Assembly: GCA_965205025.1 (NCBI GenBank)
Contig: CBDBFU010000001.1
Span: forward strand, 17,315-81,314
Source: Candidatus Poribacteria bacterium
GTDB taxonomy: Bacteria > Poribacteria > WGA-4E > WGA-3G
Reading direction: 5' to 3'
DNA length: 64,000 nucleotides
Under the pieces are notes generated by a model. That model was not told where the DNA came from. It searched no databases and saw only the letters and a program-made list of their open reading frames with translations. Positions 1 through 64,000 of this stretch are shown in pieces; positions within the stretch are counted from its first letter, which is position 1, and every line of letters starts with the position of its first letter. The position numbers and the translations under genes were made by a program.

Positions 1-58
1 TAAAAAATAGGTTGTAAAAACACCTACTTTTTTAAATAGAAAATTGCTCTGTTTTAAT

Positions 59-86
59 TTGATAATTAAATTTAATTCTGTATAAT
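59..86 (+). promoter_or_regulatory. Putative sigma70 promoter of dnaA
   Basis: TTGATA-N16-TATAAT upstream of dnaA; the region is AT-rich, so the match could be chance. Confidence 0.4.
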
Positions 87-168
87 TCACGTTCGCGTCG
101 TTAAGATTTGATTGAAAATTTCCCAACTTATTACAGCTGGAATATAAAAATAAAATAGGAATATTCTC

Positions 169-1518
169 ATGAATCAGACCCCTGATAAACTCTGGTTAGA
201 TATCTTAGCGGAGCTTGACGATTCGGCAGATACCGATGTCTATTTACGTCAAGTAACCCCACGTACTCTCACAGAGGATTCCTTCATCATAGCTGTTCCA
301 TCTACATATACACAGGCTGAAATAGAAAATAGGTTTCTGAAAAATATTGATAAATTATTAGCCAATCGAATGGGTGTAGACTGTACATTAAAATTTGCTG
401 TTGAACCACCACTCGAAAATGAGACTGGATCTAATGATACTGGATCTGAAGAACCAAAAGACCATTCTCAAAACGGGTCTCCTGAATCTGCCAGTTTAAA
501 TCCTAACTACGTCTTTGACAATTTTGTTGTTGGTCAAAGTAATCGTATATGTCATGCAACTGCCTATTCAGTTTCGGATGACCCCGGTGGAGAGTATAAC
601 CCACTTTTTATTTATGGTGGTGTGGGTCTTGGAAAAACACATTTGCTACATGCAATTGGCAATCGAGTACAGGAAAAAATACCTGATTGTAAAGTCCTTT
701 ACGTCACCTCTGAAACTTTTATGAACGAGTATATTGAATCTATCGTCAAACGAACTTCAGCTCAAGATTTCCGAAACAAATATCGCAAAACAGATCTCTT
801 GTTAATTGATGATATTCAGTTCTTACAACGGAAAGAGGGCACACAAGAGGAATTTTTTAATACTTTCAATGACCTATATTTAAACTCAGGACAAATCGTT
901 TTATCAAGTGACCGTTCACCAAGCATGCTTGAAAATCTTGAAGAGAGATTAAGTTCCCGTTTTGAATGGGGTATGGTAGCAGAAATTGATAAACCTAATT
1001 ATGAGTTGAGACTTGCCATCCTACGGGGTAAATGTCAAGAGCAAGGTTTAGATGATATTTCAGATGAAGTCCTAAATTACATTGCTGAAATTGTCACATC
1101 AAACATTCGTCAATTAGAAGGCACATTATTACGTCTTAACACACAAGCATCATTTCTCGGTGAAAAGTTAGATCTTGATTTCGCACGCACAGCACTAAAC
1201 GATACATCCACCCGTACTGGATCGCGTCGAAAAGCCGTAACAGCAGCTGCAATACAAAAAATCGTGATAGACCATTTTCACTTGGATAGCGACGACCTAA
1301 TTTCTGCCAAACGGACGAAGGCTATAGCTTTCCCACGACAAGTTGCAATGTATTTATGTAGAGAACTCACACAGCTTTCATTATTAGATATTGCTGAAGC
1401 ATTTAATAGACAAAACCACACAACCGTTATACATGCATGCACACAGATAGAAAAATTAAGTAGTGAAGATGAAGAAACTAAAAAGTTAATAAATATGATG
1501 ATGGATGAGTTGACTTAA
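169..1518 (+). CDS. dnaA: Chromosomal replication initiator DnaA
   Basis: YNPLFIYGGVGLGKTHL (Walker A), LLLIDDIQF (Walker B), RLSSRFEWG, and C-terminal RQVAMYL...HTTVIHA domain IV. Confidence 0.98.
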   Translation: MNQTPDKLWLDILAELDDSADTDVYLRQVTPRTLTEDSFIIAVPSTYTQAEIENRFLKNIDKLLANRMGVDCTLKFAVEPPLENETGSNDTGSEEPKDHSQNGSPESASLNPNYVFDNFVVGQSNRICHATAYSVSDDPGGEYNPLFIYGGVGLGKTHLLHAIGNRVQEKIPDCKVLYVTSETFMNEYIESIVKRTSAQDFRNKYRKTDLLLIDDIQFLQRKEGTQEEFFNTFNDLYLNSGQIVLSSDRSPSMLENLEERLSSRFEWGMVAEIDKPNYELRLAILRGKCQEQGLDDISDEVLNYIAEIVTSNIRQLEGTLLRLNTQASFLGEKLDLDFARTALNDTSTRTGSRRKAVTAAAIQKIVIDHFHLDSDDLISAKRTKAIAFPRQVAMYLCRELTQLSLLDIAEAFNRQNHTTVIHACTQIEKLSSEDEETKKLINMMMDELT

Positions 1519-1556
1519 TCCGCTTCCTACCTGAATTAAAACACTTAAAGCACATG

Positions 1557-1810
1557 TTATGCACAATTGCTGTGCATAACCCTCAAATTATTGTTGATAA
1601 CTTGTTGATAACTTGTTGATAATCTTACACCCGTTAATTGTTTTAACAAATTGTCAATAATTTCATAATTGAATACACATGTTATCAACACCCTTAATCT
1701 CAATCACTGTCAGTTGTTAGAGCAGTTATCAACTTATGCACACCCCCTACTACTACTTCTAATTTACAATTTTAAATTTTAAGTAATTATTTAATATAAT
1801 TAATATAAGC
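1557..1810. other. Replication origin oriC
   Basis: DnaA-box variants TTATGCACA (1557, reverse 1571, 1734) and TTATCAACA (reverse x3 at 1592/1603/1614, forward 1682). These are followed by CCCCC, CTA-repeat DnaA-trios (1747-1761) and an AT-rich stretch. Confidence 0.88.
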
Positions 1811-1994
1811 GAATCACTTTAGGTGAACTTATAAATAAAATTGTAAATAATAGATATATTTGCAAGCAATCATTATGGTATAGTTTATTAGTTGATATGA
1901 GAAAAATCACAATAACAAACTTATATAAGTAAGGCAATAATACAATAGTCTTAAATCTTATGATAAATGTTAACCATAACTGAGCGGAGTTTAG

Positions 1995-3155
1995 ATGGTC
2001 CTGCAACGATTGTGCTTGCGAAATTTTAGAAATTATCAGGAGTGTGACATCACATTTCATTCCCCAGTAACATTGATTGTTGGCAGAAACGCTATGGGCA
2101 AGACAAGCCTACTCGAATCTGTCTATTTTTTGTGTACCGGTGAATCCCATCGATCTAATTCTGCCACAGAGTTAATACGCCATAATATGGAAGGTTTTGC
2201 TGTTACAGGATATTTTAGAAATGATAAAAAAACCGATAATCAAATCCGTCTTGAGGCAGTTAAGCCACGGCAAGGACCATTTCGTCTAAAAACAGATGGT
2301 GTTCTCCAACGGAGACGTTCGGATTGGATAGGTCAGTTCAATGTAGTGCTTTTTTCACCAGAGTCTTTGGATCTTGTGAAGGGAGCTCCGACATTCCGAA
2401 GACGATGGATTGATTTGCTTTTATGTCAACTAAATCGTCAGTATTTAGAAGAACTACAACGTTATCGTGGAATATTGCAACACCGGAATGCGTTATTAAA
2501 ACAACTGAGTATAGGAAAAGGGGTTGCTAATGAGGTTTCTATATGGGATGGATTACTAAGTGAATCCGGAGTCGCATTAATAGGAGCTCGATTTACTGCC
2601 TTGAAAAGGTTAAGTGTTGTCGTTGAAAACACACATCTATCGTTGACGGGGGGAATGGAACGCCTTATATTGGAATATATCCCCGGAATAGAGAATGGTG
2701 GAGAGAAAATCTCAGATATAACGGATCTTACCGAACTCTTTAGCCAAGCATTGACACAAGCTCGACGGGATGAAGTACGCCGTGGTGTAACGCTTGTAGG
2801 TCCACATCGTGATGATTTTACATTGGCATTAGAGAAAGTAGACGCTGAAGATGAAATGTTGCAAGAAACTGCTCGTACCTATGCCTCACAAGGACAACAT
2901 AGGACAATTGCACTTGCTCTAAAACTTGCTGAGTTAGAGTATATTCGTGAAGATACAGGAAGTGCGCCCCTTTTTCTACTGGACGATGTGTTATCTGAGT
3001 TAGATGTGAAAAGACGGGCATACCTATTATCCTATCTTCAAGGTGTTGCTGCTCAGACAATTATTACTGCTACGGATAAAGATGTTATGGGAGACGAGTT
3101 GCAAGATGTTCATTTGTTAACGGTTGAAGAAGGTGTCATCGTAGATGAAAGTTAG
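1995..3155 (+). CDS. recF: DNA replication/repair protein RecF
   Basis: LRNFRNY, GRNAMGKTSLLE, GPHRDD, SQGQHR, LLDDVLSELD motifs. Confidence 0.97.
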   Translation: MVLQRLCLRNFRNYQECDITFHSPVTLIVGRNAMGKTSLLESVYFLCTGESHRSNSATELIRHNMEGFAVTGYFRNDKKTDNQIRLEAVKPRQGPFRLKTDGVLQRRRSDWIGQFNVVLFSPESLDLVKGAPTFRRRWIDLLLCQLNRQYLEELQRYRGILQHRNALLKQLSIGKGVANEVSIWDGLLSESGVALIGARFTALKRLSVVVENTHLSLTGGMERLILEYIPGIENGGEKISDITDLTELFSQALTQARRDEVRRGVTLVGPHRDDFTLALEKVDAEDEMLQETARTYASQGQHRTIALALKLAELEYIREDTGSAPLFLLDDVLSELDVKRRAYLLSYLQGVAAQTIITATDKDVMGDELQDVHLLTVEEGVIVDES

Positions 3156-3250
3156 AACGTTGAAAACAGTAAAATTTATACTACGGTTATGTCATTTATT
3201 CAATTCCACATGTACTTTCAAAGATCATATATTGGATAAAAGGTATCAAA

Positions 3251-3824
3251 ATGCGGTTTGGAAAATCAGGCAAATTTAGACGAAGAGCACAAATACGACG
3301 CGGCACAGTAAAAATAGAAAATGTTGTAGAAGGTGTTCTGCAAAAACGTGGATGGTTTGATAAGGTCCAGGAGAGACGGGTTTTTGATGTTTGGGAATCG
3401 GTCGTTGGAAAGACAATTGCTGCACAAAGTGCTCCAATTTCATTATATGGTGGGATTTTACGAGTTGATGTGTCTCATCCCGTCTATGCAAATGAAATGA
3501 CTCTGATGAAAACTAAGATTATAAAAAAACTCAAAAGTAAACTTGAAAATCAAAATACAAGTGTCCGAAGAGTTGCCACTGCAAACAAGGTTACTGATAT
3601 TCGCTTTAACTTTAACCCCACGTTTTCCGAAGGAAAAATCACATCGTAGCAAAGATAAATCTGAGGCTGGGGGATCTGAAAAAGACAATAAACCGGTGTC
3701 ACGAGAAATGAAGGAACAGATAGAATCTGTGGTTTCGGTTGTAAACGATCAAGAATTACGGGAGGCGTTAAAAACACTCTTTACAACACAATGTGCTGAT
3801 ACAAAAATAGAAAATAATGAGTAA
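3251..3824 (+). CDS. DciA/DUF721 family protein; apparent frameshift near 3615-3620
   Basis: WESVVGKTIAAQSAP...LRVDVSHPVYANEM pattern in the typical position between recF and gyrB. The C-terminus continues in ORF 3543..3824 after a C-run. Confidence 0.75.
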
Positions 3825-3881
3825 TTGAACATTTGAGAAATAAAGTCTATAACATTTTCACAAAACAGATAAAAAAAGGGG

Positions 3882-3911
3882 TTGCAAAAGTAAGTAGGTT
3901 TATGCTACAAT
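3882..3911 (+). promoter_or_regulatory. Putative gyrB promoter
   Basis: TTGCAA-N18-TACAAT with an extended TG. Confidence 0.35.
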
Positions 3912-4183
3912 GGATATAAGAAAAATCAATTTTATATTAGGAATATTACAAAACTGATCAGTCTATAAAACACATATAAATCGACAGGTTTTGTTATAGA
4001 TTTTCTTAATATATTATAACTATAAGTAATGTTTTTGTGTTCCTGTGATTCGGGCACTTTATGTTAGGGAATTATTCCATAATATTCACCTCGGCTTTAT
4101 TCATAACTGCTCTAAATATTACATAATTGGTGAACTCATAACAGAAAACAATAAATAACTGATAATCTATAAGGAAAAATATA

Positions 4184-6726
<2,543 letters not shown>

Positions 6727-6794
6727 CACATTCGATGTGTCAGATGTTTCCGATTCAACACTTATCACAACCAAATAGAATATAAGAGAAGGAA

Positions 6795-9245
6795 ATGCAA
6801 GAAGAAAATATCATCAGGCGTACAATAGAATCTGAATTACAAACTTCATATCTCACCTACGCTATGAGCGTAAATACGAATAGAGCAATACCAGATGTGC
6901 GGGATGGTTTGAAGCCGAGTGCACGACGGATCATCTATGCTATGGGTGAACTTAACCTAACGAATGACCGTCCTACTGATAAATGTGCCGCGGTCGTGGG
7001 TGAGGTGATGAAAAATTTCCATCCACACGGGGATGGTCCTATTTATGGAACGCTTGTAGGACTTGCACAAGAATTTAGTACCCGTTATCCCCTAATTGAT
7101 GGTCAAGGGAACTTTGGATCAATAGACGATGACCCAGCAGGGGCAATGCGTTATACGGAGTGCCGACTTACAAAAATTGCTGAAACACTTCTACTTGATA
7201 TTGATAAGGATACAGTTGATTTTCAACCTAACTATAAGGATTCCATGGAAGAACCAACTGTGTTACCTGGACTTCTTCCAAACATCCTTGTTAACGGGAC
7301 AACCGGTATCGGTGTAGGTTATCAAACAAAAATACCCCCACATAACCTTAACGAAGTTGTTGATGCCCTCCTTCACCTACTTGATTTTCCTCAAGCTACT
7401 GTTGATGATTTACTTGAATTTATTCCTGGACCTGATTTTCCTACAGGGGGAATCATTGTCGGTAAGAGTGAAATCAAGAAGATGTATACTACAGGAAAAG
7501 GAAATATGGCGATGCGCGCAAGGGCAGAAATTGAACCTATGGCAAACGATAAATCACGAGGAGGAGAACGAGAGCAGATTATCGTCACTGAAATACCTTA
7601 TCATGTGAAGAAGAATAAATTACTTGATGAGATGTATGAGTTAGTAGAAGTCGATAAGGTAATTACTGGTATTTCTGATATTCGGGACGAGTCTGATGAA
7701 CAAATACGGATTGTCATAGAACTTAAGCGCGGAGAAGTGCCACAAGTTATCCTAAATCAGCTCTACAAACGCACCAAGATGCAGGAATATTATTCCGCAA
7801 ATCTCCTTTGTCTTGTTGAAGGACTTCCGAAAGTATTAACGCTACCCGAAATCCTGCATTATTATTTAGCACATAGACGCGATGTCATACGTCGACGCAC
7901 ACAGTACGATTTAACACGATGTGAAAATAGAGCACATGTTTTAGAAGGATACCGTATTGCACTTGAAAATTTAGACGAGGTAATTGAAATTGTTCAAACT
8001 GCTGAAACACCACAAGCAGCAAGAGAACAACTTCAGGAACAGTTTGAACTTTCCGATGTTCAAGCACGCGAAGTGTTAGATCTAACATTGCGTCAGTTAA
8101 CCGGTTTAGAACGACAACGTATCAATGACGAATACGAAGACCTTCTAGTTCAAATCGCAGAACTCCGAGCAATTCTGGAAAGTGAAGAACTTGTTACCAA
8201 TATCATTAGGGAAGAATTAGAAGGATTGAAGGAAGATCATGGGGATGATCGTCTCACCGAAATCGTTGATGAAGTCAGAAGTTTTGAAATGGAAGATCTG
8301 ATTGCAGATGACGAGATGGTTGTTACACTAACACATTCTGGATACCTAAAACGGATTCCAATGGATACATATCAAACACAGAATAGAGGTGGGGTTGGGA
8401 TTAAAGGTGGAAATCCGAAAGATGGTGATTTCTTAGAGCATCTGATTATTGCCACAGCACACCAATCGCTCCTTTTCTTTACCAGCCTTGGGAAGTGTTT
8501 TGTAAAAAAAGTTTATGAAATACCAGAAGGTTCGCGCACTGCAGCTGGACGGGCTGCGGTAAATATGTTAAAACTTGGAGATTCCGAGACCATTAGCGCA
8601 TTCTTGCCTATACGAGAATTTAATGAAGATCAATATATCCTGATGGCAACAAAGAATGGTATTGTCAAAAAAACAGCTCTTAAGGATTTTAGCAACCGAA
8701 TTTCAAGCGGGATCATAGCCGTAAAATTGGATGATGGGGACCAGTTAATCGGCGCACAACTTACTGATGGAAATTATGAAGTTATTTTAGTTAGCCATAA
8801 CGGGAACTCTATACGCTTTAATGAATCGGATGTAAGGAGCATGGGACGCGCAACACGCGGGGTTCGAGGTATACGGATCAGTAGTGAAGATGACTTTGTT
8901 GTAGACATGGTATGTTCGGCGGATGAAAACGATTCTTTACTCGTTGTAACCGAAAATGGTTATGGCAAACGGACAGCATTATCAGCATATCGTTCTCAGA
9001 AACGGGGCGGTGTCGGACTCACGGCGATTAAGCGGTCAACTCGTAATGGTGCTATTGTTTCTGCAAAATTAGTCGCGGATCCAGACGAACTTGTTTTGAT
9101 TAGTTCTGCTGGATATGTTACGCGGATGGCTGTCAGCGATGTCCGCGTAATCGGACGGACGACACAAGGTGTAAGACTCATGTCTTTAGGAGAAGATGAG
9201 AAACTCGTAGATGTGGCTAAAATAACAGCTACCAACACTGAATAG
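6795..9245 (+). CDS. gyrA: DNA gyrase subunit A
   Basis: RAIPDVRDGLKP, HPHGD, catalytic AMRYTE, GyrA-box QNRGGVG, and C-terminal pinwheel repeats. Confidence 0.97.
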   Translation: MQEENIIRRTIESELQTSYLTYAMSVNTNRAIPDVRDGLKPSARRIIYAMGELNLTNDRPTDKCAAVVGEVMKNFHPHGDGPIYGTLVGLAQEFSTRYPLIDGQGNFGSIDDDPAGAMRYTECRLTKIAETLLLDIDKDTVDFQPNYKDSMEEPTVLPGLLPNILVNGTTGIGVGYQTKIPPHNLNEVVDALLHLLDFPQATVDDLLEFIPGPDFPTGGIIVGKSEIKKMYTTGKGNMAMRARAEIEPMANDKSRGGEREQIIVTEIPYHVKKNKLLDEMYELVEVDKVITGISDIRDESDEQIRIVIELKRGEVPQVILNQLYKRTKMQEYYSANLLCLVEGLPKVLTLPEILHYYLAHRRDVIRRRTQYDLTRCENRAHVLEGYRIALENLDEVIEIVQTAETPQAAREQLQEQFELSDVQAREVLDLTLRQLTGLERQRINDEYEDLLVQIAELRAILESEELVTNIIREELEGLKEDHGDDRLTEIVDEVRSFEMEDLIADDEMVVTLTHSGYLKRIPMDTYQTQNRGGVGIKGGNPKDGDFLEHLIIATAHQSLLFFTSLGKCFVKKVYEIPEGSRTAAGRAAVNMLKLGDSETISAFLPIREFNEDQYILMATKNGIVKKTALKDFSNRISSGIIAVKLDDGDQLIGAQLTDGNYEVILVSHNGNSIRFNESDVRSMGRATRGVRGIRISSEDDFVVDMVCSADENDSLLVVTENGYGKRTALSAYRSQKRGGVGLTAIKRSTRNGAIVSAKLVADPDELVLISSAGYVTRMAVSDVRVIGRTTQGVRLMSLGEDEKLVDVAKITATNTE

Positions 9246-9301
9246 AAGAATGGACACTAAGTTACATTACATTGATTGAATAGACTAAGTTAGGTTAGGA
9301 G

Positions 9302-10843
9302 ATGGTGATGAAAAAGAGAAAATGGATGGTATTATTCATTGTTACTATATTTTGTCTTATGATTACAAGGACGGTTACATTTGCGCAAGATGTTTACCCA
9401 CTTGAAAATCCAGAACTTGTAACTAAAAGCAATGTCTCAGATATAAGTAAGATATATTCACGGATGATGGCAGCGGTCTATTTGCAGAGATATACAATAG
9501 ATCTCTCAACTTCAAAGCAGTTGTACGATGAATTAGTAATTGAGGCAGAGGATTCTGCTTTTATCTGGTACAAAAGAGGACAACTCCGGTTTCAACGCTT
9601 GCAAGATATACGAGGTGCTCAGAAGGATGTTGAGAAAGCACTTGAAATTAACCCTTCATACGTTCCAGCTACATGGCTACTTGCACAAATTTTAGCACAT
9701 CGTGCCTCATATTCAGGGGGACGAGAAATAAAAGAATTAATGCAGACACTCAAAAGAGTAACTGAATTAGATCCAGACCATTTTATGGCACACCGAATGC
9801 TATCGGATATATCATTTCAGCTCCGAGATTATACCACAGCTGAAACATCATTCAAGGCGCTCACACGGATTATGCCTTTTCAACCTCAATTTCATAAGTC
9901 CTTAGGTGATCTCTACAGGAGACAAGAAAAATTACAAGAAGCTGTGGAGGCTTATCAACGTGTCATAAAAATTAAACCTAATGATTTGGACATGTTAAAC
10001 ACCGTAGGACATATTTACTATGAAACCGGAAAAATAAAGCAAGCACAAGAATCATTTATGAAAGTCGTTGAAATAGAACCGAATAATGTTGATGCAAACT
10101 TAGGGCTTGGACTGGTATTACAGGAACTCGCTTATGAGATACGAACACTGAAAGATAAAAAGGATGATAGTGAATCAATTGATCCAGCAACCCTTATTCG
10201 GGATGCAGAGACATATCTTGGACGCGCAATTTTCTTTTCTAAGGAAATTCTCAATAATCCTAAAAATGATGCACAACATGCATCCTATCTGAAAAAAATG
10301 CTTGATGCACAGTATGCATTGGCTAATGTGTATATAATATTTGAGAAACATGGAGAGGCTGTGGAAGTGTTTAAACAACTTCTTGATGAGATACCCGACC
10401 ATGTTGGAGCAACATACGGAATTGGTTCAGTCTACCTAACAATGGGGGACTTTGAAAAAGCAGAAACATATCTACGTAAAACACTGGCAATTGAACCAGC
10501 ACATGAGTTTGCTCTCAATGCACTTGGATATCTCTATGCACAACAAGGAATACATCTTGATGAAGCTGAAGCATTAATAAAACGTGCCCTTAAAAAAGCA
10601 CCAACAAACGGGGCATATCTTGATAGTCTTGGCTGGGTATTTTTTAAACAGGGTAAGATTGCTGAAGCTGTCTCCACATTAGAAAAGGCTAGTCAACAAG
10701 CCCCTAACCAAGTGGAAATTCTAATGCATCTTGGGGATGCATATCTCAAAAACGATGAACCGGAAAAAGCGCAAAGGGTTTGGGAACAAGCTCAAACAAT
10801 CGAACCTGATAATGAAGAGATACATGAACGCCTTAATCAATGA
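9302..10843 (+). CDS. Exported tetratricopeptide-repeat protein
   Basis: Signal peptide, multiple TPRs, and ALNALGY...YLDSLGWV...HLGD C-terminal TPR block. Confidence 0.9.
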   Translation: MVMKKRKWMVLFIVTIFCLMITRTVTFAQDVYPLENPELVTKSNVSDISKIYSRMMAAVYLQRYTIDLSTSKQLYDELVIEAEDSAFIWYKRGQLRFQRLQDIRGAQKDVEKALEINPSYVPATWLLAQILAHRASYSGGREIKELMQTLKRVTELDPDHFMAHRMLSDISFQLRDYTTAETSFKALTRIMPFQPQFHKSLGDLYRRQEKLQEAVEAYQRVIKIKPNDLDMLNTVGHIYYETGKIKQAQESFMKVVEIEPNNVDANLGLGLVLQELAYEIRTLKDKKDDSESIDPATLIRDAETYLGRAIFFSKEILNNPKNDAQHASYLKKMLDAQYALANVYIIFEKHGEAVEVFKQLLDEIPDHVGATYGIGSVYLTMGDFEKAETYLRKTLAIEPAHEFALNALGYLYAQQGIHLDEAEALIKRALKKAPTNGAYLDSLGWVFFKQGKIAEAVSTLEKASQQAPNQVEILMHLGDAYLKNDEPEKAQRVWEQAQTIEPDNEEIHERLNQ

Positions 10844-12564
10844 TGCGATATATAACCATCAAGGTCTTCTTATTCACACTAACGTTCTTTATCCAGTATG
10901 GTGAAACGTTCCAGTGTGGGGTACCTGAACTAAAAAAGCATATAGGTACACAGTTTATACCAGATGTACCATCTGCCCCAGCACACCACGCTGCACCCGA
11001 ACTTCAAATCGGTTCCCAACGTACATTCTTTGCTATAGATTTCGCAAAAAAACAGCAGTACACTGTTAATGCAACATTGCGAGGTAGTGGACCTTACTGT
11101 TATATTTATGTGGAAAACTCAGAATGGCGACGAAATGTTTCTCCCCTAACAGTTCGAACTATCCAAAACGCTTTTGATATTTCAACACCAGCAGATCCAA
11201 ACCGTGGAATTTATGAAATATTAACCGAAGACTTTGGAACCTTACCAGATATTGATCGAAACCAAAAAGTTATATTACTCCTTCTCAATATCCGGGATGT
11301 TGGGAACACGCATTCTACAGTCGGATATTTCATGCCAATTGATCAGCGGCGAGGTATTCTTCAACATCCGACACTTGGACCTCTTCATAGTAATGTCGGT
11401 GAGATTCTGTATATTGATGCAAAAGATGAACTTGTTAACAACTTTCAAATGCAGGCTGTTATCGCTCATGAACTACAACATATTATTCACTGGAAACACT
11501 CACCGAAAGAAGAAACATGGATTGATGAAGGGTGCGCAAATTACGCAGCGTTCCGATGCGGTTATGATATTCATCAGCACGTAAAAGCATTTCAGGAAGC
11601 ACCGAACACTTCCCTTATTGATTGGACACAAACGACACAAACCAATTTACTTGCGCATTATGGAGCTGCCTTCATATTTATGATGTACCTTCATGATCAT
11701 TATGGGGGTTTGAAAACTATTTCCGATCTTGTGAAAAATCCATTAGATGGCATTTCAGGAATTACCAATACATTGGAAGCACAAGGAATGTCCAACACTT
11801 TCTCAAATGTGTTTTCTGATTGGAAAGTCGCAAACTATCTTACTACATGGGGATTACTCGGTTTTATTGGAAAACGATACAGGTATACAACGTTTAAACC
11901 TATTATTTCACCACAATTCATACACGACACCTATCCGGTTAATAGAAGAAATGAGACACTGGTGAATTTTGCAGCCCACGCAATTGATTGTAAGATAGCA
12001 TCCACTGAGCAGGCAGGTCTTAACTTAAGTTTTACGACACAGCGAAACACAAAGGTTGATATAAGAGTCGCTTATTTAAGAGATTCTGGAGAAATATCAG
12101 TAGAATCGCTCCCTTTTAGAACTACTGATGGTACAGCTACACTTGATCTTCCAACGTTTGGTTCTACTGTAAAACGGGCTATACTTATACCAAGTCTACA
12201 GGTTGAGAATCCAAGTTTCGCACAACAATCTATAACATATAACTATGGTGTGTTTGAAGGAGGACTGGGAACTTATTCTACAATAATTCTTCCAAATCCA
12301 GTTCATCCAAATTATTGGGAAATCATTGCTGTTCCAGATAAGGCGTCAGGTATAGTCTCACTCACAGTAACCTTAACTTACCAAAACCGAAATCTTATTG
12401 AAGATAAACCGATGGTCTACATCCAAAACGCTGACAAGACTCGGTATCGTTATGCTTTTCACCTTAAGCCTGAGATTGATACTGAAGCGGTAGAATGGAG
12501 CATCAGGCGAGGGGATACTATTATTGACGAAGGTATTCTCAATGAAACAACAAATGATAAATGA
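10840..12564 (+). CDS. Secreted zinc metallopeptidase (M30/neutral protease-like)
   Basis: Signal peptide, AHELQHIIH zincin motif followed by WIDEG, and YGAAFIFMMYLHDHYG. Start overlaps the upstream stop. Confidence 0.8.
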   Translation: MMRYITIKVFLFTLTFFIQYGETFQCGVPELKKHIGTQFIPDVPSAPAHHAAPELQIGSQRTFFAIDFAKKQQYTVNATLRGSGPYCYIYVENSEWRRNVSPLTVRTIQNAFDISTPADPNRGIYEILTEDFGTLPDIDRNQKVILLLLNIRDVGNTHSTVGYFMPIDQRRGILQHPTLGPLHSNVGEILYIDAKDELVNNFQMQAVIAHELQHIIHWKHSPKEETWIDEGCANYAAFRCGYDIHQHVKAFQEAPNTSLIDWTQTTQTNLLAHYGAAFIFMMYLHDHYGGLKTISDLVKNPLDGISGITNTLEAQGMSNTFSNVFSDWKVANYLTTWGLLGFIGKRYRYTTFKPIISPQFIHDTYPVNRRNETLVNFAAHAIDCKIASTEQAGLNLSFTTQRNTKVDIRVAYLRDSGEISVESLPFRTTDGTATLDLPTFGSTVKRAILIPSLQVENPSFAQQSITYNYGVFEGGLGTYSTIILPNPVHPNYWEIIAVPDKASGIVSLTVTLTYQNRNLIEDKPMVYIQNADKTRYRYAFHLKPEIDTEAVEWSIRRGDTIIDEGILNETTNDK

Positions 12565-12593
12565 TTACCAAAGCTACTAATTAGGAGGTATAT

Positions 12594-13575
12594 ATGCCGA
12601 AAACATTATATGCAGGGACAATTGGACAGAGTATTTGGCGAAGCACGGATATAGGTAAAACCTGGGATAGGGCAAGTAATGGAATCTTTCCAGAGGCAGA
12701 TATTCGCGCTATTGTTGTCGATCCTACAGATTCAAATATCTTGTATGCTGGTACAGAAAAAGGGGTTGTTAAAACTACTGATGGTGGTAATATGTGGGAG
12801 CATATGCCAAGTGAAATGGATAGTAAAGAGGTGTGGTCCCTTGCTATCCATCCAACAAATCCAGAAACACTTTTTGCTGGAACGTGTCCATCTGCTTTTT
12901 ACAAATCAACTGATGGTGCAAACACTTGGACAAAACTTGATGCAGAACTTGCCCAAGAGTGTGAAGGGATTCCTATCATACCACGTGTTACAACTATCAT
13001 TATTGATCCAGAAGATCACGATACTGTCTATGCAGGCATTGAAATTGATGGTATGCGTCTCAGCACCGATGGCGGTAAAACATGGGATGATCGAAGCGAA
13101 GGATTGAGCAGCTTAGATATACATGGTCTTACCGTAGTTACCAGGGGAGCAAAAAACACTTGTTGCAGCCACAAATAACGATGTTTGTATCACTACAGAT
13201 ATGCACAATTGGACTCCATTAAAAGTCCGTGAACATTATCCGTGGCCCTACTGTAGAGCAGCCTTTTATCTTAACGGGGACAACGCTAAAGTATTTATTG
13301 GAGCAGGAAACGGACCGCCCGGTGACCAAGGCGGCATATTTTTTATGAAAGACGCAAGTGACGCCTCAGATGCAGAGGCTATTCGCTGGGATCGCTCTGA
13401 TATCGGAATTACGGCTAACAGTACTATTTGGTGTTTCGGATATAATCCCAGTGTCGATGGATTACTAATTGCTTGTAGTGTAAGCGGACAACTTTTCCTG
13501 AGTGAAGACAATGGTGATTCATGGAAGAAGTTATCACATGAATTCGGAGAAGTACGAGCATTAGCAGTTGCTTAA
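12594..13575 (+). CDS. BNR/Asp-box beta-propeller protein (glycosyl hydrolase-like), one frameshift near 13145
   Basis: Repeated SxDGGxTW Asp-boxes across ORFs 12594..13178 and 13201..13575; AGGAGG RBS. Confidence 0.8.
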
Positions 13576-13627
13576 ATGCGGAAAGATGTACCTCGTTCAT
13601 GTTGTAGTTAAATATATGTTAACATGC

Positions 13628-13834
13628 GTGATTCACGGAAAATTGGGGTTATTAAATCCATAAACCCTTATAGATGAAGATTAATTTTTAAATTCGGCAA
13701 TTTTGAAGAAAGGTCCAGTGCGGTTAGGAAACCGCACCTACCGGGTTTGGGAAAATTAGAATTACCGAAATATTTACTTAATCCTCATGAATAAGGGTTC
13801 GTAAAATTGCTCCGTGAAGGTTTCCGTGAAAGTG
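13628..13834. repeat. Dispersed inverted-repeat module (TTCACGGA ... TCCGTGAA x2), interrupted by a MITE
   Basis: An uninterrupted copy lies at 49078..49167; the central AAACCCTTATAG/AATAAGGGTTC palindrome is split here. Confidence 0.8.
13674..13788. mobile_element. ~115-bp MITE-like element with an internal GTAG-REP hairpin
   Basis: Imperfect ~29-bp terminal inverted repeats (ATGAAGATTAA.../...TTAATCCTCAT); near-identical copy at 52013..52128. Confidence 0.8.
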
Positions 13835-13942
13835 CAATCATCTCAGAATAACAAATATTAACACTAACTTTACGCACCCCAAGATTTATCAGGCGATGAA
13901 GAACTCATACAGTTGCAATATGATTAAGGTTGCAATATTATT

Positions 13943-14140
13943 ATGTATTCAATATTTTTAACAGCCAGTGCTATCCTGTTTATAGTATGTTTAATATATA
14001 GTGTCCACAATATTTTTAAAAATTCTGACAGATATTTAGGACTATTTAAGACCTCTGTCATTGCTGTTATCGTATCTATATTATTCTTTTCATTAACTGT
14101 GATAATCCTTAAAGTTGCAATATGGATAGATAGTATTTGA
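13943..14140 (+). CDS. Small two-helix membrane protein, hypothetical
   Basis: 65 aa with two hydrophobic segments; AT-rich region, so it may be spurious. Confidence 0.35.
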   Translation: MYSIFLTASAILFIVCLIYSVHNIFKNSDRYLGLFKTSVIAVIVSILFFSLTVIILKVAIWIDSI

Positions 14141-14282
14141 TGAGAGGTATGAACACGAGTCTATATTATTTTACTCGGTATATTTATTTTAGTGAAACGA
14201 TAGTTTAATTACCTTCGTTTTTATAAAACTTTATGAAAATAAAGTAGTTATTGAATTTTTGTGTAATTTTCGTGAAATTTAT

Positions 14283-14443
14283 TTGACATAGTTTTCATTT
14301 TATGATATACTTAAAATCTGCTCTGGGATTAAACACTGTTTGTCCCGTTCTTTGAAATAAATTTGACTTAAGTTAAATACAATGGTATACTACTTTTCCA
14401 TTTGAGAATGGATTTGACTTAAGTTCAGGTTTTAGGGTATATT
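14283..14443 (+). promoter_or_regulatory. Three tandem sigma70 promoters plus a boxA-like element for the tRNA-23S-5S unit
   Basis: TTGACA-N17-TATACT (14283), TTGACT-N17-TATACT (14363), TTGACT-N18-TATATT (14414); GTTCTTTGAAA near 14347. Confidence 0.8.
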
Positions 14444-14460
14444 TAATATACCAAACGCGA

Positions 14461-14533
14461 GGGGGTGTAGCTCAGCTGGGAGAGCAACTGCTTTGCACGC
14501 AGTAGGTCAGCGGTTCAACTCCGCTCATCTCCA
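14461..14533 (+). tRNA. tRNA-Ala(TGC)
   Basis: Cloverleaf GGGGGTG/CATCTCC acceptor with G3:U70, TGC anticodon, GGTTCAA T-loop; CCA not encoded. Confidence 0.96.
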
Positions 14534-14625
14534 TCGTCTATCAGAAGTATCTTCACTTCTGAAAATTAGACGGCGTTCTTTGACAACTGTATAGAGAGGG
14601 TAAATCGGTAGAATACAATATCACC

Positions 14626-17622
<2,997 letters not shown>

Positions 17623-17678
17623 TTATTCTATTCTATCGTTCCTCAATTCTATACAGTTGTCAAATATTATTTACTCCT

Positions 17679-17795
<117 letters not shown>

Positions 17796-17800
17796 TCCTT

Positions 17801-17828
17801 AAAAAGGACAGGTTTATCCTGTCCTTTT
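17801..17828 (+). terminator. Intrinsic terminator of the rRNA unit
   Basis: AAAAAGGACAGG-TTTAT-CCTGTCCTTTT hairpin with U tract. Confidence 0.85.
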
Positions 17829-18077
17829 CCTTTAATACTCATTCCAATTCCGCTATGGGTTTATCTCAGCATTAATACATTTCTAATTCCTACGAACAAC
17901 TCTAAACAGAAATCTACCATATTTCCCTTGACAATTTCAATTCGTTATGCATTACGATAGGTTCGTCTTATACCTGATAGTTATTAAAGAAATAGAATAC
18001 ATACGAATAGTCTGTTAGCCTATCTGATCAATAGCAATATTACATTTAGCAATATTACATTAGAAAAGGATGTTTAC

Positions 18078-18548
18078 ATGATTCACAAATATAGTGTTAT
18101 GACAGCAATTGGTATTTTGTTATTTGTCGTCATCAACGGTTGTTCAAATACGACAAAACCATCAATGGACGATGGAGATGAAGAGTCCAGCACTGAACTG
18201 GCTTTGGATGAAACTTATGACAAAGTCCGAAACGGTGTCCGACTAATCTTAACCTACGATACCAATAGTAATACTTTCAATGGTACCATTGGAAAACACT
18301 ACTGGCGAAGCGATGAAGAATGTTCGCGTTGAAGTACACTTATCAAACGGAATAGAACTCGGTCCGACTATTCCGAAGGACTTAGCACCCAAGGAGAAAA
18401 TACTTATTAAACTCACTGCAACCAGCACTGATTTGATGGATGGACAGCACATCCTGAAGTTGGTAGTGGAGAACATGGTAACGACGAGGAGCATGACCAA
18501 GAAGGTGGCGAAGAACACGATGGTGAAGGTGGAGATGAACACAATTAA
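18078..18548 (+). CDS. Lipoprotein with His/Glu/Gly-rich tail (two frameshifts)
   Basis: Lipobox-like INGC; joining frames near 18290 and 18432 gives the C-terminus ...GWTAHPEVGSGEHGNDEEHDQEGGEEHDGEGGDEHN*. Confidence 0.6.
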
Positions 18549-18574
18549 TGAGATTATTTTTTGATGATTCTACT

Positions 18575-19200
18575 ATGAGACTTTCTACATATCTTTTTAC
18601 ATTGATTTCATTATTCGGGATGACAATTATTGCCTATACTGTAGAACCACCCGAAAATATCCTCAAAAACGGAGATTTTGAAGATAAACTTGACCAATGG
18701 CATCATTGGACACACGAAAATGCTGCTGCCCTCTTTCAGACTGAAGGCAATAAAGCAGAACCCATCGTCGGAAAGAATGCTGCATATGTGAAAATCAACA
18801 AAGCAGGGGATGCACCATGGCATATACAACTCTATCAACAACCTTTTATTCTGGAGAAAGATACTACATATACCTATAGCTTGTGGGAAAGAGTGAGAAA
18901 CCCAGAAACGCAAGAATGCGGATAATCCATCAAGGAGCTCCTTGGACAGAGTATGCTGTACAGCAAATAAGCCTCTCTGAAACATGGAAGGAATCTTTTA
19001 TCACCTTTAAAATGCCAGTCGATGACGTAAATTCACGCGCTGGGATTATCCTTGGTGGAGAAAAAGTAGATGTTTGGTTCGACCACATTCGTGTATACGA
19101 AGGAAAGTATGTCGCTGATATAGAAGGTGCTGAACCGCATGATGTACAATCTACAGATAAATTAGCAACAACTTGGGCATCACTAAAAAACCGAGATTAG
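18575..19200 (+). CDS. Secreted carbohydrate-binding (CBM4/9-like) protein, one frameshift
   Basis: Signal peptide, NILKNGDFE, PWHIQLYQ, VWFDHIRV; C-terminal DKLATTWASLK. Confidence 0.75.
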
Positions 19201-19232
19201 GGTCATATCTTATCTATTCTTAGAGAAACCTT

Positions 19233-19768
19233 ATGTCGCAATTATACAAGACAATCACACCGAAAATTCAGCAGTTTATCGAAAATCAGAAGATGTTTTT
19301 TGTCGCAACAGCAACGGCAGACAGTCGGATAAACCTTTCCCCAAAAGTATGGACTCATTGCGAGTGGTCAATCCAAATCGTGTCATCTGGCTAAATTTGA
19401 CAGGTAGCGGAAATGAAACTGCCGCACACGTTCAGGAAAATCCCGTATGACTCTAATGTTAAACTCATTTGATGAGAAACCATTGATCCTACGCCTTTAC
19501 GGTACCGCTAAAGCTATTCACGACGATGATCCAGACTGGCAGGTATTCTTCCCTCTCTTTCCCTCCCATCCGGTGCACGCCAAATCTCGACATGAAAGTC
19601 GACCTTGTTCAAACTTCCTGTGGGACAGCCGTACCACTATACGAATTCGTTGGTGAAAGAGAACAACTAAATACCTGGGCAGAGAGAAAAGGTGAAGACG
19701 GTATAAAAGCGTATTGGAAAGAGAAAAACAAGATTAGTATTGATGGTAAACCCACCCATTTTTCCTAA
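19233..19768 (+). CDS. Pyridoxamine 5'-phosphate oxidase-like FMN-binding protein (frameshifted)
   Basis: Read manually from ATG 19233: FIENQKMFFVATA...INLSPK; then LNLTGSGNETAAH...PLILRLYG and VQTSCG...YWKEKN..SIDGKPT. Confidence 0.8.
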
Positions 19769-19915
19769 TACCCAGTTACTATCTTTGTTCAAACTGTATC
19801 CGCATTATAGAAACATATACTCTAAACAACACTCCCGATCAACACGTGTCTGTGATCTATACTGTTATCATTTAAACTATAATACGATCCAACAAAGGAA
19901 TAACAGATAGTTCCC

Positions 19916-19944
19916 TTGAATTCAATACCATCACCTTGTATAAT
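19916..19944 (+). promoter_or_regulatory. Putative sigma70 promoter
   Basis: TTGAAT-N17-TATAAT about 75 nt before ATG 20018. Confidence 0.5.
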
Positions 19945-20017
19945 AATTGAAGAATCTCAATATAAAATCAACCTACAATATATCCATATCATAAATTCAT
20001 CTGTCTAACAAAATTAA

Positions 20018-22622
20018 ATGAAATATATTATTACTTCCATAGTTTTATTTACTGCTTTTTTTACTGTTGTCCAAGCACTCCCACCAGATCCAGAACTACA
20101 AAAACGCAATACAAACAGCACGAGAGTTCAAAACCTAAAACCAAGATATACCTTTGACGAGATCGACAAATGTGCAACTGATAGTTTCGTCACTATCGCA
20201 AAAAATTGGCAAAACCTACCCTCTATACACAGGCGAGAACTCAAACCTATCTTTCTACGTCCCGGACTTCCGGGCAGCTTCTTCGGCGATATTACATTAC
20301 CGTTACAATTCAATACACCGCACTTCAGAATTCACTATACACGGGTAGAACCGCATGCACCGCCACTTGAAGATTTTCATCGAAGAACGGTGTTCCTGAT
20401 TATGTGGATATATGTGCAGATGCCCTGGAACGATCATACCACATCCAAATTGACTTGATGGGTTTTAAAAACCGTATAGTGATTTTTGGGCTGCACAGAA
20501 CGGTGGCAATCATAAATACGATGTCTACCTTTTTACATTTCCCGCACTTGGAATTGCAACCGCAGATTGGTTCGAAGGTCGCGTCCTATCCACAGCGTTA
20601 ACTGTTGCTCCCTATTTCATGATCAATTCGCGTATTTACGATTATGTCGGTAAAGCAGAGGGAATACGTTATCTTGAAACAACCTGTGCTCATGAATTTT
20701 CTACACGGTATACAGTTCGGGTACAATGCGTATATGCCAACATGGTTTATGGAAGCATCCGCAACATGGATAGAAATCATGACCTACGATGGTGGACTTG
20801 TCGACGACGGGGACAATATACCTGACCCTGACGAACCTAACGAAACGAATTCCTATAACTATTATATCAACCAACTACGTCGATGGTTTCTTATTCCCGA
20901 TATTTCCCTTGAAAGTAGAATAGGAGATCATGAATACGGGTCAGTTATTTGGACACTGTATATGGCGGAAAGATTCGGATACGACATCGTACGACAATTC
21001 TACGCTAACACAACGGATGGGAGTTATCGAGAATTTGGCAACTTCTACGATGTTTTCATAAATAATGGCACTACCCTTGCAGAAGCATTCAAGACTTTTA
21101 CTGTTTGGAACTATTTTACACATACACGTGCCTATACAAATCTTGAACTACCGGGATATAGGAATGCTCATCGTTTCCCACCTGTTGCTATCCATCCTAA
21201 TGATGTCCATACAAGCTATCCGATACGGACTGATTTCATTCAGAATCAATGCCTGAACACTTCGCATCTCGATATATTGTCTTTCGTCCTTCAGGTATTA
21301 TCCCAGAATTCACTTTAAGATTGATGGTGCAGACCTCGCACCGATAGACATGAATACGCTAATAGATACGGATAAAGTGGCAATTGAGAATGAACTCAGA
21401 AGACACAGTAATACGGGCTACGTGGATGGGCTGCAAAATTCATTGTCAAAAAACGGATCGGAAATACAGAAATCAAAGAGGCGTTCACATATCAACGGTC
21501 CCAAGAGGCACAAATGACCTTCACAGATTTTGGTGGGATATTAAAGAAATCACACTCATCCTTATTAATATGCACCCTGATGTGGAACAGGTTATAATCC
21601 CAGGTGGCACATTTGGTGGGTCTGTTAGCGTGATAGCTGGTGTTCCACCATCAGGACAAATCTCAACTGCACAGGTCGCACACGGAAGTAGAGGTCCAAT
21701 TATCAATTGGACACTTGGTGATCCTGCAGATATACATGAAATTGTTATTGTCAGGAAACGATATCTTATAGAAAATGAAACTGATACCCCGCAACCTTTC
21801 GAAACACCAGATGACGTCAGTGCAGTTGATAGGAATTGGGGATGGCATTGCCGAAGACGATATTACAATCGTAGGACGCGTTGGACCCCACCCAAACTCA
21901 GTTTCAAGATACTACTGTCTTTCAAGATGTAGATTTAGAGTTCTATGAACCAACTGACGTTCACTATTATTACGCGGTTGTTCCGGTAAATGATATAGGT
22001 ATTATGGGTACACCGACTATAATTTCAGAGAGTGTTACACCGAGCACGAGCATAGATGCCTTAAACGGGGCACCGGCATTTTTTATTAATACACAACCGC
22101 ATGCTACAGGTGTGTGGAATGTTGAAGTACAAAGTACACACTCACTGCAAAGCGCTCCATACTTGACAGTAGAAAGTCCTAATAGAGATAATTATACTAT
22201 TACATTGACACAAGAAACAGCAACAAAATGGAGAGGGAACACTTCGCACTAATGGGATTTCCACCTGCGTGTATCTATCTGTATACTATTCGTGGAAAAA
22301 CACCTTCTGGGATTACAGGGAACCAAATTTGGCAGGGACGTATTTTCAACTATGCAGTAAAGTATACAGGTAGAAATGTTGTCGTTGCACCGAATCCTAT
22401 TCGACCTGAACAATGGAAACCAACACATATCTTTCTATCCAAACGGGTTAAGCGTTGAAATCTACGATATATCAGGAAATCTAATTAAAGTCCTTGATAA
22501 CGCATCTAATTGGGATTGTACTAACCAACGTGGTGAAAGAGTGTGTGCTGGATTATACTTTTTCCGGGCGTCTGATGGAAATGGGATATCAGAGTACTGG
22601 GAAATTCTCTGTCGTAAAATAA
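20018..22622 (+). CDS. Large secreted zinc metalloprotease-like protein with C-terminal FlgD/T9SS-like sorting domain, broken by many frameshifts
   Basis: Signal peptide, HFRIHYT, joined AHEF(L)HGIQFGY...WFMEASATW. C-terminal VVAPNP...VEIYDISGNLIKVL...WDCTNQRGERVCAGLYFFRA. Confidence 0.7.
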
Positions 22623-23449
22623 TGAAAAATACTCAAATCTCAATCTGCCCCTTTTTAGTTATTCTCTTTCTACTATTCCTTGTGAGTTGTGATGAAGGTC
22701 TGATTGATCCACACGGTGAAACAAAAATACCAACACCCGATACAACAGGAACATTAACGGCTATTGATTTTCCAACAGATACAGGATCGGCATGGACATA
22801 CATCAACGTTGATACCGGTCAGGAATTCACGCTCCGTGTTAGAGGCACTCGTGACATCAGTGGAACAACGCATCGGCAGATGACCATTAGCCCACTTACC
22901 ACTGCGGAACCGGACGAGTTCATCCTTGATACTGTTGATCATTTGGCAGCAAACGCATATTATTTTCGATTCTTTGAAACCGATTTTTATCCCGGAATCC
23001 CCCCGATTTTGGCTACCTACTTTACAAAACCCCACAAGCGTTGGTGGAATCCGCTTATGATGCCTTTCTTTCGCCCCAAAATCCGGTATTTCACCAAAAA
23101 CACTTTCCGCCGCGTCTACTATGGATTTTCCGTTAGAGGTTAACAAAGAATGGGTTGTTTTTGACAAAAACATAGTGATCCGGTCTCTGCTACTCGGTAT
23201 GTAGCAGAGAAAGATGTACAAATTTCTGTGCCTGCTGGGAGATATAGTACTTATGTTGTCTACGAAGAAGTTATCTACGGAGATAGTGACGATCCGACAG
23301 TTAGCCTGATTAGTCACCCGCAATATATTGGGTGGCACCATCAGTTGGGGTCGTAAGGTATAGATTCAGTCGTTACCGCTACAGACACATTTCAAACACA
23401 AACCTTCGAACTGAAAAGTGTTCACCTTCCCGGTCCTCATAGAAATTAA
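22622..23449 (+). CDS. Lipoprotein of unknown function (frameshifted)
   Basis: MKNTQ...LFLVSC lipobox; start overlaps the upstream TAA; FPTDTGSAWTY and VPAGRY motifs across frames. Confidence 0.55.
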
Positions 23450-23505
23450 AACACTGTTAAATAAGCAGTTCTCAGACATAGGATGTCAGTCAGTCGGGAA
23501 CAGAT

Positions 23506-24751
23506 ATGAATGATGCCAATCATGATAAAGTTAACAGAATCCCGTTAGCACATCGAAATATACCTATTACTATCATTGGTGGAGGAATCCATGGAATATC
23601 CATTGCACTTCAACTGCTCCGTGAAAAGCCAGTCGCTGCGAAACATCTTGTAATTGTGGATAGATATCCACAACCACTCACTGCTTGGCGACAGAAGACC
23701 GAACGCCAGGGAATGACATTTCTCAGATCCCCAGCCGTACACCATACCACACCTGATCCTCTCGGAATCGTTGATTATGCTAAACGTCATAATCGAACAG
23801 ATGAATTGGCACCACCGTATTCACAACCATCCACAAGTCTATTTTGGGATTACTGTAATGACGCACTTGCTGAACTCACGGAACACCCTATCTATTACCA
23901 GTTTGAAGTGTCGAAATTACAATGGGATAAAGGGACAGGTAAATATCCGTTCCGTATAATATCCACAAACAATGAAGGATTTCGTAGTAGTTGTATTATC
24001 CTTGCTATCGGTGCTGATGACTGTGCGTATGTACCGCCAGCATATACCGAATGGCAATACCAATTCCCAGATAGAATTATACATGCATCTGAATTCTCGG
24101 TAGACTGTAAAGAAGTTTTTGATGAAGAAGGGAAAATAGTGATTGTTGGTGGAGGGTTAACCGCAGGAACATTGGCGAAAAGTCTAAGTGAACGCGGACA
24201 TCACGTGATGCTAATTATGAGGAATAAGGTGAAGATTGAACAGTTCGATTTTCCACCAATCTGGTTAGGTCCAAAAGCACTTACTGAATTTTCAAATGAG
24301 ACCGATTTCCTAAAAAAATACAAAATAATTCAGGAAAATAGAGGAGAGGGTAGTATCACACCGGGAGATTATGGATGTGTTAGAAAAAAGTCCAAACGTT
24401 GAAATCTATCCTGAGACCTATATTTGCAATGTTACCGCGTCACATCACTTACAAGTTGAAACAACACGCAGTATGATGTCGGGTGTATCTCGTATTATTC
24501 TCGCAACAGGCTATAGATTCAACTTACGCAGATACGGATTCTTAAAAGAGTTAGTAGCACAACACACCATTCCACTTATCTGCGGTTTACCCAAACTTGA
24601 TCCTGATTTACAATTCCATCCAATTGAGAATCTGTTCGGTACAGGCACTCTGGCGCAGCTTCAAATTGGACCAGCAGCAGGGAATATTGCAGGTTCACGA
24701 CTATCGTATGAACGATTCAAGGGAAAACTCTTCAAACAACTGTTTTTCTAA
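23506..24751 (+). CDS. FAD/NAD(P)-dependent oxidoreductase (flavin monooxygenase-like), one frameshift near 24365
   Basis: IIGGGIHG, LRSP, IVGGGLTA, ILATGY, and IGPAAGNIAG motifs. Confidence 0.85.
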
Positions 24752-25024
24752 TGCCTATATATACTTAGAGATTGCTAAAATAAAAATTCATCCTTTATAG
24801 TTTCTGTTTAAAACATAGATACATTACTTTACCTAATTGTTCTTAAGGATAGTTTTGAAGAATACCATACACTGGGATTTTCAAAATTGGTTTTTTTTAC
24901 TATTTGTATGAATCTTGATTGATGACATCTTTGTCAAATTAAATTGGTAAAGGTTAGGGTGGCAAGCACCTTAACAACTAATGTGATTACAACCCTCACC
25001 TTTTAGCCAAAGTATAAATGACAG

Positions 25025-25336
25025 TCATTCTGAATTAAGTAATTTATCAATAGACCCTACTTTACATATAATTTCTACAGGACTACCTATGTTAACATAA
25101 AATCCTAATACTTCCATTACCTTCACATTACCTTTGCTGTCTAAAAATTGAAACTTAGGATTCTTAATATAATAGTCATATTCGCCACTTGGACTATTCA
25201 TAGTTTTTATAATTTCTATATAAGAATTAGACGAATCAATATTTTCGGCTTTTGGACGGCCAAACATGAAAACCCCTATCACAACTAGTGCAAGACATAT
25301 ATATGCAGCGTATATTAAATTGTCTCGATTGAACAT
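25025..25336 (-). CDS. Hypothetical membrane-anchored protein
   Basis: N-terminal hydrophobic helix; AAGGGGG RBS; overlaps the upstream gene. Confidence 0.55.
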   Translation of the reverse strand: MFNRDNLIYAAYICLALVVIGVFMFGRPKAENIDSSNSYIEIIKTMNSPSGEYDYYIKNPKFQFLDSKGNVKVMEVLGFYVNIGSPVEIICKVGSIDKLLNSE

Positions 25337-25968
25337 TGATTACCCCCTTTTAATTTTGATTGTAAAGACTGAATACGTCTAACAGAAACTGCGATTATCC
25401 CAAATATTATTATGCAAACAGATAATATATATCCTATTTTATTTTCTACTAATGGATAAATACCGATAACTATAAGTATTGTAAATCCTAATTGAAATAT
25501 GAAAGGTGCATGCAACTCGTGAAATGCCAACGGAAAATACAATTCTGCATCTTGATGCATTCTATCATAAGATTTCTTAATAAAGTCGTACTTGAGTTTG
25601 CATTCCAATTCTTTAATAACTTCATACCTATTAGATGTAGTATCTAAATATCCTAATATATTACGCAACCATGATTCCGACAACATAGCACCTAATATAC
25701 CTATGAGACACATTGATAATGCCATCACTTTTGGACTTAAATTAACTTTTTCACTTGATCCAGCAAAAACTACACTTAGTAAACCTCCGCTACGAAGTAG
25801 TGCTGTCAATGCTAAAATTATTACAGATAGAGCAAGTATATAATACCTATTAACGTTAACCCTCCTATTACTCATTTCATTCATGTTGTCAAAATGTAAC
25901 TTGTAAATATCTAAATACTGGTTGTTTTCTGTGTCAGTATTAGAATCACTAACTTCATTACTTCCCAT
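25315..25968 (-). CDS. RipA-like multi-pass membrane protein (putative defence effector)
   Basis: YLDIYKLHFDNMNEMSNRRVNVNRYYI followed by TM helices and W...Y...YEVIKELE; GGAGG RBS. Confidence 0.6.
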   Translation of the reverse strand: MGSNEVSDSNTDTENNQYLDIYKLHFDNMNEMSNRRVNVNRYYILALSVIILALTALLRSGGLLSVVFAGSSEKVNLSPKVMALSMCLIGILGAMLSESWLRNILGYLDTTSNRYEVIKELECKLKYDFIKKSYDRMHQDAELYFPLAFHELHAPFIFQLGFTILIVIGIYPLVENKIGYILSVCIIIFGIIAVSVRRIQSLQSKLKGGNQCSIETI

Positions 25969-26268
25969 AAAAACCTCCTATTGAGAAAATATCTAAAATT
26001 TAATGTAACCTAATTGGTTAAAAAAACGTTTCGCAATTAGGACAATTTGTCACTGCATAACAACATATTATCATACCACAATTCTCGTTGCAACTTCTTT
26101 TTAATTCCACATGCATGATGTCTTGAAAAGAACGAAACTTTGGAGATTGCGTTTCAATATTGTCTAAAATGAAATTAACGATGTGAGAATTTTAAATTAT
26201 TTCATAAACTATTCATTGCGATATGTAATAGAGATAATCTAGCATAAAGTTTCAAGGAGATTTATAGA

Positions 26269-27993
26269 TTGATACGATTCCCGAATCCTGGTTCAGATAT
26301 CAACAGTATCGTTAGGATATTCTACGAGATTTTTGAAGTACTAAATTCTCAAAACTCCTTTTCTCTTGATGATATATTATTAACTCTTATTGAGCGCGAT
26401 TTAGCTACTTCGTGTGGATTCATGGGTGAAGAAGCCCTTTCGCTCTCAGTACGTCCGGATAGAAGCCGGGATCCTTTATACAATCAATCCAAAATGTACT
26501 CTGAATTGTTTAAAATATTAGGTTGGATTCATCCGTTTGAACGTAAATTAAACTTTCGATTCACTTTTTTCGGAGCACATGTTATTGAAGCAAAACTGGA
26601 TCCATCATCAATTTTTGAACAGTCTGCTTTGGGAATTGCTTATCCAAATGAGATTTTAGATGTTAAAGGAGATTATCAATTAAGACCATTTGTAACCTTC
26701 CTGCGGACATTAGAAGCGTTAGATGGGTTGTTAGCGCGTGATGAGTTAATAATCGGTCCAATGTGCCTAGATAATGACCGCGATAATAGACTTTTTGACA
26801 GTATGGTAGAGGAGATTCAAACTTTAAGGGGTTCTTCGGAAGCTTTGAATAAAAAAATGAAAGCAGTGGCTGGTCAAAGAAATATATTACTCAATACAAT
26901 GAGAAACTATACTCGGTTTCCCTTGGCGGTGTTGCGCTGGACAGGCTGGACAGAGGGTGAAACCAACAAAGTTATTTACGATAAACCGATAAAGTTTGAC
27001 AAATTAACGGATAAAGGATACAGAGTGTTGAAATTAATTGAGGGAAGTAAAGATATTAGGAAAACAGACTTACAAAAAATTAATCCGGCGACAAAAGATG
27101 CAATAACCCGCCTAGGTTTCTACCAGATTTTGGAAAGGGCAGGTTTTGATATAGATTCCATCAAGTCTATGCTTGTTGAGGATAAGGTTTTGGTCTCGAA
27201 TTATTTGGGCACCACCGACTATTCTATCCTTTTTTCTCCCTTTCAGGAACTGCATTCTGATTACTTGCATACTATTTTCCCAAACTTATCTGGTAGCAAG
27301 ACTTCCGATACTTCCTTAGATTTGTTCCATTCTCCTGTTCGTGGTAATGCTTCTGAAATCCTGTATTCAAGTGTTGAACTTAAAGGAGAAACAGGGCTTC
27401 TTATTATGGAATCAACTTCTGATCAACAGGATGTTGACAAAGAAATCCTTGGTGTTTTTAAGGATTCAATGGAGCAGGATAAGGGTCTAGAAGCGACAAT
27501 AGAATCTATCATGTCTAAATACGCAGATTTAAACCAAGATAAATTCTATCCACTCGTTGAAAAATTGTTTAAAGCGATTGGATATGATTGTAAACTTTCG
27601 AGGTATGGCGGAAACTATGAGAGATGGGATGCTATTATCAGAAGTCCGAAGCATTCGATACCAATAGAAATTAAGTCGCCCGGTGAAGAAATATTTCTGT
27701 CAGTTAAAGCTATTAGACAGGCACTCGAAAATAAAATTGTTTTGCTGGCTCGTAATGCATATCCTACAGAATTTAATGACACGTCACTTGTTGTCTGCTA
27801 TAAGTTACCTAATAACCGTTCCGAAGTTAATTCGTTAATTAATGATATATTTGAAGTTTATGATATAGTTATTGGAGTTATAGATTTTAGGACGCTGCTG
27901 CAAATTGCTGGATCTTGGTTGTTTCTGGAACAAGAACATGATAAAGGTAAGTTGGAGAAGTTACATGGCATTATCAAATTATCAAGTCCTTAA
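26269..27993 (+). CDS. Putative type IIS-like restriction endonuclease large subunit (AlwI/BstNBI-like)
   Basis: LRPFVTFLRTL..LDG.LARDEL and NYTRFPL..LRWTGW recognition-domain-like segments; C-terminal WD...IPIEIKS PD-(D/E)xK. TTG start with AAGGAG RBS; next to two MTases. Confidence 0.7.
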   Translation: MIRFPNPGSDINSIVRIFYEIFEVLNSQNSFSLDDILLTLIERDLATSCGFMGEEALSLSVRPDRSRDPLYNQSKMYSELFKILGWIHPFERKLNFRFTFFGAHVIEAKLDPSSIFEQSALGIAYPNEILDVKGDYQLRPFVTFLRTLEALDGLLARDELIIGPMCLDNDRDNRLFDSMVEEIQTLRGSSEALNKKMKAVAGQRNILLNTMRNYTRFPLAVLRWTGWTEGETNKVIYDKPIKFDKLTDKGYRVLKLIEGSKDIRKTDLQKINPATKDAITRLGFYQILERAGFDIDSIKSMLVEDKVLVSNYLGTTDYSILFSPFQELHSDYLHTIFPNLSGSKTSDTSLDLFHSPVRGNASEILYSSVELKGETGLLIMESTSDQQDVDKEILGVFKDSMEQDKGLEATIESIMSKYADLNQDKFYPLVEKLFKAIGYDCKLSRYGGNYERWDAIIRSPKHSIPIEIKSPGEEIFLSVKAIRQALENKIVLLARNAYPTEFNDTSLVVCYKLPNNRSEVNSLINDIFEVYDIVIGVIDFRTLLQIAGSWLFLEQEHDKGKLEKLHGIIKLSSP

Positions 27994-29059
27994 GCAAAAG
28001 AAATCCTCCAAAAAACTAAAAACCCTAGTGTCAGGAGTCCGCCCGATTTCTATTGAATGGGAATCAAGTGAAAAACAATCTATAATACAATTCTCTGATG
28101 GTGGACGGGCGTCGGGTTCTTGCATCCACTGCATCAATCCACCATGTTTAGAATACACTGAGGGTGAATTTGAGCTGGAAACATTTAAGGAATTTCCTTC
28201 CGATAAAAATCCAGAAGTATGTCCAACCAAAGCAATAAGTTGGCCTCAGGCGAGTAATTCCCCGACAATAGACAGTGAAGCGTGTATTTCCTGCGGGATA
28301 TGTGTCAATCGATGTCCTGTCGCGGCAATTTACCTTGACCCAGATGAGACTACAGCAGTAATTAATGACCTGCCAAACGAGTACTTTATTTCTCAAGCTC
28401 AAGAAGTTTCTGAAACAGAGCAAAAAACTTTACTTGAAATGTTTTCTGCCATTCCTGTAGTTGGAAGCCTGATTTTAGAAAGTGAGGATCTACTCCAGCG
28501 TTTCTTTGATAAATTTAAGTCAATTACAGTTGATCAAAAACAAAGTGCTCAATTCCCTAATCATCTAGTGCGTAATTTACTGTTGGAGGTAGGTGTGAGT
28601 ACGCTTATGCGTAGAAGAGGGGATACGAACATCAGAATGGATATCGTTTTTGAGTGCAGTGGGAAAAAAATAGGAACCTGTGAAGTTGAGTTAGGAAGTG
28701 CAGTTCTAGATGCTCCTAGAAATTTACTGGACAACATAGCAGTATTAGCTTCAAGATACAATCTTAACAAAAATGACATAATGCCATTAGTCGTGACGCT
28801 TTCATTGCCAAACCAACGTTCGGAGTATTGGCAGGTCATAAAGGATATTAGACAAGTGTTAAACCTACAAATCAATTCTCTCACCATTGGAATGTTAGTT
28901 CTGTTAGTTTGGAATAGGATTAAAATATCACTTGATTCTCAGGAAGTTCTTTATGCTGATTCAGACCTATACACTTTAAGAAATAAATTTGAGCAGATGC
29001 TTGATAGAAAATTAAATATCACAGAAGGTTATCCTGGGTTCATAAAAAGTCAAAAGTAG
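27965..29059 (+). CDS. 4Fe-4S dicluster ferredoxin fused to a nuclease-like domain
   Basis: CIHCINPPC...CPTKAI and CISCGICVNRCPVAAI; C-terminal RMDIV...CEVE and LPNQRSE. Likely start is ATG 27965 after a GGAG RBS. Confidence 0.8.
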   Translation: MALSNYQVLKQKKSSKKLKTLVSGVRPISIEWESSEKQSIIQFSDGGRASGSCIHCINPPCLEYTEGEFELETFKEFPSDKNPEVCPTKAISWPQASNSPTIDSEACISCGICVNRCPVAAIYLDPDETTAVINDLPNEYFISQAQEVSETEQKTLLEMFSAIPVVGSLILESEDLLQRFFDKFKSITVDQKQSAQFPNHLVRNLLLEVGVSTLMRRRGDTNIRMDIVFECSGKKIGTCEVELGSAVLDAPRNLLDNIAVLASRYNLNKNDIMPLVVTLSLPNQRSEYWQVIKDIRQVLNLQINSLTIGMLVLLVWNRIKISLDSQEVLYADSDLYTLRNKFEQMLDRKLNITEGYPGFIKSQK

Positions 29060-29819
29060 GATCTATTTGACTTTTCCATTCATGGATCCTTTTGTCGGCA
29101 ATTGCAATATACTCAGGATTAAGTTCAAAGCCTAAATAATGTCGATTTTCCATTAGAGCTGCTAAACATTCAGTTCCACTACCAACAAAAGGTACTAATA
29201 CCAAATTTTCTTTCATTGAAAAATGCTTGATTATCCGTCTTGATATTGACAACGGTTTTTGAGTTGGATGATTCACTTTCTCCTCAGCAAACCGTCGTCC
29301 TGAAAGAGTAGGAAATTTCCATACGTCACCGGCTAACCTTCCTTCTGGATGAGGAGTCCATACTTTACCATTCTTAATTATCTTATGTTTTATACGCTCT
29401 TTACTTTTATAAGGTTCTCGAATTGGTATATATACAAAGTTCTCGCTTTTTGTCATCCATAGTAAAGGTTCATAGTGAGCAGCTGGTTTCTTTTTATATC
29501 TTGAAAAGCCATTTTCATAATTCCAGATAAATAATCGACCATACTTCATTCCCATATCCATTAAGTCAACCTGCAGGTAACAGATGTAGTCATGGATACC
29601 ATAGAGAAATAAGGAACCGTTGTCTGTCAAAATCCTATGACATTCGGACAACCATTGTTGACACCATTCACGCCATACCGTTATATTTTTAAAATTTTGG
29701 TTTATTCCAAAATCTTTTCCTATGTTATAAGGTGGATCCACTATAACCAATTCAGAAGATCTATCCGGTAAATCTTTCAGTAGTTGAACTGAATCCCCTT
29801 GAATAATTGTATTTTTCAT
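29040..29819 (-). CDS. DNA amino-methyltransferase, beta class (N4C/N6A)
   Basis: DPPY motif IV before HPTQKP and PFVGSGT motif I. Likely start is ATG 29819 (MKNTIIQGDS), 1 nt after the upstream stop. Confidence 0.92.
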   Translation of the reverse strand: MKNTIIQGDSVQLLKDLPDRSSELVIVDPPYNIGKDFGINQNFKNITVWREWCQQWLSECHRILTDNGSLFLYGIHDYICYLQVDLMDMGMKYGRLFIWNYENGFSRYKKKPAAHYEPLLWMTKSENFVYIPIREPYKSKERIKHKIIKNGKVWTPHPEGRLAGDVWKFPTLSGRRFAEEKVNHPTQKPLSISRRIIKHFSMKENLVLVPFVGSGTECLAALMENRHYLGFELNPEYIAIADKRIHEWKSQIDPTFDFL

Positions 29820-29820
29820 A

Positions 29821-30864
29821 TTACTGATGGAATATTTGGAAGAGAAGAATATACTGGTGATGGATATTTGGGATATAGCAAAATGGGTACCCGTATGGAT
29901 ATAGTTTCTTGTGTGTTTGTTCGAGCATTGAAATTCCAACTAACTTGATTGTATCATTACATAAGTTTTGGTATAAATCAGAATGGAATGGGTAAAATCT
30001 TGAACCGTGCCGAAAGTCGCTAACAATAATAGCCATATACCGTTTATTTTCAATTTTAATGGTTACTTTACGGAATATATTTGTTAGTTCTTGTAAAAAT
30101 GTTTCGTACTTTTCAATATTTCCGAAATCATGCTGACTGTCTGAATATTGGGTAGCTAAATTTTTTTTCAATCTTGATTCTTTGACTTTGTGATCACCAT
30201 TTTTTGTTAATATATTCCAGTATGGAGGACTTGTTACCATAAACTGGAATTGTTCGTCTTTAAAATGTGAGAGGGCATTCCGGATATCTTCACAGATGAC
30301 CTTTTGACTGTGTTGAAGTCCGACTTCAACAGTGAGTCGTTCTTCTGAAAGTTCTGCCCACGTTGAACTTAATTCAACACCAATCCCTTTCCGATCTAAA
30401 AACGCACATGCCTTCAATGTAGATCCGATTCCACAAAAAGGATCGAGAACTTGATCTTTACTTTTTGTGAAGAAACGAATTAATCTGCCAACATCTTGAT
30501 AAGAAAAAGGCGCCGGATGAAGTTGTTCGTAATAGGTGTGGGGATGTCCTTTTCCCAATCCTTTTTGTCTCCAGTTCGATTTTGTTTCTTGAATCCAAAC
30601 TCGACCTGGTAAATCATTAAGTTTATTGCGTTCAGAATACTTATCATCCGGACGGTTTTCAATATTCAATACACATTTTGCTTCATGTCGACATGCTTCG
30701 CTCATTGCTAAGACAATCTTGGATTCTGGAATACCAAATTCTCTCACTGCTCTAAGATTTGTTATTGATGAGTCTTGATCAAACATTTCAAGTTGATTGG
30801 CTTTAATTTCGCCTGTTACATTAGTTGAAATTTGGTTTTCAGCCAATGCAGATGGTATTGTCAT
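29821..30864 (-). CDS. DNA amino-methyltransferase, alpha class (probably N4C)
   Basis: HPAPF, then VLDPFCGIGST motif I before TSPPYW motif IV. Confidence 0.92.
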   Translation of the reverse strand: MTIPSALAENQISTNVTGEIKANQLEMFDQDSSITNLRAVREFGIPESKIVLAMSEACRHEAKCVLNIENRPDDKYSERNKLNDLPGRVWIQETKSNWRQKGLGKGHPHTYYEQLHPAPFSYQDVGRLIRFFTKSKDQVLDPFCGIGSTLKACAFLDRKGIGVELSSTWAELSEERLTVEVGLQHSQKVICEDIRNALSHFKDEQFQFMVTSPPYWNILTKNGDHKVKESRLKKNLATQYSDSQHDFGNIEKYETFLQELTNIFRKVTIKIENKRYMAIIVSDFRHGSRFYPFHSDLYQNLCNDTIKLVGISMLEQTHKKLYPYGYPFCYIPNIHHQYILLFQIFHQ

Positions 30865-30888
30865 GATTGTCCCTCATTGTTTGCTAAT

Positions 30889-30916
30889 TATATTAATATG
30901 CTTATATTAATATGCT
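30889..30916. repeat. 14-bp tandem duplication of a palindromic motif upstream of the MTase operon
   Basis: TATATTAATATGCT x2, each containing ATATTAATAT. Confidence 0.6.
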
Positions 30917-31165
30917 CGGATTGCTAATGGACTTTTACCTTCATAAATTGCCAACATCCATTTTGCTGTATACTGTTCAGTCTACAAATTAAAACAGTGC
31001 CTATCTATACTTTTATGATATCAGATCTTTGATTGTAAACTTTGTGCCAAGAACAATATTTCTTCAATGTTGTCTACAGTCTAATAGGTGGGTATTGGGA
31101 GCAACTTATTAATGAATTCTGAGTTTGAATTTGTTAAGTTATTCCATGTATAGTATAGGTTTAAA

Positions 31166-32038
31166 TCAACGCGTAAGGGCATACGCTACGACATTCATGC
31201 CTTGTTCAAATGCCCAAATCCGCTGCTCATCACCGCCGGGACTACACTGTCTACCTTCCCATGCACAATTCAGATCGCTGGGACAGAAGTAGACAATCAC
31301 TTTATCATCATCCATGATCGCTTCATCATAATCGGCTATACCTCGAATGAGTTTATCACCACCGAGATATTCATTATGTTCATAGAGTGTATGATAAATC
31401 TTATGGCTTAGATCCAACCGTTCAAACTTCTTTTCAGGAAAAACGCGACGCATCATTTCATAGACATGTAGACGCAATCCGCCTCTACCACCATTCAAAC
31501 GTGCATCACAATCCTCAACATGGAGGAAACCACCACGTTCGAAATATTCACGAAGTTTCTTAACTTGGTCATTTGATAATTGAATCCCTCGGTGTCCCGT
31601 CATAAAAAGGAACGGATAGTTAAATAACCAAGAGTCGTCTATATCAACATAGAATGGATTCCTGCGAACATCAACATCAATAGACGTTGACTCAGCCAGG
31701 ATCTGTGTAAATTTTAGATCGGAAGGCCAACGATAGTAATTTACGATATTGGTGTACCAGTCACCTCCAGGATATTTAAGACGTACGAAAGCGAATTTTT
31801 CTCCTGTTGGATCCATACCTGGGTGATGATGGTCTATGATTCCGTAGTCTGTACCGTAGTGTTGATCTCGCTTAGCATCGTAAGGAATATATTCACGAAA
31901 ACCCCATTGTGCATCAGCTGCGTGGAGTAGTGAACCGCCAGCAATCGCGGAAGCTGCAATGCCTACAGTGTTCTTAATAAACGAACGACGAGAGAGATGG
32001 TGATCGGTTTTTACTATATGTTTCTTTTCTTTTGACAT
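31166..32038 (-). CDS. DUF4159-domain protein with Tat signal peptide
   Basis: SRRSFIK twin-arginine motif; FVRLKY.GGDW, YPFLFMTGH, LREYFERGGFL, DLNCAWE, GMNVVAYALT. Confidence 0.85.
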   Translation of the reverse strand: MSKEKKHIVKTDHHLSRRSFIKNTVGIAASAIAGGSLLHAADAQWGFREYIPYDAKRDQHYGTDYGIIDHHHPGMDPTGEKFAFVRLKYPGGDWYTNIVNYYRWPSDLKFTQILAESTSIDVDVRRNPFYVDIDDSWLFNYPFLFMTGHRGIQLSNDQVKKLREYFERGGFLHVEDCDARLNGGRGGLRLHVYEMMRRVFPEKKFERLDLSHKIYHTLYEHNEYLGGDKLIRGIADYDEAIMDDDKVIVYFCPSDLNCAWEGRQCSPGGDEQRIWAFEQGMNVVAYALTR

Positions 32039-32229
32039 CCCTTATCCTCCAAGATCCGGTTTAATTCTCGTCTTGAAAAGTCTCTAATTATTCCCTAATG
32101 TTATATAATACTATCAGATGATTTCTTCAGAATTCTCTTCTTACAGACGTTCACTATTTCTGTTATTTTTTACATTTTAACATATTCATAAACATATATC
32201 AATATAATCTTGATTAACTCCGAACTCGT

Positions 32230-33798
32230 CTATTGTGCTTTCTTTTTTGATGCATCCTTGTCGCGTGGAAATATTAGAATAGCATCAGAGATGGAACGAC
32301 CGTAATCTCTTGGGATTGGTCTAATCCGAAGATTACCACGGCCATACTTTCTTTGTTCAACGACCTCGTTTTTGGCTGGCTCCTTGCCTTCTACAGTACG
32401 TTTTCTCTTGGTTGATTCTTCTTGTGATTTTTCTTCAGCAGTCTGCTTTTTTGTAGTAGATGATTGTCTCTCAGCAATATCTTTTCTTAGTTTATCTGTG
32501 TTATCTGATTCTGATGAATCTTTCTTTTGTTTATCGTCTGTTTGTTTTTCGTTTTTCGTGAGTTCAGGTTTCTTCTCGTCACGTTTCGATTTATCTTTAG
32601 AGGATGACTTCGCCTCTTTAGGTTTCAGTTTTATACTCACAACCCTATTCCGAATTACCATCATAGATGAAGATCCCCCATCCAGATTAATCGCATCCGT
32701 AGCTTCCCACTCCTGAAACAGTTTACCAAGCTTGGGTAATGTCACACCCCGACGAACACCCGGTGCAGCGCCTGTAATCGTTACAAACAGAAGTGTTCCA
32801 TCTGCTTTTTTACCTATTGCGGTACGGGGATGCGGGAAACCGTAAAATGAACCCTGAAACCCTTCACGTTTGTAGGCGTCTTTAGTAGAAATTACACCAT
32901 TTCGCAATAGCAACGGTCCACCCCCAATTACATGTGATAGACCTTCCCATAATTTACTTTCGCCGACTACTTCCGGGATTACCGTTTCACGAATTTTTAC
33001 GGTGTCCCCCAGTTTAAGTTGGGATAGCAACATTTCACGTTTCTTGCCGTGTGCTGAAAGAACATACCCATTCGTCGGAATACGGGAACTCCCCTGACCA
33101 TCACGAATATCTATTATTTTGTTGTTTTGGATGACTACTTCAATACCATCAGGATTTGTCAAGGTAATTGCATGGAAATCGGGTCGATAAAGGATTAATT
33201 CATTGCTCAAACGACCACGATTTATACCATTAATTTCAGCTGCGGATTCATCCTTGAAAACCAATTCGTGACGAAGAATTACTCTGTCTATATATGATTC
33301 TATTTTATTATCAACGGTTTTGAATCCAAATACCCCTCTTCCCTGTTCAGGTTCACTTATCCATTCCCCATCAATTTTCAATGCCCCAACAGATTCCCCA
33401 CGAAATTGACCAGCCATTTCGAAGAAGCTACCATTTAGAGCAATAGGTGCTTTATGTCTCGACGCAAATGAACGTAGATATTCTGTACCAATCCCCGCAC
33501 TTAATGCACGATATAGTCCAACGTTTGCAGCATCTGGTGATATAGCAAGGATGTTTGTTAGAACACCGTCGTCTAATATCTGCCGATGTATAATACCCGG
33601 AAAGATCTGCTTCGTCTCATCAGTTTTTATAGGATCGGTATAGGACTTGAAATAATTGGGTATTTTCTCAAACCGCACCTCTCTCCCTACCCATATACCG
33701 ATACCGAACCAACACAACAAACCAATTATCGTGAATGTACGTGGGTAGCGTTTGATAAACCCTATGAATCGTCTTATCAAGTAAACAATATCAAACAT
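32230..33798 (-). CDS. Phosphodiester glycosidase (NAGPA-like) family protein
   Basis: ALNGSFF, GGGPLL, HPRTAIG, AINLDGGSS; N-terminal TM; Lys/Glu-rich insert near the C-terminus. Confidence 0.88.
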   Translation of the reverse strand: MFDIVYLIRRFIGFIKRYPRTFTIIGLLCWFGIGIWVGREVRFEKIPNYFKSYTDPIKTDETKQIFPGIIHRQILDDGVLTNILAISPDAANVGLYRALSAGIGTEYLRSFASRHKAPIALNGSFFEMAGQFRGESVGALKIDGEWISEPEQGRGVFGFKTVDNKIESYIDRVILRHELVFKDESAAEINGINRGRLSNELILYRPDFHAITLTNPDGIEVVIQNNKIIDIRDGQGSSRIPTNGYVLSAHGKKREMLLSQLKLGDTVKIRETVIPEVVGESKLWEGLSHVIGGGPLLLRNGVISTKDAYKREGFQGSFYGFPHPRTAIGKKADGTLLFVTITGAAPGVRRGVTLPKLGKLFQEWEATDAINLDGGSSSMMVIRNRVVSIKLKPKEAKSSSKDKSKRDEKKPELTKNEKQTDDKQKKDSSESDNTDKLRKDIAERQSSTTKKQTAEEKSQEESTKRKRTVEGKEPAKNEVVEQRKYGRGNLRIRPIPRDYGRSISDAILIFPRDKDASKKKAQ

Positions 33799-33915
33799 TT
33801 TTCTATTTAATGAATACTTACGTTTCTATTTTTAGTAATGAACATGTCTACTTTTTACAAATGAAACTCTTCTGTAAGAACGAATTCAACTTTCGCCACA
33901 ATTCAACATTCCATA

Positions 33916-35316
33916 CTACGATCCCAATGCATTCATTCGACTTTCCCATTCATCGCATGTCGCATGCGTACCTCGTACTGCTGCACCAATATAATTAGTT
34001 GGCGCACGGAGTGCTTCACGTTGTGGTTCCGTCAACTTATCCAAGAACGGTTTAAATGTTTCATCTTCCCATAGTAAGGTTGTCAAGCTTTTTCCAGTCT
34101 CATGTACTTGTGCAATTAACTTTCGTGTATGGTCATAGGCATCTGGAAATCCGTAATATGCCATCAATAGGTAAATGGGTTCAGCAATCGTATCCTCTGC
34201 ACTCATATCAAGGTTGCGTTGCATGTTTTCTGCCTTAACATCCATCTCATCTAAGGCACGACGAAGTCGATAAATTGAATAATCAAAAGCAGTAACCAAC
34301 TCTGTTAAAAATCTGCTTGAAGCACTATTCGTTAGATCTCGTTGGTGTTCCAAAATACTATCCAAAAATACTGTTTGCATTCGAGGTACAAAAGCTTTCC
34401 ATAAACTTTTAATATTCTCATACGCCTCTGGATTTACTTTGTGCGGCATTGTTGATGAACCTACCAGTTGAGGATTATACTTCCTACCGACTTCAGCAAT
34501 TTCTGTGCGATACAGATGTCGCATATCATCTGCAAAATTCGCAAGTACGGTATATGCGGCTGTAATCTGATATGCCAAATCAGAAATAAATTCCGGTTCC
34601 ACACACTGTGTGGATGTATGTGTATCTGAAGGTTTCAGGTCAAGTAGCTTTAAGAAATCCGCCTCGATCTGTTCTGGCTTATCATGGATTAGTGCCAGTC
34701 CGTTAAATGCCCCTACTGCTCCTGAGAATTGTCCGCGTAGATTTTCTCCAGCCTCATGTATTTTCTCAATTCGAGTGCCAAGACGGCTGATATAGAGTGC
34801 CAATGCATACCCGAATGTTGTAGGCTCAGCGTGTTGTCCATGTGTTCTTCCAATCTGAGGTGTTTCAGCATGTTCACGAGCCAATTCAATTAGTTGCTTT
34901 TCCAATGCAATCAGGTCAGGAACGATAACGTCAGCAATCAAGGCTTTAAAACGCAAGGAAGTAGCAGTATCCAAGATATCTGCAGAAGTCGCAAATAGAT
35001 GTACGTAGGGACGCGCTTCCGGACTTATCTTACTCCGAATGACATTCACAAGGGATCGGATATTGTGCCGGATACGTCTCTGTTCTTCATATACATCCTC
35101 TGCTGTGACCAGATCGACAGCTTGTTCAACTTCATCGGCAATTGCATCTGAACAGACACCGTATTTGGCGAGGGTACGCACCAACGCTGCCTCCACCTTC
35201 GCCTGATAAGTCACATATCCTGCCTCAGAAACATAGGGCAGAAGCCGTTTCATAAAAGCATCATCACCGCCATAATATCTAAAATCCAACGGACTAACGG
35301 CTTCATAAAGCTCCAT
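33916..35316 (-). CDS. purB: Adenylosuccinate lyase
   Basis: SPLDFRY, GRTHGQHA, SGAVG, GSSTMPHKVNP, HQRDLTNS. Confidence 0.9.
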   Translation of the reverse strand: MELYEAVSPLDFRYYGGDDAFMKRLLPYVSEAGYVTYQAKVEAALVRTLAKYGVCSDAIADEVEQAVDLVTAEDVYEEQRRIRHNIRSLVNVIRSKISPEARPYVHLFATSADILDTATSLRFKALIADVIVPDLIALEKQLIELAREHAETPQIGRTHGQHAEPTTFGYALALYISRLGTRIEKIHEAGENLRGQFSGAVGAFNGLALIHDKPEQIEADFLKLLDLKPSDTHTSTQCVEPEFISDLAYQITAAYTVLANFADDMRHLYRTEIAEVGRKYNPQLVGSSTMPHKVNPEAYENIKSLWKAFVPRMQTVFLDSILEHQRDLTNSASSRFLTELVTAFDYSIYRLRRALDEMDVKAENMQRNLDMSAEDTIAEPIYLLMAYYGFPDAYDHTRKLIAQVHETGKSLTTLLWEDETFKPFLDKLTEPQREALRAPTNYIGAAVRGTHATCDEWESRMNALGS

Positions 35317-35508
35317 AGTACACTTTTCTCCATTTCGGTCAGGTAAATAAGGTATACGTACTACCTAAGCACGCATTAACGGTATTTCTAAAGAACGTAG
35401 AAACTTTTCTAATTATACGTTAAAACTAAGGGTGTGTAAACACATTTATGGTTATTCGTTTTTAGTTTATGGTTGCTGAGTTCCATTTAAGGATACCTTG
35501 TTTAAGAA

Positions 35509-35628
35509 TGAATGATATTGAATTCTCCAATTTTATTTTCATTATGATAAATATTCCAAATTTATTTTTGTTTTTGTGATATATGTATATTAGTTGTTAG
35601 AAATGAAGTTATTCTTCATTTTATTTTG
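35509..35628. repeat. AT-rich ~120-bp dispersed repeat, copy 1
   Basis: Shares TTTTTGTGATATATGTAT.TTAGTTGTTAGA...TTCTTCA.TTTATTTT with 44391..44512. Confidence 0.7.
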
Positions 35629-35907
35629 AGTTTTAAAGAAAGAAATGAGTGAAATTAGATATGGATAGGGTTTACACTAAGAATAGGTGTTTACAATTAA
35701 TGCTAACAACTTTCCACTCCGCTAAACGCATGAAGTTTGAATAAGTAGCATATATATGATATACTTGTTTCAAGTTATGTGGATGGAGAATAGCGATGCA
35801 GCAACAGAAAGAGTTTCCATTCCTGTGATGGTGATGGGGTCCTAATTAATGAATGGTAATGTTCCATTTTAGAATAAACATCAGATGCGTTCCTATACAA
35901 ATATACA

Positions 35908-36699
35908 ATGGTAATAAGCATGGATATCTTAGACGATTTCAATTTCAAACAGAAAAAGTATATTCCCACCTTTCCAAAAGCCAGTGGAAATCCGACTGTT
36001 TATATTGAAGGCTACCCTTTTGAGGACGATGAACCTATGGCAGCAACTGGATTTCACGGGGAACAGATTAGCACGTTTTACCATCAATTTTCGACTTATT
36101 TTGATATTGATCCACATATTCATATTGGGATTGACAGTTTTATCTATTATCGTGAAGGGGACATCACTAAGTTTGTCGCACCAGATATTTTCGTTGTCTT
36201 TGGTGTAGCTAAGAATCCGTTACGTCGTAGTTTTTACACATGGGCGGAAGGAGCGGTCCCTACTGCTGTTTTTGAATTTCTATCCGATTCAACTGCACAC
36301 CATGACCGAGATGAAAAAGTGAGTATATATCTGAAGGATATAGGGGTTCAGGAATACTTCATCCATCAACCTGAAATGGATAAACCGTCAGAGTTTTGTG
36401 GGTGGGAGCGAAATTCTTCCGGTGATATCATGAAGATTGAGCAAGATGTTCATGGTGGTATATTTAGCAAGGCATTGAATCTTTGGTTACGATGGGAAGA
36501 ACAAGAAGATACCCATGTAAGACTTCTACGTCCATTTCTGCCGGATGGCACACCGATAACGACGCCTAAGGAAGATAAACACCTTCTGATACAGGCTGAA
36601 GCGAAGGCTGTAGAAGAAACAGAACGTCGACAAGAATTGGAAGCAGAAATAGAGAAGCTCCAAGCACAACTTGCCGAATCAAAAAACCTGACTAAATAA
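35908..36699 (+). CDS. Uma2/DUF820 family endonuclease-like protein
   Basis: APDIFVVFGV, VFEFLSDST..HD..EK..Y...GVQEYF, and a coiled-coil tail. Confidence 0.88.
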   Translation: MVISMDILDDFNFKQKKYIPTFPKASGNPTVYIEGYPFEDDEPMAATGFHGEQISTFYHQFSTYFDIDPHIHIGIDSFIYYREGDITKFVAPDIFVVFGVAKNPLRRSFYTWAEGAVPTAVFEFLSDSTAHHDRDEKVSIYLKDIGVQEYFIHQPEMDKPSEFCGWERNSSGDIMKIEQDVHGGIFSKALNLWLRWEEQEDTHVRLLRPFLPDGTPITTPKEDKHLLIQAEAKAVEETERRQELEAEIEKLQAQLAESKNLTK

Positions 36700-36916
36700 C
36701 TTCATTCCTCAGCACATTACAACCTATCCAACTTTACATAAAATTTCTATCATTTAAATCGGATAAACCTTGGTATCTGATTTCGTAGACGTATCAATTT
36801 TTCGATGAATTCTGATGTAGTGTTCCTAAACGTGCTGGTAATATAAATGCTTAAAAATATCACTCAATACAAGCGTCTTACGAAACGCAGGTATTGAGTG
36901 ATAGTAAATAAAAAGA

Positions 36917-37489
36917 TTATTCAGATAGGGTTATGACACCACAACTAACTTGTTTACCGTTTTCTAATAAATCGTCAGAGTCAATTTGCTCGTGAAGGAC
37001 TAATACTTTACCGTTTATATCGGCTATATCAATGTCAACGGTATAACTACGCTGTCCAGTTCCATCATCATTAGCTATAAAAGAATAGGCGGTGTACCCA
37101 TCATCATTCCAGATGGTTCCAGGCGTGCTACAACTGTTTCCTGTATAGATATATGCAGCATACTTACGTCCCGCTACAGCGTTCTGAATTTCAATATCAA
37201 AGTTCTTAATTGACGTTGATCCTGCTTCCGAATCTGAATTTACATACTCCTTAAAAGTTGCAGTGCCGGAGATCCAAGTTGCATCCTTCTCATTGAGGGT
37301 TACCGTAATTGTTCTTTTTACCTCAAGTATTGGATCGACAAATGCGTCAAGAAGTGCTGTTGTTGAGATATTGTCGCAACCTGTAATGCAACTTCCCGTG
37401 AGGATAAGAATAGTTAACATGCATAACGGTATGTTTTTTAACCGTAATATGTTCTGTATATCAATAATAGACAGTAATTTTTTGTACAT
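36917..37489 (-). CDS. Lipoprotein with a degenerate Cu/Zn superoxide-dismutase-like fold
   Basis: ITGC lipobox; SGTATF, GNSC, DINGKVLVLH, and GKQVSCGVI motifs; most metal-ligand His residues are absent. Confidence 0.55.
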   Translation of the reverse strand: MYKKLLSIIDIQNILRLKNIPLCMLTILILTGSCITGCDNISTTALLDAFVDPILEVKRTITVTLNEKDATWISGTATFKEYVNSDSEAGSTSIKNFDIEIQNAVAGRKYAAYIYTGNSCSTPGTIWNDDGYTAYSFIANDDGTGQRSYTVDIDIADINGKVLVLHEQIDSDDLLENGKQVSCGVITLSE

Positions 37490-37786
37490 TTTAATATGTT
37501 CCTTTCTTACGCCATAATTTGGCTTGTTTGGTTTAGTTTATTCTCCACTTAAGAGTTGTAGTGGATTTAATAAACGACATGCCTTAACGAGGATGCTTTG
37601 AGTTCAACTGAGTGTATCTATGGTATTACCATAGATTTCAATAGTTATAGGTGCGGAGGTTTTTAGTCTCTCCGCAGGACTCAAACTTAATTTCGTTTTA
37701 GCATTTTTATTTAGTGGATTCTTTCTCTACACGCGTCCACTTGTCGCGAGTCCTTGAATGTTTACGGTGAAGTAAACATATTTTAT

Positions 37787-40780
37787 TTAATAATGTGAAT
37801 GGTCTGCAAGTTTAGTAATTTGCAAACCACTGTTTTCTGTGCCGACATAAAGTGTACCATTTAAGACAGCGATAGAAGTCGCATCGTCTGGAATTTCTGG
37901 TGTTCTCCGTTCCCATGTGTCATATTCACTTGTAAATTGATAGACCCCGCCGTGTTTATTTTTAGAAGAACTTACAGCATATAAAACCGTTCCATCCATC
38001 ACAAAACGATCAAATACGAGTTGTTGTCCACTTGAATTGGTGATGATGTTCCATTTAATCCCATCATTTGAATATAAAGCTTCTTTGTCAGTTGCTATCC
38101 AAACAACTTCGTCAGTGATATGTATCTGCTTAAAAGCTTCAACAGAAATCGGTAAAGAAACTATTTCCCAGTTTTTACCGCTATCAACGGAATGTAGCAG
38201 TACACCATCCGGAATACCTACGTAGACAGTATCACCAGAAACGCCTAACGTAAACGAAGTAAGAGGGTCCATTATTGCGAAGTTACGAGTATCCTCGATT
38301 TTAGTGTCATACCAACTTGCGTCGTTATTGACTTGTGATGAAGCGTGCCAAATTAGAAGTCTCCGTCTGTGCTCAACATAGAATCTGTTCTCACTAATAG
38401 CAAATGCTCCTAAAAAAACTCTGTTCATAATTCCTGATAGCATATTTTTCTCACCAAGGGTAGGCACATTTTGTATCGGGATAAGTACTTGATTGTACTT
38501 GTCTAAACGGAAAAAATGTATTTGTAAGTCTATAAATCCTTTTCCATAGAGAACTCCATCTGCTTTTATTATTTGCCGGATATCTGTTAATTGTTGTATT
38601 TTTTCATAAGTCAAGGGGATTTCCTTGGTAAAGAAGGTCGTATTCATATCATCTGCATTTACTGGAATTGTTTCCCAAGATTGTCCACCATCGGTTGATG
38701 TAATAAGTTTCTCATTTGCAATTGCATAGAGCTTATTATTAAAGGCAGTTAGATTTTCTATTTTGCCACCTAATCCGTAGTTAAAATGTTTCCACGATGA
38801 GCCTGCATCGGTTGACCGATGAATTCCTTTATCATTCCCTACGTAGTATTGATATTTGACATTTGTAGATTGCTGTTGAGTAGAAGTATTATTGTTACTT
38901 TGCACTTTTAAAACAGCAACGGGACTTTGACCAAACGACTTCCCTATTGGTGTTGCTTTATCCACAGATACCCAAGTATTACCTTCATCATTTGATCGTA
39001 AAGTGTGCTGTCCTATTAATATAACCGTTTTTTCAGCAGCAACAATCGTGAGTTTTGCGGTCCCCTGATTTCTATCAAAACCGTCTTTTGGTGTTATGTC
39101 TGTCCACGATTCGCCATAATCTGTTGACCTGAACACTGCCCACAATGGTTGTTTACCAAGCACAGCTTTGAACGAACCTATGAGTCTTATATCAGATGAA
39201 ATTCCGAGGAGTCCTGCAAGAAGATAAAGACGGTGGTCTGAAACTTTTATGGCATGAATAGACAGAGATTCCGCTACTGGTAATTGTTTCCACACATCTG
39301 ATTTATCGCTCCCATTTGCTAAACTTGGTTCCAGAATTAAGCGAAAAAGACCTCTATCGGTACCAGCAAATAATGTGTTTTCAATGGATGTGATTACATA
39401 GACTTTTCTTAATGCTAAACCTTTATTTAAAGGTGTCCAAGACGATCCTGCATCATCAGAGAAGAAGATCCCTCGTAGTAGTCCGATATATATATCAATA
39501 GAGCCTTCAGCATTATCCTTTACAATCAAACCTCTAACCTCTCCTTTCGGATGGGAACAGAGAGATTTCCAAGTTTTACCTTTGTCTTCCGATGTGAGTA
39601 TTGCCTCATCAGTTGGAATGTAAAGAATGCCATTGTGTTCTACTATCGACGTTGAAATATCTGAAGTAGGGAGTTTATTATTAACTAAATTCCATTTTTC
39701 GTTATTATCTGCCATTCGATAAAGTCCTATTGGCGTCATGGCATAAATATCGTTTGTCTTAGTTGAAGATAGTGTGGATACTTTTACTGCTTCCGGACTA
39801 TCACGTTGAGTCCACTGTTGTGTTAATAGTGGTGTCTCTATTGTAGGTGTTTGGTCTCCCTCGGTAAGATCTGTCTCCTTAGGTGTATCCAATTTATCTA
39901 CAGTACCCCGACTTCTACTGGGAGTATCTGTGTTCCCGGTTTGATTGTGAGGATCAGATTTGATTTTACGTGTAAGATTAATTGGTGCCTCAATGATCTC
40001 AACCATTAACTCTGAATCGGAGTTAATATCATAAGGTTGGGAAAAGGTAGATAAGAATTGTATTCCAAATCCGATCAACAAAAGAACTAAAATGGCAGAG
40101 GTGGTAGAAACAACCCACGGTAGAAATGGCTTATTGCTTGAAGGGGTTGCAGGATTGATTTTTGAGATTTCCTTCGTTATGTTCTCTACCAAATTGGTGC
40201 TGGGTATTAGACTACTGAAGTGTTCTTGAATTATCGCTTCCTCTTTCTTCAGACGATTACGCGCTCGATTAAGTCGACTTTTTACCGTATTCAATGACAC
40301 ACCGAGCATTTTGCTAATTGACTCACAGGTCATTTCTCCAAGGTAATGGAGCGTCATAACTGTGCGTTCACTTTCCGGTAGTTTTTTGAGCAGCTTTTCT
40401 ACAATTTCGCGTAAGGTTTCAGTTGTCTCTGTGTCTCGTTTGTCTATCATGTATCGTGTATGAGATACTTGATCAATCTCTGAGATATCAGTATTTTCTA
40501 AAGATTGTATTGGTAGATGTTTCTTTCGGTGCCATTCAGTACATAGGTGTGATGCGATAACATATATCCATCCTGGGAATAAGCTATGATCTTTTAAGGT
40601 TCTTAGCCTTTTATATGCCCGTAGAAAAGTATCTTGTGTGATTTCTTCAGCGATATGAAAATCCCCAATTTTACGCCACACAAGCGCGTGAATTCCTTTA
40701 TGGTATTTTTCAACGAGTTTGGTAAATGCTGTTTGATCGCCGTCTAATGTGTATTGAATTAATTCAGAATCATTATTCAC
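37787..40780 (-). CDS. ECF sigma factor fused to a TM helix and an extracytoplasmic Asp-box beta-propeller
   Basis: AEEITQDTFL (sigma2), TVKSRLNRAR (sigma4), TM, and SxDxGxxW repeats. Probable start is GTG 40780 (GGAG RBS; matches paralog N-termini). Confidence 0.9.
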   Translation of the reverse strand: MNNDSELIQYTLDGDQTAFTKLVEKYHKGIHALVWRKIGDFHIAEEITQDTFLRAYKRLRTLKDHSLFPGWIYVIASHLCTEWHRKKHLPIQSLENTDISEIDQVSHTRYMIDKRDTETTETLREIVEKLLKKLPESERTVMTLHYLGEMTCESISKMLGVSLNTVKSRLNRARNRLKKEEAIIQEHFSSLIPSTNLVENITKEISKINPATPSSNKPFLPWVVSTTSAILVLLLIGFGIQFLSTFSQPYDINSDSELMVEIIEAPINLTRKIKSDPHNQTGNTDTPSRSRGTVDKLDTPKETDLTEGDQTPTIETPLLTQQWTQRDSPEAVKVSTLSSTKTNDIYAMTPIGLYRMADNNEKWNLVNNKLPTSDISTSIVEHNGILYIPTDEAILTSEDKGKTWKSLCSHPKGEVRGLIVKDNAEGSIDIYIGLLRGIFFSDDAGSSWTPLNKGLALRKVYVITSIENTLFAGTDRGLFRLILEPSLANGSDKSDVWKQLPVAESLSIHAIKVSDHRLYLLAGLLGISSDIRLIGSFKAVLGKQPLWAVFRSTDYGESWTDITPKDGFDRNQGTAKLTIVAAEKTVILIGQHTLRSNDEGNTWVSVDKATPIGKSFGQSPVAVLKVQSNNNTSTQQQSTNVKYQYYVGNDKGIHRSTDAGSSWKHFNYGLGGKIENLTAFNNKLYAIANEKLITSTDGGQSWETIPVNADDMNTTFFTKEIPLTYEKIQQLTDIRQIIKADGVLYGKGFIDLQIHFFRLDKYNQVLIPIQNVPTLGEKNMLSGIMNRVFLGAFAISENRFYVEHRRRLLIWHASSQVNNDASWYDTKIEDTRNFAIMDPLTSFTLGVSGDTVYVGIPDGVLLHSVDSGKNWEIVSLPISVEAFKQIHITDEVVWIATDKEALYSNDGIKWNIITNSSGQQLVFDRFVMDGTVLYAVSSSKNKHGGVYQFTSEYDTWERRTPEIPDDATSIAVLNGTLYVGTENSGLQITKLADHSHY

Positions 40781-40816
40781 CTTAATTCTCCGTAGTATCC
40801 TAACCACTTAATTTAA

Positions 40817-40845
40817 GTGACGAGTTTTGAATTAAAAAAGGTTGC
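40817..40845 (-). promoter_or_regulatory. ECF-type promoter
   Basis: GCAACC-N17-CGTCAC directly upstream of the ECF gene. Confidence 0.65.
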
Positions 40846-40925
40846 ATTATTTTCAAGTTGTAAATTATAACGTGAATTCGGTATAAGGAATTTTACCTTT
40901 CGACGTTGTATTCTTTTCTGTCAAA

Positions 40926-41107
40926 ATCACGGTTTACACGGATTACACTGATAAGAGGTATTGTCTATCAGAATGCACTTTAGCAGGCTGGAATAGGTTT
41001 GTACGGGAGGGTTGTTGACAGTAAACTAACAGTTTGCTGTACAAAGAGGTGGTTTTTCTGAATCACGGATTGCATTGATAAAAGGTCGTGCCTAATAGAA
41101 TTCACTT
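40926..41107. repeat. Pair of degenerate short repeats
   Basis: CACGGATT.CA.TGATAA.AGGT...AGAAT.CACTT occurs at about 40937 and 41064. Confidence 0.55.
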
Positions 41108-41154
41108 GTGGAGATTAGGTGAATCCGTATTTCCGTATGTTGCTTAGTCTTTGT

Positions 41155-41664
41155 CTATCTATATAACTTTGAAAGTATATATGCACCTGTTGGTGCCCCG
41201 ACCAGACATCCACCAAGTGCCCAATTAAACTGTATTTTTCTTGTTTTGACTTTGTAGGCATCAAAGTAAAATGCCACATATTCAGGGGATTTACCGAGAA
41301 CCCGGCCAGTAGGCGTAAAGGGTTGGTACCGTTGGGAAAGAATAGGACCAATCACAGGGAAAAAACATCCTGTACTAAACCAGAAAGTTCTATTGAGATG
41401 TGCAACGGCATCTTTTTCACCGTCACTTATGGCTTGTTCTGCAACGGACTTTAGTTCTTCTATATCCTTCGGTGATTCCTCAACTTCAACGATTTTATAC
41501 TGTTTCGTTTCTATAACATGGTACTTTTTCTTAGCTCCATCCACATCTATTGTAACCTCATCATTGCCTTTACTAAGACTGTACATAGGTAGACTAAGAA
41601 TTAAGACAGTTATAAGGAATCCAGATAATTTGAAATGATAATTTATTTTCATTATCTTCTCCAT
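41155..41664 (-). CDS. Hypothetical exported/membrane protein
   Basis: Signal peptide plus two hydrophobic segments; follows the upstream lipoprotein. Confidence 0.7.
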   Translation of the reverse strand: MEKIMKINYHFKLSGFLITVLILSLPMYSLSKGNDEVTIDVDGAKKKYHVIETKQYKIVEVEESPKDIEELKSVAEQAISDGEKDAVAHLNRTFWFSTGCFFPVIGPILSQRYQPFTPTGRVLGKSPEYVAFYFDAYKVKTRKIQFNWALGGCLVGAPTGAYILSKLYR

Positions 41665-41698
41665 TTAGATACATGTAAGGTATTGGGGCAAGAGCCAA

Positions 41699-42409
41699 TT
41701 AATTCCTTTTCTGATAAACATGAGCTGTAGAAGTGTCGGATGAATAAATGACTAACAATTCTCCGTCCCATGTATAAGTACTGACTATAGGTTCAGTCTT
41801 ATCTTCGTTAAACCAATAGATGGTGCCTTTTCTTTCATCGTAGGGTTCAATCAATTTATATGCCCCGAAGAAAAATTCGCTATCAGTTTTGAATTCTCTG
41901 GTAAAAGTTGTTGTCGTTAACCGCATGGATCCAAATGCTTCGGTAGTCTCACCATCTGTAATTGTTCGGATAAGTTCATATACACCACTTAAGGTATCAG
42001 CGACTCTGTATGATTTTGAGAAAACAGTGATGGAAGCGGATTTAGAGACAGCCTCTTCACCGTCATCCCGTACAGATACATGAACGTTAACAATTTGATC
42101 AGGTGCGTTTTCTGTTTTGGGTAACTCAGGCGCTGTCCACTCTACCTCTGCCGCCTCTCCAACTAATGTACCGGCAGAGACTTCCCATGTGTAGGTTAAA
42201 TCATCGTTTTCGGGGTCAGAAACACCGACTTTAAGCGCAACACTTTCACCGTATCGGACCTCTTTCGGAACAGTAAAAGTATTTATTTCAGGTGGGTCGT
42301 TTGTCCAACTTTCGTATTCCTCACAACTACAGATTATTAGCAATTGACAGCCTAAGATGAGGAAGAGCAATAACCAACCAGTGTAATAATTTAGGTTTAA
42401 AATTCTCAC
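41699..42409 (-). CDS. Lipoprotein with Ig-like (PKD-type) domain
   Basis: ICSC lipobox; NDPPEI...VSDPENDDLTYTW...WTAP...VRDD. Confidence 0.75.
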   Translation of the reverse strand: MRILNLNYYTGWLLLFLILGCQLLIICSCEEYESWTNDPPEINTFTVPKEVRYGESVALKVGVSDPENDDLTYTWEVSAGTLVGEAAEVEWTAPELPKTENAPDQIVNVHVSVRDDGEEAVSKSASITVFSKSYRVADTLSGVYELIRTITDGETTEAFGSMRLTTTTFTREFKTDSEFFFGAYKLIEPYDERKGTIYWFNEDKTEPIVSTYTWDGELLVIYSSDTSTAHVYQKRN

Positions 42410-42742
42410 AACATTCCCCTTTATACCTATGTAACACCATTTCTATAGAAGTTTATCCCATAAACAGTTGTTATGCATGTCCCTGAAATATCGCACAAAC
42501 TGGAAGTTTATGCTACAGTAAATAAAGAAAAATTATTAGAAATAGTATAAGGTTAATATATAATCCAGATTTTGGTATAGAGATTTCCTTCTGTATATTG
42601 AAATTATAAAATTTACCCCAAAAAGTTCAAGAAATTATAACATTTTATGTGTTTAAGAGACAACTATTTTTGCCTCATAGATATGAAATTATCAACCTTA
42701 TCTAATACCATTTCTCATAGTTTAGTTTACAGTTTTTAGTTA

Positions 42743-42880
42743 TTTCAGAGTAATAGTGTAATTTTCAGAGTAAATGCTCATAGGTGATGTTTTATATTTT
42801 CTATAAAATCAGTTATAGTCTGGATTCCTCTGTGTTTTCTAAAATTACGATTTCTATAATTTACTCTGAATACTCTGAAA
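42743..42880. repeat. Inverted-repeat module: TTTCAGAGTA x2 / core / TACTCTGAA x2
   Basis: Copies at 42743 and 42763 (forward) and at 42862 and 42871 (reverse), placed symmetrically around AATCAG-TTATAGT-CTGGATT. Confidence 0.75.
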
Positions 42881-42892
42881 CTTGTAATTATT

Positions 42893-43235
42893 CATGACTT
42901 ACGCAAATTGGGAAAAGTACAAATTGGACTTAAAAAGCCATTATTTCAATTTAAACCCTCTGTCAGAGCACTCCTAAGAACAAAGGTTTAATTGGTTTTC
43001 TATAAACATTCCGTCCCTACGGGACTCAATTAAGGGGTTTACACGTTTTCTATAAACATTCCGTCCCTACGGGACTCAATAATCTGTCACCTTAGATAAT
43101 TGGTAGAGATCGAAGATGTCCAACGGGTGTACAGACCTTGCCACTACGATGCATGCGGGAACAGAAAATTATTAGACTACCTTCAACAAGACATACATTC
43201 TTATTTCTCCATATTACAATATTGCGTAAGTCCTG
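42893..43235. mobile_element. MITE with terminal inverted repeats and a 5-bp target-site duplication
   Basis: CATGACTTACGCAA ... TTGCGTAAGTCCTG flanked by TTATT on both sides; no ORF. Confidence 0.75.
42995..43080. repeat. Two identical 36-bp hairpin repeats inside the MITE
   Basis: GTTTTCTATAAACATTCCGTCCCTACGGGACTCAAT x2, 14 nt apart. Confidence 0.85.
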
Positions 43236-43404
43236 TTATTATGTCATTCCAACGAGTGTATAGTTTATAGTTCATGTCTCATAAATCATTATATGAGAGT
43301 GTTTTGTCCCTTGCCTTGTATTATTTATTGAAACAATGATTATTCTGTAAATTTACTCCTATTTACTCATTCACATCAGTAATGTGTTTGTTGTTGAAAA
43401 GTTT

Positions 43405-43540
43405 AAAAAGTTACACTTTTTGTCACATAGTGTAACATTTGTAAAACCTTTATCCCGTCAGTCCTATAGTGGATTGACAGTCACTTTTTTAAGGTTAAGA
43501 GAATTTGCACCAATTATAAAAGTGGGGTGAATTTTGTGTC
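43405..43540. repeat. GTTACAC/TGTAAC module, copy 1
   Basis: AAAAAGTTACACTTTT.GT.ACAT..TGTAACATT is shared with the copy at 44062; central GTCAGTCC/GGATTGAC hairpin. Confidence 0.7.
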
Positions 43541-43637
43541 TTTTATTTTACTCCTAATACATTGATTTGGGATTGTTTGAATGAGAAATATCTTATCCGT
43601 CCATTTTGACATGATCGATCTGACTTTCCTGAATTCT

Positions 43638-43952
43638 ATTTCACAACACAATTTTTCAAAGACATAATTATTACCGCTCTAAAGTTAGATGTAGTAAGGG
43701 TTTAGGGCATTTAGTATAATTTTCATTATTTTTTTTTATTTTTTTTACAGAATTTTTAGTTTTTCAAATTTTGTAAGACAAATCCTGTGCTGGTATAGGT
43801 TTTGACGGGGTCATAATTTCTGAGATCATTCACAACTTGTTGTGAATGTTGTGAATGTTGTGTAAAGGAATTATCCTGCTATAAAGTGTGATAATCCTCT
43901 GTATCTGGTTTTTTAGACTAAGATTATATATGTTTTGAGATCGATTCACAAA
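43638..43952. repeat. TTCACAAC/GTTGTGAA iteron-like cluster
   Basis: TTCACAAC at about 43640 and 43829; (T)GTTGTGAA x2 plus TGTTGTGTA in tandem at 43838-43864; TGAGATC(G)ATTCACAA duplicated at 43821 and 43936. Confidence 0.7.
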
Positions 43953-44061
43953 AGTTTGTAATTCTGAATGTTTTCGTCGTAATTCTAACATGAGTTATCC
44001 TATTTGCCAGAGCGTGATTTTAGTTGAATTTAGCATAAAGTTCAGAAGCATGAATAATTGA

Positions 44062-44195
44062 AAAAAGTTACACTTTTCGTTACATCATGTAACATTGAAA
44101 TTGGTGTGAATTATCCCTGTAACTCCTGTTGTAGACTGGCTTCATAGTGATTTTATATCAAATTATAAAAAAATCTAAAAAGTGTGATTTTGTGT
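44062..44195. repeat. GTTACAC/TGTAAC module, copy 2
   Basis: Left arm matches 43405; the right arm AAAAAGTGTGATTTT is an imperfect inverse of it. Confidence 0.7.
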
Positions 44196-44390
44196 TTTTG
44201 TTTTCCATTCTTTTTAGGATCTCTTTTCCATATAGGTTTATAGCCATTTTACTATTTTTGCCATTTTTTAAAGATAAATACATGAGATTCTCATTTTCTG
44301 GAGATAATATTGAAGTATAAATTCTGACAGACCTATGAATAAATAAATCTCGGAACTTCCGAGTTATGTGTTAGTTTGGTATACAATTAT

Positions 44391-44512
44391 TGAACGATAT
44401 AGTATTGTATCATTTCATTTTCATTTTGACAAGTATTTTTAATTTATTTTATGTTTTTGTGATATATGTATGTTAGTTGTTAGATGTTTAAGTTTTCTTC
44501 AATTTATTTTAA
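44391..44512. repeat. AT-rich ~120-bp dispersed repeat, copy 2
   Basis: Matches 35509..35628. Confidence 0.7.
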
Positions 44513-44928
44513 AATTCTTCAATTAGGCACACCCTTCTCTTAAATAGAGCTAAATTATATACATGGAAGTCATATCGGCTAAAGCAAAATGATATGGTCA
44601 ATTAGTTCTATGGGACAGTCCAAACTACTACACGGATGTTATTCTTCCAAAGGATTAATCAAACAAGACCATTTCCACATCCCAATAGGTCGATATCCCG
44701 ATAAATGCCATAAGCTATTCTTGATGATTCCCACGGTGTATCCCCTACGAATACCTGTTGAATACTCATATCGCATTCATACCGTTGATTGACGGATATG
44801 GGTTAATTCACCGTATCGATACATAATATTGCTTATACCGAATCCATGATAAAAAATAATCATAAAAAGATGCAACCAATCTTAAACTCATTTGTATTAC
44901 TATTATCCATGGCGCGTGGAGTTGTGAA

Positions 44929-45027
44929 ATGACTGAAGAGGAATTCCTTGAATTAGTCCGTAAACATCAAGATCAAGTATATCGACATACGCTATATCTT
45001 CATGAAAAAAAACTAAAGAATTCTTGA
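44929..45027 (+). pseudogene. Truncated ECF sigma factor N-terminus
   Basis: MTEEEFLELVRKHQDQVYRHTLYL then stop; GGAG RBS; upstream TGCAACC ECF-like -35 at 44871. Confidence 0.5.
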
Positions 45028-45088
45028 TAAATCATATATTATAAGTAAGGTGTAAACGCTTTCTCAACTTTTTTATGGGAGATAAACG

Positions 45089-45739
45089 ATGACAGAACTA
45101 AGAACCCCTCATAACAGAGGCAAATGTCCATTCTATGTTACCCCACATAATCCGCTTTCAGCGGAATCGTCCATAGATCAATGCGTGAATTGTGCTATAG
45201 GTAGTAAATCACAATTAGAAAGTCATGTAGAAGGTTTGCGTCAGATTGCGTTATTGACCATATTGGAAGAAACCCCGAAATATGACCCGGATCATCCGAG
45301 TGGGGCGAGTTATATAACCTTTATCAAATCTCGTGTATGCACTCGGCTTTGGTCGGAACGGAAAAAAGTGTTGCGCGAGATCCCTTTTACGCATCAAGAG
45401 AAAAATGATAATGTTGATAGTGAGTCGAATCCGTTGACTGATAACTTACAAGCACAAGCGTGTGAGATCAAAAATGTGGCGGATACCGTGATACAACAAA
45501 TAGAAGTCGAAACCTTAAAAAATTACTTGCCGAAACTTTTGAATAAACTGACACAAAAGGAACGAAGCGTCATTGAGATGAAGTTTTTCAAAGAGTTCAG
45601 TGGTGTAGAGATTGCTGACATATTGGAAGTTTCAGAGGGGCGCGTCAGTCAGATTACCCAATCCGCATTGGCGAAACTTGGCAAAGCATATTTGGGTACG
45701 CTTGAAAAAGTTAAGCACAATCCGTATAGGGATACCTAA
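45089..45739 (+). CDS. Sigma-70 family factor (FliA/WhiG-like regions 2 and 4) with a Cys/His-rich N-terminus
   Basis: YDP...GASYITF (region 2) and LTQKERSVI...EIADILEVSEGRVSQI...ALAKL (region 4). Confidence 0.85.
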   Translation: MTELRTPHNRGKCPFYVTPHNPLSAESSIDQCVNCAIGSKSQLESHVEGLRQIALLTILEETPKYDPDHPSGASYITFIKSRVCTRLWSERKKVLREIPFTHQEKNDNVDSESNPLTDNLQAQACEIKNVADTVIQQIEVETLKNYLPKLLNKLTQKERSVIEMKFFKEFSGVEIADILEVSEGRVSQITQSALAKLGKAYLGTLEKVKHNPYRDT

Positions 45740-45815
45740 AGTTATTTAGCACAAGTCGTTATAATAACTCAAGTTGGGTAATCTGTGTTCATATTAGGCA
45801 TATCAGGAGAAGTTC

Positions 45816-46466
45816 ATGAAAATAAATGTTTTTTTCAGTTTTACTGTCCTTGTCTTTCTGTTTTCGTTACATTTTCTTATCGGTTGTGGTGAAGATGAAC
45901 GTCATATGGCGTTCCCGAATCTCGATCTACCTGACAGTGTTACTGTCACGGTAGAGGCACCCACAGGTGCAGCATTTGATCTTGCTGTTTCCAGCGACTA
46001 CAGAGAAGAAAAGGATGAAATCGGGAACAAATTGATCGTTCACAATACCGAACAGAAGTACTCCTTTACAGAAAAATTCAGCCAAACATTTCCGTTGGTA
46101 GATTCAGGGACATTTCCGTTAGTCGACCCTGATGAACGATACTTTTCTGTGAAACTCAAATGCACTGCCCTTGAATCTGGAAGCGATGGTGACACTGGCT
46201 CGATCCATCTAATTATCAAGTTCACCGGTGAAGGAAATTTTGATGAAGGAAATCGTGATAAAACATATTCCACGCAGCATATATCACCTGAATCAATAGA
46301 AGAGGTTTTGTCTGAGAATCCGGAAAATATAGATGATCTACCTGGTTTCTTTGAAGTTGGTAGATTAATAAACGTCCAAACTATTTTTAGTAGGTACAAC
46401 GGCATAGAAAAGAGTGAATCATCGAGGAACGTAGATGATGAAACATCTGGGAACGTAGATGAATAA
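45816..46466 (+). CDS. Acidic lipoprotein of unknown function
   Basis: LIGC lipobox; internal TFPLVD duplication; AGGAG RBS. Confidence 0.75.
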   Translation: MKINVFFSFTVLVFLFSLHFLIGCGEDERHMAFPNLDLPDSVTVTVEAPTGAAFDLAVSSDYREEKDEIGNKLIVHNTEQKYSFTEKFSQTFPLVDSGTFPLVDPDERYFSVKLKCTALESGSDGDTGSIHLIIKFTGEGNFDEGNRDKTYSTQHISPESIEEVLSENPENIDDLPGFFEVGRLINVQTIFSRYNGIEKSESSRNVDDETSGNVDE

Positions 46467-46495
46467 TTTAATCCTAATTTGCGAGGAATTATCAT

Positions 46496-48979
46496 ATGAT
46501 CAAGCATCTATTCTTAGTACTATTGTTTTTCGTACTTCCGTTATCTGTCCTTGCCCAAACCGGAACAATTGAAGGAACAGTTTTGCATGAAAGTACTGGT
46601 GAACCCTTAGCAGGTGCGGAGGTCCGAATCATTGAAATTGATCAACAGCAAACAACAGATGCAAATGGAAAATTTATGTTCACAGATATTGCGCCGGGAA
46701 CTTGGACGGTATCTGTAAACCACGAGGAATACACAACACGGACAAAAACACTAATTGATGTCCAAGTAGATGAAATCACAAAGGTAAAAATGTTCCTTAG
46801 GGAGGTTGTTGAACTTGAAACGGTTGTTGTAGAGGGGGATCGCCTTCCACCCCCAACAGTAAGTCGAAAACGGATCCTTGGCAGCGAACTACTCCGTATC
46901 CCTGGCACTGCTAACGACATCCTCCGTGGACTTACCACGTTGCCGGGTATTGGCATCCCAAACGATCTACTCGGTATCCTCTATATCCGCGGGAGCGAAC
47001 CGGATTCCAATCTTTACTATTTTGACAGAACACCTTTAGGTTATCCTTTTCACGGCGGTGGTTTACTTTCGACTATCAGTTCGGAAATTATTGACGATGT
47101 TGATATCTATGCAGGCGGGTACGGTGCCGAATTTGGGTTGGATTCGCAAAATGTCTTAGATATCCACTCGCGCAACCGGCTTGATAAAAGGTGGCGTGGG
47201 AAATTCAATCTCAATTTTCTGTATTCGGAGGGGATACTTGAAGGCAGAATTGGCAAGAAAGGGTACGCTTATGTCGCAGCACGACGAAGCTATTTAGACC
47301 TCATCATTGGACTTTTCACTGACGATGACTTCCCTTATTTTGCTGATTCTCAGTTCAAATTTGTTCAAGGTATCGGTAAAAATCATCTCCTTATGCTGAA
47401 TGCCTTCGCTGCAACGGACCATTTTAACACTGTGGGAGAGGTAACAAAAATTACGCCAGCAAAGGAACTGGAGGAATACGAATATTTACCGGGATCGGAA
47501 AATATGGAAGTGGCAGAAGTTAATATATGGAGCCCTTCTATGTACTTTAAAAATGGATTTGAGGGACAAGGCATCCATCTTCGCTCAAATTTCTCTGATA
47601 AGCTTACCTCTCATCTTTCTTTAACCCATTCTGTCAATTTTCTCAATGTTGAATTCCGCAATCCTATAGACGTGAAACGGGATGGTAACTTAATACATTT
47701 TCCAGATGATCCTATAACTCTCACCGCAAGATTTGATACGTACACAGTCCGAGTAAATGTGCCGGTATGGACACTTCGAGAGGATGTGACTTTCCGTTTA
47801 AACCCAAGGTTCCAAATAGAACCTGGTCTCCTTTTTTCTTTTAGTCCCGCCATCAGTTTTGAAGACAGTAAAGAGACACAGTTTGAGTCAGTTACAATAC
47901 ATAGTGAGTATCAAGTTACTCAAACGACAAAAGATCCAAACCCACCCCCTGGCACAGACACTGGTACGCAAGGAGGGGGTGGGACTCATACGGAGAGAGT
48001 ATTCACTGGCATAAAAGAGGCACACGATGAATTTGCCCACGATTTTTTTCGTGCTGAGGGATACCTCCAAGGACGATATAACCTATCCTCCTTCATGTCT
48101 GTTGCGCTTGGTGGCAGGCTTGATTATCTGGATCTGACAGAAGAGGTTTCAATTCAACCCAGGGGCAGCGTTAATTTTGAACTGCCGATCGGCTCTAATA
48201 TCCGATTCGGATATGGACACTATGAACAGAGTCCGAAACCGTATCAGATACTGGCAGAAAATGGGAATCCAGCGTTGAAATCCAGTCTTGCACAGCACTA
48301 TATTTTGGAAGTTGAACATAAAATCTCACCACAAACAGAAGTCAAACTCGCCACCTATTATAAAAACTCGGATAAGTTGGTGACAAAGAACAGTGCTGGA
48401 AATTACCTGAATCAGGGAGCGGGATATATTGGCGGTGCAGAGGCTTTTGTGCGGCACCGTGTTTTAGATAAGTTCTTCGGTTGGATTTCATATAGTTATA
48501 CACATGCTGAGCGTCGCGATAACCCACACTCCCTCTATAAACCCCATCTCTTTGATAGGACACACATTGTTAGCATCGTTGCTAACTATAATTTCACACC
48601 GAATTTTGAGATAGGTGCAAAGTGGCAGTATCTCAGCGGAACGTCAGAAGCACCCGTCAATTCAATTACGCTGATTCAAGATCCGATAACGCGTGGGTTG
48701 AATCCATTGCTCGCTTCCGCTGAAGAAAACTTCACTGTTGAACTCGATCCGTACCATAAGTTGGACATGCGGGTGAGTCGCAAATGGAAGTTATGGGGAA
48801 CACAGATTGGCGGATTCCTTGATATAATAAACATATATAATCGCAAAAATAAAATAAAAATTGTTATTGATGAACCACAGGAGATCACAGGGACTGATAA
48901 CATCTACCTTGAGGAGGGTACAGGTGAATTACCACAACTGCCATTGATCGTCTACCTTGGATTAACCCTTGATTTCTGA
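46496..48979 (+). CDS. TonB-dependent receptor with N-terminal carboxypeptidase-regulatory-like domain
   Basis: Signal peptide, LETVVV TonB-box-like, LYIRG plug, GGYGAEFG, barrel strands, terminal Phe. Confidence 0.92.
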   Translation: MIKHLFLVLLFFVLPLSVLAQTGTIEGTVLHESTGEPLAGAEVRIIEIDQQQTTDANGKFMFTDIAPGTWTVSVNHEEYTTRTKTLIDVQVDEITKVKMFLREVVELETVVVEGDRLPPPTVSRKRILGSELLRIPGTANDILRGLTTLPGIGIPNDLLGILYIRGSEPDSNLYYFDRTPLGYPFHGGGLLSTISSEIIDDVDIYAGGYGAEFGLDSQNVLDIHSRNRLDKRWRGKFNLNFLYSEGILEGRIGKKGYAYVAARRSYLDLIIGLFTDDDFPYFADSQFKFVQGIGKNHLLMLNAFAATDHFNTVGEVTKITPAKELEEYEYLPGSENMEVAEVNIWSPSMYFKNGFEGQGIHLRSNFSDKLTSHLSLTHSVNFLNVEFRNPIDVKRDGNLIHFPDDPITLTARFDTYTVRVNVPVWTLREDVTFRLNPRFQIEPGLLFSFSPAISFEDSKETQFESVTIHSEYQVTQTTKDPNPPPGTDTGTQGGGGTHTERVFTGIKEAHDEFAHDFFRAEGYLQGRYNLSSFMSVALGGRLDYLDLTEEVSIQPRGSVNFELPIGSNIRFGYGHYEQSPKPYQILAENGNPALKSSLAQHYILEVEHKISPQTEVKLATYYKNSDKLVTKNSAGNYLNQGAGYIGGAEAFVRHRVLDKFFGWISYSYTHAERRDNPHSLYKPHLFDRTHIVSIVANYNFTPNFEIGAKWQYLSGTSEAPVNSITLIQDPITRGLNPLLASAEENFTVELDPYHKLDMRVSRKWKLWGTQIGGFLDIINIYNRKNKIKIVIDEPQEITGTDNIYLEEGTGELPQLPLIVYLGLTLDF

Positions 48980-49077
48980 TTCAGCAGCATTTTGTTTTCT
49001 TAACGCCAACCTTCTTTTTGATATATCAACAAAAAACATCAAAATCCATGTTGCTTGTTATAGTTAAATTAACGGAT

Positions 49078-49167
49078 GTGATTCACGGAGGATGAGCACA
49101 TATTATTTATAAACCCTTATAGAATCAGGGTTCATGAAATTGCTCCGTGAAGGTTTCCGTGAAAGTG
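49078..49167. repeat. TTCACGGA/TCCGTGAA inverted-repeat module, uninterrupted copy
   Basis: Matches 13628..13834 without the MITE. Confidence 0.8.
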
Positions 49168-49337
49168 GTACCATCTCCCTTTGAAAAATATTAACACTTT
49201 TCCAGTGGTGTGATTGAATGTAAGAACAAAAGTTTTGATATTGAGCTTATGTTCCCTTTATTCCTTGATTCAAATCAGTGAAGGGAGTATGCTATACAAT
49301 AAGATTTCTATGAATATGTCCATAATCCGTAAACTGC

Positions 49338-51437
49338 ATGTACAACACCATCCTTTTTTATACCGTCCTAATTTTACTATGTATAGGAACGCCATCTGCA
49401 ATTTGCCAATCCCAAGAATTGGTTTCAATTTACGGACAAATCACAGATAAACAGAATAATCCACTCTCCAATTACACCATTTCAACAATTTCACCAAAAA
49501 ACAACATTACTTATGCTACCACAACCAATTCTGGAGGACAGTTTACGCTTAGAAACCTTCATGTTGGCACTTGGGAGGTAAAAGTTCTATACGATAGCAC
49601 TCTACTTACTCAACGTGAGGTTATTGTTGCTGAAAAATCCAAACTCAGAACGGATTTCGTGATTGAAGGGAAAGCAAGCATCTCAGGTTTTCTACTGGAT
49701 TCTACCAATAAACAACCGATACCAATAACAAGTTCCATAAAGGTTGTCCTGCTCACAGTCGACGGTGAACCATCAGATCAAATCTACAATGGTGAGGTAT
49801 CCAATGGATATTTCCAAATAGAGAATCTGTTACCGGGACGGTACAAGTTTATCGATGGGTTTGATGGGTTCGTTTTCTCAAAGTTAGATTCTCCTATGGT
49901 GAGAGTCTATGCTGCTAACCACGTTGGCGGCGTTGAGATCTATCTGAAAACGGGTGCATCTATCCAAGGTCGAATCGTTGATTCGAAAAACGGTCAGCCA
50001 GTCTCCAATGTTTTTGTCAGTGTAGCATCAGAAAAAAGCGATAGCATATATCCTGATGGACAATTTCTACATGAGACAGAGACAGATATAAACGGAGCAT
50101 TCCAAATCACGACACCGAATGAATCGGATATCTACTATGCATTCACAATAATAGCATCACATCCCCGGTATCAGACACAACGTTGGCAGTGGGAGATGAC
50201 CCCAAGTAAAAAAGATTATGCGTTAGGTGACCTGACATTAAACCCGTTTCTCGCGCTGCAAGGCACCGTTTACCCCACAAACTCAAAAAACAACGTTGAA
50301 GAACTGGTAGTACAGTTAAAGATGCACAATAAGTCTGCGGATTTTTTTCGTGCTGCAGCACAACCTGAACATACCGTTTACACCGATACACACGGGAGAT
50401 TTCTTTTCTCCGAACTCCATCCAATTACCTACAGTTTGACTGTTACACAGAATGATGTTATTATTGGTTTCTTAGAGTCGGTCGATCCACAAAGCAGTAT
50501 ACCCGTAAGAATCCGAATACCAAAACTGAAAACGTTACGTGGTACTGTTGTTGATACACAGCAACAACCTATAGTAGGGGTTCATCTATATGCTGCACAC
50601 CGTACCGATAATTCTTACGCACATGACATTCTCCTTTCCCAGACACAAACGGATACTAACGGGAATTTCACAATGCAGCTATATAAAACCAAGTCGCAAC
50701 GTTTATCGGTTGAAGTATCAAAAAAGGGATATCTTGCAAGAGTATATCCGAACGTCACGATTGAAAAAGATCCGTTGATTATTACCCTACATAAAGGGTA
50801 TGCTATTAAGGGACAGGTTATTCTTCCAAAAGATATACCATCAGACGGATACTATGAGGTAAAGGTATTCAATCATAACACGAAAATGATGCCAACACTC
50901 AACCCGTTAGCCTTGAACAAACCGCTGATGTCCAAACGATTTCCTGTTACAGAACAGACTTTTCTTATAGATGGATTATTTGAGGAACAGTATACAGTTT
51001 ACCTTATTGGGGATGGTGTTGCAGCAACTGCAACAGATGTAAAAGCATCGGAGAATGGCGGGGAAGTGTTTATCGTAGCAGATAAACTAACGGTGGGAAT
51101 AAAGGGACAATTGTTATGGACAGATACAGGGGAACCTGTACAGAATGCCGTAGTATCACGTTCGTGGTATCCGTGGGAATTGAGTCGATATGATATGTCT
51201 TTAACATTAGATCGTTTTGAAACAGAGACAGATACTCAAGGCATGTTTTCGTTTACAAACTTGACGCAAGCTCGTTATGAATTAAACATTCGTGCTGTCC
51301 AATCGAAATTTGATAAAGATTTAAAAACCTATCAACGTTTTTATATACAGAAACAGGTTCCAATTCCTTATTGTAGTGATAATATTCATCGTATCTATAT
51401 CGGGAAATCGGATGGTACACAATTTATACAAGAATAA
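49338..51437 (+). CDS. Secreted protein with tandem carboxypeptidase-regulatory-like beta-sandwich repeats
   Basis: Repeated I.G.V.D...QP...TD..G.F motifs; signal peptide. Confidence 0.85.
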   Translation: MYNTILFYTVLILLCIGTPSAICQSQELVSIYGQITDKQNNPLSNYTISTISPKNNITYATTTNSGGQFTLRNLHVGTWEVKVLYDSTLLTQREVIVAEKSKLRTDFVIEGKASISGFLLDSTNKQPIPITSSIKVVLLTVDGEPSDQIYNGEVSNGYFQIENLLPGRYKFIDGFDGFVFSKLDSPMVRVYAANHVGGVEIYLKTGASIQGRIVDSKNGQPVSNVFVSVASEKSDSIYPDGQFLHETETDINGAFQITTPNESDIYYAFTIIASHPRYQTQRWQWEMTPSKKDYALGDLTLNPFLALQGTVYPTNSKNNVEELVVQLKMHNKSADFFRAAAQPEHTVYTDTHGRFLFSELHPITYSLTVTQNDVIIGFLESVDPQSSIPVRIRIPKLKTLRGTVVDTQQQPIVGVHLYAAHRTDNSYAHDILLSQTQTDTNGNFTMQLYKTKSQRLSVEVSKKGYLARVYPNVTIEKDPLIITLHKGYAIKGQVILPKDIPSDGYYEVKVFNHNTKMMPTLNPLALNKPLMSKRFPVTEQTFLIDGLFEEQYTVYLIGDGVAATATDVKASENGGEVFIVADKLTVGIKGQLLWTDTGEPVQNAVVSRSWYPWELSRYDMSLTLDRFETETDTQGMFSFTNLTQARYELNIRAVQSKFDKDLKTYQRFYIQKQVPIPYCSDNIHRIYIGKSDGTQFIQE

Positions 51438-51484
51438 TAATGAATAAAGAAAGGTCTAAGTAAAATCAATATTTAAAGCTAATT

Positions 51485-51687
51485 ATGCCTCGTAAACTAA
51501 GAGAACTCATAAAAGATCTTGAAACTGCTGGGTTTATAAACCGTGGTGGAAAAGGAAGTCATAAAAAATATATACATCCTAAGATTTCCAAATTAGTTGT
51601 ACTTTCAGGCAAACTAAGTTCTGATGCAAACACTATCAAGAAAAGGCTGTAAAAGCAGCAATTCAGGAGGTAGAAAATGAAACTTAG
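51485..51687 (+). CDS. hicA: HicA toxin (absent from the ORF track; one-base deletion near 51630)
   Basis: MPRKLRELIKDLETAGF...GGKGSH...HP; the shifted frame gives HYQEKAVKAAI. Confidence 0.8.
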
Positions 51688-51919
51688 TACTCGGTATGTA
51701 AAAATTGTTGAATGGTCTAATGATGATCAATGTTATGTTGGGAGTTGTCCCGGTCTCTTTTTGGGAGGATGTCATGGGGACAATGAACAAGAAGTATTTT
51801 CACAATTGTGTGATATTGTTGAGGAAGTTATATTGGATTTCCAGCGCGAGGGTAAGGAATTACCGCTGCCAACAGCAGGAATGGATTACGCTAACGAGAT
51901 GTTAAAAATTGCTTGGTAA
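51677..51919 (+). CDS. hicB: HicB-like antitoxin
   Basis: IVEWSNDDQCYVGSCPGL..GGCHGD..EV...GKELP; overlaps hicA; GGAGG RBS. Confidence 0.85.
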   Translation: MKLSTRYVKIVEWSNDDQCYVGSCPGLFLGGCHGDNEQEVFSQLCDIVEEVILDFQREGKELPLPTAGMDYANEMLKIAW

Positions 51920-51968
51920 GAGTCTGCTATAGTTTGGACACTTTTAGGCGATACACCTTTCGCCCCGC

Positions 51969-52155
51969 GAATCAACGGTATGAATGCCATGAATCAACGG
52001 TATGAATGCCATATGAAGATTAATTTTTAAATTCGGTAGTTTTAAAGATAAGATCCAGTGCGGTTAGGAAACCGCACCTACCGGGTTTGGTAAAATTAGA
52101 ATTACCGAAATATTTACTTAATCCTCATTAGGCATTCACCGGGCATTCACCGGGG
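51969..52155. repeat. Composite repeat: GAATCAACGGTATGAATGCCAT x2 + MITE + GGCATTCACCG x2
   Basis: A related uninterrupted unit lies at about 57207-57241; a partial inverse copy lies at 44773-44790. Confidence 0.8.
52013..52128. mobile_element. ~116-bp MITE-like element, copy 2
   Basis: Near-identical to 13674..13788. Confidence 0.8.
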
Positions 52156-52165
52156 CTGCTATTCT

Positions 52166-52852
52166 ATGTTTATCAACTCACAGTTTTTGAAAAGATTCAT
52201 TTCCATCTATATTCTCTTCGCACTTCCTTGCATAGTGTATGCCGTGACATACCAAACTGACTTTACGCAAGAGATAGAAGAGGATTGGCAATTGCATGGA
52301 AGCGACTCTATATGGCACATTGAAGAGGGGTATCTCCGCACAGAAATTAAAACACAGAAACAGTGGCAAACTGTGTTTCAAGTTTACCAATTTATCGGAA
52401 TTCGAGGACCGTATCATCACCTTACCATTCGTGCTGAAGATATTGGCGCAGATGAATTACGATTTGGTATTGCACTCGGGAAACATTTCCTAAATGACGA
52501 TGGAGAAATAGAAGAAACGGGTTATTACCTGTTTTTTACAAACGATATGCAGACTGCAAGAGACACAAACGTGTTTCCAAGTCCGGGTAAACGTTGGGGG
52601 ACAGATGCATTGAAATTAATGGAATTGCATTTTGACACGGGAAGGTTTCAACTGTTAGGTGATGGTGAATCGCGCATGGACTTTAGGGACGAGAACTTAT
52701 TGTATCTTGATATAATCGGATTTGTGCTACTCGGATATGTTACAGATATGAAAAATACAGGAGAAGGGTGGGTGAATAAGATTACTATTTCCGGACTTCC
52801 CGTTACACCGAAAAGAAAACTGACAACTATATGGGGACACCTAAAAAAATAA
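52166..52852 (+). CDS. Secreted beta-sandwich-like protein with KLxTxW tail
   Basis: Signal peptide; paralog of 53639..54355; ends VTPKRKLTTIWGHLKK. Confidence 0.75.
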   Translation: MFINSQFLKRFISIYILFALPCIVYAVTYQTDFTQEIEEDWQLHGSDSIWHIEEGYLRTEIKTQKQWQTVFQVYQFIGIRGPYHHLTIRAEDIGADELRFGIALGKHFLNDDGEIEETGYYLFFTNDMQTARDTNVFPSPGKRWGTDALKLMELHFDTGRFQLLGDGESRMDFRDENLLYLDIIGFVLLGYVTDMKNTGEGWVNKITISGLPVTPKRKLTTIWGHLKK

Positions 52853-52854
52853 GA

Positions 52855-53610
52855 ATGCTACGGAAAAATTTAGATCTGTTATTAAATATATTATTACTTC
52901 TCATTGTCATAGGTGTTATATCTTGGACGAAGTTCGCTGGCGCGAAGCTAAATCCGGGGGAACGTGCCAATCCTGCAGCATCGGGGAAGTATTATAGAAC
53001 TCCTGGACAAGATAGAAAGTGGTTCGGTCCGGAAATCAATTCTCTCACCCTATGTGAGGGTGTACATAACCCTTACAATAATAGAGGCTTTTTTGATATT
53101 GTAGAAACTATCGAGAATGCAGTGGTGTCCAAATCCTCTATTCGGGGGGCATTATATTGGTATCGACGACAAAAATGGGGATTTAGCTCAGACAAAACAC
53201 CATGGGGAACAAATGAATCGATTATCACGCTTAACGATGACCTTGGATGGAGTGAAATAAATCCTGGTAGTGGTACAACAGGTTACCCGTGGAGTGGAAT
53301 TGAGAAGCATTGGCGAGATGGGAACATCATACGAGCACAAGCATCTGTGATGGGATGGCGACGGTATGCGCGTGGTAATGAGCGATGGGTTTGCCCTATG
53401 TATTATAAGATCGGTGGATGGCAAGGTGAAAGTCTTGAAGTGAATTGTAAAACATTACGAACATGGTTTCCTCCAGATTGGAATGTCTTGAAACAGAGAG
53501 ATGGGGATTTTGGTAGACCTATTGAGCGGAAAATTGGTGTGTTGAGTCGAAAGGGAAGAAGAACACAACGTTGGTACGATTGCATAAGAATTGATGCTGG
53601 TGCTCGTTGA
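52855..53610 (+). CDS. Secreted/anchored Trp-Gly-Arg-rich hypothetical protein
   Basis: N-terminal hydrophobic helix; probable start is ATG 52855, just after the upstream stop. Confidence 0.7.
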   Translation: MLRKNLDLLLNILLLLIVIGVISWTKFAGAKLNPGERANPAASGKYYRTPGQDRKWFGPEINSLTLCEGVHNPYNNRGFFDIVETIENAVVSKSSIRGALYWYRRQKWGFSSDKTPWGTNESIITLNDDLGWSEINPGSGTTGYPWSGIEKHWRDGNIIRAQASVMGWRRYARGNERWVCPMYYKIGGWQGESLEVNCKTLRTWFPPDWNVLKQRDGDFGRPIERKIGVLSRKGRRTQRWYDCIRIDAGAR

Positions 53611-53638
53611 ATAAAGTTAGTCTATTGTAGAATACGGT

Positions 53639-54355
53639 TTGTGTATGCAAAATAAACTAAGACACCCCATCTCAATATTAATCATAACCCTACTTTCAAT
53701 TGGAATTACTATACCCGCATCTTCAGAAACGTGGCGTGACGATTTTGAGGCACCAAACCCAGAAGCATGGGACATCGTTGGGAATGATAATGTCTGGAAG
53801 GTTGAGGATGGATTCTTACGTATTCATGTTAACCGAGATTGGGAAATAGATTATGATCTATTCCAATTCACTGCAATCCCAGGTCCATATAGAGATTTTA
53901 CCGTGAAAATAAAGGACTTTGGTGGAGACCAACTCCGTTTTGGGTTTTGCGTAGGACGGCAGTTTCCTGATACGGCAGATGAAGATCCATTTTACTATGT
54001 TTTCTTTCCTAATGAAATCAGAGCACGGCGTTTTAATGGAAGAGGGGAAAGCCATCCGTTTCAATATCGGTTGTCGCGTGAACCACGTATGCGATGGGAT
54101 ACCGATGTCTTAAATACAATGGAGCTTCATTTCAATTCTGGTAATTTTCTACTGTTCGCTGATGGTGAATTCCGAACGAAATTTCGTGATAAGAACTTTA
54201 GTCGAATAGAGATTATGGGTTTTGTCGCTGAGGGTATAAATATCGCAAACCAATGGGAAGGTGATGGATGGATTGATTCCTTCATGCTTTCTGGACTCCA
54301 TGTTTCTCCAGAGGTTAAAGTGACATCATTGTGGTCACAACTCAAGAGGAGATGA
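53639..54355 (+). CDS. Secreted protein, paralog of 52166..52852
   Basis: Shared W..EDG.LR, GPY, LRFG, W.TD.L..MELHF..G.F.L..DGE.R..FRD.N; ends VSPEVKVTSLWSQLKRR. Confidence 0.75.
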   Translation: MCMQNKLRHPISILIITLLSIGITIPASSETWRDDFEAPNPEAWDIVGNDNVWKVEDGFLRIHVNRDWEIDYDLFQFTAIPGPYRDFTVKIKDFGGDQLRFGFCVGRQFPDTADEDPFYYVFFPNEIRARRFNGRGESHPFQYRLSREPRMRWDTDVLNTMELHFNSGNFLLFADGEFRTKFRDKNFSRIEIMGFVAEGINIANQWEGDGWIDSFMLSGLHVSPEVKVTSLWSQLKRR

Positions 54356-54361
54356 ACCCTT

Positions 54362-54862
54362 GTGAACCATAACAATTTGCATAGTGAAGAAAAAGACATC
54401 AACCATCAGAAAACATCACGAAAAAACTTCCATGAGTTTGTAGTTGTTTGTGTGTGGATATGGGGCGGTGCATTAACCCTTTGGGGTGTGGACGGGTTAG
54501 GTCTACTTTCAAAGACCACACCCTATCCATTGAATTCAACCCGTCAAGTAGATTTTCCGGCAGTCCACCAAATATGGAAAAAAGGAGATGCGGTTTTTGT
54601 AGATACGCGTTCCGCAGCCAGTTTCAGACGCGGACATATACCGGGATCAATAAATGTACCCGTAAACCGTGTAATTTCAGCAATATCCGACTTACCTGTT
54701 AACAAAGAGACATATTTGATTACATATTGTGGTAGTGTTGAATGTCCTAACGCATACCAACTGATGAATATTCTCTTAGGTCGGGGTTATACCAACGTGA
54801 AGTTTTTTCCACGCGGGTTGAGAGGTTGGCAAGCATTAGGATACCCACTGGAAACAGAATGA
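54362..54862 (+). CDS. Membrane-anchored rhodanese-like protein
   Basis: FVDTRS...FRRGHIPGSINVP, TYCGSVEC, GLRGW. Confidence 0.88.
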   Translation: MNHNNLHSEEKDINHQKTSRKNFHEFVVVCVWIWGGALTLWGVDGLGLLSKTTPYPLNSTRQVDFPAVHQIWKKGDAVFVDTRSAASFRRGHIPGSINVPVNRVISAISDLPVNKETYLITYCGSVECPNAYQLMNILLGRGYTNVKFFPRGLRGWQALGYPLETE

Positions 54863-55329
54863 AAATATCGCAGTGGTGGATAACAACTCTAAGGGTTTTT
54901 ATTGGATTAATTCTCTTTTTCGCTGGAATTACCAAACTGACAAGTTTCAATGCATTTGTTGCTGATGTGTCAAGCTATCAGGTAATTCCCATAACAATGC
55001 TAAAGCCTGTAAGTTATCTGTTGGTTTCTGCTGAGATTACCTTGGGATTAGGATTGGGAATCGGATATTTTTCGAGAGGTGCAAGTATACTTGCATCAAT
55101 CCTATTTGTTGTCTTTTCAGTAGTATTGGTATATGTCTTATTACAAGACTTGCCTGTCACAGATTGTGGTTGCGGGAACATCCTATTTAGTCTATTAGAA
55201 ATGTTAGGGGTATCAGTTTCAACGCCAAATTGGAAGATGGTTTTTACGGATGTTGTATTGACAGGTGCATGTATAGGGATTGCGAGTTCATCTCAACAAG
55301 GATACGGTTTGGATTCATTCGTACGGTAG
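54859..55329 (+). CDS. MauE/DoxX family membrane protein
   Basis: LRVFIG..FFAG..K, AEI.LG, DCGC; ATGA overlap with the rhodanese gene. Confidence 0.85.
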   Translation: MKISQWWITTLRVFIGLILFFAGITKLTSFNAFVADVSSYQVIPITMLKPVSYLLVSAEITLGLGLGIGYFSRGASILASILFVVFSVVLVYVLLQDLPVTDCGCGNILFSLLEMLGVSVSTPNWKMVFTDVVLTGACIGIASSSQQGYGLDSFVR

Positions 55330-55348
55330 GAGTAGTTTGGTGTTATCT

Positions 55349-56077
55349 TTACGAATCAGCACAGATCGCATCCGTACTGAGTATATCATAATACGGTTGA
55401 CACTCGGATAAAATCTCTTCTAATGATTCAGGAAACGGTTCAGTTTTTGGTCGATACGGTGCAAAACCCTCACTCTTGTGTAGATTCTGATACCAATACG
55501 GTGCCCACACCCCATCCGAAGGATTACCACCTTGTTTCCACGATAGCATCGCTTCCTCAAACGGTAGATTTAATCGATCACATAGTTTAGATAAAATCTT
55601 TTTTGGTGCCAGGAGCAATTCCCGTGAATCTAAAATAGGTGGTGACTGTCCTATTTTCTGTAAGTCTTCCAATAATTCCACCTGTATATTAAATCCTGTA
55701 TCCTTCATTTTTGGTATCCCGATAACATTCGCTAAGGATGGTAGCATTTCTTTGGGATTACGGATAAGCAGTACGTTAACCGTCTTTTCCATAAACGATC
55801 TATCTATATCAACCAGATGGTGTGCCATCTGTTTCATAAAGAGGACTGGCTTTTCACAAGGACCGAGAATAACGTCCCGGATGACAGTATCCCCATCTGT
55901 CTGCATAGTTGCCAATACCTCTTCACGTACGGGATGTATGGTACCCGTGACGTGTAAGTAATGTGCATACAACGGTTCATCAAGGATTTGTGTATCGCTC
56001 CGTTGTCCGAAGGCATACATTAAGGCAGTGGAGACATTTCGTGGTCCCGACCAGAGACAGATTCGTTTTGTTTGCAT
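55349..56077 (-). CDS. Sulfotransferase-like P-loop protein
   Basis: LWSGPRNVSTALMY, DEPLY, FMKQMAHH, LIRNP, MLSW, GVWAPYWY. Confidence 0.85.
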   Translation of the reverse strand: MQTKRICLWSGPRNVSTALMYAFGQRSDTQILDEPLYAHYLHVTGTIHPVREEVLATMQTDGDTVIRDVILGPCEKPVLFMKQMAHHLVDIDRSFMEKTVNVLLIRNPKEMLPSLANVIGIPKMKDTGFNIQVELLEDLQKIGQSPPILDSRELLLAPKKILSKLCDRLNLPFEEAMLSWKQGGNPSDGVWAPYWYQNLHKSEGFAPYRPKTEPFPESLEEILSECQPYYDILSTDAICADS

Positions 56078-56198
56078 GTGATTCTTGACCTACATATAAT
56101 ATAATGGTATATATCATACAAGTCAAGAATAGTTAAGATCGAGGATCGGAATCCCTACAGACCCCGGGGTTAGAAATCGCTCCATAGGTGTCAATTTA

Positions 56199-57102
56199 TA
56201 GTGACCATCAGATTTAAAGAGACATTTTTTGTATTTTGTAATAGAATGTGTCTATTATGGCATATTCAACAGATTTACGCAAACGCGTTTTAGATTTTAT
56301 TGAAGCTGGCGGGAAAAAAGCCGAAGCTGCCCGTCGTTTTTCTCTGAATCGTTCAACGATTTATAGATGGTTAGCCGCTGAAGACCCGCTTTCGACCCAA
56401 AAACCGGGGCCCAAAAGCATGAGAGTGCTTGACGAGGCAGCACTGAAAAAACATGTCGCTGATTTCCCAGACTTGACGCAAAACGAACGCGCCTCACATT
56501 TCGGTGTTTCAGAGTCTTCTATAGCCTATGGGTTGCGGAAACTCGGCATCACACGAAAAAAAACAATCGGATATAAGGAGCGGTGCGATGAGAAACGTAG
56601 GGACTACCGTCAGACACTCACCGAGAAACACGCCGCTGGTAAAAAGATAGTTTATGTTGATGAATGCGGTTTTCGTGCTGAAAGTTATAGGCGTCATGGC
56701 TATGCCCCGAAAGGTGAATGTGTCTTAGGTTTGATCTCAGGCACAAGAACACGAACAACGACGCTGGTCGCAGCGCGTATCGGTTCGACTTTTACGGCAC
56801 CTTGTTTGTTTGATGGAAGCTGCGATTCTGCGTGTTTCAATGCGTGGCTTGAAGCCTATTTATGTCCACGGCTGTCTGTCTCAGACGTGGTTGTTCTTGA
56901 TAATGCGAAGATCCACAAGACGCTTCGGACGCGTGAGTTGATAGAAGCATCGGGAGCAGAGGTATTGTTTTTGCCACCTTATTCACCGGACTACAACCCG
57001 ATTGAACACGACTTTGCGAATATCAAACGTCTCAGAGAATACAATGCTGATATAACCATTGATGAAGTTATAAACATGTATCATTAATTCTAAAGTTTAC
57101 TA
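56199..57102 (+). mobile_element. IS630-family insertion sequence
   Basis: Imperfect inverted ends TAGTGACCATCAGATTTAA / TTAATTCTAAAGTTTACTA, flanked by TA; distinctly higher GC than the surroundings. Confidence 0.88.
56248..57087 (+). CDS. IS630 transposase
   Basis: AYSTDLR HTH N-terminus; VDE, LDNA, and LPPYSPDYNPIE DDE triad. The start may be ATG 56257. Confidence 0.95.
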   Translation: MSIMAYSTDLRKRVLDFIEAGGKKAEAARRFSLNRSTIYRWLAAEDPLSTQKPGPKSMRVLDEAALKKHVADFPDLTQNERASHFGVSESSIAYGLRKLGITRKKTIGYKERCDEKRRDYRQTLTEKHAAGKKIVYVDECGFRAESYRRHGYAPKGECVLGLISGTRTRTTTLVAARIGSTFTAPCLFDGSCDSACFNAWLEAYLCPRLSVSDVVVLDNAKIHKTLRTRELIEASGAEVLFLPPYSPDYNPIEHDFANIKRLREYNADITIDEVINMYH

Positions 57103-57121
57103 TAGTATATATCCAGGAACG

Positions 57122-57257
57122 GTAGCTTCGGTTTCCTAACCGAAGCAGATTTTACGTGAAGTCCTTCAATCAAAGGTTTGGCACAAATTCGGTGCGGTGA
57201 ATCAAGGAATCAACGGTATGAATGCCATTTAGGCATTCCCCGGGAAACCGTACCTAC
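57122..57257. repeat. Inverted pair of GTAG-REP hairpins, the second interrupted by another repeat
   Basis: GTAGCTTCGGTTTCCTAACCGAAGC at 57122; GGTGCGGT[insert]GGAAACCGTACCTAC at 57191-57257. Confidence 0.75.
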
Positions 57258-57325
57258 CGGAGTAATGAGAGTGATATTCTTGTAAAATGAAGTTCATATA
57301 CCTATTATCAAACTCACGTTAAATG

Positions 57326-60300
57326 TTATTCAAGAATATAGTGTAGCATACCTTGGTTTTGGGTGCCTACATAAAGAGTTTTTCCATCTACGGCAAGAGA
57401 ATTAATGTTATCAGGAATCACAGAAACAACTTGTTCCCAAATTCCATTTTTCAGACGATAGATACCTGATTTTTCTGTAACACCGTACAATGTATTCTCG
57501 TCAACAGCCAAGTGTTCCATGACAAGGATTCTTCCATTGGCATCGGATATAGCGCGCCAGTTTTTCCCATTCTCCGATGTACACACACCAGCATCCGTTG
57601 CTACATACACCGAGGTGCCAGCAAACACTATTTCGTTGAAAGCAATAACAGGAAATGGTAGAGTCGAGGTGAAATCAATCCAATTATTTCCTTCATCAAA
57701 CGATGCGACAAGTTTCCCATCTCGTTTCCCAACATAGACAGTGTTCCCTAATGCACCAAGTTTGAAACTATTCAGAATCCTGTATCTTTCAAGTTGTTTT
57801 TTGTTTAAAATGCCTGCAGGTTTACTGCGGCGGGGGAATGGGAAGAAAGAACCGTCAACCTTCCTGATAGTTAGACCAATTGTTTCTTCCACACCTGTAT
57901 CATACCATTCTCTTTCACCAGTCTTCCATCGGAATAGTTTAAAGTTGTATTCTATGTAGAATGTATCACCACTCACAGCAAACGCTCCATTTAATCCTCG
58001 TCTTATAAGATCTTGCTGAAATTGGACAAATTGGTTAAGAGTAAACTTACCTTGAACATTCCATTGTACCAAATCTTCCAACTCCTTGAAGAATTGGACT
58101 GCCCCAACGGAATTTTCTCGCAATACTTCAATGAATGACTTATCAGGGAACGCAGAAGGGTTATTTCTTAGTATATGCAACTGCCCTCTTATTGAACGGG
58201 AATGAAGCGTTGGCACTTTAGGAATCCGCATCAAAGTATTGCCATCTTTAGATAATTGATATAGATTGACTTCATCAGAAACCCTTTCACCTTTAGCATA
58301 TAGTGCTTTATCAGATGTGGTTATACTGAAAATCTTGGGTTGGTCTTCTCTATAAGTTGCAGTCATTGGTATTTCCTGCTGAATAGCTTCCCAAGATTTA
58401 CCTTTATTGGTAGTTTTGACGACACTTTTTGCAGATTTCGCGTAGACTTTTGAACTTGTGTTCGGACCTTTTTCGTTTGTGTTAAAAACAATTGGTTTAT
58501 CTATAGATACATATCTTGTAGACTTCTTACGGATAGGAATATCCACGTCGTCCCATGATTTCCCGCCATCCCTGGATCGTTGGAATCCATCTTCACTACC
58601 GACATATATATTCTGATCGTTTACCGCTACTGCAGGTAATCCAAACCACATTTTTGGTGAAGAATCGGGCTGCAGTGGAGACAGCCAGGTGTCTCCACTA
58701 TCCATTGAGGATATCATTCCATCTTCCATTGCTAAGAGTGTTTCACCCGCAGCAATAAGAGTCACATCGGGATGCATTCCTTTTACCGGCCATGCATTTT
58801 CTGGAGTTATATCTTCCCATGAATTCCCCATGTCAGTCGAACGGAAAATCCACCAAGTACGCTGCTTTCCGTCCGTTGCTGCCTGAAAATCAATGTCCGG
58901 ACCCAATTTTGCCACCACATATATTCGATTTTCTGTACCAGCAACTGAAGTAACATAAACTTTTTCAGGTATTGGAAATTCCAATCGTTCCCAGTTGTCA
59001 ATACTACGCCTATAGAATCCAATACCTGCTGCAGCAAATACTGTGTTTTTAATTACTGTGAAAGAGTAAGGTTTACTTGGAAACTCATCACTCATATCCT
59101 GCCACGTCTTACCTTGATCCTCAGATCGGTAAGCATCTTCTTGGAAAACAATATAAAACCTTTGCTCTGTTAGCACTAATTCACGGGGATACCAATCCTT
59201 TTCTTCTGTCCATGAATGAAGTAAATTCCACGTTTTGCCATCATCTTTAGATGTATAGAGTTCATTAGTCAGGACAAGATAGAGGGTGTTGTTCCATTTT
59301 GCCAACTGAGGGTCTGCACCCCACCAATCATTACCTAATGAACTAATATCAATGATATGTTTCCATTCTTCTCCATCATTTTTCAATATATAAAGATGTC
59401 CATAAGTGGTTAAAGTATAAAGATCCCCTTCAGGTGTAGAGAGTAGATTAAAGGCATTTGCCATAACAGGACGTTCATATCCAATCCATTCTTGTTGACG
59501 ATTAGAAATATCTTTCACTTCCCCGTTTGCCTCTGCAGCAGCCAATAAAACTTCATCAGGATTCGGTTTTGGCGTATCACTTTTACCACCAGCATTCGTA
59601 CTTCCAATCTGATTTCGGACTTCTGGTTCTACTATAATATCTTGTATTATAGGTGCTTCAACAAGTTCAACCGACATCTCGGATTGTGCATCCAAACTAT
59701 AGGGTTTCTGGAAACGTGCTAAGTGTTGGTTGCCGATCCCCAACATCAATGCAATCAAAACAGCGGTTGATGCAGCAGCTGCCCACGGAATAAGCGGTTT
59801 GCTTCCAGATGGTGTAGGTTTAAGGCGTGCAACCTCTTGCATAATATTATCTGTAAGATTCGGTGATATTTGAAAATGTTCGAGTGCTTCTCTAATCATT
59901 GTTTCCTCCTTTCGTAAACGTTGTCTTGCACGCATGAGACGAGTCTTGATTGTGCTTACGGATACTCCTAAGAATCTGCTGATTTCCTCAATCTTCATCT
60001 CTCCAAGGTAGTGGAGTGTCATCACAGTGCGTTCACTCTCTTTCAACTTCGCGAACAGTTTCTTAACGACTTCACGTTGTGTCTGAGCTACACTGTTAGC
60101 ACGATCATCTCTGACATGTTGTGAGTAAGTATCCCTTTGTGTCATTGTTATCTCTACATCCTCTAATCGTTCAGTATGTTTCCGATTTCTACTGAGCCAG
60201 TTAGCACAAAGGTTTGTTGTTATGACATAGAGCCACCCGGAAAAATGACTATGATCTTTCAAGGTATGTAATCTCTGATACACTCTTAGAAAGGTATCCT

Positions 60301-60448
60301 GGGTGATGTCTTCTGCGGTGTGGAAATCTCCAATTTTTCGCCAAGCCAGTGCGTGAACTGGTTTCTGATACTTTTTCACGAGTTCAGTGAAAGCAGGTTC
60401 ATCACCATCAAGAATACGCTGGATAAGTGCAACATCGTCGTTTTTCAT
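57326..60448 (-). CDS. ECF sigma factor-TM-beta-propeller fusion, paralog 2
   Basis: AEDITQDTFL, TIKTRLMRAR, TM, and Asp-box repeats; GGAGG RBS. Confidence 0.9.
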   Translation of the reverse strand: MKNDDVALIQRILDGDEPAFTELVKKYQKPVHALAWRKIGDFHTAEDITQDTFLRVYQRLHTLKDHSHFSGWLYVITTNLCANWLSRNRKHTERLEDVEITMTQRDTYSQHVRDDRANSVAQTQREVVKKLFAKLKESERTVMTLHYLGEMKIEEISRFLGVSVSTIKTRLMRARQRLRKEETMIREALEHFQISPNLTDNIMQEVARLKPTPSGSKPLIPWAAAASTAVLIALMLGIGNQHLARFQKPYSLDAQSEMSVELVEAPIIQDIIVEPEVRNQIGSTNAGGKSDTPKPNPDEVLLAAAEANGEVKDISNRQQEWIGYERPVMANAFNLLSTPEGDLYTLTTYGHLYILKNDGEEWKHIIDISSLGNDWWGADPQLAKWNNTLYLVLTNELYTSKDDGKTWNLLHSWTEEKDWYPRELVLTEQRFYIVFQEDAYRSEDQGKTWQDMSDEFPSKPYSFTVIKNTVFAAAGIGFYRRSIDNWERLEFPIPEKVYVTSVAGTENRIYVVAKLGPDIDFQAATDGKQRTWWIFRSTDMGNSWEDITPENAWPVKGMHPDVTLIAAGETLLAMEDGMISSMDSGDTWLSPLQPDSSPKMWFGLPAVAVNDQNIYVGSEDGFQRSRDGGKSWDDVDIPIRKKSTRYVSIDKPIVFNTNEKGPNTSSKVYAKSAKSVVKTTNKGKSWEAIQQEIPMTATYREDQPKIFSITTSDKALYAKGERVSDEVNLYQLSKDGNTLMRIPKVPTLHSRSIRGQLHILRNNPSAFPDKSFIEVLRENSVGAVQFFKELEDLVQWNVQGKFTLNQFVQFQQDLIRRGLNGAFAVSGDTFYIEYNFKLFRWKTGEREWYDTGVEETIGLTIRKVDGSFFPFPRRSKPAGILNKKQLERYRILNSFKLGALGNTVYVGKRDGKLVASFDEGNNWIDFTSTLPFPVIAFNEIVFAGTSVYVATDAGVCTSENGKNWRAISDANGRILVMEHLAVDENTLYGVTEKSGIYRLKNGIWEQVVSVIPDNINSLAVDGKTLYVGTQNQGMLHYILE

Positions 60449-60495
60449 CAGATACCTCCGATACTATAATTTGATTAATGTCATATCAAACTATA

Positions 60496-60524
60496 GTGAC
60501 CCATGCAAGATGTGAAATGGTCGC
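60496..60524 (-). promoter_or_regulatory. ECF-type promoter
   Basis: GCGACC-N17-GGTCAC; same spacing as 40817..40845. Confidence 0.6.
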
Positions 60525-60709
60525 GTAATTCTGCAAAATGAAACCTGATGATATAAGGAGGTTAATATTTCATTCGAATAAAAGTTAATTATTGATAGAA
60601 AGGAGGGCATAAAGGTGTACGATTATTATCTGATAGTTGAATTATACCATAAATGCAATATCAGAATATCAATAATTTTTATAGGAGCAAAGGAATGGAT
60701 AGATTGGAA

Positions 60710-60733
60710 TGGACGGTACTGATACACCGTCCA
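60710..60733 (-). terminator. Hairpin just downstream of ECF paralog 3
   Basis: TGGACGGT-N8-ACCGTCCA; U tract is weak. Confidence 0.4.
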
Positions 60734-60744
60734 CTGAATTATGG

Positions 60745-63700
60745 CTAATATTTTTCAAGAGTATAGTGTAGCATGCCTTGGGTTTCTGTACTTACGTATA
60801 AGGTATTTCCACCAACAGCAAGGGATGTTACATTATCAGGAATCTCAGAAACAATCTGTTCCCAATTACCATTTTTCAGACGATAGATACCTGTGTCTTT
60901 TGTAGCACCGTATAAGGTATTTCCATCAACTGCCAGACGTTCCATAATAAGGTTAGCTTCTTCCGCATCGGTTATAGTACGCCAGTTTTTCCCATTCTCT
61001 GATGTACACACACCTGCATCCGTTGCTACATACACTGTAGTTCCAGCAACCAAAATCTGTTTATAGTGATTAACAGGAAAAGGCAATGCTGATGTGAAAT
61101 CAATCCAATTAGTTCCCTTATCAAATGATCCCATCAGTTTTCCATCGCGTTTTCCGACGTAGACAGTGTTTCCTGAAACCGCAAGTTTGAGATCTTCATT
61201 TAATAGATCCCATCTAAACATAACTGTTTCTTCTTGTCCTGTGTCATACCATTCAGTATCACCGGGTTCCCATCGGAAGAGCTTAAAGTTGTATTCCATA
61301 TAGAATATATTACCGCTAACAGCAAACACTCCATCTAACCCGCGTTTACGAATCATAGTTGATTGTCCGCGATGTGCCAGAGCAAGTTGTTTAAAAAACT
61401 GTGTTGCACCAACAGAACTTTTCTGCAATTGTTCAATGTATGACTTATCTGAACCCTTAGCTAACATTTTAGCCACAGCAGCTATTCCTTCATTAGGTTG
61501 TATTATTTCTTCTTTTTCCAAAAGTTCATAGAGGTTACGTGAGTCAAAGACGGGCATGCCTTGAATAGGAATTAACGTCTTGCGAGTATCAGATAGCCTA
61601 TACATGGTCAAAATCTCGGGAAAGAAAGTACTTTGACACTTTGCATACAGCGTGCCACCAGATTCGACTATCCGAGAAAGAGTCGGTATATCTATTTTAA
61701 ATCCTTTTTCTGGTTTTACCACATGCCATGATTTTCCCTCGTCCCTGGATTTAAATAGCTCTTCTCTGGTCATCGCGTAAAGGGTTCCAGTTGTGTTGTG
61801 TTCTTTACCCCTGTTGACGAAAGTTAGGTTATATAAACCGCTTTTCGGTTGTGTATTATACCTTGACCACGACATACCTGCATCAAATGAACGATATATA
61901 CCAGATTGACCATATATATAAAATGTGCTATCGTTTATCGCTACTGCGTTCTGCACACTCTCAGGTATTTCAGAGATTCCGGAGGGATCAACAAGTGTCC
62001 ATGTGTTACCGGTATCAATTGACCGAATAACGCCACCACTGTACCAACCTATTATTAATACTGTATTTTTCTTTGCTACAAGTGATGCCAGTGGTTCATC
62101 TTCAAAAGGTTCATGTCCCAAAATAGATTGTGCGTTCTTAGGGGTTATTTCTGTCCATGATTTTCCTTTATCGGTTGAACGTAAAAGCCACCAGATTTGC
62201 CCTATATTATCCTTGTTAAGTTTTACCTCGTTCAATACAGCGATAATATAGAGTATATTATCTGTACCGGCAAACGATCTGATGTGTGTGATGCCAGCAA
62301 CTGGGTGTTGTACAGGTTGCCACCTATCAACGTCAAAGCGGTATAGTCCTTTGTTTGTTCTAAGAAATAATGTATTTTGGAGGAGTTCTAAGGAAATTAC
62401 TTCTCCTTTTAATCCCTTGTTCATTGCTATCCACGTTTTCCCAGAATCCTTAGAACTGAAAACCCCCTGTTCAGATGCAAGATAAAACGTGCCATCCATA
62501 ACTGCTAAGTCTATGAAAATTCCTTTTGGACATTCACCAACTGAATTCCATGTTTCACCACCATCAGTTGATGCGAGTATTTCATTGGATATAATTATAT
62601 AGAGAGTGTCATTAAATTCTGCTATAGGGATATTATCTACCGCGTCATTTAGGAATGATCTCAGGTTAAAAACTTGCTCCCATTCGGATCCATCAATTGC
62701 TGTTTTATAGAGATTATCGGAAAAATCAAGAAGATAGATTTTTCTATCAGTTGCAGGGATCATGTTCCTCACCCATTCTGATATTCCAGGAACTTTACCA
62801 GGAATCCACTGTTTAGAAACGGCCCCCTTATCTTCCCCTTCCGTTTCTGCAGCAGCCAATAATATCTCATTAGGGTTTTGGCTTGGTGTATCACTCTTAC
62901 CACCAGCATTCGTACTCCCAATCTGATTTCGGACTTCTGGTTCTACTATAATATCTTGCACTATAGGTGCTTCAACAAGTTCAACCGACATCTCGGATTG
63001 TGCATCCAAACTATAGGGTATTTGGAAACGCGCTAAATGTTGGTTGCCGATTCCCAACATCAACGCAATCAGAACAGCAGTTGATGCAGCAACTGCCCAC
63101 GGGATAAGCGGCTTGCTTCCAGAAGGTGTAGGTTTAAGGCGTGCAACCTCTTGCATAATATTATCGGTCAAGTTGGGTGATATTTGAAAATGTTCGAGTG
63201 CTTCTCTAATCATCGTTTCCTCCTTTTGGAGTCGGTTTCGTGCACGCTGTAATCGACTCTTAATAGTTCCCGCGGACACCCCAATAAACTTACTTATCTC
63301 CTCAACAGTCATTTCACCGAGATAGTGGAGCGTCATCACAGTCCGTTCACTCTCTTTCAACTTTTCGAGTAGTTTTTTCACAACTTCACGTTGTGTTTCA
63401 GCATCAGTTTTTATGCGTTCTTCTGCCACATGTTCCGAATAGACATCTGCTTCTGACATCGTATCTTCTATGTCCTCCAATGGTTGTGTTTGAATTCGTT
63501 TTTTACGGAGCCAAGAAGCACATAAATTTGCGGTTATGACATAGAGCCACCCAGAAAACAGATTTAGATCGTTCAACGTGTGAAGTCTTTGATACACTCT
63601 TAGAAATGTATCCTGTGTAATCTCTTCTGCGATGTGGAAATCTCCAATTTTTCGCCATGCAAGCGCGTGAACCTGTTTCTGATATTTATTCACAAGTTCA

Positions 63701-63762
63701 GCGAAGGCTGCTTCATCATCGTCGAGAATTCGTTGAAGAAGTTCAATATCGGCGTTTTTCAT
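60745..63762 (-). CDS. ECF sigma factor-TM-beta-propeller fusion, paralog 3
   Basis: AEEITQDTFL, TIKSRLQRAR, TM, and Asp-box repeats. Confidence 0.9.
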   Translation of the reverse strand: MKNADIELLQRILDDDEAAFAELVNKYQKQVHALAWRKIGDFHIAEEITQDTFLRVYQRLHTLNDLNLFSGWLYVITANLCASWLRKKRIQTQPLEDIEDTMSEADVYSEHVAEERIKTDAETQREVVKKLLEKLKESERTVMTLHYLGEMTVEEISKFIGVSAGTIKSRLQRARNRLQKEETMIREALEHFQISPNLTDNIMQEVARLKPTPSGSKPLIPWAVAASTAVLIALMLGIGNQHLARFQIPYSLDAQSEMSVELVEAPIVQDIIVEPEVRNQIGSTNAGGKSDTPSQNPNEILLAAAETEGEDKGAVSKQWIPGKVPGISEWVRNMIPATDRKIYLLDFSDNLYKTAIDGSEWEQVFNLRSFLNDAVDNIPIAEFNDTLYIIISNEILASTDGGETWNSVGECPKGIFIDLAVMDGTFYLASEQGVFSSKDSGKTWIAMNKGLKGEVISLELLQNTLFLRTNKGLYRFDVDRWQPVQHPVAGITHIRSFAGTDNILYIIAVLNEVKLNKDNIGQIWWLLRSTDKGKSWTEITPKNAQSILGHEPFEDEPLASLVAKKNTVLIIGWYSGGVIRSIDTGNTWTLVDPSGISEIPESVQNAVAINDSTFYIYGQSGIYRSFDAGMSWSRYNTQPKSGLYNLTFVNRGKEHNTTGTLYAMTREELFKSRDEGKSWHVVKPEKGFKIDIPTLSRIVESGGTLYAKCQSTFFPEILTMYRLSDTRKTLIPIQGMPVFDSRNLYELLEKEEIIQPNEGIAAVAKMLAKGSDKSYIEQLQKSSVGATQFFKQLALAHRGQSTMIRKRGLDGVFAVSGNIFYMEYNFKLFRWEPGDTEWYDTGQEETVMFRWDLLNEDLKLAVSGNTVYVGKRDGKLMGSFDKGTNWIDFTSALPFPVNHYKQILVAGTTVYVATDAGVCTSENGKNWRTITDAEEANLIMERLAVDGNTLYGATKDTGIYRLKNGNWEQIVSEIPDNVTSLAVGGNTLYVSTETQGMLHYTLEKY

Positions 63763-63783
63763 GGTGTCTCCAGATTGGAACTA

Positions 63784-64000
63784 CTATTCCACAGATACAG
63801 AAGTAAGATCCCAAATCAGAATCGTACCGTCCAGACTCGCACTTGTTAACGTGTTTCCATCCGGACTAAACGTAACACCATAGACACTATTGGTATGCCC
63901 AGGAAACTTAATTATTTGATGGTAGTCCTCTGTATCCCACAGCATAACTATGCCGTCCACACTTCCACTTGCCAACATTTTTCCATCTGGACTGAATGCC
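63784..64000 (-). CDS. WD40-repeat protein, 3' end only (runs off the window)
   Basis: FSPDGKMLASGS.DG...LWD and GHTNSV..VTFSPDG..L.SASLDGTILIWD. Confidence 0.9.
   Translation of the reverse strand, partial: AFSPDGKMLASGSVDGIVMLWDTEDYHQIIKFPGHTNSVYGVTFSPDGNTLTSASLDGTILIWDLTSVSVE

Follow-up and report, generated by a model that had tools for sequence, protein, structure and literature searches.

A probable four-gene restriction-modification module in a Poribacteria genome whose small nuclease subunit carries a predicted iron-sulfur ferredoxin domain

Few proteins have been studied as thoroughly as restriction enzymes, but our search of the literature found none described with an iron-sulfur (ferredoxin-type) domain. 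A preliminary description of a 64,000-nt stretch of DNA from a Candidatus Poribacteria bacterium (the window; contig CBDBFU010000001.1) had pointed to such a protein, encoded in a four-gene module resembling a restriction-modification (R-M) system. We asked what kind of enzyme this module encodes, and what iron-sulfur clusters might be doing in it.

The module occupies positions 26269-30864 of the window, and its layout was borne out by the open reading frames, motifs and gene overlaps in the sequence. The genes for a large subunit (A) and a small subunit (B) lie on the forward strand, and those for two methyltransferases (MTases) on the reverse strand. The 29-nt overlap of A with B noted earlier presupposes ATG 27965 as the start of B, the position at which the family alignment of B begins; the earliest possible start, TTG 27905, would lengthen the overlap to 89 nt. 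The MTase genes converge on the nuclease genes, with a 20-nt tail overlap (29040-29059) between B and the nearer of the two. We consider it likely that the module is a type IIS/IIT R-M system of the BspD6I/BstNBI kind, a class III heterodimer. A would bind an asymmetric site and cut one strand at a fixed distance, and B, lacking a DNA-recognition domain, would have to be held by A to cut the other one.

Subunit A (574 aa; 26269..27993, forward strand) is by fold a FokI/Nt.BspD6I-like type IIS endonuclease. It begins at a TTG codon at 26269, 9 nt after a Shine-Dalgarno box (AAGGAG, 26254..26259, forward strand), and the consensus of the A family begins at the same residue. When the AlphaFold2 (AF2) model of A (pLDDT 86.2) was compared with the PDB using Foldseek, Nt.BspD6I was the best match (5liq_A, E 2e-10), and each of the eight hits at E<=1e-3 was either Nt.BspD6I or FokI, with alignments that ran the full length of the protein (615-651 columns). 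Residues 1-385 (26269..27423) form a helical and winged-helix region, assigned to DNA recognition from Foldseek and secondary structure, and further Foldseek hits were to PadR/MarR winged-helix proteins. Residues 400-574 (27466..27990) form the cleavage domain, as judged by a conserved motif and by alignment to the cleavage domain of B. The WD...EIK stretch previously read as a PD-(D/E)xK motif corresponds to D454-x12-E467-x-K469 (codons 27628-27630, 27667-27669 and 27673-27675), which is invariant in 47/47 family sequences, and the fold matches agree with that reading of the domain.

At the level of sequence A stands apart. It matched no family in Pfam, NCBIfam or PADLOC, none of the 47 family members matched PF09254 or PF09491 at E<=0.1, and the A3 profile found no restriction enzyme among PDB sequences at E<=10; its Atlas neighbours bear the FokI_cleav_dom and RE_AlwI domains. 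A resembles FokI in its three-part recognition region followed by a C-terminal cleavage domain (by fold, E 1.9e-9), whereas the Pfam FokI models give no match. R.BspD6I/BstNBI is a heterodimeric type IIS enzyme (GAGTC 4/6) composed of Nt.BspD6I and ss.BspD6I. Like Nt.BspD6I, whose chains were its best PDB matches, A combines a FokI-like recognition region with one cleavage domain, but sequence similarity between the two was not detectable, and A falls outside the AlwI/BstNBI and FokI Pfam families (PF09491 and PF09254). Because it belongs to neither sequence family, we describe the system as one that would work like the class III heterodimers rather than as a member of their family.

Subunit B (364 aa; 27965..29059, forward strand, in an ORF open from 27905) consists of a ferredoxin domain followed by a cleavage domain, and its AF2 model was of high quality (pLDDT 94.6, pTM 0.93). 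The cleavage domain (residues 171-364; 28475..29056, forward strand) was delimited using hhalign, Foldseek and conservation. In keeping with the paralogy noted earlier, sequence comparison makes it a paralogue of the cleavage domain of A, with 28% identity over 147 aa by BLASTP (E 2e-6) and a probability of 98.5% by hhalign (E 3.2e-15, 140 columns). Its nuclease-like MD...EVE motif is a D-x13-ExE motif in which D226, E240 and E242 (codons 28640-28642, 28682-28684 and 28688-28690) are kept in 99, 99 and 98 sequences out of 100; all 100 have R252 and R285, and the C-terminal residue, K364, is conserved. The lysine of ExK is thus replaced by a glutamate. The domain's own match to nuclease folds is weak, with FokI at E 1e-2 (probability 0.90), N.BspD6I at E 3.1e-2 (probability 0.97) and no Foldseek hit to a nuclease at E<=1e-3. 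The Atlas neighbours of this part of B are small proteins that consist solely of a FokI cleavage domain. Neither nuclease domain was matched by a Pfam or PADLOC model.

A and B are predicted to form a heterodimer. The modelled complex scored 0.72, against 0.00 for the best of three controls; the mark it passed is reached by 58/80 solved complexes and 2/110 mismatched pairs, counts that hold only roughly here because custom alignments were used. Contact agreement among runs was at least 75%, and partner pLDDT was at least 83. Four helices, two from each cleavage domain, make up the modelled interface, with residues 479-495 and 519-531 of A placed against residues 249-263 and 287-299 of B, and it is through these that B would dock on A. 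The FokI dimer interface likewise uses two helices per cleavage domain, and the pass may reflect likeness to the solved FokI dimers rather than the binding of these particular proteins. Unlike FokI, which dimerises with itself, this system would obtain its partner domain from a second polypeptide that has no recognition region.

The same interface could be read differently, with B as a regulatory cap without nuclease activity that occupies the dimerisation helices of A, blocks cutting by A-A pairs and frees A on a redox or iron cue. The ExE in place of ExK would suit such a protein, and the modelled contacts fall on the very helices by which a FokI-like homodimer would pair. A mere cap, however, would have no need of D226, E240, E242, R252 and R285, conserved as they are, and some active enzymes, BamHI among them, have an acidic residue where others have the lysine. 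The small subunits of BspD6I, BtsI and BsrDI are catalytic, according to one report (PMC3017599), and we regard a purely capping role for B as quite improbable.

Comparison with these heterodimers favours a catalytic B. PMC3017599 describes a likeness between the small subunit of BspD6I and the large subunit's catalytic domain, and the module has the same arrangement, with a small subunit encoded in the adjacent ORF and homologous to the large one's catalytic domain. The same source describes BtsI and BsrDI as made up of a large subunit that nicks and a small one whose catalytic motif is non-canonical and which acts only within the complex; our system would likewise be a heterodimeric type IIS enzyme with a non-canonical catalytic motif in its small subunit. 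BtsI and BsrDI belong, however, to the BsmI/Mva1269I lineage, their small-subunit motif is PD-Xn-E-X12-QR, and they were absent among the Foldseek hits of A and B. The module differs from BspD6I in that its small subunit has double the length, a predicted 2x[4Fe-4S] domain and ExE instead of ExK, and is accompanied by two separate MTases.

Both of these MTases are amino-MTases, as proposed, with DPPY and SPPY motifs in their translations and matches to the N6_N4 family PF01555 (162.7 and 72.8 bits, respectively; cut-off 26.7), and PADLOC assigned both to MTase_II. The DPPY (beta-class) enzyme (29040..29819, reverse strand) is probably 259 aa long, although its ORF is open to TTG 29939 (299 aa). 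Alignments to homologues outside Poribacteria begin only at residue 40-45 of the longer form, which makes ATG 29819 the probable start; the gene then begins 1 nt after the end of the SPPY MTase gene, whereas the longer ORF would overlap it by 119 nt. The best solved relative of the DPPY enzyme is M.MboIIA (E 1.2e-34), and the adenine MTases MboIIA and RsrI lie closest to it. In the SPPY enzyme (347 aa; 29821..30864, reverse strand) motif I precedes motif IV; its best PADLOC model was MTase_II PDLC03391 (E 2.2e-31), and its solved relatives include 2zie (E 3.5e-19) and the N4-cytosine MTase 8s9m (E 5.8e-8). Going by these relatives, the DPPY enzyme probably makes m6A and the SPPY enzyme m4C, and each would shield one strand of the asymmetric site.

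The four genes are found as a set. Both nuclease subunits and the two MTases occur together in 19/20 genome loci from about ten phyla (in the twentieth, the contig ends after B), in a predicted viral contig (L026), and in both of the loci found through A (L030 and L031, the former with a frameshifted IS3 transposase); a phage record is among its occurrences. The two MTases and the two nuclease subunits were the only genes common to all 22 assessable loci. The B family, with 216 hits in one search and 676 representatives (at 50% identity) at E<=1e-3, extends through bacteria, one archaeon and phage-like contigs, and hosts of the module include Clostridium, Anaerolineae, Trinickia and Poribacteria, anaerobes and aerobes alike. 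The fold of A, the paralogy of the cleavage domains, the complex model and this co-occurrence all support the heterodimeric enzyme with two MTases that had been proposed; the genes occur together, the nuclease fold is the expected one, and the system matched no enzyme or defence model already characterised.

What, then, is the ferredoxin domain for? Residues 51-146 of B (28115..28402, forward strand) were assigned to a 2x[4Fe-4S] ferredoxin-type domain by Fer4 matches, invariant cysteines and fold hits. The two cysteine motifs noticed at the outset comprise C53, C56, C61, C86, C107, C110, C113 and C117, all invariant in 100/100 sequences. The second (C107-x2-C110-x2-C113-x3-C117-P) is the canonical CxxCxxCxxxCP, and the first is a variant, C53-x2-C56-x4-C61, with C86-P following 24 residues on. 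Pfam Fer4 (PF00037), with a cut-off of 21.1 bits, scored 29.8 bits and matched 100/100 family members, and PF12838 scored 27.3 bits against a cut-off of 27. Profile hits included polyferredoxins (down to E 5.6e-30), and the Foldseek hits were to iron-sulfur subunits such as WOR5-B and AOR. The domain is acidic, with a net charge of -11 (family median -5). We conclude from these features that it probably binds two [4Fe-4S] clusters through the eight cysteines.

Iron-sulfur clusters do occur in nucleases, and in Cas4, AddB, Dna2 and Exo5 a single cluster is bound by four cysteines on either side of the nuclease core. B would share with these proteins the combination of a PD-(D/E)xK nuclease and a cluster, but its eight cysteines all lie at residues 53-117, in a separate N-terminal domain. 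We considered B as a Cas4/AddB-type iron-sulfur nuclease and ruled this out, since the cleavage domain is without conserved cysteines (none among the positions of residues 147-364 that are conserved in at least 80% of sequences).

A sister clade of small subunits of about 214 aa has no ferredoxin domain, and 120/120 of those listed lack the cysteine motifs. On this sequence evidence the ferredoxin domain is accessory, and the clusters would be unnecessary for catalysis as such. Because the domain is also acidic and, in the model, lies outside the confident A-B interface, the reading we favour, tentatively, is that the clusters serve the small subunit as an accessory licence. To be competent to fold and to be active, B would need clusters that are assembled and undamaged; double-strand cleavage would in that case hinge on the iron-sulfur supply and redox state of the host, and A alone would at most nick.

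A purely structural role, in which the domain helps B to fold, stabilises it or acts as a spacer, senses neither redox state nor iron, and belongs to an otherwise ordinary BspD6I-like enzyme, is a strong contender, to which we give not far below an even chance. The clusters of many DNA-repair enzymes are structural, the model of B is one compact unit, eight invariant cysteines fit a structural role as well as they fit sensing, and the presence of the module in both anaerobes and aerobes implies no obvious tie to oxygen. Yet small subunits of an entire clade fold and have persisted in its absence, two clusters in the classical electron-carrier arrangement exceed what a staple would need, and the acidity of the domain is that of soluble ferredoxins.

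The licence reading shades into the conjecture of the preliminary description that the domain could put cleavage under the influence of redox, oxygen or iron. In its strongest form, which we think unlikely, the clusters would be a redox or iron switch: intact or reduced, they would permit double-strand breaks; oxidised, lost or uninserted, they would leave an A-only nickase. Restriction strength would then track cell redox state, oxygen or iron supply, and restriction would lag methylation after transfer to a new host, a post-translational form of establishment control. Any gating of second-strand cleavage by the clusters would couple a restriction enzyme to the redox or iron state of the cell and offer a switchable nickase/cutter as a possible tool. 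The domain is invariant across this broad family, and the ferredoxin-less sister clade provides a natural control for the same system. Should the clusters turn out to be structural, A and B still represent a sequence family of nucleases that Pfam and PADLOC lack, and they enlarge the small known set of class III heterodimeric type IIS enzymes.

The four-gene module is horizontally mobile. It lies, with two small membrane-protein genes, in an inserted segment of about 6.4 kb (24752..31165) between an oxidoreductase gene and a DUF4159 gene, and the GC content of the insert is 0.30-0.39, compared with 0.41-0.43 in the flanks. Full-length B was found in 0/40 relatives examined. Its place in an insertion hotspot, together with the predicted viral contig and the phage record, could suggest that the cluster is instead a nicking or modification module serving a mobile element, for example in the initiation of replication or transfer, with the ferredoxin linking it to metabolism. 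Neither the insert (ORFs of at least 60 aa) nor the annotated locus L030, however, contains an intact integrase, relaxase or replication gene, and two MTases with two nuclease subunits in every assessable locus are the signature of an R-M system. Phages frequently carry R-M systems, and we regard the mobile-element function as very improbable. Among five congeners checked, the insertion site was empty in three: in G017 the oxidoreductase and DUF4159 genes are adjacent, with a 61-bp gap, and in G001 and G003 they lie near each other. In the other two, G005 and G009, the same site is occupied by different cargo.

We rate the four-gene module as a putative BspD6I-like heterodimeric type IIS restriction-modification system of a sequence family outside Pfam and PADLOC, with a conserved domain predicted to hold two [4Fe-4S] clusters on its small subunit. 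The four ORFs lie where the preliminary description had placed them, and both of the gene overlaps that it had reported are real: 29 nt between the two subunit genes, and 20 nt tail to tail between the small-subunit and DPPY methyltransferase genes. The large subunit (A, 574 aa) is encoded on the forward strand at 26269-27993 from a TTG start, upstream of which stands the sequence AAGGAG (26254-26259); the family consensus of A begins at the residue encoded by this TTG. The small subunit (B, 364 aa) runs on the same strand from an ATG at 27965 to 29059, in an ORF open from 27905, and the ATG is supported by the family. The DPPY and SPPY methyltransferase ORFs are on the reverse strand, at 29040-29939 (as open) and 29821-30864. 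Because homologues from outside the Poribacteria align only from residue 40-45, the DPPY methyltransferase probably starts at ATG 29819. Pfam assigned Fer4 to B and N6_N4_Mtase to each methyltransferase, and had no family for A or for the C-terminal half of B; PADLOC recognized the methyltransferases alone, and neither PADLOC nor NCBIfam had a model for A or B. A promoter and terminator scan gave 22 promoter-like sites, against 20.2 expected.

The C-terminal domains of A and B are paralogues. BLASTP found 28% identity across 147 residues (E 2e-6), and profile-profile comparison of the family alignments matched A 413-557 with B 165-308 over 140 columns (probability 98.5%, E 3.2e-15), pairing D454 of A with D226 of B, E467-x-K469 with E240-x-E242, R483 with R252, and R517 with R285. 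D454, E467, K469, R483 and R517 are invariant in all 47 sequences of A; in B, D226 and E240 are each kept in 99 of 100 family members, E242 in 98, and R252 and R285 in all 100. As read from these alignments, B keeps a conserved acidic triad without the ExK lysine; an acidic residue in that Lys position is known from active enzymes, for example BamHI. We also observed that B ends in a lysine, K364 (29054-29056), which is Lys in 96/100 family members, and that a terminal Lys is present in seven small subunits from loci L014-L020 of our genome scan, including three without ferredoxin (L018-L020). Since B is without the Lys of the ExK motif, this terminal residue might complete the active site in its place.

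Modelled with AF2, A (pLDDT 86.2) had eight PDB matches at E<=1e-3, all of them to Nt.BspD6I (best E 2e-10) or FokI (E 1.9e-9), with whole-length matches to both; the next-ranked were small winged-helix regulators, which would fit a FokI-like recognition region. The model of B (pLDDT 94.6, pTM 0.93) had no PDB match at E<=1e-3. Its N-terminal part best matched Fe-S subunits, among them WOR5-B and AOR, and its C-terminal part FokI (E 1e-2, probability 0.90), N.BspD6I (E 3.1e-2, probability 0.97), EcoO109I and EndoMS. The ESM Atlas agreed: A lay next to unnamed clusters, in some of which a minority of members had FokI_cleav_dom or RE_AlwI, and then to the AlwI and FokI families, and the C-terminal part of B adjoined small proteins consisting solely of a FokI cleavage domain. 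In sequence searches, none of the 47 members of the A family matched PF09254 or PF09491 at E<=0.1, and a single-sequence search of the PDB with A returned nothing relevant (best match E 1.4). The query profile for A (A3) matched no restriction enzyme among PDB sequences, and F-BAR proteins by chance only; that for B (A2) matched ferredoxins and nothing else.

Co-folding of full-length A and B, with both family alignments supplied, gave a score of 0.72, and the best of three controls scored 0.00. Of 80 solved complexes 58 pass at that mark, as do 2 of 110 mismatched pairs; these counts are approximate here as we used our own alignments. The runs showed at least 75% contact agreement and a partner pLDDT of at least 83. 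In its confident part, the predicted interface is made of two helices per cleavage domain, 479-495 and 519-531 in A and 249-263 and 287-299 in B; the FokI dimer is likewise formed by two helices from each cleavage domain. Because FokI dimers have already been solved, the pass may reflect resemblance to them rather than binding. The basic N-terminal tail of B (residues 6-12) is predicted to contact the recognition region of A. Ferredoxin residues 51-146 of B are not in the list of confident contacts, an omission that does not show non-contact.

The closest described precedent is that of the 'class III' enzymes BspD6I/BstNBI, BtsI and BsrDI. In the review PMC3017599, the large subunit of such enzymes nicks by itself, the small subunit is active solely in the complex, and the small subunit of BspD6I is similar to the large one's catalytic domain. 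Our module matches this description in every feature tested but sequence-family membership. From that match to the class III enzymes we infer a division of labour in which A would read an asymmetric site and cut one strand, B, placed by the four-helix interface, would cut the other, and each methyltransferase would protect one strand. The DPPY methyltransferase is nearest to the adenine methyltransferases MboIIA (E 1.2e-34) and RsrI, and the SPPY methyltransferase to 2zie and to an N4-cytosine methyltransferase; we take these relatives as leads on the target base, not as assignments.

In the B family, Fer4 matched every one of the 100 members examined, and C53, C56, C61, C86, C107, C110, C113 and C117 are invariant in all 100; the family profile of B also matches polyferredoxins (best E 5.6e-30). 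The second Cys motif is a classical CxxCxxCxxxCP, and the first reads C-x2-C-x4-C, with its C-P 24 residues further downstream. The domain is acidic (net charge -11 in the window's B, family median -5), and the N-terminal tail is basic (+6 and a median of +3). In Cas4/AddB the cluster staples the nuclease core; B differs from that arrangement because its cleavage domain has no conserved Cys, and the clusters of the Fe-S nucleases Cas4 and Dna2 are arranged unlike those predicted for B. In open-access PMC and bioRxiv full text, searches turned up no restriction enzyme bearing a domain of the Fe-S or ferredoxin kind. The one partial lead, PMC12839542, mentions a ferredoxin-type Cys region in a PAPS-reductase from BREX/Ssp systems rather than in a nuclease.

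Small subunits without a ferredoxin domain bear on the role of that domain. Those of L018-L020 (L020 being from Candidatus Enterococcus ikei) are 215-223 aa long and have no Cys motifs. A query with the Enterococcus small subunit found 128 relatives, and neither Cys motif occurs among the 120 of these that were listed; the organisms named at source are Niallia, Listeria, Acidaminococcus, Aliidiomarina and Saccharibacteria. A tree of the shared cleavage domain, computed on subsampled rows (45 of the ferredoxin type, 35 ferredoxin-less, with nine A-domain rows as outgroup), puts the ferredoxin-less proteins in a single clade with an SH-aLRT of 99. A single state change is enough; gain and loss are indistinguishable because the tree is not resolved at its base. 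In either case the ferredoxin domain is an accessory to catalysis, and one that is strictly kept where present. The role that we favour, though loosely, is that of an accessory licence, in which B would be competent only with its clusters in place; a purely structural domain is nearly as likely. A true redox or iron switch, in line with the sensitivity of cleavage proposed in the preliminary description, seems unlikely.

For B, 216 relatives are present at E<=1e-3 in a 90%-clustered collection, and 676 representatives at 50% identity; A has 1242 matches among the 8000 candidates scored. Homologues that are named at source are called 'hypothetical' or, for B, 'ferredoxin'-like. A plasmid collection searched with A gave no match. 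Scanning one genome per species yielded 20 loci: four from Poribacteria, six from Chloroflexota, two each from Clostridium and Saccharibacteria, and one each from Elusimicrobiota, Phycisphaerales, Verrucomicrobiota, a Crenarchaeota archaeon, Trinickia and Enterococcus. Nineteen of these loci have A, B and the two methyltransferases together, the exception being L015, whose contig stops 91 bases past B. All four genes are also present on a predicted viral contig (L026). In two loci reached via A, a phage record (L030) and L031, a small subunit and both methyltransferases adjoin A; L031 comes from a sample of 401 genomes of the phylum to which genome G042 belongs, and A is present in two of these 401, G042 itself included.

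Gene order is variable, convergent in 16 loci and co-directional in three. In 13 of the 16 convergent loci among L001-L020, the B and DPPY methyltransferase genes share 8-47 nt at their 3' ends, tail to tail, an arrangement in which the restriction and modification operons could interfere with each other by convergent transcription. Some modules have a fifth gene just upstream of the SPPY methyltransferase, encoding a MerR/HTH_17 protein of 68-75 aa (L006 10741-10959, L007 10765-10971, L008 10771-10995 and L010 10698-10925, all on the reverse strand), and L030 has a Cro/C1-type HTH in the equivalent place (1752-1964, forward strand). These five proteins are candidate controllers. The window has no MerR/HTH_17-type ORF, and we dropped the idea that the N-terminal extension of its SPPY methyltransferase is a fused HTH (compared with the HTH of L008, from Leptolinea sp. 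HRD-7, it gave E 2.3 in BLASTP). We also rejected Fe-S maturation as a replacement for a controller protein: the two are not exclusive, because the four modules with a MerR/HTH_17 gene upstream of the methyltransferases are of the ferredoxin type.

Full-length B is absent from all 40 relatives compared (24 congeners and 16 genomes from the same order). The 29 of 41 genomes tallied as 'with a match' are the window's own and those of 28 relatives with ferredoxin-only matches (query residues 83-158, E>=6e-6). The module lies between genes for a FAD/NAD(P) oxidoreductase and a DUF4159 protein, and we compared this site in five congeners. The flanking genes are 61 bp apart, with the site empty, in G017 (L029), and close together in G001 and G003; between them are two ORFs of unknown function in G005 (L027) and an Eco57I-like methylase ORF in G009 (L028). 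Because the flanking genes adjoin or hold other cargo in the congeners, the segment 24752-31165 is a 6.4-kb insert in a variable hotspot; its GC is 0.30-0.39, versus 0.41-0.43 in the flanks. The same insert carries, at 25025-25968 on the reverse strand, a gene for an 8xMP 'octameric membrane protein' (PF24838, E 1.2e-14) and then a 103-aa ORF without a confident family, where GC is 0.30. The 8xMP gene was rejected as a module member, having no tblastn match in L001-L020; neither it nor the 103-aa ORF was found beside the module in those loci, and the two may be separate cargo of the hotspot. The flanking oxidoreductase (Lys_Orn_oxgnase-like) occupies two overlapping forward-strand frames in the window, 23506-24402 (298 aa) and 24371-24751 (126 aa); in five congeners it is one intact ORF of 419-452 aa, and the split is a frameshift or an assembly error.
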